Positions 1 through 64,000 of a stretch of DNA of 64,000 nt are shown here, piece by piece. Every line of letters starts with the position of its first letter. Position 1 is the first letter of the stretch. Both the position numbers and the translations under genes were made by a program. Source of the DNA: Chrysomallon squamiferum (lineage: Eukaryota; Animalia; Mollusca). The DNA lies in NCBI GenBank assembly GCA_012295275.1, contig CM022668.1, positions 8,184,001 to 8,248,000 on the forward strand, given 5' to 3'. The notes under the pieces were generated by a model that was given only the letters and a program-made list of their open reading frames with translations, searched no databases and was not told the origin of the DNA.

Positions 1-12
1 ATATATAGCTGC

Positions 13-192
13 ATACTTAACATATTTCTGTATTATATTACACTGTTACAAAGAATGTTACTGTAATATATAGTAATATACTTAACATATTTCTGTTATA
101 TTTATAGTGTTATAAAGAATGTTACTGTAATATGTAGTAACATATTTAACATATTTCCTGTATTTATACTGTGTTATGAAGAATGTTACTTA
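13..192. repeat. ~65-bp tandem repeat, about 3 copies
   Basis: Recurrent ATACTTAACATATTTCTGT...AAAGAATGTTACTGTAATAT. Confidence 0.8.
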
Positions 193-1624
193 ATGATACA
201 CATTTATTTAATGCTTTTAGTTTATTACATAAATGTAGAGAACCTTGACTGTGTTAATGTGTATGTGTATGTCTGAGTGTGCATGCATACAGAGACAGAA
301 GAATAGGAGTATGGATTATATAATATTTAAAATCAGTGACATTGCTAAAGTAACTAAGGATGCAAGTAATGTATGGTGTACTTGTTCTAAGAAGCCACTT
401 GAGAAATGAAACACTATCCACCTGCCTTCTTTAGCTTAGTTAACTATTGGCTACAACTCAAACCAACCAACACTTAAGTTTTTTGTTAAAATAATATACA
501 AATTGTCTATCAAAGAACTATTCCAAAAAAAAAAAAAATAAAAAATAATAATAATAATAATAAAAAAAAAAAAAATAAAAGGAAGTAAAAAAAATAATAA
601 TAAAGAAATATGTAGAAAAAAAAAAAATAAAATAAAACAATAACATACATTATAGATGTGTTTTTATGATGTGTCTGGGTTATTCTTCTGCTTACATGTG
701 TTTGAATGTACTGTTTTATAATGTTTCCTTCCTTTCATTCTTCTTTTTCCTGCTTATTATCATATCAAATACAATTCAGACACTGTACAAATCAAACACA
801 AGTAAAATATCATTTAATTTTTACACACACACACACACACAAACTGTCTGTCTGTCTGACTGTGTGTCTTCTCTTTTTCTCTTTCTCTCTCTCTCTCTTG
901 CACACACCCACCCCCACACGCATACACATACTCTAATAAACACAGGAAACAATATCTCTGACAATTTATTTTCATGTTCACTAGACAAACATTGAAACAG
1001 ATTATAGAACCAGCTAATTAGCTCATGCTTCAGGATGGGATGTCCATGTAATTGCCAATATTTATTCATCTGTTTATTTAGAAATCTTCACAGCTACAAT
1101 GTCTGCATTACATTTGATATGATAACACTGTGACATGGGGCTAAAAAAAAAGATAATAAGGAAGGAAGCATTTTAAAACAATTGTTATATAGTGTTCTGT
1201 TTGATTTGCCTTATATTATCAGACACATTCAGTAACCACAGTATTTAAACTGAAAATGATGGGGATCTCAGTTTGCTTATTTCTTTTTGTGTTGTCATTG
1301 GTGTTATCACTGTTGTTGATTTGAAGTAGACATATTTTAAAATATTTTAAACAATATTTCATAATTTAATAAAAATTTGATTACAGACACTGATTGTTAT
1401 ACTGATTTCTATCCCTAATCAATTCCAAATAGCCATCTTATGTTCAAATAGTTTTTACCTGTACTCAAACCAAAATACCTCCCGACCCTACTTAAACCCA
1501 AATACCTATCTCCTGCTCACCACCCACAGACCTATAACCTAGTCAAACTAATTTTATCCTCTTGTATTAAAACTTATTTAAGATATCTAGAGAGAGATCT
1601 GATATCATTTGGTCTACTTAGTAG

Positions 1625-2145
1625 ACTCTACTACTATTCAAGATATATATTATTACAATACTTTAAGTTACTGATAAAATCTTAACATCACACAGTCACC
1701 TCCTCTGGATCTACTGCACTCAAGATATATACTACTTAAAGATAATAAATTATTAAAGAGAAAAGGATGTCTTAACATCCCCCAATCACCCTTCAAGATC
1801 TAGGCTACTGTGAATCAAGAAGTATAGCACTTTAAAATATTAAATTACAGAGGGCAGTTGGATGTCTAAACATCCCAAAGTCATCTCCTACAGCCACTGC
1901 TCCTCAAGAAACATTGTTAATATACTCTGTTACTCAAGGAGAGAAGGATGCATAAACATTCCACAATCAGTTCCCTGCATGTACTGCTGCTCAAGATAAA
2001 TTACTTTAACATACTAATTACAGAGGAATCATTTCTTTACATGTACTACTATTCAAGATAAACATTGCATTAAGATACTGTATTACTAGGGCAAAATCTT
2101 AACATTCCCCAAATCAGCCCCTAGATCAACTGCTACTGAAGATCT
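1625..2145. repeat. Decayed ~60-90-bp tandem array
   Basis: Recurrent CTACT(A/G)C..TCAAGATA...TCTTAACATC(C)C.CA(A/G)TCA blocks, about 7 copies. Confidence 0.7.
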
Positions 2146-3112
2146 GTGTTTAACTGCAAAAAAATACTTTCTGTGCACAGCAAGACTTGTTTTACCGCAG
2201 TTGTTATCTTTTTCCCAGTTTAAGAACTGTTATTCCTTCAACAAACATAATACATGTTAAAATTTGACCTTGGCAGTGAACTGAGAACAGGTAGAACAGT
2301 TTGATTGAAATATTTATCTTTATATCAGTTGATTTCTGTGGAACTTATAGCTTTATATTTGGCTTATGTGTTAATACATATTTGTCTGTGTGTGTATGTG
2401 TGTGTCTGTGTGTGTGCACACATACATCACTTCTTTATGTGTGTAAAAAAAAAAAAGATGAAAAAAGATATCTTACATGTAGAATGTATTAGTATCACTA
2501 AAACATTCTAATATATGAAGTCAAAAGATAAAACTAAAAGAAGTAGTTAAAGTATATTTCAGTTAACTGTTTTTCATCAACAAAGTCTTTAATGTAAAAT
2601 TCCTCATTGACATTTTAAAATAAAATAAATTAAGTCGTGTGCTAAACAAACTTGGTTAAAACTGGACAAATATAAACTTGCACTGAAAGCCTTCCCCCAC
2701 TCCCGGTGAACCTAGACAGGATAGTATGAAGTGATGTAGATTAAACTAACTCACCTGTCATCGTTAAACCTATCTCACAGGTAGATATAAACTCAGGTCA
2801 CGACCAATAAGTAAATTTGTAGAAAATTCACAGTAAAAATATTTATGTTTAGATTTTATTACCTTTTTGTTAATATTTTCTTTTTACCTCTACATTTTCT
2901 AGATGATTTATTTTAGTGTTGCAAGTTAAATGATGCATAATATAATCCTATCACTTTGAGCTATAAAAAAGAATAATAAAATAGTAATAGTAGTAATAAC
3001 AACAATGATATTAATAAAAAGAATAAAAATAATAATATGCAAAGATAAAGAGTAGTGAAATGATAATCTTCAGAATGTAAACTTAGCTGTTATATAGGGT
3101 GACAATTTCCAT

Positions 3113-3113
<1 letters not shown>

Positions 3114-3172
<59 letters not shown>
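3114..3172. repeat. (CA)n microsatellite
   Basis: Perfect dinucleotide run. Confidence 0.97.
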
Positions 3173-3174
<2 letters not shown>

Positions 3175-4254
3175 AAAAACATTTTGACACATTCAAAAAT
3201 GCACACTCTCTCTCTCTCTCATATACACATATACTTACACAAAATAAGTCAAACCATGCACAAATAATTTTACCCACTAAAAACTGTACCTGTTCTTTGC
3301 CAAGCCTAAGAAGTTTCAAAAGATGTGACTGTGAAACTCCCATATTTTTAAAATTATCCAAAATTCTGCAAAATATCTCCTGTATTCTGTCTAAACCTGC
3401 CAACAACAACTGCATGAAATTTTTGTATTGTTTTACTGATTCACTGTTGTGTGTAAGTATGAATTTCCTGAAATGTATCCAGTTATAGCATTCATAACAA
3501 CACAGACAGCTGATAAAAGGATATTTTTGTATGTATACTTGAAGGTTTCAAGCATACTTGAATGAAACGTACTGAAAATAACGTAGGTATAAAAATAATA
3601 ACGTAGTACTTTCCTTCTTAAATATTACCATATATGTATAATAATAATAATTTTAAAATATTATTATTTAGATTTTTATTTCAAATTTTAATAAGAATAC
3701 ACGTGTTCTTGGATAAATGCATCTACCAAAAACAGACATTGTTATATATTGATCAGGCTAAGTTTTGCTTAGTGAAGATTTATATTACTAATTCATTCTT
3801 CATACTCATTTCAGAATTCTTTGATTTGACAAGTGTTTTATCATTATTATTTTTTTTTTAAATGATAAGTTGCATAACTAGCTATTTATGGAAGGTTCTT
3901 TCATTTTGTCTTTTTGTCTTTATGCATAATTTATAAGAAAACCTCATATACATTAATTCTGTAATAATTCTGTAATAAGTATTTAAATAAATATTATAAT
4001 TCTGTCATATATATTTACATAAATTTTATGATTCTCATCATTTTGTCATATATATTTACATATATTATCCAGCTGGTTCAGTGTCTCAAATTGTATATTC
4101 TGCAATATACACATATGCTTTCCAGGACTAGTATACCGAATTTTGAGAAAAACCTCAATTTTGCATTTAACAAGTTAATAATAATAGTAATAACAAAAAT
4201 AGTAATAAGTAAATGAATAATAACAGTATGAAGATAATGTTAGTTCCAAATACT

Positions 4255-4285
<31 letters not shown>

Positions 4286-5515
4286 GATAATAAAAAGGAA
4301 GATATAAAAGGAGGTGATATTACAAATAGTAAGTGAAAGATGTAATCAAGAAGGATTAAGTAAAAAAACAACGTGAATGAGTGATGAGAAATGCAAATAG
4401 CAGATAGAGAGACAGATAAGTAGAGTGAATCACTGAAAGAATGGAAAAAATGAAGCATGAAAGAGAATGAGAATGAGAAAAAATGCACAAGTAAACACAC
4501 GTCAGAATGAATAGCATATAAAACCAGAAGAAAAGACAAGAAAACAGAAAGATAAACAGGCAGACAGTATTTATTTATGTATCTATTTTATCTGTAATAT
4601 ATCTTTATTTCTATCAGATATGTATTTAATTTTATCTGACATGTTTAAAACTACATCTAACATGGCTGCCATCACAAGCCATAATTACATGAGAAAATGT
4701 TGTGTGTAAATAAATGTTACTCTCCATCACTCAAGGTTATAGGAACAGACACAACCTTGAACATGCTAGAAAATAGCAAATATACTATTAATGAAGCAGT
4801 GACTGTTCTGTTTATATAATAAACCACCTTTACAGATGGAATTAAAATTATTATTTTGTATATATATGTACAATTTAAAAATAAATTCACTCATTTCTTT
4901 TTTTTTCTTTTGTGTTATCATTTTTTGTATTGTCAACAATAAAAATGATAAACCAAACATCACCTTTAATAGGACATTTCTTAATTTTACAAGGGATAAA
5001 ATATCAGTTATTTGTTCAAAATAATTTTAAAAGTTTAGTAACAAGACTTCCATAACATATATGTTATTCTGCACCAAATTGAAAACTGAATTTGAAAAAT
5101 TTCAAGTAATATACTTGTATGTTGCTATGTGCACTTCAAATTATGAAAAATATTTTTAAATCAATGAATAGCTGCAATTAAGTATATACAGAGAAACTGA
5201 ATATACCCTCTCTGTTAACTATTATTATCAAATCATCTGCAGGAAATTTAAATTTAAAAAAAAGGTCATGTAGAATGTAAAATACTGAAACAAACCAAAT
5301 CTCTCTCTTCTGTTCAGTAAACATACTTCTAGGGAAAACAGTATATCTAAATTCTGAAATATCTACATTTTAATAATGTGTTGAAATGAAATCTCTACCA
5401 TGGTTACTGTTATTATCTGAATAACATCTGAATGGCCAATCTGTGTTTAGAATTAAGATTAGTAAAGTATTATTTAAAACTGAAATGGAATATTTTTGTA
5501 TCAAATTAAATATAC

Positions 5516-5566
5516 CTCCTGCTCACTGCTCCCACCACTAGAATCGTGTGAATGGACATCTCCCAT
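5516..5566 (-). CDS. Candidate alternative first coding exon (MGDVHSHDSSGGSSEQE) at the end of a ~1-kb putative 5' exon
   Basis: Kozak-like AAG-ATG-G, upstream in-frame TAA, GAG|GTATAT donor in phase 0; upstream 5567-6500 is complex, UTR-like sequence ending at a TATA box. Confidence 0.6.
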
Positions 5567-6359
5567 CTTTGTTTAGTTGTACCAGCTTTTCACTGACAAC
5601 ATTAACATAGACAAATCAGCTACATCCACACACAGCAGCAGCAACAACAACATCAACCATTTCTGCTACCTCCCGAAATAACTCTGTGTTTCAGACATTC
5701 ACCTTTGACCAGAAAATTTTCAGCTAAAAGCATGTTATTTACAAATATTTTCAAGAAAATTTCACACATCTGCTTAGCACATCACTTCCACAGACCTGCG
5801 TCTGCTCTTCTCTTTTTTATTACGTCTGCTACATTCAAGTTCGTTTTGCTACGTAATATACAAGTGTTTGTTTGTCTGCTCTGCTTATAATTTTCTGCTG
5901 CTTAATTCCACATCAACACTGTTGATTTCAGAATAGCCAGAGGAACATGCAACAGCTACTACATCCAGTTATATCAAGCCATTTCTTCTGCCCTCTCCTA
6001 TCAACGTGCTGCAAATTATTTCTGCTTTTTACCAAAGTTGCTTCAAATGAAGACCAAGTCGTTTTCTTTGCACAGATGATATATTTCAGCCAAGTTTACA
6101 CTCAACCAGCAGCCCCTGACTAAATAACACTTGTCTGCCATTTCCCTTGTCTTATGTTAAATAGCCTAACCTTCTAAGAAGAGCACCTCCTTCACTCTGA
6201 GTAGTAGTAATAACAACAAATACAGCAACCAATAAAATCACACAACACTAGACTTAATCAGACACTGGAAGTTACAGTCCTTTTTGTTTTTTAAATACAT
6301 ATGTTTCTGTATCTACCACCATCCTCTGTTTAGAGGTTTTAAATCTGTGACACTTAAAT

Positions 6360-6560
6360 ACTGATCGTTTCTGCGATTAATAGTTAAGAATGAGCAGAAT
6401 ATGATGAGAATTAAGTCCAGTCCTAGCTGAATGGCGGAAAGCAGACCAGAATGCGAGTTGCAGACATGGGCAGCAAGCAAGCCGTAATTTGATGAACGTT
6501 CTTCGTGCTATTTATAGCAGAAGTCAGTGGCAGGCAGGCGTCTTGGGTCCAGTCAAACAG
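6360..6560 (-). promoter_or_regulatory. Candidate internal promoter with overlapping TATA box and MEF2 site (CTATAAATAG, 6517-6508)
   Basis: Minus-strand GCTATAAATAGC is both a TATAAATA box and a perfect CTA(A/T)4TAG MEF2 consensus; about 8 CpG in about 190 bp against a CpG-poor background. Confidence 0.5.
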
Positions 6561-7230
6561 TAGGCTGTTAGAGCAAGTAAAATATACTCCACAGTTACAG
6601 GAAAAATACTTCTACAAAACACCATAATGTTATCAGCATCTTTGTATCTGAATCCATTTTTGTACAAGCTGATAACATCTCCAAAGTAGAAATCTATATT
6701 TACAATCTGTCTGCCTGTCTGTCTGTCTGTCTGTCAGTCTGTATTCTCTTTCTCTCACTCTTTTTCTGCTTTATTTATATATATTACTAAAACACGGTTT
6801 TTGAAATTAAATACAATAACATTTTTATTAAAAAAATTCTGTTTATCAAATGTGTTTTATAACCCCAGAAATATACACCATTAAAGCATCAAAATATCTA
6901 TAATATGACTTTATAACCAAACTATGTAAAATTCATTCTACTTTAAATTGTTTAGCTTTACAATAACATCATTTACAAATCAATTAAATTTGTTATAGCA
7001 ACAATAAATATAAATATAGGTTTCAATAAATCGATAAAAATAAAATGTACCCCAATATGTCTGCCTATAAAATGATGTCTGCTGTAAATGAAAAAAAAAC
7101 TTAGTTTCTTTCTAGTAACAAAAATTAGAAAAATATCAGACAAATAAAAAACACATTCTCATCCTTGTTTTTTTCTCAGAAAGTAATCATTTAGCTATTA
7201 ATGCTAATTTAAAATAGCAGTTGTCCATCA

Positions 7231-7374
7231 CACACACACACACACACAAACACACACACGAACAAAGATAAAAAAAAATAAACATTAAAAATAGATATAA
7301 AATTAGTATGAACACACACACACAGACGTACAAAGATAAAAAAATAAATAAACATTAAAAATAGATATAAAATT
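7231..7374. repeat. Short tandem duplication containing a (CA)n tract
   Basis: CACAC..ACG.ACAAAGATAAAAAA..AATAAACATTAAAAATAGATATAAAATT occurs twice. Confidence 0.8.
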
Positions 7375-8711
7375 TTCTGACACTTTTATGTCACATAAAT
7401 ACACTATCTCTTCAACTTTCTTTGCCCAGCTTTCTAATCCTATAGACACCTAAATGTTGTTCATTTTCTGTATATGATGGTCATAGATTTCAATCTCTGA
7501 CATCTAGTTTAGATATCATAATTATCAGAAACTCAAATTAAGTTCAAAGTTCAAGAGTCAGTAAAATTTTGTGTTTATTCTTAAATGTTTTCAAAATGCT
7601 GCTATTATTTTGTAAAAAAAACAAAACAAAAAACAAAACAACTATAATAATAGATACATTTTATGCTGAGATAATATATATGAAATTTAAAAAATAATAG
7701 TAATAATAATAATAATATTTAAAAAAATGGTTGTAAAATATGATTTCTGGAGCATGTATAAACTATAGTGTTTATTGAAGACTGGTTTGTCAGAATTTTA
7801 CAGTTTTGAGATCTTTGGTTCCAGTGTATGCGTTATAAAGTGATGGCCTCTAAGAGAGAAAGGTTGCAAACAGGAAGAGAAGTGTCTGAAGTGGAACATA
7901 AATAGGTTCAGAGACAGAGGGTAAAGGAAAAAGAAAAAAAAGAGAGAGAGAGAAGACCCTAACCCAAGAGAGACTTTATTATTAGATACATTATTAGCAA
8001 CGTCAACATATATATATATTAATCCAACATGATAATAACATTAAACTAAAATAATATTTATCATTTAACCCAGAATCTTACCACACAGATATTTAATATT
8101 CAGAAACTTAGTTTGTCAAGTTTCACACTGAAGACAGGCAGGCTGTACTTTAAAAAGTTTAAACACTGTACAATTAGTATGAACAATTTAATGCTGTCTG
8201 TGGTCGGTAAAAATATACACATCATTTGAGCTTAATTTAATTTTCACCTAAGACATCAATGCTCCTTATCTCATTAGCTGGTAGCAGACTTTACATTCTG
8301 GTTACGGCAGGTGAGTGAAAAACTGCATATGGTTAAATACTCCAGTAAGTAAAGATATCTTCTTTTCTCTTTTAATTGTTTAAGACTTTGTTGGATAGTA
8401 TTGTGTATTGAAATGATATGGATTAGTACAAGAGGATTAATGTAAATTATTAAAAAACACAGCTTATTTAATTCCTGATTAATGATGTCGTAAGTTTTTT
8501 CATAATATTTATATACATTGATTTTAAATCAGTGTTAAGAGGAATCTTGTTCTGATGTGACAGTTACAATGCTTTTATAGCAATAATAAAATTATAAATG
8601 AGTTTGACTACACAATTTTTCCAATGTGTCTATATTTGTTTTTGATTCTCTCTTTTTATCATTATCTTTGTATGTCTGTCTCAATATATTTACATATGTA
8701 TGTGTGTGTAA

Positions 8712-8712
<1 letters not shown>

Positions 8713-8776
<64 letters not shown>
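8713..8776. repeat. (TG)n microsatellite
   Basis: Perfect dinucleotide run. Confidence 0.97.
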
Positions 8777-8778
<2 letters not shown>

Positions 8779-9256
8779 TGAGTGAAAAAAGAAATACATA
8801 TGTTATGTTCCAGAATATTTAAAAATAATTAATAATGAGCAGATAATGGTGACAATTTAAATAATAGAAAAATATAAATGAATTATAAATATCAAAGGTT
8901 AGTCTGAAGTAGGTAAACTAACGTCACAGATAAAACTCGTTATGTAAAGTTAAAATAGAAGGATAAAACAAATCCATCACTATCATATATATTGCATTAA
9001 GTAAAATAATTGGTTTGGAAAAGTACACTGTATTTGTAATGACTAAATATTCACTGTACCTGTCTATTTCATATAATAATAATGAAATAAACATAATGTG
9101 ATGATAATAATGATTGTGATAGTGGTGGTGGTAACAGTGACTACAATGATGATAATGTTGAAGTAGCTGAATCTGTTAACAAAGATTTTCATATATAAAA
9201 AATTGTAAATGATGTCAGTATAGTAGATGTTATCTTAATAATAATAATAATAATAA

Positions 9257-9294
<38 letters not shown>

Positions 9295-9365
9295 CAACAA
9301 CAACAGTAACAGTGATAAATAAATATATAATTTAAATAATGATAAATAAAGAGTCTAGAGCTTAC

Positions 9366-9554
9366 CAAGCTGTCTCTGGATGAGGCTGCATAAGGACGAC
9401 AACTTTCAGGAAACTCTTCAGGTTCTGCGACAACACAAGAACACAGTTTAGCCATAGACATCTTGTGCCTTCCTTTCTTGTATCTCTTGCCCAACATAAC
9501 TTTTATCAAAAGATGTAACCAGAGCTCTAGTGACGATAGAATCGCACCAGGCAT
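9366..9554 (-). CDS. Candidate alternative first coding exon of a GEF2-only Trio isoform (MPGAIL...MLGKRYKKGRHKMSMAKLCSCVVAEPEEFPESCRPYAASSRDSL)
   Basis: Complex, GC-richer open frame with several ATGs and an upstream in-frame TGA; TTG|GTAAGC donor in phase 0 (same as the 31865 exon), followed abruptly by an intronic (TTA)n tract. Confidence 0.65.
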
Positions 9555-11859
9555 TCTGGGAACATTAACAGAACATCAAATGCTGGTTTCACCTCTTTTT
9601 CTCCATCCAGTATATAAATTTTTTAACCATCTATACTGTATGTTCTGTGGGCAGGTTTTGAACCTAAGACCTTTGTTGAAATATCTGCCCTCACCATAAG
9701 ATGAAGATGTTTTATTTCGCTGTATTATTTAAAAAAAAAGATTATATATAAATCCAATATGTACATAACAAAAAATGATATTTGTTTTAATTTATGTGAA
9801 AAGAATTCCAATGTTTTGCATCTTGATACTGGTCCAGTTCACTGGTGTTTTTGTTGTTTTATTTTTAATTGTAAAAGAATCTAAATCAAAGCTTCCACTT
9901 TCAGGTTCTAAACCAAAATCACTTTGGAATTACAGAGCAACATATAAAATCTCAGTCTGCATTATAGGTTGAAGAGTTTTGGTTATAGTATATACAAGAA
10001 TTTTTGTGCATAAAAAACCCCCAGATTATGTTTCTGTTAATTCATGGAAGCAGGATTCCTGTTTTATCCATCTTTATCTAGGTTTTTCTGGAGCATCTAA
10101 ATTATTGAATCTTCATGCATATTTTCACCCAAAGACATTTCACAAACTCAGCCAACATTTTATAAAACATCCAGATGATGCGTATTTTGATTCTGAAAGA
10201 CTATTAGTTACATGTACATATTATACATGTAAATACACAAATGTAGTTAATCTCTGTAAGAAGAACTGCACAATATCAAGTGTGTAGACTTGTGTTGGTG
10301 TAGATTCTTGTAACTGTAAAACATGTACTCAAACAGTTTCTTGTTGTCATTTCTGAATCTCTGATTTCACAATTCTCTACTAGGTTTCTGGTATCTGATT
10401 TTCAAACACTGATCTGAAAATGGATTTTATACTGCAACTACAAAATATTTCTTCTTATTCATAACATCTCAGTAGATTTTATTCAGCAGCTTTTTTCAAT
10501 GTTTTTTATGTTATATGCATAATTCTTCAATTGCTAGTGTATCTCTTTTTTCAATATATTTATGCTACATTATAGTTCAATAAATTTTGATATTGCTGTC
10601 TCTCTTTATACTGTTTCATGCTGTACCAACACAATATTTTAATTTGTTTGTGATTTTTGTATAGTCTTTTAATCCAAACTTGAATTAATTTAATACTGAT
10701 AAAAACAATATTTTAAAGGATCTTACAATCTCAACAGATTTTAAAAAAATTATTCTTTAGTACTAAATAAGTTTTATATTGTTGCTGCATAATATTTATA
10801 CTAATTTTAATTAATAATAATTATTATTTTAAACTTAAGTTTTACTGATAGTTCAAAAATATTTTAAACTGAATTAATTTTCAACCAATTTAACACTAAA
10901 TTTAATATTGTTTTGCCAATTAGTTGTTTTTTTCTGTCTTCTTTTCTTGTTTTTTTAATTATTTTAATTTTATTCTCCTTATATTGTCTATACTACTAAA
11001 CCAAATAAAGTCTTTCACCTTTGGAAATCAATCTAGCAGATCCAAGATTTAATGTTGTTGAGCTTGCGTTTTTCACACCAGTATCTGTTTTAAATACAAG
11101 AACACAAACACTGTCCTAGGAATGTTGGTTTATACAAGACCAGTAACCATAGATCTGAAATCTCTGCTGCATTGCCCATGGTCACTTATGTTACATGTAT
11201 ATATTTTGACAAAACTTTCAGTATATCCGTTCCAGAATGGCTCCATTGAGGTGTTGAGCTATACAGAGAAAAAGAACAGCATGTAGTTACCAACATAGCC
11301 TTTACATTGATTATTACCATTACATTAACAAAAGAAGTTTTAAACCTTCTGAAGTCATCTAGCAATACACTGCACTCTCTGGTAACTTTATCTTAGTAAA
11401 ATTTAGGGCAACTTCTGAAACAACTAGCAGCATATTGCACTCTCTAGTAAAATGACCCAAACAACAATTTCACCTAAAGTTGACATAATACAGTCTTGGA
11501 ATAATATACCTTAAACCATGAAATACAACTTCTAATGTCAACTAGCTTTTTTCTTTTTGCATGTAGCACTTTCTCATAACATCATCTGTCTACAATTTTA
11601 TATAAGTAGGATTAAAATTATCCAAGAAACTGAAGAAATCTAGCTAAAACACTATACATTTTATATATTTTAAAAACTTGACTGTGTGCTGTATTTATTA
11701 TGAAGGAATACATAACCTATATATTGCACTTTCTGTTCAATCCAAAATTGTATCATTCTTTTATCACTTTTAGCTTAATCCAACCTTTATGAATTAACCT
11801 GTACACTGTACACTCAAATCTTTTAAATATACTCTGTTAGTTTACAACTTTCTAAAATC

Positions 11860-12760
11860 AAATAATGAATTCCAAGAATTTTCTATGATGCCAAAATTAC
11901 TGGACAAGTACATCATAATTTTTATATAATCCAAATTACTTTTATTTTTATATAATCCAAATACTAAGAGATTTGAAAATTTGATTAAATTACAGTAAGG
12001 TTTAAAAAGTTTTGTAAGTAGGAGCAGATTAATCTAGCTATTTCATTCTCTATTTAAACCATTCTTACAATCTGCCCAGCATTTACAGACTGATAATCTA
12101 CATAAATTCATCTAAACCATGTTCTGCTTATGTTCATAATCTAAAATCTCATTTAAACTAGATAATTGTAATCCACGAAATAACAATCTACATAATCCAA
12201 AAAATCATCCAAACCATTCTCTGGTCATCTATATAACCTAGAACTATATTTAGACATATTTAAAGCAGATTATTTGTAATCCAAGAATTTGTAGAATACC
12301 CAGTTCTAATAACTATAACTGTACAGTTTAAAAAAACAATTTAACCATTGTAAATTAGCCTCTAAACCAGATTATTTTAATTCAGGTATTTAGTTCAGTG
12401 ACAGTGGTCTGCCAATACACTGCTACCTCTGACTGCCAATACAATCTACATGATCTGTAACTTCAACTAATTGTTATCCAAGTTTAATTAAACATTAGAA
12501 CCATGTATTTTGATACAACCATGAAACTGTACTTTAATCATTTATGTATAAACTTTATCAATACCAAATTACTGTAATCCAAGAATCTGTTGGAATACTG
12601 AAGTCATGCAGCAACTGCTTGGTTAATCTAGATGAACATCATCAAGTCAGATTAATGTAATCCAAGAATCTGTTAGAACCTTGAAGTCACATAGCAAGGA
12701 CTTGGTAATCTAAATCTCAAAATGATGAAAGAGTATTGTAATACAACAGTTTGTTAAGAC
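11860..12760. repeat. Highly decayed tandem array
   Basis: Recurrent TAATCCAAGAAT / TAATCCAAA and AAACCATT motifs. Confidence 0.5.
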
Positions 12761-12894
12761 ATGTTCCCAACTAGATTTTGTTTCAGAATGCCTCGATATG
12801 GACTGAACAGATATGTTCTGTATCATTTATTATCTTCTTAATAGCTTCTTTAATCTTTTTTACTTTTTAAGTATGGAAGATAACATTATCTACC

Positions 12895-12932
<38 letters not shown>

Positions 12933-14848
12933 TATTTCTTTTTCTATATATAAAATTAATTAATATTAATATTTGTTTTTGTATATAAAAAAACCTTTTA
13001 GCTGAGAAAATTTAATCTAATCAAAATGTCATATGCAATCTGGAGAAGCATGAAAGAACATTAACATTTTTGTAGTTAGAGTCTGATGAATCTGACCCAG
13101 TTCTTCCTGACAGAACATTAACACACTGGGAATATTATGTAGACTTGTAGATTTACAGGAATATCTTAGGGAGATTTACGCCTCACATTTATTTCATGTA
13201 GGTCTGATACAAAATAACAAGTATTCATGAAGTAAGGCAATAACCAACTGTGCCAAATTCTTTCAGTGTGTCTAACAAATCAAGTTTTCTTTGCTAATAA
13301 GGATAATAAAACCAAAAATAATCAAAATGATGGGTGGATGTCCCAAGCAGCAACATTTTAGTTAGAAATTAGCTATTTTGTTTATGAATACAAATGTAAG
13401 AGTTCAAAAATAAATTGTAGATCAACCTCTTAAGTGATAACATACTAATAAAATTTACTCATTTGTTAACTGATCCAAAATCAATAAAAACTAAAACAAA
13501 AATATATTTATTAATATTATTTATTTATTTATTTATTCATTATTATTATTGTTTTTTGGATAAATCCAAAACCAAACTATAGCTGAAATTCTCAAAACTG
13601 TGAAAGATGTCAGATTTTTGTAAAATGTTTCCTAAAACTATTTAATAACAACTAAAAATAAAAAAAATGTACTAAATAAATAATAATACAATGACAATAA
13701 ATAAATAAATAATAATAATGATGATGATGATAAACAAAAACCTTATTTATTTTTTCTAGGACTGAAAACCTCTGTACAAATATCATTTTGACAAAGAACA
13801 CACTTCGAGGCATGAGAGCACAGAAGACTTTGATATTTCTTTGAAGCAATAAATCTTGTATCAGATAGGTAGGCTAAGTATGATGAACCTGCTGCACATT
13901 TTGGTTAGTAAGAAAACAGAACTCAAGTTAACGATAATAGAAATAAGTCAAGGATATGGGCCACTTCAAAAATAGAGTCTCAGTATCTGTTAAACTTGAG
14001 TTTGATTGTGGTATGCTCTTCAGTTATTCTTACTTTTCTTTGTTTTTTAAAATTATTTTTGAGTTTATCTATTTAAAAGCACAATAAAAATAAGTCTTCA
14101 TAAACTGTGACTACTTTGATTTGGTGTGGTGGGTTGTTCCCAAACTATTTTTATTTATCACCTATCAAAAGGTACAATAAAATAAATCTACGTAAGCTAT
14201 GAATACTTTGATTTTTGAAGGCACTTTTAAAATTATTTTTCTTTATATATCAGATGATAAACAACTGCCAAAAGAATAATAACATAACTGATCAGTATAT
14301 TCCTGTGATTTTTATTTAAAAACCCTCCATTATATTTTATTACTATTATTATTGTTGTTGTTGTTTTGTTATTATTATTGTTATTATTATTACTATTATT
14401 ATTATTATTCTACTGTCAAAGGAGATAAAATATTTATTTTTATGAATAGTTCTTAAAAGTTTTATAACTGAATTTTTATTTTTTATTTATTTTTAAAAAA
14501 TATTTTAAATAATGTTTTTGCACTGATGCAACAAGGACTCAAGTACTTGGTTTAATCTTGCTTATGACCATAAGCTGTCCAAATTACTTACTTTTCAAAG
14601 ATAAGAGAGAAATGTTAAAAAAATAAATAAATAAAAAAATGTTTCAAAATCTGTGTCAGTGGATAAGCTAATCAATTACTGTTATTTTTGGCATGTCAAG
14701 AAGATATCAGAGATATTTTTTCGGATGCCACATTTTCCTGTCCTGTTGTTTCTGGCAATACTTTTCTTTTCTGCTTTTACTCAACACCTACTGATAACGA
14801 GTTTCAAATTTACTTTTGGAAATTTAACATCTGGTTTAGTCAAGGAAT

Positions 14849-14962
14849 TAGAAAGAAAAAGAGAGAAAGATAAAGAGACAGAGAGAGGGGGAAGGGAGAG
14901 AGGGGAGGGGAGAGAGGAGGAGAGAGGGAGGGAGAGGGGGAGAGAGAGAGAGAGAGAGAGAG
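14849..14962. repeat. Polypurine G/A tract with several GGG+ runs, ending in (GA)n
   Basis: About 110 nt almost entirely A/G on the + strand. Confidence 0.9.
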
Positions 14963-15599
14963 TAACTTACATAAATCATAGTAAATATCCTGATGTACAA
15001 GGTCATTATAAGTAAATTTAGGTTCTGGACCAATTTTACTCATACTTACATAACATTTAATGTTTATTTTTTAAAATTAGAAATAATAATAATAATAATA
15101 ATAAAAAACCCCAAAATAACAAAACAACAATAAGCAAACTTTAGTTAGTATAGATATAAGATATATAATTTTTCTGCAGTTCAGCATGATAATTTATCAG
15201 CAATAGGTCAAACACAATTTATTTGTAGAGTAAATATGGTATATTTATCATTCCATATATTTATACAAATACACATTACTTTTTCTCTGAATAAAATTTC
15301 ATCAGATTGATCACTGATATAATATAATGGAGTAAAACATAAATAAATGTATGTATGGAGTGAAGTAATAAACATATGCATGGGGGAAAAAAAAAAAATA
15401 ATAAAAAAAAAAATAAAAAAATAAAAATTAAATAAATAAATAAAAAACAAAACTAAAAAACATTAACTTAAACATCTCATATTTCAAAAAATACAGTTTT
15501 AAACTTTCTAAAATGCATATGACTGAATACACAGATTTTACCATTATTGGTCAGAATTTCAAATTAATATCTCTAATACTTTTTACATAAGGCCAAAAT

Positions 15600-17260
15600 C
15601 AAAACTTGTTACTAAACAATAAATAAATACCAACAACATAAACAACTGCTTACATATTTGATAAGAAGTACTTATATTAATCAGTGATATTAATCTATAA
15701 ACACTTCTTTCATAATCAAACAAATCTATTCAATATATGGGCTTTATGTTCATATCTACAAACAGTTCTATTTATTAAAAATAAATAAAACAAATCAGAG
15801 CTTTCATATTTCATTAAAATCATCTGAATTACACCACCATAATGATCTACAAATAATCCAGCATACTAGTGTAAGCCACACATACAGTATATATTTTTTT
15901 CTAATGTATAGTCAGTTATTTTTGTAAAAATAAACCCCCAAAAGAAACAACTGCTTACACATCTGAGTAGAATTACTTATTAACCTAATCTATGACAGCA
16001 ATCTGTAAATAATTATTTCATAACAGCAAAAATCTGAGTGCAGTGTACAGGTTTTTAAATTCATACCTATATAGACATAAGTTTACATTTAAAATAACAT
16101 AAAATAAATTTATAGGAGAAACAAAAGAGAACTTATTTGATGAAAATCAGCTAAATTAATCCACTATAATGAATAATCATACATTAATTACAGTATAAAT
16201 CAGTAGTAATATCATATCTATAAACAGATTTATTTGCGTGTCTGTTAGTTAAAGGAACAGAAAACAAGCTGATATATTTGATAAAACATCTTCAAGAAAT
16301 AATGGTCATTAATAAAACAGAACACAGCATTTTTCAAATACCTACAAACCTATTTTATTATTTAATTTCTTAAACAGGAAAACTCATCAACTAAACAACA
16401 ACAACAAAACCCCATTTCACATATTTGATAAGAATCACCTAAAACCTTCCAACATAGTACACAAGATTTATAACAGTAAAACCTGCCTATTCAAACCTTA
16501 CTACTCCTCTATTTTATCTGTTTGGTTTGACAACCTAAAAAAACAACCAACATAAATATATTGGGTTGGTACAGAAGTTCATAGTATTAATTCACGTGAA
16601 CTTTTAAGACAACATTTAGATGTTTGTACATAGATTTATTCAACAAAATAATTATGTGCCATTTTGTTCCACTACCTTTTTCCATTTCTGAATCAGCTTC
16701 ATGATTCCATCCTCCAGAACTTGGCATCTTTCTGTGTGATGAACACCACAGTTATTTCCAACCCAATAAATATTCGATTGAAAATAAGTAAATTAATCCA
16801 CTACACTAATCTTTAAAAGTAATTTCTATATCATAGGACAACCTATATAAAGAAAAAACATTCTATTCATACTCTTGTATTTATCCCTTTTCTTAAAATA
16901 AAAAACAAAACAAAACAAACAGCTACACATGTAATCGCATTGGAATCATGCAGATTAATCTATAACAGTAGTCTGTAAGTAATTCTACATACTGGGACAA
17001 TTTATTTCTCATTGTAAATTAATCCACTGTGGTGAGCCATAAATAATTTCTACTGGAACTGTTTGTATCAAGAATACAATCTTTCTTTTCACACCAATTT
17101 TAAGTATTAACCTTTTTTTAACAACTTACTAAAACAAGCAACAACTTACATATTCAACTGGAATCGTGCAAATTATTCCATCACAATAATTTATAAATAA
17201 TTCTACAAACCGGGACAGTTTACATCCAGTTACATAAAGAGTGCAGTGTACTGTCTTTAT
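15600..17260. repeat. Decayed long-period (~150-300 bp) tandem array
   Basis: Recurrent AAACAACTGCTTACA(T/C)AT.TGA...AATCT(A/G)TAAA blocks at 15641 and 15945, and weaker copies downstream. Confidence 0.55.
16676..16702 (-). CDS. Candidate alternative first coding exon (MKLIQKWKK)
   Basis: ATC-ATG start, AAG|GTAGTG donor in phase 0; complex sequence island inside a decayed repeat region. Confidence 0.35.
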
Positions 17261-17319
17261 AGTGACATCTATAATTTATTTACATACTGATGTTTTTTAT
17301 CTTTTCAAAAACAAAATAA

Positions 17320-17800
17320 AATTTTCTTTCTACTATCGGCTATGGTAAAACGGAAATTCGACACTAGGTAATTATGCAGTTGTGGCAACATATTGCATCT
17401 CAAATCAACCGTCAAGCTTTGTGACACATTTCACCAATACTAATGTAGACATATGAATCACTCTGCATGACAACCAGAATTTTACAACTATTATTATTAC
17501 AATCATTACAATTTTTTATTACTGTATTCATTTTATGTAAAATATATTACAATATGTTTGTTAGTAAACTAGAACTGACCTTTATACAGGGTAAATAAAA
17601 TTCTTGTGGATTCCGAGCGCCATAACAACGAGTAAACGAGAAGGCAGTGAGTTGTGCCTGGACAGATCAATACCCACGGACTGTGAAGATAAAAGCTGAT
17701 CAGATGGGAGAATGGCACGAACCAATGATTGATGACAGTGTATTGGGAAACCGTCAACTTTCTCAATCTCTTAGTGATGTCACAGCGGAACCACAACCAC
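17320..17800. promoter_or_regulatory. CpG-retaining island with CCAAT/ATTGG boxes, candidate intronic promoter or enhancer
   Basis: Cluster of CpGs (e.g. TCCGAGCGC, AACGAG twice, CACGG, CACGAACCAAT, ACCGTC, AGCGG) in CpG-depleted DNA. Confidence 0.35.
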
Positions 17801-20284
17801 AACAATGTCATCAGCTGCAATGATGTAGACATCCACACCTCAGTGGACTGTCTATAAGCAACTGATTGTCTGTAACTCAAACAACAGGTTTTGTATGTCC
17901 ACAGCACTGTCTATTAAATGATATATATAACTATTATTATTATTACCATTATTGTTGTTATGATGAACCATGAAACCTTTTTAAACTTGTATCCATAACA
18001 ATCAGTTATAATGAGTATCCTGTCTTTAATTATGTAATGACATATCAAGATTATTATTATTATCGGGAACACTATCCAAAAAGAAGCACTTCAACTGTAA
18101 GAAAAGAACTTCAACCAAACAAAAAAATTTATAACAAGAGTTTCATTACTCGTAATTGACTTTAATGATGTATTTTACTTATTATTATTTCTGAACTACT
18201 GATATTACTAGCTGTAAGAACAAAGCACGAAACAAATGCTTCCAATATCAGAAAATAATTTCAGCTTTACAATCCAACCTTCTGATCCACTGTATATATT
18301 ATTATGATGCAGTCAGTTTCTCAAACATAAAATCATTGATAGTGATGCCACAAAAGAATGTCATCAAACCTTCATAATGAAACATATGACAATAACATAT
18401 TCCTATATGGTGTTCCAAAGATCATATGATCAGCAGGGATGGATTCCTAGTAATAAGGAACTTATGACAGATCCCACAGAAAAGTGTCAACCACTAAAAT
18501 ACAATCAACCAGTAAGCTCCACTGAAATGATTGTCTGTGATGATGCAACCTTCAAGGACACCACCATCAATTACAATATTCCTCAAAGGCTACTGCCAAT
18601 TCTCCAAATGAAACTATAAAAACACAACCAACTGTCCAATTCAAATCATTTGGTTATCTGTAAATATATGACCTTATTACAAGAAAGCCTCAAAATGATA
18701 TTAATGTTAAAACAAAAATTCAGCTATATAAAAACAATTATCCGCAATGCTCCAACTACACCCTCATCTGAATGATATATGCATCTGCATCAATATCATC
18801 CACTACTACAATGCTTCAAAAGATGATTTCAAATAGCGAACAGGAAGTCAAGATTTCTGTAATTTGTTTTATGACTGCCAAGGTCCCAGAATCTCACTTA
18901 GCAAATCTTACTGTGGCTCTTGGACAGAAAGGAAATAAAACCACTGTACCCGTTTATTGTTGCTGTTTATAGAAGGCAATCAATCAATAGAGAGATGATA
19001 AATAAAGCTTTCTCACTTCCTATCAAATGGTCTGCAGGGAATCTTGTAATCTGGGTCAGGTTGACTTATTCACATTTAATCAAGGAAAATCTGAATATCC
19101 ATCAAAACACTAAGTGTAGATATGAAACATACACAGATGCACACATGTATATATGTGCATACACTTAGAATCCAAATGCACAAATGTATATAACTTTGAA
19201 TATATCAGCTATGTCTGTCACTTGGTGTTCTGAACAGTACAAGTTAAAAATTAATTTCTGTACTTAATTGATAACAGCCAGAGCACTTTAATAAGCTGAT
19301 AATATATTTATGTAAAGATCAATACAACTGAACAGAAACATTGTAATTATCAATGGGCCATAGACCTTTGATTCTTAAACCATGAACCACTATTTCAACA
19401 CATAAATAATTAATAGGAATTGAAATATTCAGGAAATTGTCAATTTACAAAACTGAATATACTTACTGCTTGAAATCAGAAATGATAAAGTTCACAGGCT
19501 GAAATAAGAAATGATAAAACTCACTTGAATTTAAAATACATAGTGGTTACATCTAATATAAGAGATCACTGGCTGAACCAAAATAAATGTTGGGTGATTT
19601 GAACTGAAAAACATTTGCTTACATACAATGATAAAAATGTCCTCTTGATGGAACGAAAAATTATTTGTGGAATTAAAAACTATTTTTGCCCACTGGCTGA
19701 ATTCATTAGCTTCAGCTGAAATATTAATCTGTGCTACAGATTTTAGATACTGTCTAAAGCATCATTCAATCTGTATGTGATAAAAACACTTCCAAAATTA
19801 TACAAGCTATTTCAAACATCTGATTATATGATGGTAACATAAACAGTGTATGTTCTATTTAAGCTGAAGAAGCATAATTTAATATTTATATTCATTTAAA
19901 TATATATATTTTGCTAACTGTATACTGACATACATACACATCTACATATCTGTAAAGAAACACACACACACACACACTATTTGAAGTAATACAGCAATTT
20001 CTGACAATCTGTGTTTCTTAAAAAATGTTGGCCTTTCTTCTCTTAACTTACATATTAAAATCACATATTAATTTTTGTCTGATACTAATAATATTTATAT
20101 ATATATATATATATGTTTGTGTATCTATATGTAATATCCAAATAATGATGTGATCTAGTTAAAATAGTAGTAACCTAATTTCTCATTACTCTATGCAACG
20201 TAACAGCTGGTGACCATATATCTCTAAACTTATAATAAACAATGTCAGGTGACTGTCACAAGCAGGTGATATCAGGTGAATAGA

Positions 20285-20422
<138 letters not shown>

Positions 20423-21389
20423 TGTGAGAGTATTTTTTACCATTTTTTTTTAAATGTCAAACACACAGACCATAACAAAATATTTACAATAGAAGGGCCT
20501 CAGGTTTGTAAATTGTTTTTAAATAGATCATTTACTAACTTGGGCACTTTTCTGTACATCTAAAATATACCCTATAATTCACTGAAGTTATTTCAGATAA
20601 AAGTATAATTAACAAATTATGTTATCTAATACAAAATGAAAAAAAAAACTAGGCTTGATCTAGCAAGAAGCCTTGATACTGTCTCTTTTTAATATATTTT
20701 AAATTTTTTCTCATAGCAGTATTGATCATTTAAAATAAACAAATCAAACACAACTTTTTCAATTGTAACATATAACTGCTGACTGGATTTCGAACAATTT
20801 TTTTTATAAATCAGATATCAAGTAGCTTTTTTGAATAAAAATTATGGGAGTTATCTTTCCAAAAAACAGTGTAATTACAAAAAGTGGAATCCTGTGAAAA
20901 AAGTGTTCACAGATGCAGCAAGTAAAGAAGTTAAAAACACAGAAGTAAGTGATTAAGTTACCTGTCCTGAACTGTAACTACGTATGATCAAAGTTAAAAC
21001 CTCAGTGATTTACACAGAATGTTTTCAAAGTTAACTTTACTGCTTCTGTGAGAACCTTTAAAACATTGATTTCCTGCAAATATGCTTGAAAACTAGCCAT
21101 GTGAATAGAACTTTTATAATTACATGTATAAATGAAGCTTCTACAACTACTACCCATCTAAACAAATTGTTAAAAAGTATCCCTATAAATAAATACTTTT
21201 AAAACTTTTAAAACTACCCATACAAGTGAAACATTAAGAAACATGATCTCAAAATAAATGCAATAAATAAAATATCAAATTACTCAGTATGTAGTAATGA
21301 GACTAATAAAACAGCATAAGTTCCAGAAGTAGTTAATTTATGAACTTTACCAAACAAGTAATTAGTTTTAAAATTTACAACAAAAATAA

Positions 21390-21770
21390 TAAGATTACTC
21401 ACATAGTTAGTTATGAAGTTTAACTGATACAAGTTATTCAAATGGTTAGTTATGAAGTTTAACAAATACTAATTACTCAAGTAGTTATGAAGGTTAACAA
21501 ATACAAGTTACTCAAGTGGTTAGTTATGAAGTTTAACAAGCATAAGTTTCTCTAGTAGTTACTTATGAAGTTTAACAAACACAAGTTACTCAAGTGGTTA
21601 GTTATGAAGTTTAATAAATGCAAGTTACTCAAGTGGTTAGTTATGAAGTTTAACAAATGCAAGTTACTCAAGTGGTTAGTTATGAAGTTTAATAAATGCA
21701 AGGTACTCAAGTGGTTAGTTATGAAGTTTGCTAAACACAACTTACTCAAAAAGTTAACTATGAAATGTAG
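21390..21770. repeat. 39-bp minisatellite, about 9-10 copies
   Basis: Unit CAAGTTACTCAAGTGGTTAGTTATGAAGTTTAACAAATG; central copies near-identical, flanking copies decayed. Confidence 0.93.
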
Positions 21771-23029
21771 CAAACAAATTTATTCAAGTGAAATTTACAA
21801 ATCCATCCATATCAATTATGACATTTATAAGCAACCACAAATTACATAATAGCTAATTATGACTTTTACAAAACAAACCAAATTACTCAAGTTATGTTTA
21901 CAAAAGTAATTAGTTGTGAAGTTTACAAAACTACTCAAGTTACCCAATTACTTTCAAGTTTTTGTAAAACAAAACAAAACAAATTAAACAGAAAATATGA
22001 GTAGGACACAGCGATAGAAAGACAGAGAAACAGAGGAAGAGACAAAATAAAATAGAACCCATACTGGAAGGGATTTTTTTTAAAGAGAGAGAAAGATAAA
22101 GAAAAAGAGAAAGATACAGACAGCCAGCCTTTGTGTACCTACACTTACATATGAGGTTGACAAACGCAAAGCAACAAGTACAAGGTAATGATATTTTACT
22201 AATGAATGTAAATCTGTCAGCACACACATTTTTTACAGTTTAGCAAAGTCAATATTTGAAACACTGACCACTGAGTAACAGCTACCAGCTATCAACCCAG
22301 TAACAATGACCTTAGCAAACTACTGTTTAAATTAGACAAGAGCATTTAACAACATCTTGCAACAGTTTTAATGGTTAATTTACTTTGTCTTTGAAATGGA
22401 ACCAAAATAGTTTGCATTTAAATTAAACTGACCTTAGCATTTCTGCACCCAATATATTCAGTTTTCTGAAACCAGATATAAATTATTAAAAACATATGAA
22501 GTAAAATATCTAACTATCAAAGGAACAAAAGTCTTTGAACTGTCCCAATTTTCTTTTTTTTTTTCTTTAAAAAAGTAAAACAATCTGAAAAAATAAATTA
22601 AAATAATCTGAAAAAAGAAGAAGAGAAGAAAATTGAAAAGAAAAAGTGGAAATGGAAAAAAAAAAATCTGCATTAATTTCTTTCATAATTTCTTCTTTTT
22701 TTCTTTCTTTTTTTTAATTTCGGAAAAAAAAGAAGGAAAATATAATACCAATAAAACAAAATATCCAAAATATGGTGTCAGTTTTAGCAAAATAATGGAG
22801 AGGGGGATTTTGTTTTTTCATTTCTATCTCTTTAGTGTAACTAGTTACATGCCAGACATCTGCTGAAAAGCAGTTTATAACTATTTACAACAGGAAACTT
22901 TCTTCCAGCAAATCAAAGCTGTCAGTATAAATGAGAAGCAGCAGCAGCAACAGTGGCCACGTTGCAATTCTGTGCACTCTTTGGCTGCAAAGATCCTAAA
23001 CCTAATATTGATATTTAACCTCCGTATCA

Positions 23030-23290
23030 AATAAAATAATTACAAATAAAAAAAATAAAAAAAAATAAAAAATAAAAATAATAATAATAAAATATTAAAA
23101 AAAATAATAATAAATATTAAAAAAAAAAAAAAATAATAATAATAATAATAGTAACAGTAGTAGTAGTAGTAGTAGTAATAATAATAATAAAAATAATAAT
23201 AATAATAATAACAGTAGTAGTAGTAGAAGTAGTAATAATAATATTAAAAATAATAACAACAATAATAAAACAATTAATAAAAACAAAAAA
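23030..23290. repeat. A-rich (AAT)n/(TAG)n low-complexity tract
   Basis: Direct reading. Confidence 0.9.
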
Positions 23291-23809
23291 TAATACCCAC
23301 CCCTAAAAACCCCAAAACATAAGGAAAAATTAAAATTAAAAAATTATAAAAATCAAAAGAAATTCCGGAAAAATGAAAGCATTATGGGTAAATGGTAAAA
23401 CTTATTTGGAAATATAATCATGAAATAAATTTGAAATTAACTTTCTACCAGTGTCAGAAGAAATTTCTTTGCCAAGATCACACTAACCTATGGGTTGTGT
23501 ACTGTACATAATATATTTATTTATTCACATTTCACATCAGATTGTATATCACTGACTGGAAGTTATTTCAGTGATCATGGGCCTACTTAACATTCTACTT
23601 TAATAAATTATGTGTATATATTGTTCAAAATTACTTCTTTATTGTTTAATTGCTGATTCAGATCTTAAAAGACAGTACTGAAAAGAGTTTTCATTAAGCA
23701 AACAAACAAATAAATAGTTATTATTTAATAATTTTGCTTTGATGTGTAGTTTTTGTAGGTGCTAACAAAATCAATATACATAAATATGTTACTCTTAAGA
23801 ATGGACAAC

Positions 23810-23866
23810 CAACAGCCAATCTGTTTTTCATGCTGGAATGTCATTAAACATTCACTCATTCATTCT
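23810..23866 (+). mobile_element. Possible SINE 3' end with (ATTC)n-like tail
   Basis: TTTT..TGCT....TGTCATTAAACA followed by a short tetranucleotide tail; the same motif recurs at about 49968-50001. Confidence 0.3.
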
Positions 23867-24535
23867 CAAGTTTGGTGAGTTAAGAAATAAAATAGTTAAT
23901 TTCATTTAGTTTTTGTATTATGTAGGACTGCAGGACAAAAGTAATAACTGGCTATTTCTTGAGATATCAGCTTCATTTTATTCAGGTTGAATGGCTTGAT
24001 ACAACTCAGCTGAATTAGGTATTCTAACACTGATATCTTAAGACAGTACACACACAACAAAAACAAATAAATAAATTAATAGTAAGTTGGAAGTATGAAT
24101 AAAATATTTACACTATTTTTTTTATTATTATTATTACTTTTTTTATCATCTAAATCTTTAACCTTTCAACCACAGTGCTCAAAGAAGCAACTAATGTGGT
24201 CATACAAATAAAAATAAATTTGTTTCAAATGTTATGCATGAATGTATATTTATATAAATGTATATGAGGAAATGTCTTAATTATAACTTCAGTTTCAAAT
24301 GATAACTGTTAAAAATGTTCATATTCTAATCAGTATGAGAATCTTTCCTATTACAATTTGCACTAAGTGCAATACTGGAATTGGAAAAAACACCTCAATT
24401 CTTTAACACCAGTTAAATTATGGTAAGACTCAAAAATAAATAAAACATTTACAGCCCGGAAAACATTATCAGTTTCTTGTTTACTCATAGCCATCCCATT
24501 TTACTGATACATTTTCATTCACAAACATGACCAGT

Positions 24536-24659
24536 CTACTGGGGAATACAATTATTTCTTCTTCTTCTTCTCAAACTTTTATTTCTCTGTGAACTGTTCT
24601 TGTCTTCAATTATACCAATTATGAACTGAGACTCTGGACTCTTTTTCATTGAGCTGGAA
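24536..24659 (-). other. Candidate alternative terminal exon (phase 0: FQLNEKESRVSVHNWYN*; phase 2: SSSMKKSPESQFIIGIIEDKNSSQRNKSLRRRRRNNCIPQ*)
   Basis: Strong acceptor TTATTGCTTTGTTTTTCTCAG followed by purine-rich, exon-like sequence. Confidence 0.35.
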
Positions 24660-24869
24660 CTGAGAAAAACAAAGCAATAACCTTGAGAAGATCATCTTAA
24701 TAGGAAGTGTGATAGTCAGGCAGATGTTGGCCAAGATGTTCTGTCAAGTAATTGTTGTTATCGGCTAGTTATCAAATCAATGGTTACAATTAACTGGCTA
24801 TGCTACTTCATGTAAACAGAAGATCCCCTCTCGGCTTGCACTTAACCTCTGACCCTGACTTAATTAACT

Positions 24870-25400
24870 TGAGGAATGTTTAATCAGTAATTTGGTGAAA
24901 GCAAAATTGTCTGTTTCTTAACTTCTGACATATACTTAATTAATTCAAGAAATATTTAATGAGCGATTCTTTGAATGCAAAATTGTCTGTTTCTTCACCT
25001 TTGATCTACACTTAATAATCTTAAATAATTAACTGGTGATTCTGTAAATGTGGAATGTTCTATTTCTTAACATTTGATCAACAATTAATACAGTTAAATG
25101 TTTAATTAGTGATTCTGTGAATGCAAAATTGTCTATTTCTTAAATGTTGATCTACACTTACTAAATCTGAGAAATGTGAAATTATTGATCCTGTAAAAAG
25201 GAAACATATTATTTCATAAACTTTGATCTAGATTTAATGTCATGAAATGTTCCATGAGTAATTCTATTTCTTTAAATTTGATCTGTACTTAATGAATTTA
25301 AATGTTTAATTAGTGATTCTGTGAATGCAAAACTGGTTCGTTACCTTTGACCTAAGCTAAATAATTCAGGAAATGTTTCTGTAAATGTAAAAATGTGTAT
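24870..25400. repeat. Decayed ~75-bp tandem array
   Basis: Recurrent GTGATTCTGTGAATGCAAAATTGTCT.TTTCTTAA..TTGATCTACACTTA, about 7 copies. Confidence 0.8.
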
Positions 25401-25946
25401 TCTTGTGTAGATGGGTGAAAATAATTTTTTCCATAACAGTATAATGGTTGGATTAATTTTAAATTAGTGACTTCTATACATGTTAAAGTGTATTTATCTC
25501 ATACAATCTGGTCAAAAAGTGTATAAATATCAGTGTTTTTTGTTTTTTTTATTGCTAATTAATCTGATTTAATTTAGACAGGGCTGTTTTAAAATGTTGT
25601 TATATAATAACATCTGAAAGTCATTAGATAAATATAAATTAAATGTTGAAAAACTCAACCTAACTGGAATAATATTTAACTTGATTTTTAATGTTTAGTA
25701 TTAAATATTTATTTATTTATTTGGTTGGTTAGTTAGTAATTTTTTTGGTTTATTTCTTATAATGTAATAAATATTACAAGAAATATGCAACCACTTAATT
25801 AAAATAAAGATATTTTTTGTTAACATTTAGACTTGTTGATGTGTGATTTTATATGTCTTGAAAACATAAGGAATATGATATCTTTACAGAAATGTGGGTA
25901 ATAAATTGTTTTATATTCTAGATGGAGTTCTATATGTTTTATATTC

Positions 25947-25948
<2 letters not shown>

Positions 25949-25978
<30 letters not shown>

Positions 25979-26003
25979 TGTATGTATGTATGTATGTATG
26001 TAT
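25949..26003. repeat. (TATG)n microsatellite
   Basis: Perfect tetranucleotide run. Confidence 0.95.
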
Positions 26004-27952
26004 CTGTTCTGCATTATATTGAGCATGTTTTTGCACCTGTAAAACTGTACAGAAAAATTAACAAAGCTACAAGTGGGATTCTCCTTCAGCATCTTTTGTC
26101 TCGAATCATCAAAAATAACAAATACCAACATAATCTTTGTTTTAACTTAACAGTTACTAAACAGTAAACTGCTGAGACAGTAAATATTCATTGTTTTTAA
26201 TCAGTCATTTCAATGCAATTATCATATATACACACTGTGTTCCTTTTATAATTCCATCTTCCATAGGCTGGTTGCTAGGCTCATGTCATTCCCTTGACCT
26301 AAGCATCGAAACCATGGCAACTAGCAATGAATGTATTGATTTTTTACCAATGCTGGCTGCATACATATTGTGTTGTAGAACCGAAGCAGACTTGTCTGAG
26401 TGTGATGTTGATCACAAATAAATGTCGGAGATGTGCAATACTTGCAACAACAGCAACAGCAGCAGCAGCATAATCACTCAAACATAAACATAAATGTTAG
26501 CAAAACAAAATTCTAACAAAGATAAAGAATTATCACCTAAAAAACAAACATAAATATTAGCAAAACTAAATTTCAACAAAGATAAAGAATCATATCAAAT
26601 ATTTATCAGCAGCATCAGACATTACTGTCATTCTATTTTGATAAATGTATACATTGCAGTGTCTGTTGCATATTTATTAATAAAACCAATACATTATCTA
26701 TTACATTATCAACAAAGTCATGTCAGAACTATTCCAGGATTTATGGATTTATGTAAGACATGGTATTAGTGTTTTTATAAATAATAATAGATTTTATTAT
26801 CAAGTATAAATAAAATAGAATTTTCTAAGCATTATCAGATACTACACTCCAGTTATAAACAAACACTCACATGCACATGCATGCACACACACATACACGC
26901 ACACTTTCTATCCTATATCATCCATTTTATTAATCTTTCATATTCAAAATATTCATTCCCTGGTGTTTCTGGCAGTATGCATATGTAACTGAAAACATTT
27001 GTTATTCTTCTTTTCTTAAGTACTTGTTAAAAAGAAAAGCACATCTTTAGCAAGTGTATTAGAAAAACTAAAAACTGCAGAAAAACATACAAACCAACAA
27101 ATCATTACATCATGTTACTTTGTAAAACACTGCATAAGCAGTTTTTGATACAGACACTGTATGCATAATTATCCTTTTATTATTTATTTATTTTTAAAAT
27201 AAACTTGAAAAGACAGCTGAGCAAAAACAATTTTTTTTTGACATATTTATTAATACATTTTAACATTATTTGTCTTTTAAAGTAATTTTGAAAATAATAT
27301 CACCCTTTAAAAAATTCAAAGAAAACAATATGTAAAGGAAAGCAATAAATTAGGAGACTGAAACACAAAACAAACCAAAAAATAAATTAAAAATGTATAT
27401 ATTATATATGCACATACCCCTTTATATGACAAATATATGCATACACACACACACACACATGAGATTAGCAGAAGAAAATGCAAGTTGCATGTGTAAACAG
27501 TTTCTTTACTAACATTTTTAAATAAAAGCAACAAAAAATAAAATAATAATAATAAGAATAAGAATAAGAATAAGAATAATAAACAAATAAAAATAAAATT
27601 AAATAAGTAAGAAAAAAAAAAAAAAAAGGAAAAACTGTTTACACACACAAGCTGCATTCTCTGCTGTTAATCTGATACTCTATTACTAAACTTTAATACG
27701 AGTTAAAATCTTTTTTTCCCCTCTCTCCTTCAAGAACAGCATCTTATATTTTAAGAACTTCTGCTACACACCCACATTAAAGCAAGGAATTTGTATTGTG
27801 TGGTATTAACTTGGCACTGTCTGAGTGCAGATGTAAGCACTGATTCAAGTGCATGTGATATGAAATCAGATTATAAAATATTTTTGAGACATGATTACAA
27901 TAGATGGTAGAGTTTATTTTGTTTGGTACGATGCCCATCTAAGTTGTTTAAA

Positions 27953-28268
27953 ACTTAGAATCTAATTTTCTTGGCAAAACAGTAATTTTTCTTATTCCTT
28001 TTTTTTTTTTTTCTTCTATAAATTCTGTATCAAAGACCTTGATATGTCTTGTTATGTGTGTGAAAATTAAAAAATACACACAAAAGATTCCTTTCTGCTA
28101 AAAGTAAAACAGCAAATACTTAGAATCTAATTTTCTTGACAAAACATAATTTTTTTTTCTTCTCCTTCTATAAATACTGAATCAAAGACTCTATCCTACA
28201 TGTGTGAAACCAAAACAAAAATACACACAAAAATTTCCTTTCTGCTAAAAGTAAAACAGCAAATACTT
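27953..28268. repeat. Tandem duplication (~150-165 bp, 2 copies)
   Basis: Both copies run ACTTAGAATCTAATTTTCTTG...TTCCTTTCTGCTAAAAGTAAAACAGCAAATACTT. Confidence 0.85.
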
Positions 28269-29061
28269 TTTAAAATAATTACATGGAGGTATTACCAAAC
28301 AGGTAAAGACAGAAAATTATTAGTGAGTGTGGTTTGTTCAGCTCAGTCTCTCATTTCATCTTCCTCTCCATCCCTTTTTTCTTCCTTTTCCATCCCCACC
28401 AAAACCACCCTGCTCTTTGCCACCCCACCAACATCATCCTATTCCTTCCTATTTACCATTTCTCCATCTATCTACTAAACCATTTAGTAATATTATCAAT
28501 TTGAATATACTAAACAAATAAACAATATTCAGTATTTCATCTTTTTTATCTTATAATTTTGTAAGATTATAAACAGATAAATAGGAAGAACTGCCCTAAA
28601 AAGCAATAAAAAACAACTTTTATACAACCACTATCCCAAAAAAAATAACATTCCAAATAATGTTAATAACTGCAAGAAAAACTACAAAACCAAAATTAAC
28701 ACATCTAAATACTGTAGGTAGAACCTCTGAATTTTGGCAACCAAGTTGAAACCAAGTAACTAACATTTTGAAAAACATCGAAAGACAGAAAGCATGTAAT
28801 TTCTATATATTGTATCAGCTGAAGAAACATAACTCATTTGTTTTACTGATATTTCATCTGTCTTTCTGTGCACATTCATGTACACTTGTATACACCCACA
28901 CACCTGCATTCACATGTACATACTGAGATAAAATTTGTATCAATCTAGAGCTCAGCACATACAGCTTTGAAAATTAACCTTGAAAATGAAATATAAATTA
29001 TAACATATATCCAGGGAATTTTTCTTTCTTATCTGTTCTTAGTCAAATATATTTATGTATA

Positions 29062-29064
<3 letters not shown>

Positions 29065-29128
<64 letters not shown>
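29065..29128. repeat. (CA)n microsatellite
   Basis: Perfect dinucleotide run. Confidence 0.97.
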
Positions 29129-29131
<3 letters not shown>

Positions 29132-29602
29132 ACCGTTATATAAATAGTTTTATATATTAATATAATCACCATACATATTTAACAAAACTTCAGCTTATTA
29201 TTTATTTATTTATATATTTGTTGTTGCTGTTATTGTTTTTGCTATTGTTGTTATTACCATTTTTGATTAGTGTGGTGAAATATCACTAAACTAGTATGGA
29301 GTACACTAAACAAGTGAAAACAAAATGTACACTGACAAAACCCGATACTTTTAACTTTGCCAAACTTTTCACATGTAATGCTAGCAAAACATGTTGGCCA
29401 TTTAAACCTATTAGGATTAATACACATGGGAAGCAGTAAGTTTTCTTTTTCTTTAGTTGTTTAGAGCTGAGGTTTTGCCAAAAATGTCACTATAAACTTG
29501 AGATGAGTAAGACAGATCATGACTGCTCTTGAATAAATGAAAAATAAAATGCATATTGAGGCTGCTACATTAATAATAGCATATGTGCATGTGTGTGTCT
29601 GG

Positions 29603-29603
<1 letters not shown>

Positions 29604-29645
<42 letters not shown>
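29604..29645. repeat. (TG)n microsatellite
   Basis: Perfect dinucleotide run. Confidence 0.95.
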
Positions 29646-29646
<1 letters not shown>

Positions 29647-30208
29647 TTCTTTACTTTATTTTTATTTGTGTTTGCATGTCCTTCTTTACTGAAAATGTTT
29701 TTTCTTTGGGTTTTTTTTGGTTTTGGTTTTTTTTGTTCAGGACTGCATACTTTCAATATCACCAACTATTTTACTGCCTTTTCAGGTTTATACAAAATCA
29801 AAACAAAAATAGATCAAAATTATAAATAAATGTAATTTGAAATGTATAATGATTTATTACTTCACCAATCATACTTGAATACTTACCTGACAAATGAAAG
29901 CAAGTATTACCAGTTGTTACCTGAGATTTCATAATAAAGATAACATATAACATATCTGTAATTTTAAGTTCTCAATAATAATAAGAAGAAAAGTTTACTT
30001 GTCCAAGAGATGACTATCACTGTCTGTGGTTTCAACCTCAATTATTATACATTTACATACACAGACAATATTATTTACATAAAATCTGAAAGTGTATAAA
30101 ATCTGCTGCTGCTATACATGTATTTATTTAATCAAGACAAAACTAAAATGTAAATTACAAATATAAACATTTGAAAACATTAAAAGGAAAACTCTGAAAA
30201 GAAAAATA

Positions 30209-30765
30209 CAGTGGACTCTGTTAAAACTGGCACTTCACTGTCTGGATTTCTATGTAAACCAATGCTATTTCAAAGTCCTATCCAGTTAATCTATCATGAA
30301 CAAAACACTAATCCAGATGAATCTACTTCAGATTCTGAATGCAAATTTCAGAACAAAAGAAAAACTTTCATTGTAAATTAAATCAAAATTAATTGACGAG
30401 TTTTTTACAAATCCACTGTGTAAACCAGAAAGATTTTAGCTGTAAATTTAAGACAGGAAGAAAAACAGTGTTTCTAAATGTTATGACCATTAGCATCAAC
30501 TGAACTAAATCAAGACAGAAAACTGGAAACAACCAAATCTGAATGAACAGTTGCATCAATGGTTTCAGTAGGTAAGCTCAAAAATAATTCTCCTATGACA
30601 GAAGAGTCTGCTTTGAAGAGAAACATGAAAAAAATGCTATCTATTTCTCAGAAAATTGTGATATTCGTAATAAACTATTATCCAGTTTCATGTCATTTTA
30701 ATCTTTCTGTACCAACACTGTACATCACTGGGCCCAAGAAATTCCAGTTTTGACAGAGTCCACAG
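30209..30765. mobile_element. Non-autonomous Tc1/mariner-pogo-type DNA transposon (MITE), 557 bp
   Basis: Left end CAGTGGACTCTGTTAAAACTGGCACTTC and reverse-complemented right end CTGTGGACTCTGTCAAAACTGGAATTTC form 28-bp imperfect TIRs (4 mismatches); flanked by TA at 30207-30208 and 30766-30767; no transposase ORF. Confidence 0.85.
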
Positions 30766-31864
30766 TATAAATTTATCATTGGGTAAAGGGGAATAATTCT
30801 GAAAAAAATATATATATTAGAAAATCAAATATACACATACTGAAAATTGTTATTAGTCTAAGTTATTTCCCTTAGAACTTTTAAAATCTGAACCAAAAAC
30901 AAAAACAAAAACAAAAAAATAAGAGAAAATAAATCTCCTAAGGCTAATGAAAATTTTTGAATGTAACACCTGAATTTTTTGGAGAGTATAAATTGTAAAG
31001 TTGTAATTAATTACCATGATGATTATCATTAATTAGTTATTTACTGCAAATATGATGGGGTTTATTTTAAGGGGGAAGTTTTGAAACTGAGTTATTTCAA
31101 ATAGTTTTATATTTTATTTCAGAAGTGTGAAACTAGTTCTTAAAATGTATATATATTATTTATATTAGAAATCAAATCTCACTATTTTTATTTTAATTTA
31201 TACACTTTGGTATTTGAGAAATACTATAAACATATTATTTTATTTATTTATTTGAAAATTTTGTATTTTATAATAATGATTTCAATATGACTATTTAAGA
31301 ATATTTATTAATTAATTCATTAATGTTTTAGAATTATTTTAAGAAAAAAAAAAAAAAAAAAAAAAAAGAATTTATATGAATTGTGTATATCAGGTTTACC
31401 AAAATAATACTAAAACATAATACTTAGTTAAAGATGTTGAACATTTCAGAATTGTATTAAAATAATTTTATATTTCAAAACTGTATTAAAATTTAATATT
31501 CAGTTATTATTTAAGAATTATACCAAAAATAATAGTTTGAAAGTTATAATTATTTCAGGATTATATTAAATAAAAAATATTTCTTAAGTGTTTGCTTTTA
31601 TTTAAATTGCTTCTTATAATAATAATTTTCATATAGACAAGTCTTGAAATATTGAATTCTTACTTATTTATTTAAAATAGTTTTATATATTATGGTTGTT
31701 CTTTGTATTTATTTATTTGCTTATCTATCCCCTATAAGTAAACTGACATAAAACTTAATAACAACTAATGATGCCCTTAAATTATATATATATCTCATAT
31801 GACTGTGACAACCTGAAAAACTTGAAATAAAATGTTCACCTGTCAGTAAACATGCATTACTTAC

Positions 31865-31994
31865 CTTAGCTGATACCAGTGCATTCACAACTGTCTTCTT
31901 GTCACCCTTTGCAGGCTGACCCTCAGGTGAGGACACACCCTGTTTGTCCAGTTTACCATGGCTCAGTTTACGCACCGGGTTTGTTAACCATTTT
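31865..31994 (-). CDS. trio: Trio exon: (R)[43 protein letters not shown]
   Basis: 130 nt, phase 2 to 0; matches Trio/Kalirin KWLTSPVRRLS; AAG|GTAAGT donor. Confidence 0.94.
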
Positions 31995-34900
31995 CTACAA
32001 CAAACAAATAAAATTATAATCTCTGATCTGTCTTTGTTTAGTGAATGAAAAATTGTCAACAGCAAAAAATTCTGCCTTATGGATTTAGTAAATTAACAAT
32101 ATATGTGTGTGTATGTGCTTGTATGTGTGTATGCAAATGTGTGGACTTCTAAAACAGAGAATACATATGCTTTGCATTTCATGTAAAATTCTTCTTTAGG
32201 TACATATTTTGACATTATCAGCTTCATATTAATTTAAGTTTGTAATAATAAACATTTTTTTACACTGACTGAGTATTTGTTTTGTTATCTGTAGAATGAT
32301 GAATATAATTTGATCATATAACATAACATACTTATGTTATTACTTTCAGTATGTGTCAGTTAGATATGAGTGAAGATTTTATATATATATATATATAAAT
32401 ATAAAACACATACAGACAAGACATCATCAAATTATAAAAATCTATCCTTCCTAATCAATTATAAAATTAATTATTATTTTAATTCAATATTTCATATACC
32501 ATCTTTAAATAATAAAATATTTATTTCCACATCTATGTTTTTAATTACATCTCTAAGTTTTGTTTTATTAAATCTATTTCCTGTTTCTGTTTAAGAATTC
32601 AAAGGACAGTTAAAATTAAACTACTTCAATAAGTGTAGAACTTCACTACTTCATGTATCATACCTGAAACTACTTCTTCTCTTTGTAACAGGAGAAGATG
32701 ACAAGGAGCCACTTGGAACATTTTCTGATTCTAAAAATAAAATACAAACATTTTTAAATCTAAAGAGATAAAAACACTAAAAAATACAATATGAAATACA
32801 AGATAAATTACTGAAATCCATTTCAGAAATATTTAGGACCAACTAGAAAAAAAAAAGAAAAAAGAAAATCTAGTTTCAAAGAAACTAAATCCAGATTTAA
32901 AATACATAAATCAAACTTAATACCCAGTATCCTCATATCCAGACTTGAGATTACTTAAATTTATTCATAATAATTAAACCCAGAATATCTAAATTCCATT
33001 TTAAAATAATTAAATCCAATTTTAAAATACATAAAATAATACTAAATAAATCATTAATAAAATTGATAAATCTATTCATATACAAATTTACCTTCAAGGT
33101 CAAGGCTATTTCTTGCACCTGGCACCCTCAGGATTGGAATGGGTTTGAGTGCAGACATTGGCACTAAGCCCTGCACAGGGTCAGACCCATCACTCGGCAC
33201 AGTGCGAATCAGACACACATCAGAGTGACCTGGTGCAGCATCCAACACTTCCACCTGCTGACCTTTTGTGACCTTCACCTCACTGCCTGAGGTTGCTGTG
33301 TAATCTTCAATCACCACTGTGACATCAGCAGGGCCCTGTAAATAAATACAGAAATAAACAATAAAAAATTAATAATCAGAAAACATTTGCTTCATGAAAT
33401 TAAATTTGGTTAACGAAACTCAGCTGTTTGATTAATGAAGAAAGTTAGTATTAAAAAATTACAAAATTTTGTGTTAATAAAAAACAAACAAACAAATACC
33501 ATTATGGTAAGGAAAAACAACTTCTGGAAATAATGGACATAAAACAGTGAACAGTTGGCCACAAATGCATGCAAATTAAAGAAAATTAATTAATTTTTTG
33601 CAATATTTTAAATAATAATAGCTCTTCTGATAGATGTAGTGATCACAAACCTTATTTCAAGCACAAATTTATTTTTAAAAATATGAAATACCTGCAGACT
33701 ATCTACAAACTGTATACAAAATACAAATGAATTTTATCATTTATGTGTTGACTTCTGTTATCCTTATACCACAAAATCCTAAATATTTCTTGTCCCAAGA
33801 ATTTCAGATTAGGGATCCTCAATATGTACTTGAATGTTTATTTTTTACTTAAAACATGATATAAATTGTGTGACATGAATGTATTTACATTATTAACAAT
33901 GTAAATAAGCATACTGTGTTCAACAAATTTAATAGTGAACTGCAAATTATTATTATACACTGTTTTAAAGAATTGTTCTTGTATTTATAATTTTAAAAAA
34001 AAGTATATGTTTTTACAATTTAAAATCCCCTCTTTATTTGTGTGCAAGTATGTGTATCATATGTTTGTTTGTAAGGATATATGTGTGGTTGTATCCATAT
34101 ATATAAACAGAAAAATGTGTATTTGTTTAAAAATGTGTGTATATATTATGTGTTTTGTGTGTGTGTGTGTGTGTGTGTGTGCATGTGTTTGTGTGGGTAT
34201 ATGCACCTGTGTGTGTATGTTTGTGTTTATGTACATACATGTTGGTGTATCCATGTGTTTATATAAAAATATGAGTATATGTTTAAGAACATGTATGTAT
34301 GTTTGTCTGTGAGTATATTAGGTACGTCTCTGTGTGTGCGTCTGTATAATACATTAATATCACTACATCCACAACAACAAAGAAGAATGATTATTTGCCA
34401 GATACAAGACCATAACTCTCCTCCATATCCCACTGTGAAATGAAACAAACTAAACACTGTATGGCTATTTCTGTACATCTGTGATCCAGCACCAATAATC
34501 ACAGTATTTTGTTATGTTCCCAACAACACAAAGACTTCTATTACACACCAAATATAGTTTCAGTGATTAAAAATATCTGTGTTATTATCAAAACATGATG
34601 CCCTAGCAACAACACTAGAAAAACAGAAACCCATTATGATTCTCATTACCATTCACTTAGAGTGCATCTCAGCAACATCAACATGACATCTACAATGATA
34701 CTGATCTTTCCAATGTTATATGCCATACTGCATCGTCACAACAACATGAACAACAACATAGTTACTGGATTTTATTTTTATTGTTAAGATTTTTTTTACC
34801 TACAGTATAATTTTTAGGATTAAGAATGCATGAAATCAGCATAAACATCAAAGTTACACCGACTGAGATATCTTCAATATTACACCAATCTAGAAGTCAG

Positions 34901-35311
34901 TGAATCATAAAAACATCAACATGACAGCAACAACTACATTGATCTCTTCAGTGTGATTTCTGTATTAAATTTTTATCAAACACATATCTAAGAAATTAAC
35001 TCGTGATTTTTAAAAATGTTTTGAGTGTATCATCATCATCATTATTTATTATTAATATATATATTTTCATTTATATTCCTTCTAATTTTTTTGGTCAAAT
35101 ATATGAAATTACTTTATTCTAAATAAATAATGTAATAATTATAATAAAAATAGTAGTAGTAGTAGTAATAAAAAGTCCTAAAAAATAACACAGATTAAAT
35201 GTAGTAAATATATATTTTTTTTAAATCTACTTTTTTATTGTTAACTAATTAAATAATAATTATTATTTATTTTTGTGTTACTTGAGAGAACAAAATGTGT
35301 GTGTGTGTGTC

Positions 35312-35342
<31 letters not shown>

Positions 35343-35864
35343 CACAGGTTCATAATAAATCTATCCATTAAAAAACCACAGACATGTAACAATTAGCTGG
35401 AAGGTTTTGGTAACCAATTATGAAATGCACACATTTCAAAATATTTTTCATTATTAAAAAAAAAAAAAAAAAAATCTCTTGGGAACTGAAAGAGCAAAAT
35501 GAAAATAATAAATTCTAACCAGTCCATAAGTGTGTAAAGAGTTCTGCTTTATAATGAACAGGAGATTTGCAGATTAACTGTGTTTATCATTATCACCTCT
35601 GAAATCCCTGTCTCCACAATGAGAACTAGTTTTAAAAAATACATGCACTTAAATAAATGTATCCACCAAGGTACACAACTATTTTTCTGTTTAATGTTTT
35701 TCATAATTTATATAGAACAACAAAAATAAACACCTATGTATGAGTTTTAAATAAACTGCAGCAACATAGTTAAAGAAATTTACTGTCAGTATTTTTGTTA
35801 AAAATACTGGTAAAATATTAAGTAATATGACAAAATAAACATATACAAAAAAAAAAAAAAAAAA

Positions 35865-35911
<47 letters not shown>

Positions 35912-38900
35912 AATAAAATAAAATAAAATAAAATAAAATAAATAAAGCACCATAAAGGTAATATAAGTTTTAAATATAATAAGAAATATACCTACAGAAT
36001 ATTTCCTGGAACTGAAATCTTGCAAGATCCATATAAAATGTCTGTATACATCATACACTTACACTTAAACAGATTTACCCATCTAGACACTGTCCATTAT
36101 AAATAAACACACACAGCTTTTATTGAACATTGATAATAAATTTTCTCAAAATAATCCACAATTGTCTTCTTCCTTAAATAGCTTATAATCACTCACTGTT
36201 AATGCACAGCTTCAGCCACAATGTCACAACAACATCAACTACCTTGACATTCGCAAAGCCGTACTTTGTTTATTTTGGTGACACAAAATATTAAAATACA
36301 GACAGCAGAAGAAAAAATCTATTCTTTAAGTTATTTATAAATAGTCTTGTTTTTGCAATAACAAAGGAATGATATATATCTTAAAAAATATTTGGTTTAA
36401 TACCATTTTATATATTACAGACTATTATACAAAATAATTTTTTGATTTTACAGAGATGAATCCAAGATTGGAAATTTCTGTCGTTCCAAAGGTTACTTAC
36501 ACTGATTAGCAGCATGACATGTTTATATGAACTGTCTCAGAGAGATACACGTAGTTCAGCCATTTGATAAATGAAACTCAGAACACTGTCAACTCAAAAT
36601 AGCATTTGGAACATGAAATATACAAACAACTTGTTTTTCATACACATTAGTTATTTCAATAGACAATGCATGTTGGCCACTTTGACTGCTAAGCTATTGC
36701 ATTTAATATCAGAATGCATATTCCAGTGTTTCAAGAAAGACTAACTGACAGATTCATGCACAGTATATTGGACAAATAAAAGGTTTGATATCAGGTAAAA
36801 ACTTGCAATGATGACTTTAAAGGATTATTGCTGTTCTAGCCTCTTTTCTAACCATGATCTAACATACACTCCTGAACACTGCAGAAAGACAGGTTAAAGA
36901 GTATTCTATTTGATATCTAATCTGTATCATTATACGCTGAAGCCAGAGCCAAAAATAGATTTCTTTTATTTTTAGACAATGTCTGATAATCCAGTTAATT
37001 ATTATATAGATATAAATGAACTGGTCATAGCTATCTATGGCAAAATGATAAATAAGATAATTCAGTAGAGAGTATACTTATGAACGAATATATGAAAATG
37101 AATGTGAAATGAAAATATGTGTATGCATGTGTATCTATGCTTGATTGTAGGGTGTGTCTAATAAGCATGTACATAAAGAAAGAAATAAGTATGATTATAT
37201 TAATTTATAATATTTGTGCATGTGTATGCATTAGTATCTTACTATGCATGTAAAAGCAAGCATGAGAAAGTACAAAAACTTCTCTTTTTCTTTTGTTTTT
37301 AAAAAGGTTACTTGATTTTTCATTTTGTTTTTGGGTTGTTGTTTTTTTAAATTTATTTTGTTAAATTCATCCAGTATTTTCTTCTATTTTTTCTCATAAA
37401 AACATAATTATCAGCATTATAACAAGTCTTTAAAAAAATGGAGCATGAACCCTGATTCTGTTGCTTCAATAATAATAATAATAATAATAATAATTATTAT
37501 TATTATTATTTTACGATTTAAATATGCAGATTCAGAAAAATCCTTTATTGAATATAAAAACAGATAATGATAAACAAATGACTCCATCTAATTTCTTTAT
37601 CCTTTGATCTTATCCATTAACACAAATGTAAGAACTAATCCGTATTAAAAATAATAATAATAATAATATTTTTATAATTGGTTTTATGACTATCTGGAAT
37701 ATGAATATGTTAATTGTAAACCTCATCTTCCTTTCAGAGAGCAAGGTCTACACATTACAGTGCTATAAGTATTAATGAATAAGTATTAATTTATTAAATT
37801 CCTCTACAAAATACATTATTTTACCAAATAAGCTAAAAAGGAACACATTGTATCTACTACATAAATCTGTATTTATTACAAAAAAAGAAATAATAATAAT
37901 AATAATAAAAAATAAAAAAATAAAATAAAAATGTAGTTACTAAAAGTGTTAATAAACACTTGAGAAATTTTATCCATTGCCCTAGGGTATAACACTAAGA
38001 ATCCTGAAGTAATATTTAGTTCATCTTCAGTAAAAATGTTAAAACTCCATTATAGTTGCAGGCTATTCTAAGATTAATGGCTTAATTACTGAATCTCAGT
38101 ATGATTATGTAACATTCTGAAACCTGAAACAAAAGTATACTGACAGTTCAAACACAACCCTTGAAGGGCAGAAATTATCATTTTGATATTGTTCTCTCAG
38201 TATAAGCTGCAGTATTAATTAAATACAGATTAACACAGGCATATGATCAAATGTAGCTATGAATGAACAAGAATGATAAAGAATACTGACTTTATAGATC
38301 ACATGAAAAAATTTGATATTCTAGGAAGCAGAAATTTTAACTCCAAGCTATTTAATTATGGCAGATGACAACATCCTCATTGCCAAGTTATTAACAAGTC
38401 TTAAAGATGTAAATTAAAAATGATTAAAATCAACAAAAGTAATATATATCACGAATGTCAACTACAATGTATTAATATTTAATAAAACCAAACAAAATGC
38501 AAGATAATGACTGCCAACAACAATGACCAGAAAATCCACTATGACAAATACAAATGACAGTGAAAAGAAAATACACCATGACAAATACAAATGACAGTGA
38601 CTATAAAATACATCATGACAAATGCAAATGACAGTGACACGAAAATACAACATCATGACAAATGCAATTGCAAATGACAAGAAAATGCATACATCATGAG
38701 AAATTGAAATGGCAATGACAAGAAAATGCAACAATCATGACAGCTGCAAATGATAATGACAAGAAAATACATCATGAAAATGACAAATAAAAATGACAAA
38801 AAATAAAACATTGTGACAACTGCACACTACAATGACCCTTTGATCCACTTTAACAATATCTCTTAAACTACATAATGTAAATATACTTTTAAAAATTAAA

Positions 38901-41900
38901 CAAATTGCTGCCACTCATAATTTTACACCAACCAGTACAATATTAATTAAAATATCACAAGAATTACAACAACAAAATCACCAACTACCTTGATGCAAGC
39001 TGACAAGATTCTAGTCCTTTCTACTGCATACCACTGAAGGTTAAAATGGCAATAGAGAAAAGAAAAATCAACGACAGCTAAACCCGAGCTAGCAGTTCAT
39101 ATGCGAAGTCCTCAAATCATGTCATTATTAAAATGCAACAGATTTTCATTAATAAACTCACACACAAACTGAAAATCCCTCAGAGAAGCAATAGCAAAAA
39201 CAGACTCATAAACCTCTCCAGTTTATCTAGCATTAAACAACACTGCCTGATTGTACCTTCGATTATTCTTCAAGCCCTGGGATGCAATACGAGGTAGGGG
39301 GGAAAAAAAGAAGAAAAAAAAGATAGGAGAGAGAAGAGGAAAAATCAATACCTGGCGACAAAGAAAGTTGTCAGACACATGTATTGCAATGCTGTGACTG
39401 GGAATGGGGTCTCCTGGGTAAAGGTCTTTGAGCTGCAATCATAAAGCTTTTGTGGACATCAGATTTGCTTGTATTATTATTAATCTGATTTGCTTACATC
39501 ATTAATTAGATCTTCTTATATAATTTAATCAAATTTGCTATCATTTTTTAATCATATTTGCCTTTCATTTTCATTAGGATATGCTGATAATTTAAAGTAA
39601 AATTTGATTATGTTGTTAATAAAAATTTATTACCATTGAATTATATAATGCTGTTTTAAATATAAGAATTTTTTATTATTATTAATATTTGATGATTCTG
39701 TTAAAAAGAATAACAGGTAATGTTAATCAGAATAGACTTCATCCTTGATGTCCAGTAAATAGTATCATAACAGAAAAAATATATTATTAATAGGCTCTGA
39801 TGATTCTGTCAAAGAGAACTGAGATTTCAGATTTAATTTCTCTTGTGTACACTTAGAAATTTTACAGTTGACTAATAAAACAAATGTCAGCAAAACATTA
39901 CTGGCAAAACAAGCAGACTTAATAAAATAAGAAAAATAAAATTTAAGTTTCTAGATTAGCAGTTTAAAGAATCAGTATTATAAATCCTCCAACCTCCATT
40001 TATTATATATGATCTTCACTGATGTCCCAAATGTATGTAAATTCAAATCTAGAGTTATGGTTGCCCTTTATAGAGTTGTAACAGTGTTATTTTGTCATCC
40101 ATATGTATAGCTGATGACTGGGAAATTGTCAAAATCAGGGACAACAACTACTTTCAGATTATCTCAAATGTATAGATCACCTAAGACACTGCCTAATAAG
40201 AAAAACAAGCCAAGTTCATAGTCATTTGAAATAAACCTACAAAGCATTCTCCTCAACATTATCTAGTCTGTGGGAGGTCCACTAATCACTGCCTCATCAA
40301 ATAAATGTTGACATCTAAGTTGTCACCCATTAACTTCAATGAGCATTCTTCTTAAATGCTATCCTTATGAATGACAGAACTGGCAATGACAATGGACTGT
40401 GGGTGACAATCCTATATCTGGTGCATTAACATTCTGTTTCTTACAAAAAGCAAAAGAAGCATGATGTGCTTGCCTCTCACAGTAAATTCATTTGAAACCA
40501 TCATGCATGTAAAGATATTCTATGTATGATGGAAGAATGTTTTTATCTTCTGCCTGTAAAATGTTACTTCTGTCATGACTGTTGATTCAGTCTGCCAAAT
40601 CCACAAAAAGTCGTGAATTCCTTTGGAAAGCCAGATTAATTATTGCCTCTGGAGCAATAGGTGCTACAGGCTTTTATTTTGCAGAATGATCTCACCACAG
40701 ATGTCTAGCAGTAAGGTTTGAACTGCCCTGACAAATAATGCAAGTCCCTTTTCTTTTTGAATAAAAGATCAGAGATTTATTTTTTGTAAGGGAAGAACTG
40801 TGAAAGGATTCCAGGGGAAGGGTTGCTGTCCACTGAATGCACTGTAAGAGTTCAGGCTGGACCTGGGTAACTACTTACATTTACATTTGCTGTTCTGCTT
40901 GTATAACCTTTATGTGATTGTTGTGACAAATTACTGTTATTCTAGTCCTGCTATTTTGAATGTTAGGCACTAGTGCTAATACAGTTTTGAATGTGTCTTG
41001 TATTTGTTGTGTTTCCAGTGAACAAAAACATGCTACTGTATTTGTATATCTATATGTATACATAGATCCTGTATCGGATACCCCTAGAGCTTAGCCAACT
41101 CGGGTAGTTACCCGCCCGAGACAGAGATATATATTTATTTAAAGCTGCATGAAATCCCCATATCGAACACCATAATAACAGTTGTAATTAATTATCTCTG
41201 GAGGTGCTTAATTTTGTTTTTCCATGTGTCTTTTACATAAATACAATTTGTAATGAAAAAAAGATTTAATATTTCTTTTGTAATTGTTTTAAAGATATAA
41301 TATTTGTGTTTTTGTATATACATGTATAAAGACACACACACAACAAATACAAAGACACAACAAAATTTGTTTAAACTGGATTTCTTTTCAAACCAAGGAA
41401 AATAAATAAATAAATAAATAAATAAAAATAAAATAAAAAGAATGGTTAAGTCTTAATGCCTTCTTTTCCATTTTAAATTCAATACAATATATAACATTAT
41501 TTATGAAAATAAAGTGAAATTTCTCAGAGCTGGAATTACATGAACTGTGATCAGTTTCCATAGTTTTGTGATTTATCAGGTATGTAATGTAAAATCTTTA
41601 TAAACTAAACATTCATCCAAACTGAACTTGTTATTGTTTGCTTTTGAAAAGTAAATATTCCTATGAATACATACAAATATATATTCTAAACTGACAAAAG
41701 AACAAATTAATTTTTAAACAATATAAAACATCAAATGTATTTCTGGATAAATAATTTGTATTGGCAATGACACTGAATTTTAGCTTGGTGGTCTGGGGTC
41801 ATGCCAGTGTCGGATGGTTTTCATATTTAATTAATGTCTCAAATGTCTGCATCTTTTGTTGATTTGCTGACACAAAGCTTCGCAACAAAGTGTTCATTAT

Positions 41901-44900
41901 CTTAACAAGAATTTTTCTGACATGTAATTTGGCTTTTAAACAGTCTGCATTAAGTACTGCTATCAACATGGAACCATGACTGTTCACTTTATTGTATGAT
42001 TTACACACTGCAAAATTCCAATGAAAAAATATAAATTATAATGTTACCAGTTCCCTTTCTCATTTGATATATAATGCCCACAGCAATTTAACTATTTCTT
42101 TTCTAATTTATTAGAATGACAGTAATTAGTAGCAAACTGTCATGGGAGGAAACAAAAAAAACAAAAAAATTCTTATATGCATCAGTTAAAATAATAATAC
42201 CTGTAGGAAAGGGTAGGTATTCTTTTTTATTTTCTACTCCATATTTGCTTATTAAAGATGTTATTATTTCACATTATAACAATTAATTTTTAGCAAAAAT
42301 GTTTTTTTTAAGATACAGTATAAATCATTGTGTCATCTGCTAGACAGAGATTGAGATACCTTTCCTAAAAGTAATGAGAAGGTGACAAGAGAGTAAAACA
42401 AAGTACATTACCTTCTGCCCTCCACCTCCTCCACTGCTGCTGCTGTCAGTGGTCCCTGTAGATGCTGTTGTGTTGATGGAGGTCAGTGATCCTCTTCTTT
42501 CCATTCCAATATCTTCAAGTGAGGTGGAATCACTTTCCATATCACTGAAAATAAATAAATAAATAATGTAAATAAATAATGTAGAAGCACAAGTAGTAGC
42601 AGTAGAAATAGCAGTGGTGAGAGTTGTAGCAATAATGGTTCTAGTAACGTGAGTATAGATAGTAGTAGTGACAGTAGTGGATAGTAGTAGTAATGGTTAG
42701 TGGCCACTGCTTATGATAACCTAATTGGAATGGGGGATAAACAGAAGAACAAACGACTCACCGACTAGCTCTGCTTGAGTTAAAGAGTTTTGGGGGGTTT
42801 GAACATTGTAGGTTGTTGGTCTTTGAGGACATTATGCATGTACGTCATTCTTTCCTGAATCAACTCTCGCATTTTCTTCACCCAGTTCTGTTTTGTTTCC
42901 AGTGAAGAAGCCTTTAAAAAAACATCAAACATTTTTAAGTAAAGGTCTAGGCTGCCCATAAATGTTTTGTTTTCAATCTTTTGTTTAGTGATAATGAATA
43001 AAATACAATACTTTCAAAAATTCTGAACATAAATCATCATCATCATTATCATTATTATGAATATGATCATCAACATTATTATTATTATTATTATTGTTGT
43101 ATGGTTATTTCATAATTTTTTAATAAATAACTATCATAAAAAGACAAAACCATTGCTTATTAAAGGTAAAAGATGAACATTTTGTCATGTAAAATGATTC
43201 TGAAAGTCACTAGTTTTCAGGTTTAGCTGTGTTCCATATTATAGTTTCTATCTTCAACTGTGATACAGAATATAGTTTTATCAGTAATTTTGTACATTGC
43301 AGACATGTTTATAATATGAGAAGAAAACTAATGAAAAAAAAGAGAAAGCCCAACTAACCTTGAGTATAATTCTGTAGTCTGAAATAGGAGCTCGGCCAGT
43401 CCACAGTGCAAACTTAGTTTCATCTCCTTCAATATGTTCTGTAATGTTGATTTCTGAGATCTGAACAGAAATAAATAAATAAAATAGAATAAAATTTTAA
43501 AAAGTTTAATTAAATAAATGAATGAATGAATGTATGCATGAATAAACCAATAGAGGAATGAATAAATAAATACACAAAGAAGAAGAATATTTATTAGGAA
43601 AATAAAAGAGTAACCACAAAAAAAGAAGAAAAAAGTTATAAATACTTTTTTGGATTTGTTTTTGAATATCAGAAAACAAAATGAAAACTTTTCATTAAAA
43701 CAACCAGACAAAACAAATTTTCAAAGAGAAAACAAGACATAAAACAAAACACAAAAAATTCTTTCTGAATAGCAACAAAAGAAAACATCACCACAAAACA
43801 GATTTAATGATGACACTTTACAAAAAAATAAAAAAATAGAAAATCTTACCATTAGTTTGAACTTGTACATGTACTTGACCTTTCCATTACTGTCCTTGAC
43901 CTCTTTGGAGAAAATCAGACACATTTCAAACAGGAAGAGATGTCTTTCTCTTTCCCTTTTGATGAGAAGTTTTGGGTCCCACACAGTAAATGTGTCCTGT
44001 AGTAAAACCTCACACAGAGCCTCAACATTTTCCTCTAAACCGTCCAACATACTCAGATGTAAGGCATCATTAGCCTTCTTAGGTACACTCAACATCACAT
44101 CCAGTCCATCCTGTTATTAATAAAAGTAACAATTTTAATAGTAATAACAGAAATAATAGTAATTAAATAATAATAATAATAATAATAATAATAGTTGTAG
44201 CAGAACTATAATAGTAATTTTAATAATGATAATAAATAATTATAATTTTATAATTATAAAATCATAATTATAGTGACTAACAATAATCATATATATACAT
44301 AAGAACACTCTCACTTTCATCTAAACACTCACACTATTACAACAGAATCTCAGATTTATCACATCATTTTTTTCACCAGTTCAGATGATGCCTGACAATT
44401 TTTCTACCATATTTCAAGTTTTTAGCATTATATGATATTACCTTCTCTGCTAGTAAAGAAAGTTAATCTTTAAAATTAGTGGATTACTTTTTTTTTAAAT
44501 ATTGTAATACAGTATACAAATTTTACAACTGGAGTTCACTGTTTTCATCTTAATATCCAAAATTATTCCTCGCAAAAAGATCTTTAAACAGAAGTGAATA
44601 TTTGGTCACTAAAATGTTTGTCATCTGCTTACCTTAAGTTCCCCTGTGTGTTCCTCGCAACATGCAAGTAGATCTTTAAGTAGAAGCTGGTATTTGGTCA
44701 CTCTCTGTACTGGTTTTATCAGGTACGAGGCCACTGGCTCATTCAGTTTAAACTTAGCCTGCATCTCCTGTGTAAAAATATTAAAATAAATAAATTTTAG
44801 TTAATGTTAATTGTCTTTTTACTTCTCCTGTTTTTTAATCTACAAAATACAAAAAACAGGTAAATCACTCCTTTATTTGAGATATCCAGATATTTTCAAA

Positions 44901-47900
44901 TGTTCAAGACAAATTCATAACCTACATCTCAGGTGATTTATATTATATAAAATATCTGTGAGACTATATATATATATATATATATTAGTATAATTTTATC
45001 AAAGCCCAATGGTTTTTCATTACATTTCATATCACAATGTAAACCTTTCTGGTAAGATATGCTGAACCTAAACAAGTAATGTACCTTAAACTGATTACGA
45101 AAAACAAATGCCAAAAGTTTTAATTATAAAGTCAATATTTTTTTTTTTTTTTTTTGCATATTAAATAACAGTTTTAATATAGGCAAAAATAATAAGACGA
45201 ATGATCAATATATATGAATTAAAATTAAATAAAAACTGGTATAATACAAACCTCAAAGAAACTTTTTGCCTGGTCAACCAAAAGTGCATTCGAGTCTGGT
45301 TTGTTTTTACAGTAAGTCACATACATAGAAAACTTCTCTGCCTGTGAATATAAGATATGAAAAAAATGTATAATGCCTGATTAAATAATAAATTATTCTT
45401 GTTCTAAAATAGATAGTTGTTTTTTATTTTGGATTTCTACCCCACTTTATATTTCTAGATATTTATTTATTTTAAAAATACAAAATATAAATTTAAAAGT
45501 TATAAATTATTCACATGATGTAGTGATTCAAAATGAAGTTAAATTTTATTTTGGGAGTGGGGTTATGTCTAAGAACTGCTCTCAGTATATTCCACAGGAA
45601 GACTACAAACTGTTGAAACATTATGATTATGACAGCTAGAGTAAATAAATGCATAACAACAAGAAAAGTGGGAATAAGCTGCTGTAGAATGAATTTGTAC
45701 ATCAATGATATAAATATGTGAATATAGTCTGAAAATTAACTATATATTTATGAATATATTAAAAATTGAAAGAGCACACACATATTAGCATTGTACCACA
45801 AAAATACAAGATTCTGCTTAAGAAGAATATAAAGTATGAATATAAATTAAACTAAAGAAGAACAACACTAACCCAAGTAACAAAACAATGGCCCACATCT
45901 TCTGGCATTGTTTCATACTTCTCCAGTTCTTTGAGGAAAACACTGTAAACAGAAGAGAATTCTTTAACTCATAAAACAATACATACATTGTTTTATTTTA
46001 CTATTATTTATATAATGTTTTGTTTATATATATCAATACTTGACCACTTCCAAATATTATACAGAATATAAGGGAATCATTTATTTATTTATTTATTTAA
46101 ATTGATATTTATTTATTCCTTTTTTCTTTTTTTATGATTTGAAAAAAAAAAAAAAAAAAAAAACCCAGCAAAACAGTTAATATTTTCAGACTTACTCTCT
46201 ATGAAATTTGTAAATTTCTTCCAAATTTCCAAATATGATTTTCCCTTTACCCACAATTCCTGCTGGTGGGTTGTTTCCTGGAACATCCATGGTGTAGAGA
46301 TAACACTGAAAATAAAGTTTTTGTGAAAGATTAATACTGACAATGTATAAACTGCTCTAAAATATTTTTTAAAATGAATTTTTATTCAGAGCCAAAATAA
46401 AAACCTATAGAAGACAACATAAGAAGGTGAAAATTAATATTAACATAATTTTCAGTTAATAAATGTCAAGATTCCTTTTGTTTTGCACTTTTTCATTAAT
46501 AATATTTAAAAATGTAATATTAAAAGTAAAAAAATACCTTCAGACAAGTTTCAAGATCTTTAACATACGTCCTTTCTGTTTGAAGAAGTTCAGCCATAAT
46601 AAACCTTTAAAAAAAGAATAATAAGTAAAAGTAAAACAAATATTTAAAATTAAATAAATGAATAAATAAAATATAAGATAAAGATTTTAAAATGTATTAC
46701 TATGGTAAATTCTTCACTTTTTTGAACCCCCAAAAAAGAATAAGTAAGAGATTAACAACAGTAACAATATTAATAACAACAAAAATTTAACAACAACAAC
46801 AATAATAAAAATCTGCAATATGAAAAGAAATAAAGTACTGACTCTCTTCTGCGTGCTGATTTCCTCCTTTGTTCTGTGAGCTCCTTTGGTGTGTGATGTA
46901 ATTTTTCTTCTATAGATGAGTCACTCTGTCTCTGCTCCTCCTTTTCAGTCTGCTGCAACAAATAAATAAATAAATAAATAAATAAATATATAAATACCAA
47001 TGCAAAGTAAGTTCACCATTTCCAGATAAAACCATCATTTCATTGCTAAAACAGGAAAGGTTTCCTTAATCACAATGATAAAAATGATAACGATAATGTA
47101 ACAATGAACATCTTATAAAAATAAATATATGTTATAACAAAATAAATATATCTGAAATAATAAAACAGTAAAAAAAATTTAAAAGATATTTAAATAATGT
47201 ACAGTTCTGTAATCTTCTTACCATTGATAACGAAATAGATATAAAAGACAGAACAATTTATTTTATTTATTTTATTTTTTCAAACTGACATCTAAAATTT
47301 CTAAACAAACAGACTATCAGGATCTGTTTGTTGCCTGAAGCATTCACCAATAACACATTTTTCTCATAGATTAAATACTTCACTATCAAAAGTAACACAA
47401 ATTCAGCACAGATAAAAAAAAAATCATTCTAGTTCCCTCTGGCCTCAACCACACACCACCAGACTTTTTAATTAAATAAGTACAAGTCTTAAAAATATAA
47501 ATTAACTTAAACATAAATACATTTTGGAAGTGTTTCTCAAAAAATAAACTCACCTAACCATAAACACTGCAAAAGGCTTCCACCATCATACATTTTGGCT
47601 TCCAACATAATTAGAAGAGAAAAAAGTATTATAAACATGCATGATTTAAGCTTTAAAAATGTCTTACCACTTCATTCTTGGTAATTCCGAGTTTGCCCTC
47701 AAGCTGTTGACGATATTTTTCCATTCTTGATGAAAAGTCTTTATAGCGCTTATCCACAGCGGAACACCACTGCATGATATTGGATGCATGGATGTTGCCC
47801 TTGGAAACAAAGCCATCAGCTAGCTGTAGCAGCAGTTTGACATTTTCTTTAGTTTCCTAATAAATTTAAAATAAAAAAAAAGAAATTAAAAATAAAAGAA

Positions 47901-48053
47901 GGAAAGAATGAAATTATAGATATCAGAGCCAACTGAAATGAATAACCAGATTTAAAAATATTTTTTTAAATTACATATACAATAAAAAGAAATTTATCAG
48001 GTTTAAATTTTCTAGTTCAAGCTGGAGTTTAAAATTGAATACTGCTTTGAAGA

Positions 48054-48096
<43 letters not shown>

Positions 48097-49160
48097 GCAC
48101 ACATACACACTACTAACAATTATTAGTTGATCTATATTAATTTTTGTTCTTATTTATATGGATTTTCTAATATAGTTTGTAACCTTGATAATATTTATAT
48201 GCAGATCTAAAGGAAATTAAAATATTCAAAACTCTGACTAAACACCATCTGCAATACTTTACTTTTGAAATTTTAAACAGAAAAATAGCATGTGTTTTAA
48301 ACAGAAAAATAGCATGTGACTATAATATTTAATTGCTTATTGCTGTTTGACTAACAAAAACAATGTTGATAATAACTGGAAAATAATAATGGAATAAGTA
48401 TAATGATAATGAGAATGATGGTTATGATAATGGTAATGCTGCAGGTTGTGATGATACTGTCAAATACAATGACAATAATGATATTAAAAATGATTATAAC
48501 ATTACTGTAATAATGGTAACAAGAACACTAAGAACAATAACAATAATAATAACAATGATGATGATGATGAAGATAATGATAATAATAACCTTTGCTTTGT
48601 TTCTAAACTCATAATGTTCTTTTAGCAGTTGCTCTGTTTCTGGTTTGGTGCTACCAACATTTGTGTGAGATGTCAAGTATGCTTCTCCATAGTCACGTAT
48701 CCATTCAAGTGCCTGCAGATAATAAGGGTAACAATAACTGTATCAATAACAACAACAACAGCTGCAACTGTAACAACATAATAAAACAGAATCTACATTA
48801 AAATAAATTTATTAAAATATATTTTAAAAAAGACATAAATAAATAAATATAAGGAAAGAAAACTTTTAAATAAATAAATTGATAAAATAAATATATGGAA
48901 TATATTATATAAGACAAAAACCTCATCTAAAAATAGTAATTATTGTAAACAGTAATAGTAAAAATAATAATAAAATAAAATAAGATAATAGATAAATACA
49001 TACCTGTCTAGCACTCTGTTCAAACAGGACAAACTGCTGACACTGTTCAAGTTTACGTTTCTTCACCGTCCAGTATTCTATAACAATGTTTTCTTGTTGA
49101 AGAAGCTGATCCAGTGTAGCTGAATAATGATAATAATAACATTAACAACAACAATAATAA

Positions 49161-49237
<77 letters not shown>

Positions 49238-50356
49238 ATAACAATAACAATAACAATAACAACAATAACAATAATGCATTGTGTTTATTTTTTTTTACAT
49301 TTGTTCATACTTAAAAAACAATATATTCTACAAACAGCATAATAATCTGTGTAGCATGATTAAAACCATTTATATAGGATGAATAAAATCAATTTGAGAA
49401 TATTAAACACGTAATAATCTAAAATAAAAATTATATACCTTTAACATGACCCTCTGGACTTCGGAATTTCATCTGCATACCTAAGAAATGTAAATTTCTG
49501 TTCACATATTTTAGGAATGTTTCTGCAGTTCTTCTAGCTAATGTACAAGCCTAGAAGAAAAAAGAAATAATTAGAGTAAAATTACATATATAAATAGATA
49601 GATAGGGAAAGAAAATGAAAACAAAGACAGACATAAACAGAAAAATAAAGGCAAACATACCGATATAAAGAGAAACAGAGAAAAAAAAACTATGAATAAA
49701 TTAATATTTTTTTTATTAATTCATTTGAATGTTTAAGGTCATAAATTAACACTTAAAATATGTATGAATCTAAAATCACCATATGCATGGTTAAGCACAA
49801 CTCATGTAAAAGAAAATCCAGCAATATTATACAATTAGTAACAGGAAAAGCCACACCAAGATCTTTGACAAATCTGTTATGGGGCACTGTTATAAAACCT
49901 ATGATTTTTTTTAGTTATAAAATTATCCTAATACTAAAAAATAAATGACACTGAATTATCAATTTTATTTTTTGTGCTAAGGTGTCATTAAACAAACAAA
50001 CATATTAACCCGACCAGTTCCAAGATGTAGCAGATATGAATATTATCAATAAAGCAGAGTTTTTTCATTGCAAATTTTTAAAAATCCATCTGTGTCTTTT
50101 GTTACAGTTTTTATATTTGTGATGAAAATTCTCTAGGTGTCAGTTTTGGACTAAATTTTAATCTTGTTGTGCACCAACCTTTAGAAATGCCTCTTTCTGT
50201 TCATTGTGTTTGTTGATGAGTTGACTAAGGTAGACAGCTTTGTCAGCAATGTGAGTCTTTTCAGAGTTACACCAGTCTTCATCTCGCTTGTAGTCCCTGT
50301 CCAGTGACTCCAGCACTGACCACACCTAGTTCAAACAAACAAATAAATAAATAATG

Positions 50357-50401
<45 letters not shown>

Positions 50402-50527
50402 GTAAAAATAATTGTAATAATAACAATAACAATCATAATAATGATGATGATGATAATCATGATGATATAGAATACATAAGAAAAAATAACAATAATATAG
50501 TAAATAACAACAGCAGCAACAACAAAA

Positions 50528-50575
<48 letters not shown>

Positions 50576-53500
50576 TTCATAAATATTTATTTTCTTCAAT
50601 TTTTTTGAATAAAAAATAAAATAAATCTATTGAACAATTAACAGTCTAACAAAAGTTTATATCTGGATTATCTTTATGTATGAAGAAACACATATATATG
50701 CCACACACAACACAGACATACACATGTGTATATTCATCTATTAATAATGTACACTCCTGTATACACATGTAAACACCACCAGTACCTACAACAAACAGGC
50801 ATTAAATATTTTTATAGGTAAATATCATTTTTGTTCAGCTACTTGTTTCAAAATAACACTCAATTTGAAAAGAAGTATTAATATTATAAAACACATATGA
50901 AATATACTTGAATTTTTAGTGAAGAAAGGAAAATATTAAGAACAGTTTTAAACTAACCTGCTCTGCAGTTTTGTACCAGTTCATCGACGCCATTACTAAC
51001 TTATGACGTTCTTCAGCATGATACATCAGCTGTTGCCATGCCAATGTAACATTCTCTGCAATTGCTCGAACGAGTTCTGAGTTGTAATGTTGTCCCTGTA
51101 TCATAGCTTCAGCTTTGTGAGTAACCTGCACAACACTTATGTGTGTTTTCTACAAAATAAACCAAAAAATAAAATTAAAATAAATAAATTTAAATAAAGG
51201 AATATTTAAAAAATAGTAATATAATAAAAAATAAAAAAAATGTTTTTATATTAGGTATCTGTATAGCTAGCATAATTATAAGATATCTAATAATAAAAAA
51301 TAAATTTTTAGACGTGCACAGTTTTCCTGAAAAAGACTACTTTAATTGCAAACAAACATTTATTTCTACAAAAAGTTTTTATCTAATAAAATATACTTTT
51401 TATATAAATATATTTTAGTTTTTAAATAAAACATTAAAATGACTGAAAGGAATTTGGTCTCAAATAGATCTGTTTTGCATTTCAACATACCAGAATGAAA
51501 AGGATCATTTGCAGATGCATTTCTTTCATATTTATACTAGTATCAATAATTAAACATTTTATTTGTTTAACAATTTTACACACATCCAGAATGTTTTTAT
51601 AATATCACCAGTTTATACTAATTTCAAAATCTAAATGAATCCTACTCCGAAATTTCTAAAAACAGATCTCAAAAGATCAACATTTATTTATATGAAAATA
51701 ACTCATAGTCAGAAATTATTTATGTATGTAAATTAAATAAAAAAAATAAATTTACATTTATTTTCTGATTTCTCAGAAAGAGGTTATTTGGTTAAGTGAA
51801 TTTTTACCTCTATAGCCATCATGAACTGTTCATGTTCTTTCTTCAACTGCTCCGCTTCCATTAGTGAGTTTGGACACATAAAACTCGCAGTCAGCATCGA
51901 CTCACCATTGCGTACCCAGCAAATAACCTGAAATATTCATTAGAAATATTTTAAATTTATCATAAATGTGACAGTTCAGTATGTCAAAATTATAAGAAAC
52001 CTTTTAAAAAATGTATGATTTTATTCTTATTGCCAGTTATATTTACTATATTTATTATTGTTGTTGTTGCTGTTGCTGTTGTGACTGTGATAATAATTAA
52101 ATACTACCCAATATTAGATTATGTATTCTAATGGAAATTATATTTATAATATTACATATTAAGGGAAAAAAACCCATATGTTGATTAATCCTACAAAATC
52201 CTTAGTGGAATTAAAAGAAGAAAAAAATGTTGATAGTATTTAATCTCATAATCTATTTAAAAAAAAAAATATAATAATAATAAAATAAAAAACAGAGAGA
52301 GTCAGACACATAAATAGATAGATTTATATATATGAAAAGCTTGTAAAATGGAATAACAGCATTAATAATAACAATCTTCTGCTGAAATTCAACTAGCATG
52401 CAAGATAATTTATCAGAAAATTATCTCCAGTTTGGTCATCCATTCTCCATAATATTCAACATCTCTGTCTTTAGAGTCACACTTCAGAAATACACTTCAA
52501 ACATTTCACAAATATAAATAAGAAATGACAGATCATACCTGTCTGGCCTCTATTTCAAAGTTACGAAGTTGTACACACTGCTCCAGTCTTATACGTTTCT
52601 GTTCTGCGAAAGTCTCGAGGTCAATCTGTCGTTCATGAAGATACTCCAGTAAAATCTGAATTCGACTCTGTGCATCATACTGAGAATCTGACATCAGCTT
52701 CACACCAGAACTTTCAGTCAACTGTCACATAATAAATGTTTTAACTTTTAGTCTTTCAAACAGATAATAATACTATAAATAATAACAATGACAATAATGA
52801 TAATAATAACAATAATAACAATGATGATAATAATAATGATAATAATAATAATTGTAACAATAACAACAACAAATCCAATTTCCACATTTGCAAATAAATT
52901 TGGACACATAAATTAACAACTTCAAATAGAAGAGTGTTTAAAAAAACATTTTGCTGGTTAAGACATTTCTTAAAATTGTAGAGATTTAAACTAATGCCTT
53001 AAGCAAATGATATATTTAATCTATCTATGATTCAGTTTACTATAAAAATAGTTAACAATTTATTATGATAAATGTATATACCTGACACAGTTCTTGTCCT
53101 CTCTGCAACACCTCAAATGTACAGTTCTGCATATGCAACACACTGTCATTGTGCATCTGCAACAGCTGCTCTGCTTTGGCTCCATCGGTGACCATCTCCA
53201 TGTGTTGTAATTCCTCTGCCCATAGCTCCAGTTGCGAGGAAACCTAACAATAATAAATAAAATAAGGACACATATGTTAGTCATTTTTGTTATCAAAACA
53301 ATCATCACCATCACCATAACTTTGCTGGAATTATTTTTTAAGAAACTGAAGGGATATATATAGTTTTCCATGAAATTCCAGAGATTTACCACCCAACTTT
53401 ACTAGAAAATCCCAAAGATACATGACCATACTTTTCAGGGAGATTCCAGGGGTTATAGGACAATAATTTTCAATGATGTCACAGGAAAACATGGTATTAA

Positions 53501-54169
53501 AGGGGTTATTGTCTGTGGAGGTAATCAGTGATAATAATGATAAAACATTATGTGAGAGATTTCAGAATCACCAAAATTTTATCTTTGAAATCTTTAAACC
53601 ATGACTTCTAGTAATCTCACTCTACCTTGTTTGTTTTTTATTTTTATTTTTTTTTTTTTGTACTGGGTTCCAATATTTCAGAAAAAAATTAATAATATTT
53701 AGTATGCCTGTTGTCAAGGTATCTTCAGCACTGAAATATATTGTTTTTTAGTTATTAGTAATATTAGTTTTTTAATACTAAGTAAGTCTTCTAAGGTTCA
53801 ATAATGTATCAAAGCCATAATTTTACATATATATTTTGTTCTTATTGTTTTTGTTTTCTTTACTAAGCTGGATTTAACCATTTGTTTTAGGTAAGAAGAC
53901 TTTAGTAAACAACTGCACTTAACTGATGTAAAATCTATAAATTTATTCATTTAAATTTTAAATCAAGATTTTTGTGTATGTCTTCAACCAATTATTTTGT
54001 TATTTAATGTTGTTTATTCTTATTAATTATTTACCTCAAGAGCATCTCGCTCAAAGATCCGAAGCTGTAAACAGAGATCAAGTTTGAGTTTCCTTGCAGC
54101 CCACAAATCTTCAAGCTGACTTCGACTTTCATTTAGCTGATGTAATACACCTGTAATAATAATATTAAC

Positions 54170-54204
<35 letters not shown>

Positions 54205-54516
54205 CATGAGGTAAAATGAAGTGAAATAGTGTGTGAATGTGTGTATGCATATCTTAAAAATGATATCTTTAAGATGCACGTATTGTATGTGAAGGGGGTG
54301 TATGCTACATATGCGTAAGTATGATTATTTTTCTTGGTTCAAGGTAAAGATAAACAAGATTAATAATAAGTACTTAGTTAGATATGTTATGGTATATTGA
54401 ACTCTTTAACTATATTGCAAATTCCTGTAGTAACTTAAGTGAAAATATTTAGTAAACTATTTATTAAGAAAAATAAAATGAAAGTAAATAACAATATTTA
54501 TTTATTATTTATTTAT

Positions 54517-54557
<41 letters not shown>

Positions 54558-54806
54558 TGTAGTAGTAGTTGTTGTTCACCATGGACTAAAACATAACAGT
54601 GTGTTAATTATTTCTGTTTAAATACTTAATATTTAATCTATATCACATAAGCCATTCTCTTTTAGTAACACACTCACACACACACATACACACAGAGGCA
54701 GAGAGACAAACAGTATGTCATTAAAGGGAGACAACTCAAAACATACTCACCCTCAATGTGTTTACAGTCAGACAGCTGGTTTCTATCATCTTCAATTGCC
54801 AATGCC
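31865..54806 (-). CDS. trio: Trio/Kalirin/UNC-73 family Rho guanine nucleotide exchange factor, partial multi-exon gene (24 exons: spectrin repeats-DH1-PH1-SH3); extends beyond both window ends
   Basis: Hand-translated exons give Trio-family signature peptides in collinear order ([73 protein letters not shown]). All introns are GT-AG and phases are consistent except for one +1 discrepancy in the exon at 42762-42911. Confidence 0.96.
32664..32730 (-). CDS. trio: Trio exon: (E)[21 protein letters not shown](R)
   Basis: 67 nt, phase 1 to 2, exactly bridging the flanking exon phases; SSP..KR motif as in Trio/Kalirin SSPGPKR. Confidence 0.9.
33092..33335 (-). CDS. trio: Trio exon, SH3-1: [81 protein letters not shown](E)
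   Basis: 244 nt, phase 0 to 1; TVVI.DY.A, GQ.VEVL, CL.R and GLVP SH3 motifs. Confidence 0.95.
33772..33828. mobile_element. Possible pogo/Tigger-like transposon terminus remnant
   Basis: AAAATCCTAAATATTTCTTGTCCCAAGAATTTCAGATTAGGGATCCTCAATATG-TA resembles, from recall, Tigger/Zombi-type 3' ends; partner TIR not found. Confidence 0.3.
35861..35946. repeat. (AAAT)n/(AAAAT)n microsatellite
   Basis: Tetra- then pentanucleotide run following an A tract. Confidence 0.92.
36243..36263 (-). CDS. Candidate 21-nt microexon (YGFANVK)
   Basis: AAG acceptor with an upstream U/C tract containing UGC; AAG|GTAGTT donor in the same context as the 45-nt candidate; phase 0-0; two CpG in 21 nt. Confidence 0.4.
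38505..38835. repeat. Decayed ~35-bp minisatellite
   Basis: Recurrent ATGACAAAT(A/G)CAAATGACAGTGA..A.AAAATACA.C. Confidence 0.8.
38989..39033 (-). CDS. Candidate 45-nt frame-preserving cassette exon ([15 protein letters not shown])
   Basis: TTTTTCTTTTCTCTATTGCCATTTTAACCTTCAG acceptor, AAG|GTAGTT donor, phase 0-0 and open, inside a phase-0 intron. Confidence 0.5.
39223..39276 (-). CDS. Candidate alternative terminal exon ([17 protein letters not shown])
   Basis: Very strong pyrimidine tract (TTTTTTTTCTTCTTTTTTTCCCCCCTACCTCGTATTGCATCCCAG); open in phase 0 for 17 codons to TAA. Confidence 0.4.
   Translation of the reverse strand, partial: GLKNNRRYNQAVLFNAR
42412..42544 (-). CDS. trio: Trio exon, Ser-rich linker: (R)[44 protein letters not shown]
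   Basis: TTTTCAG acceptor, AAG|GTAATG donor, 133 nt, phase 2 to 0; positionally equivalent to human RDGEDLDSQ...TLDSDK. Confidence 0.9.
42762..42911 (-). CDS. trio: Trio exon, PH1 C-terminal helix and linker: [41 protein letters not shown]..., with an apparent +1 frameshift
   Basis: AAG acceptor and TCG|GTGAGT donor give 150 nt with an in-frame TAA at 42782-42780; the next exon needs phase 2 (149 nt); the +1 frame reads ...NSSRAS(R) open to the donor. Confidence 0.9.
43359..43460 (-). CDS. trio: Trio exon, PH1: [34 protein letters not shown]
   Basis: 102 nt, phase 0-0; TEH.EGD..KFALW.GR motif. Confidence 0.96.
43850..44110 (-). CDS. trio: Trio exon, DH1 end and PH1 start: [22 protein letters not shown]...[44 protein letters not shown]
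   Basis: 261 nt, phase 0-0; ATG|GTAAGA donor; overlaps ORF 43721..44098. Confidence 0.97.
44633..44767 (-). CDS. trio: Trio exon, DH1 CR3: [45 protein letters not shown]
   Basis: 135 nt, phase 0-0; [16 protein letters not shown] catalytic motif. Confidence 0.97.
45252..45341 (-). CDS. trio: Trio exon, DH1: [30 protein letters not shown]
   Basis: 90 nt, phase 0-0; [12 protein letters not shown] motif. Confidence 0.96.
45873..45942 (-). CDS. trio: Trio exon, DH1: (D)[23 protein letters not shown]
   Basis: 70 nt, phase 2 to 0; [20 protein letters not shown] motif. Confidence 0.96.
46196..46305 (-). CDS. trio: Trio exon, DH1: [36 protein letters not shown](D)
   Basis: 110 nt, phase 0 to 2; IIFGN..EIY.FH motif; GTAAGT donor. 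Confidence 0.96.
46538..46604 (-). CDS. trio: Trio exon, DH1 start: (E)[22 protein letters not shown]
   Basis: 67 nt, phase 2 to 0; canonical DH CR1 motif ELLQTE..YV.DL. Confidence 0.96.
46843..46952 (-). CDS. trio: Trio exon, spectrin-DH1 linker: [36 protein letters not shown](E)
   Basis: 110 nt, phase 0 to 2; RKSARR motif; tandem CAGCAG acceptor (alternative exon start at 46949). Confidence 0.93.
47668..47856 (-). CDS. trio: Trio exon: [63 protein letters not shown]
   Basis: 189 nt, phase 0-0; [10 protein letters not shown] and AVDKRY.DFS.RMEKYR motifs. Confidence 0.95.
48590..48712 (-). CDS. trio: Trio exon, last spectrin repeat: [41 protein letters not shown]
   Basis: 123 nt, phase 0-0; ALEWI..GE.YL motif. 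Confidence 0.95.
49004..49119 (-). CDS. trio: Trio exon: (A)[38 protein letters not shown]
   Basis: 116 nt, phase 1 to 0; CAG|GTATGT donor. Confidence 0.95.
49123..49274. repeat. Compound trinucleotide microsatellite (AAT)n(TAG)n(AAT)n(AACAAT)n abutting a splice acceptor
   Basis: Direct reading; ends within a few nt of the acceptor AG at 49121-49120. Confidence 0.95.
49439..49550 (-). CDS. trio: Trio exon: [37 protein letters not shown](A)
   Basis: 112 nt, phase 0 to 1; ACTLARR and FLKY motifs. Confidence 0.95.
49965..50001 (+). mobile_element. Possible SINE 3' end with (AAAC)n tail
   Basis: TTTTTTGTGCTAAGGTGTCATTAAACAAACAAAC shares its core with 23824-23866. Confidence 0.3.
50179..50325 (-). 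CDS. trio: Trio exon, spectrin repeat: [49 protein letters not shown]
   Basis: 147 nt, phase 0-0; SVLESL, EDWC and QKEAFLK motifs. Confidence 0.95.
50345..50575. repeat. Compound (AAT)n/(GAT)n/(AAC)n low-complexity tract upstream of a splice acceptor
   Basis: Direct reading. Confidence 0.9.
50958..51149 (-). CDS. trio: Trio exon, spectrin repeat: [64 protein letters not shown]
   Basis: 192 nt, phase 0-0; CAG|GTTAGT donor. Confidence 0.95.
51808..51927 (-). CDS. trio: Trio exon, spectrin repeat: [40 protein letters not shown]
   Basis: 120 nt, phase 0-0; W.RNGESML and EAEQL..EHEQF motifs. Confidence 0.95.
52539..52721 (-). CDS. trio: Trio exon, spectrin repeat: [61 protein letters not shown]
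   Basis: 183 nt, phase 0-0; LEQCVQLR motif; CAG|GTATGA donor. Confidence 0.95.
53082..53243 (-). CDS. trio: Trio exon, spectrin repeat: [54 protein letters not shown]
   Basis: 162 nt, phase 0-0, TAG acceptor and CAG|GTATAT donor. Confidence 0.95.
54035..54150 (-). CDS. trio: Trio exon, spectrin repeat: (G)[38 protein letters not shown]
   Basis: AG/GT boundaries, 116 nt, phase 1 to 0; [10 protein letters not shown] motif. Confidence 0.95.
54751..54806 (-). CDS. trio: Trio exon, spectrin region: (R)[18 protein letters not shown](G)
   Basis: TTTTCTACAG acceptor, G|GTGAGT donor, 56 nt, phase 2 to 1; joins the next exon as HIEGVLHQL (human Trio HIETVLQQL). Confidence 0.88.
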
Positions 54807-57800
54807 CTGTAGAAAACAGCCACAATCCATTTCAGTGCATAATACATTCTAACAGTTATCTGAATGAATATCACCAACAACATCAACAACAATTCAATGA
54901 GCACAAACATGGACACCCATGACAATCTGACTATCATGGTGGACATCTTGTATCCTAGGCAAGAAACTCTGAGTAACTTTGACTGACAGCAAAGAAATAT
55001 TTTCTTATAAAACACAGTGATGTACCAGAGCATGTTTTGTCATTTTTATGTCATCTCTTTTAATCATTTCAAACTGTCTCGTGTCAAATCGTTATTTCAC
55101 TGCTCTGTATACATATTTTAATTAAAATAAATATAGTCTTACATAATTTATTGCAATCTCCAAGACAATACCATAAACAAGTTAAAGAACTTCAAACCTC
55201 ACTATGTTTATACACAAAATTTGTAAGTTTTCACACTATTATAGTTTATATTTTGTACACAATGTATATTATATAACTCTTGTATTCAGCATTGTCTTAA
55301 TATGAATACATTCAATAACATTTGATCCATTCAAAATGTTATCTGTTTCACTGCACAATTAAAATCAATAAATTTGTAATCAGTCACAATATACATCACA
55401 AAATATTCATCATTTTCACACTGTTGTTACGAATAAATTATAAAACACTTGAGTATGTTAATCACAGTATAATTTATCGATTATAATTTATCAGTTTCCA
55501 CAAATTTAAGAACTCCTGAATGTACAGTATAGAAATTTGTTTTTGTCTTCACAGTGTTCATTATATGATAGATATATTTCACAAACTCCTCTAAAAACAA
55601 ATCTAAAAAAACAAAGAATCCTTTTGAAGCAGTATTCACATACACCACAGGGTTAAAAAAACCAAGATATTATGTCATATATGTAATATTGTCATATCCC
55701 AATTAGTGAAAATGATTTCTGCTTCTTTAATTAAACAATTAAGGTTTAAAAAACTGTTTTATCTGTTTTCACATAAAACATACACTGAAAACAAACAAAA
55801 AATCCACAACAAAAAAAAAAAAAACACAAGAAATTCAACTATATATGTATGTAATTCGGTCACATTCCAATTAGTGAAAATGAGTTTTTTCACTTCACTA
55901 ATTAAACACAGTTATAACTGAAGGGAATATCAAACTAATGTAGTTTTCACACAACACATGGTAGTTAAAACAAGAACTTTCAAGTGGATATGTGGCTGAC
56001 ACATTGCCAAGCTTGTAGGTACAAATATCAATATATCAACACTAGTGTCTCCATTAGATAATTTCATATAGATATACTGGTATGTTCATTAAGTATACAT
56101 GTATATAATACAGGCTCAACAATGGTGATATCTCTTATTTAAGTACATATATGTTAATGGCTTGGACAACACCAAATGAATAAACTCCTACGAACAGCAC
56201 ACTGAACGGAAATGCTTTTTTTTTAATGTTTCATGTGCACTATTATATATTTTTCTTACTCTCTTTCATGTAACTTAAGGACTGTTATACAAAGACAGGT
56301 ATTCATGTATATGTCATGAAGTTACATTCCTCACTACAATCTATCTTTACAACAGTGTTTAGGGCTGATCAGCTCCTTTCTCTGTGGATAATTCACTTGT
56401 GTTCTGGGTGCAGTGATAACTATATCATACACAGAATAGATATGTCATGTGTACAGTGTACTGTATGGTTTTTCGTTCACTGTATATGAAAGATGATTCT
56501 TATGTAAAAGTTTATTTTATAGTAAACAAAAACAATAATTCCAGTTTTAAAATAGTTCAGTTCAGTGGACAGGAAAGAAGCATTCCATACATGACACAGT
56601 TCAGTTCAGAGCACAGCAGACTCATTTCATATGACATAGTTTATCTCAGTGAACACTGAAACACCATTCAGCATTATGACACAGGTTTAGCTCAAAGTAT
56701 AGTTAAAAATTCCTCCACATAATACAGATTATTCACTGATCATAAAGAATTGTTTCAAATATAGCGAACACAGTTCAATGTAAAGAATTGTTTCGTAAGT
56801 AGCAAATATGGTATACTTCAACATAAAGCATTGTTCCATATATAATAAATACAGCTTAGTTCAACAACAAAAAAATCTGATTCATCCAAACTGCACTGAT
56901 TTCAGTATTGGTAAATCCATTAAAAAGTTCTGTATAAAATCAAGAATTATTCCTTATAGATATGTAGTCAAAACATCAAGAATGTGTGTTTTTGTAATAT
57001 GTGATTTAACTGCACTCTTATATAATCCACAGAATACTTTAATTTTTGATGCATGTGTAACAATTTCTCTTACAGATAGTTCCATCCACAAACAAAACTG
57101 AAAACTGAAAGTAAGAATATTCCACTTCTTTTGAAAAAGAAACTTTTTCCATTCATTATACAGTTTATATGAATTTATCATACAGAGAACATGAGGGGCC
57201 TATTCTATTATTTCTCTTGTCTGAAGAAAACAAATATCTAAACATTAAAAAAATAATAACCTTCCTTGTACAAATTAATTTCGTAATAGAAAAAACTGAA
57301 CAATGCAGTTATCGCTGCAGCGTGACAACACAGCCTAATCAATATTTTGTAATATTTTTATGAGAAAAAACAGACACAAGTTTCTGTGTCTGTAAAATAA
57401 ATTCCTGACAGCTAAATCATGTAACAAAATAAAAATAACAATAAAATATCAGAAGCACTGAAGGATGCCAGAACATTTAATATGTTCTAAATAGTTATAT
57501 GATTTACACTCTTCCTTTAGTAAAACCAGGTAAAATAGAAATTATTATCAATACAAAATAATTTGAATGAATATTTGTATGTACCAAAAAATACTAAGTG
57601 ACAATGTGAAAGAAAACATTCAAAATGCTAAGAAACAAGTTTGTTAAAAAAAAGATTTATGTATGTTCTAGAAACTCATTAATTATGTAATTAAAAGACA
57701 TTACATCATTTCTGACCATACACAGCACAGTTTAGTTCTAAATATACACTTATCTATTTGTATATAACTTGCTCTGACCATAAAATGAAAATGAATTAGA

Positions 57801-60800
57801 CTGAATATAGACTTATCAACATATTCTAGAACCAGCAAGCTCTGTCTATATTAAATCCACTGATCACACAATGAAAAACAACTTTGTCACAATAACAACA
57901 AAACAGTTCCATTGTTGTTTTGCACAAACATCTGCTGCAGAAAATGGCAACCAAAAATTTACAGCAGTCAATAAATTCTGGATGTTTAGCCACTGTCTTT
58001 TCTACCTACAGTCCACATAAAAATAGATTTCTGAAAAATAATAGTTAAGCTTTTTTTTTCCCTCTCACTTTTTTATATCTGTGAATACATGTATGAAAAG
58101 TTGACCTCTTGATGAACTTTTTGCCTGTTCAAGAAATTTACATAATTATTCAACATCTTCAGTGATAGTTGTTGTACCTTGTTTATTAAAACAAATAGCT
58201 TGTATTTTCTAATTTAAAAAAAAAGAAAAAAAAGAAATAAGAATGAATTTAAAATAACATGATTTGTATATATAATGTTAATATATAAGAAATATTTAAA
58301 AAATTAATAAAATTGGAAATGTTGCTATTGTTTATCTACTGAGAAACTAAAATAAGTAATTTATTACTTTTCTTTTGTTAATTTTATATTATGGACTCTT
58401 TCTGAAACAATTATCTCAGTTACCTAACACACATTTTATTACATATAGTATTACTGTTAGTCACTTTTGAACAATACCACAGATATCTAACAAATTGGAA
58501 TTGGTCTGTAACAAAAATACTTCAACAGATGGCAACAGTTTACTTCCCAGCAAAAAAAAAAAATTAACTAATGAATTTTACTATGAAGATATCCACACAT
58601 TAATAACAGAAAAGAAATAATCCACTCTGGACTTCAGGACTATCATTTCACCATCTGGTAACACGTCTCATTAATAATGAATACAATCAATAGCCCACTC
58701 ACAACAAAACTTTAGTTTGTGGTGTGGTTTTTTTTTCTTCTTCAAAGACACAACTGGGGTTTTCAAGCCACTGTGTCACTAAGCTGCATGCTTTAATTAA
58801 GATGTATTCGTTGTCAGTGCTGTAATGTGACAGTCAAGTTATTGCTCAGTTTCAGTTTCAGAAAGACAAATTCATAGTCTGTGCTGTTATTAGTAATCCA
58901 CTTTAGGTACCATAATATCAGTATACCTGTATATATTAAGATAAATATTTGCTGTCAGACGACTCAAAGAAACAAAAATTTTAGTTTCTGAAACACATTA
59001 ATCCTTTTGCAGTTTATTCTATAGTTATGAGCTATAAAAAGGATATCAGAACTCTGACACAAATATTTATTTTCTTGAAGTATCTCTGATTAACTTTGTT
59101 AAATATATTTATGTATCAAGATGTTTTTGTTATTAGCAAAATAAAGTAAATGAGAAATTAACAGGACTTTTTGTTTTGACTTCAAGCTGTTTCTTCAATT
59201 TTCATGTATTTTTGTTGTCAGTATCATCAAGATCCTATATAAAAACACATCTGCTACATTTGCAATCCAATTTGTCCGTTATCTGTATACATATATTAAG
59301 CTATGCTTATTAAATTAAGCATTAATCAGAATCCAATAAGACATTTCATATCTGGATGACTTCTCCTTCAGCATTTACAATTTAATTTGTCATGAATCTT
59401 CCTGCATTAATATAATTTTAATGCATTACACACCAACAGAAAGCAACATATTACTTTATGTCTTTATACACATTAATTTGTCATTAATACCTATGCATTA
59501 ATTATTTAAGGTATGCTTATCATTTGTGACATAAATAACTGATTTACTTCGGATCAAAACTGTTTCAGCTTCCTCCAAAATGTAAACAGTTTTAGTTAAG
59601 AAATATCCAAAAACCAGATGATGAAAATTTAGTTTTGTTCTTTTTCCTTCTTCTTTTTATGGTCTACAGTATTGGTAATCAGCAAAATTAAGAATATCTA
59701 CAAGACTGAAATTAAGCTATGCACTTGTTTAACACAGCAATCTTCTTGTATTTATTTGAATTGTGTATTAAATAACACATCACAAGACTTTTTTCCCTTT
59801 TTCAAAAAATGTTTTGTTTCCAGGGTCAAAAATACACCTGCAGGATAATCCTTTAATCCTTCAGAATCCAAAAGAAAACAGTACTGTATGACCTAAATAT
59901 GCACTTGAAGTCAGTCAGTTTGTTAATGTGGTACAGATCAGAGATTAATACACAAGTGGTTATTTTTTATAAATGTCTGTTATGGATAGTATTTGTTGCT
60001 ATTTGTTTCTTTAACATAAATTAGGTCAAACTAACTTTCCTTTTAACAATGTCAAAACCTAATTTAATTTTTTTTGTTTCTTCCCTTTTTGCCTATCTTA
60101 AATTATTGGGATTTACTTAGTTATTTATTTAAAATCTGTCTGTAAAAACTGAATCAGTTCTACAAATACAATATAACTGCCTCTGGTTGTTTGTAATGAA
60201 ATAAATTATGATAAGTATCCAGGAGTGGTTTAGGTATTTTGATGCAATAAAACAGAGAATTCCTACCCAAATGGATTATCAACAATGTGACAAAAAGACA
60301 TAAAGTAATAAACAGCACTGCTTTAAATTAAGAAAACATGTATCACTAATGCTTTGAATTAATGTACAATAAAATATACCAATAAAAATCAACAGAAGGC
60401 TGTAAACATATACAGTAGTAAGATATGTAAATTATATCTAATGACAGTGTCAAAGATTATGACAATAAAAAGTTTCAGTTGTAATGTATTATCTTTTGGA
60501 AAACTATAAAACAATAAGACAAATTATATCTAATGTCAGTGCATTATACAAATATACAAATAATATCCAAAGGCAGATATATAAATTATGAAGCAATGAA
60601 ACACAGAGCTGATACAAAATATTATTATCCAGCAACACTTCAGGTCTGGAATCATACACTTCTGAATAACGTACAAGATGAGTTTTGTGCTTTTAAGAAT
60701 GATCACCAATCTAACAAATTAGTGTGTTAAAATTCTGAGCTGGCAGCTTGTCCCAGTTGTATTAGCTTTCACAGTTTGTCCAGAGCAAACAGTAAAAATG

Positions 60801-63184
60801 CTACAAAAGATATGTCCACTATGAAGAGACTCCTGTTCTGTACTGGAACACAATGACACACAATACCATATTACTGTAATACTAAACTGAAGATATGAGA
60901 TTCCTTTGTGCTGAGGAGTTCTGGGAAGATAATCTGCAAATGTGTTGAATGGTTGTTGACAAGGGGATCAAAAATGATCAGTGATATCGCTTTTGTTTTG
61001 TGGTATTCACTTAGTGGTACAGTATGCTCTTTTAAACTATATTCACTTTAATTTGTTACTGCCCCAATTCTTTACTTTTCATAAATATTTATTATTTTCA
61101 TTTTTAAATGAAGTACATGCTTGTTCTGGATGAATTTATGACAGAAAGTATCCATAAATTAATTAAAAACAAACAAAATTAATTTTAAACAATGACACAA
61201 CAGCAAAATTTTCAAAATAACTGAAAATACTATTAATCCAAGCAAAATTAGTAATATTTAAAACAAACAGCTCCAGTTTTTCTGAATAAATACACAACCA
61301 ACAATATATATTTCATATTCAGAGATATCCAAAAACCAAATTATCATACACTGAATCTCAAGAACAAAGAAACATTCAATAAAACTCCACTTCAAATGAC
61401 AGCAACTGAATCTGAAGAATCTGTTGATGTGTTATCAATAGGAAAAATCTCAGTGAAAGAATTTTGTTAAATGGCTGCTGCACACAAAATCTTCAGTGAA
61501 AACAAACAGGTGGACTTTTGATCTAGTTGTTGTGTTTGTTCTACCTGTGTGAGATACAGGCTTTCTCAGTGCACTGACAAATCAGTTTGACACAGCAGGT
61601 CTGTTAGCAATACAAGACATCATATTGTTTAATAATAATAATATTCTGCTGTTTGCTGATTTTATCTGGAGGTTTTCTTTTCTCTTCTTTTTTCTTTTAC
61701 ATTTGCTTGATGATCCTTAATATTTTAAGTATTTTGTTATTCCAAGGATCTCATATGGAATAACTACAAATAAATTATTGTGTGATCATATATCACTTTT
61801 TTTGTAGAATATTTATTCCAAACTGAGTAAACAGGTAAAAGGTAAGCATATATAGGTTTATTACCCACATTGGTATCCTTTATAGTTGTTAACAACACTT
61901 GTGTTTTACAACACAGCAATCAAAATTGTTTTTCTTCCAACATACCTGCTCAGGTATTTCCACTATTGTCTTAGATTTATTGTAACAATTGTAATTCATG
62001 TCCAGGTATTATTAAGGTATTCTTTCAAGCTTCACCCAGATTCTTGCTCAGTGTTAAAGTCTATATAAATGTCTAATATATTTGCATAAGCTCTGGTATT
62101 TTGTTAAGCTTCTGCAACCTTGTGTAATACTACAGCTCTTATACACAATGTCCAGTATACCTGTAGACACATTCTTTGATGTTTTAATGACACAGAATAA
62201 CCACTTATATTCAGCACTGTTCTGTACTAGTGTACTCCAGAATGTAGATCAATAACCACTGAAAGTAACTCAGCCAGAAAGTAACACACATTAACACAAT
62301 ACACAACCAGTGCTGATATCCAAACCAGGAAACCAGAAACAAAAATCAATGCAGGTAGCACTTTCCTCTCAACATGATTGTTGTTTTTTTATTCCCTTTT
62401 TGCATTACTTATTTGTTTTTCCTCTTTGTTTTTGTTTATTTAATTTTTTAATTACTTTTTCTTTCTTATTTGGAATCAGTACATTTAAGATTTTGATTTG
62501 CTTTTCAATATATTTTTATTCCATTTTTAAATTTATTTTAAAACTGTTTATCTTTTCTTGTTTTTGGCTTCTTCTTAGATCAGTAGTGATGTACAACCAT
62601 TTGCATATGATCACCACCATCATTTCACATCATCTAAAACTAAATCATATATGTACACTAGATTTACTAGTAAGCAATAGACCAAATATATATTTACATC
62701 CAACACTTTAAAAAAAAAAAATGAATAGCCGAAAAGTACAATCCAATAAATTTGAACAAGAAATATTTTTCATATCCTCAAGCAAGTCAAAACATCAATC
62801 TGCACATCTCTTCAGTTGGTATTTTCAGTGAAACACCTTCTCAGGGTCATGGAAGCATTCAGAAAGATAACCACTTGACTGATGTAAGTGACAAATAGAT
62901 CACGGGGCTCATTTATGTTAGACACTGGTGATATTCGGCTGCACCTGTTTTCTTTTCAACACCCTTTACATGACCAAATACAACAAGGTAAGATGTGTGA
63001 CCAAGTTATTTAACTGTTTATTAGAAGCACGCTCCAGTTATCACTGATGCATTCATGGGCAGTGAGGCGAAACCTGCTTCATGCAGTGACCATACAGATT
63101 CATTTATAATGAGAGTGCAATTCTTTTGAGTACAGGATGTATACTTGTATTGTAAGAAAACATGTTAAAAAACAACTGAGTTTT

Positions 63185-63590
63185 TTTAACTGAGAATTTA
63201 TTAGATATCTTTACTTATTTATCTTTTTTTTACATAATAAAAGATTAAATATTAGATAAACTTTAAAATTTACTAGATATCTTTACTTATTAACCTTTTT
63301 CAAAGACTGAATATTGAGTGAATTTTAAAATTACAAATTTATGAGACATCATTACTTATTTATCTACTTTTCTTATTCAAAGACCAAGTTTTAAGCAAAT
63401 TTTAAAATTTAGAATTTAACTTGATAATTTTATTAAATTATCTGTTTCTACTTATTCAAAGACTAAGTATTAAGTGAATTCTAAAATTAAAATTTTACTA
63501 AATATCTATCCTTATTTACCTCTTTTCACTTATTCAAAGATAATTTTAAAACTAACAATTTACTATTTATACATTCACCTTTTCACTTAA
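63185..63590. repeat. Decayed ~70-bp tandem array
   Basis: Recurrent TAGATATCTTTACTTATT...TTCAAAGACT.A.TATT.AGTGAATTTTAAAATT. Confidence 0.75.
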
Positions 63591-64000
63591 TGAAAACTAT
63601 CCACATACAAAATGCGATCTTTTACATTACTTATTTAAACATACTGTATAGTCTGACAGATCAAATGAACTGTTTGGAATAGGAAACAAGATGAATTATG
63701 AACTGCTATGATGTCATAAATCATTATATCTGACCTAATAAGAACATTTTTAGAACTGAGCTGTAGTCTGCTTCCTTAAACAATAATGAAATCCTATAAT
63801 GATTTCTTTATGATAAACTAAATTACTGTTTTCATCAGTGGATATTTTACAGCATTCATAAAATGGGATATTTGTACTTACTATTCTTATTCAGTTATTG
63901 TTTACATTTCTTTGTCTTTAATTTAAAGTTGTTTGTTGTTTTTTTTTTTTAATATTATTATTATTTCTTCTTTTTTTTTTTGTATGTATTTTTTGCTGCT

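What the first reader, a model, noticed from the sequence alone, without database searches (positions are those of the whole stretch)
5516..16777. Array of phase-matched alternative first exons giving GEF2-only Trio isoforms interchangeable membrane-targeting N-termini
Seen: the >31.8-kb intron after the [11 protein letters not shown] exon (phase-0 donor) contains at least three ATG-initiated, stop-preceded mini-frames that each end at a phase-0 GT donor. They are MKLIQKWKK (16702-16676, polybasic/aromatic), ...GKRYKKGRHKMSMAKLCSCVV...RDSL (9554-9366, polybasic plus Cys pair) and MGDVHSHDSSGGSSEQE (5566-5516, Met-Gly). Established: C. elegans unc-73 and Drosophila trio make RhoGEF2-only isoforms from internal promoters, and the GEF2 module is a Galpha-q-activated RhoA GEF. 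Inference: promoter choice here selects how the same RhoA-GEF is tethered to membranes (electrostatic, S-palmitoyl or N-myristoyl), in a variable-first-exon/constant-region arrangement like the protocadherin or UGT1 loci.
Basis: partly seen in the sequence, partly recalled or inferred. Interest (0 to 1): 0.8.

Follow-up and report, generated by a model that had tools for sequence, protein, structure and literature searches.

The report
Snail Trio's membrane-anchored short isoform
Inside a large intron of a snail's Trio signalling gene, one of three proposed start segments is spliced in RNA and conserved in a sea slug, so it likely begins a short RhoA-activating protein with a predicted fatty-acid membrane anchor like vertebrate p63RhoGEF; the other two are untested in RNA, and the overall design is already known from worms, flies and mammals.

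Summary
The three mini-frames exist as described, but ATG-to-GT frames occur at chance rate in this intron (10 seen, 10.5 in shuffles). Only B (9554-9366) is supported. RNA contigs of 3 of 3 RNA runs join its donor in frame to an exon beyond the window. Its basic-plus-Cys-x-Cys core is 18/24 identical to the N-terminal region of a GEF2-only Trio model of Elysia chlorotica. B is not a first exon in these runs: it ends a 1,048-nt internal exon behind a spliced leader of at least 1.1 kb with 28 ATGs. A (weak donor, upstream out-of-frame ATG) and C (good donor, CpG-rich upstream region) were not tested in RNA and have no homologue here. C fails the recalled myristoylation rule. Best reading: a gastropod short Trio isoform anchored by palmitoylation plus basic residues, working like p63RhoGEF580. 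C is a plausible unanchored alternative, and A is doubtful. The protocadherin/UGT1 analogy fails. GEF2-only isoforms with alternative N-termini are known (unc-73, fly trio M, Kalrn Duet, ARHGEF25). No earlier scan note on Trio turned up in four look-ups.

The parts
31865..31994 (-). Last constitutive Trio exon in the window ([11 protein letters not shown]...VSAK), phase-0 donor
   Evidence: 60% identical to Haliotis rufescens Trio P0002 residues 1658-1704
17251..18000 (.). Highest CpG peak of the window; candidate internal promoter upstream of A and of the B leader; donor-like GTAAGT starting at 17149
   Evidence: 12 CpG against 3.8 expected, P 0.0006, uncorrected and chosen after looking; not tested in RNA
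16676..16702 (-). Frame A, MKLIQKWKK; doubtful. Acceptor-like site at 16843/16842; out-of-frame ATG at 16727 reads through the donor
   Evidence: no RNA test; no significant homologue
11019..11258 (-).
   Evidence: Loose end at 10415 in 3 of 3 RNA runs; 23 letters match 11021-11043; 5' edge inferred from loose lengths 238 and 240
9366..10413 (-). Exon B as spliced in RNA (1,048 nt): long non-coding 5' part, then the B reading frame
   Evidence: Single contigs spanning 9365-10415 in X1, X2, X3; intron 11018-10414 is GT..AG
9366..9554 (-). Frame B, 63 aa: hydrophobic stretch, basic stretch, Cys38-x-Cys40; donor joined in frame to an exon outside the window that reads D-Q-T-E-Q-T-Q-N-V
9420..9491 (-). 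Conserved core GKRYKKGRHKMSMAKLCSCVVAEP
   Evidence: 18/24 identical to Elysia chlorotica EGW08_009896 (P0167) residues 109-131
5501..6750 (.). Second CpG-rich region with TATAAATA at 6516; candidate promoter for C
   Evidence: 16 CpG against 7.9 expected, P 0.007 uncorrected; not tested in RNA
5516..5566 (-). Frame C, MGDVHSHDSSGGSSEQE; plausible but untested, acidic, likely not lipidated; acceptor-like site just before 5592
   Evidence: (donor 4.7, GC 0.53); no homologue among 177 stored proteins

Best explanation
Segment B is spliced in frame to a downstream exon and is conserved in a sea slug, and it likely starts a short, GEF2-only Trio isoform whose basic stretch and Cys-x-Cys pair are predicted to be palmitoylated and to hold the RhoA exchange factor at the plasma membrane. 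Shown: B's 3' junction, its phase, its internal position behind exon E1, and its conservation. Inferred: an internal promoter (best candidate 17.3-18.0 kb) makes a multi-exon leader; translation starts at 9554 or 9497; the basic residues bring the N-terminus to acidic lipids, Cys38 and Cys40 are acylated, and the enzyme sits next to G-alpha-q and RhoA as p63RhoGEF580 does. C is probably a second N-terminus from its own promoter without an anchor, comparable to p63RhoGEF619 or GEFT. A is more likely leader sequence or chance than a coding exon.
For: Junction at 9365 in 3 of 3 RNA runs (one study), absent from X5, which spans the stretch in one piece like DNA. The next exon is open in frame and begins with Asp, as in Aplysia GADR|DST and Physella GLER|DST. 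B core against P0167: 18/24, pairwise E 4e-10; tblastn E 2e-6 against the intron; 0 of 1000 shuffles. In P0167 the motif (123) precedes the PPPME linker (258) and the DH domain (369), and the neighbouring model EGW08_009895 ends at the KWLT exon. The related Plakobranchus model P0166 best matches Trio 6d8z, then p63RhoGEF 2rgn. Both cysteines and the basic run are kept while Met32 and Met34 are not. Precedent: PMC3722567 and PMC5105084, passages.
Against: Palmitoylation and localisation are untested. Conservation rests on one predicted, partial gene model; a direct search with B found 0 of 16 candidates, the Atlas gave no usable hit, and P0166 has a different N-terminus not found in the window. 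The leader holds 28 ATGs in 1,099 nt (shuffled mean 21), so translation of B from this transcript may be poor. That the KWLT exon joins the same acceptor in this species was not tested. The MPG...E.W match at both starts is not significant (E 1.2). In PMC5105084 anchored and cytosolic ARHGEF25 isoforms activate RhoA to a similar extent.
Confidence: 0.6

Rival explanations
1. One reading: A, B and C are three coding starts under separate promoters, giving electrostatic, palmitoyl and myristoyl tethering of the same GEF2.
For: All frames are phase 0; the two highest CpG peaks of the window lie upstream of A and C; A has 4 Lys in 9 residues and a hydrophobic moment of 0.70; unspliced RNA contigs stop at 10718-10772, near a TATA-like site at 10800, which could be a nearer start for B.
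Against: The main B form has an upstream spliced exon; A's donor is weaker than all 22 reference donors; C fails the recalled myristoylation rule; mini-frames are at chance rate; the contig stops come from one study and the tool warns that a hole proves nothing.
Confidence: 0.12
2. The E1-plus-long-B transcript is mostly regulatory or non-productive: either a uORF-silenced leader, or an alternative 3' end of GEF1-only Trio, since entering E1 in phase 0 gives 42 residues and a stop.
For: 28 upstream ATGs with no depletion; E1 appears to have its own acceptor; frame 0 of E1 closes after 42 residues; fly trio M is controlled through a 5'UTR intron (PMC11321036, passages).
Against: The B core is conserved at protein level across distant gastropods, which needs translation in some tissue; the exon upstream of E1 is not identified.
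Confidence: 0.15
3. B is a real N-terminus but its basic stretch and cysteines serve protein binding or nuclear import rather than lipid anchoring.
For: No acylation data; the cysteines sit 38-40 residues in (about 123 in the Elysia model); rat Trio Duet fractionates as cytosolic (PMC5132261, passages).
Against: Basic residues next to a Cys cluster are the layout that is necessary and sufficient for membrane binding of p63RhoGEF (PMC3722567, passages), and a similar AK.C.C motif starts the Duet-like protein P0150.
Confidence: 0.13

Closest known systems
ARHGEF25 isoforms p63RhoGEF580, p63RhoGEF619 and GEFT (PMC5105084, PMC3722567; passages read)
   Same: A G-alpha-q-activated RhoA GEF with alternative N-terminal exons; one carries basic residues and palmitoylated cysteines and is at the plasma membrane, the others are cytosolic.
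   Different: ARHGEF25 is a separate gene, reported as vertebrate-only; here the N-terminus lies in an intron of the full Trio gene, behind a long spliced leader, and acylation is untested.
Kalrn/Trio Duet isoforms (PMC3541206, PMC5132261; passages read; unnamed Duet-like protein P0150)
   Same: An intronic promoter yields isoforms with only the second GEF domain; P0150 begins with a cysteine cluster resembling B's (AK.C.CV).
   Different: In P0150 the Cys segment lies before the KWLT motif; B lies after the KWLT exon. Similarity is weak (E 0.099; 8 of 1000 shuffles, one of 24 tests).
C. elegans unc-73 variants C1, C2, D1, D2, E, F (10.1101/2021.05.08.443256, PMC3280986; passages read)
   Same: Several differentially expressed Trio variants; E and D1 hold only RhoGEF2 and act downstream of G-alpha-q.
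   Different: The passages seen do not describe their first exons or any lipid anchor; no sequence comparison was made.
Drosophila trio M (PMC11321036; passages read)
   Same: GEF2-only transcript with a spliced, regulated 5' leader.
   Different: trio M includes an SH3 domain; B starts downstream of the first SH3 and KWLT exons.
Clustered protocadherin and UGT1 variable-first-exon arrays (recalled)
   Same: Alternative 5' parts joined to one constant region.
   Different: Their variable exons are duplicated paralogues, each a true first exon; A, B and C are unrelated and B is internal.

Membership tests
GEF2-only Trio/UNC-73/Kalirin short isoforms | Host gene is Trio/Kalirin with spectrin repeats, GEF1 and SH3 upstream | tested here: met
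   Haliotis Trio P0002 maps in order along 54151-31862, most exons at 60-100% identity
GEF2-only Trio/UNC-73/Kalirin short isoforms | Unique N-terminal segment spliced in frame to the constant region carrying GEF2 | tested here: met
   For B only: in-frame junction in 3 of 3 RNA runs; GEF2 identity of the downstream part rests on the Elysia and Plakobranchus models, as it lies outside the window
GEF2-only Trio/UNC-73/Kalirin short isoforms | Transcription starts at an internal promoter | tested here: inconclusive
   CpG peaks and TATA-like sites; contigs cannot show a start; the exon upstream of E1 is unidentified
p63RhoGEF580-type palmitoyl anchor | N-terminal cysteine cluster with adjacent basic residues | tested here: met
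   Cys38 and Cys40 after KRYKKGRHK, conserved in P0167
p63RhoGEF580-type palmitoyl anchor | Cysteines are palmitoylated and needed for plasma-membrane localisation | not testable with these tools
   Needs acyl labelling and imaging
p63RhoGEF580-type palmitoyl anchor | Homology to the vertebrate ARHGEF25/Duet first exon | tested here: inconclusive
   B against P0150 N-terminus: E 0.099, 8 of 1000 shuffles before correction; position relative to the KWLT exon differs; the ARHGEF25 N-terminus itself was not compared
Protocadherin/UGT1-type variable first-exon array (features recalled) | Each variable exon is a first exon with its own promoter | tested here: not met
   B has a spliced upstream exon in 3 of 3 RNA runs
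Protocadherin/UGT1-type variable first-exon array (features recalled) | Variable exons are duplicated paralogues encoding like domains | tested here: not met
   A, B and C are 9, 63 and 17 residues with no visible likeness (by inspection)
Protocadherin/UGT1-type variable first-exon array (features recalled) | All variable exons splice to one shared acceptor | not tested
   Only B's junction was laid; A, C and the KWLT exon were not
N-myristoylated proteins (rule recalled, PROSITE-like) | Gly2 followed by a permitted residue and a small residue at position 6 | tested here: not met
   C has Asp after Gly2

The most novel reading that the evidence does not exclude
Gastropod Trio encodes its own p63RhoGEF-like, palmitoyl-anchored G-alpha-q effector, and the AK.C.C anchor is shared by descent with the vertebrate Duet/p63RhoGEF N-terminus or reinvented at a different intron. 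The animal picks among anchored (B), amphipathic (A) and unanchored (C) starts through two internal promoters plus splicing of a uORF-laden leader that gates translation of the anchored form.
Probability: 0.2. Interest if true: 0.55.

Novelty: new member of a known kind. Interest (0 to 1): 0.33.

Why it matters
If B is acylated, an invertebrate single Trio gene supplies the constitutively membrane-bound G-alpha-q-to-RhoA link that vertebrates give to a separate gene, ARHGEF25, whose isoforms are reported as vertebrate-only (PMC5105084). That makes the origin of this anchor testable. It also helps explain why several gastropod annotations break Trio at this intron (Haliotis, Elysia, Plakobranchus). 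The general design is established, so the surprise is modest.

Tried and rejected
No whole genome is held, so the downstream exons could not be read. Direct protein search with B: 0 of 16 candidates at E up to 1. Atlas search with B: no usable hit. Metagenome scan with the B alignment: 1 of 596 matching stretches passed, and it reads as a bacterial ORF of 50% GC resembling a sliding clamp (my reading), so chance. No GEF2 or linker exon hidden in 1-31860. The Plakobranchus N-terminus (P0166) and the sacoglossan pre-SH3 N-termini (P0014, P0015) have no match in the window; A's likeness to their KLVQW is not significant (122 and 140 of 1000 shuffles). An acceptor-like site just before B's ATG (9556/9555) shows no loose end in the runs laid; contigs drop rare forms, so this is not absence. 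No convincing start exon between 42400 and 33340 under my filter. Literature searches for molluscan or palmitoylated invertebrate Trio isoforms (listings only) returned nothing on point; most subscription papers, including the primary unc-73 isoform paper, were not seen, and no supplements were read. Scan look-ups found no Trio note.
Full report
The locus. The minus strand from about 54150 to 31865 encodes the spectrin repeats, GEF1, first SH3 and [11 protein letters not shown] exons of Trio; Haliotis rufescens Trio (P0002) aligns in order, most exons at 60-100% identity. No genome is held, and no GEF2 or PPPM-linker exon was found in 1-31860, so the constant region is outside the window.

Observation. 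Frames A (16702-16676), B (9554-9366) and C (5566-5516) are as described, each stop-preceded and ending at a phase-0 GT. The pattern is not above chance. With a donor matrix from 22 donors picked near tblastn exon ends, 10 frames of 9 or more codons score at least 1.5, against a mean of 10.45 in 20 shuffles; at 4.5 it is 3 against 1.95; with any GT it is 313 against 230. A scores -1.9, B 1.5, C 4.7; the reference donors score 1.3-8.7. Each frame therefore needs its own evidence.

B is conserved. A direct search with B found nothing (0 of 16 candidates). Searching with the linker that follows the KWLT exon in Candidula gave 4 proteins among 46 candidates. One, Elysia chlorotica EGW08_009896 (P0167, a partial predicted model), carries GRRRKKRHKLSIAKLCSCMVAEP, 18/24 identical to B (E 4e-10 pairwise; E 2e-6 against the intron; 0 of 1000 shuffles). 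The motif precedes the PPPME linker and the DH domain, and the neighbouring model EGW08_009895 stops after the KWLT exon. The matching Plakobranchus model P0166 best hits Trio 6d8z (E 2e-122) and p63RhoGEF 2rgn (E 3e-113); P0167 itself was not searched against structures. Both cysteines and the basic run are kept, Met32 and Met34 are not, so the start is likely Met1 or Met20. Both proteins begin MPG with E.W at 10 and 12, but that match is not significant (E 1.2). The other three hits lack the motif; P0166 has a different Cys-containing N-terminus that I could not find in the window.

B is spliced, but internal. Five runs hold 9312-12900. Four were laid on 9312-10900. In 3 of 3 RNA runs (three samples, one study) a contig leaves the genome at 9365 into sequence absent from the window. 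It continues B's frame as D-Q-T-E-Q-T-Q-N-V in X2 and X3; X1 gives only 10 loose letters, which agree. X5, of unrecorded kind, spans the stretch in one piece with no such end. An Asp-first, phase-0 next exon matches Aplysia GADR|DST and Physella GLER|DST, and read-through models such as P0081 show GAER|V. The same three runs also have a loose end at 10415 that maps to 11021-11043, defining a GT-AG intron 11018-10414. So B's frame is the last 189 nt of a 1,048-nt exon. The loose parts are 240 and 238 nt long in X2 and X3, which would end at 11260 and 11258, exactly at a polypyrimidine-AG acceptor; only 23 letters were matched, so a further upstream exon is inferred. The leader has 28 ATGs in 1,099 nt (shuffled mean 21). 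Unspliced contigs reach 10718-10772, near a TATA-like site at 10800; retained intron and a nearer start cannot be told apart.

A and C. Neither was laid on RNA, and neither has a significant match in 8 homologue N-termini tested; a motif scan of 177 stored proteins found nothing for C and only the KLVQW of P0014 and P0015 for A. For them: the two highest CpG peaks of the window are 17251-18000 and 5501-6750 (mean 1.7 per 500 nt; P 0.0006 and 0.007, uncorrected and chosen after looking), and C has coding-like GC (0.53) and a normal donor. Against: A's donor is weak and an out-of-frame ATG at 16727 in good context runs through it. C has Asp after Gly2, fails the recalled myristoylation rule and is acidic. 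Both have acceptor-like sites upstream, so they too may be internal. I put C as a coding exon at about 0.5 and A at about 0.25 (judgement).

Mechanism. Inferred: an internal promoter, best candidate 17.3-18.0 kb, makes a leader spliced through E1 into B and on to the GEF2 exons. The basic run plus Cys38/Cys40 would give a palmitoyl anchor. In p63RhoGEF the first 29 residues are necessary and sufficient for plasma-membrane binding, Cys23/25/26 are required, and the anchored form engages G-alpha-q more efficiently (PMC3722567, passages). A second ARHGEF25 isoform from alternative N-terminal exons is cytosolic yet activates RhoA similarly (PMC5105084, passages), which both offers a model for C and limits the functional claim.

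Comparison. GEF2-only isoforms are known: eight unc-73 variants (10.1101/2021.05.08.443256, passages), E and D1 with RhoGEF2 only (PMC3280986, passages), fly trio M with a regulated 5'UTR intron (PMC11321036, passages), the intronic Kalrn Duet promoter (PMC3541206, passages). The unnamed Duet-like protein P0150 starts with ILAKCCCCV before its KWLT motif; its likeness to B is a weak lead (E 0.099; 8 of 1000 shuffles among 24 tests), and the position differs. Searches for a molluscan or palmitoylated invertebrate Trio isoform found nothing on point (listings only). The protocadherin/UGT1 comparison fails on two tested features.

Verdict. One real, conserved, probably membrane-anchoring N-terminus; the array and the three-anchor scheme are unproven and partly contradicted. 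New member of a known kind; interest 0.33.

Noticed in passing
window 11019-11258 (-): Leader exon E1 read in phase 0 gives 42 residues and a stop; if joined from the KWLT exon it would end a GEF1-only Trio.
   Followed up: partly
P0014 and P0015 (Plakobranchus, Elysia crispata): Models begin with a shared basic N-terminus (MVKLVQW.SRNKR) just before the SH3 exon, suggesting another internal start like fly trio M; no match found in the window.
   Followed up: partly
P0166 (Plakobranchus GFO00003.1): GEF2-only model starts with a different Cys-pair and basic N-terminus (WILYVLCPCRKHRH); not found in the window.
   Followed up: partly
P0002, P0010, P0014, P0015, P0171: Haliotis, Plakobranchus and Elysia gene models end by reading into the intron after the KWLT exon, so Trio is often split here in gastropod annotations.
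   Followed up: partly
window 9556-9585 and 5593-5620 (-): Acceptor-like sites before the B and C start codons share TGTTAATGTT..CAG; the one at B was not used in the runs laid.
   Followed up: partly
window 21395-21790 and 24841-25320: Minisatellites of 39 nt (about 9 copies) and 73-76 nt (2-4 copies) inside the large intron.
   Followed up: no
window 39001-39500 and 40751-41500: Lesser GC/CpG rises in the 9-kb intron before the SH3 exon; possible further internal promoter or repeat.
   Followed up: partly
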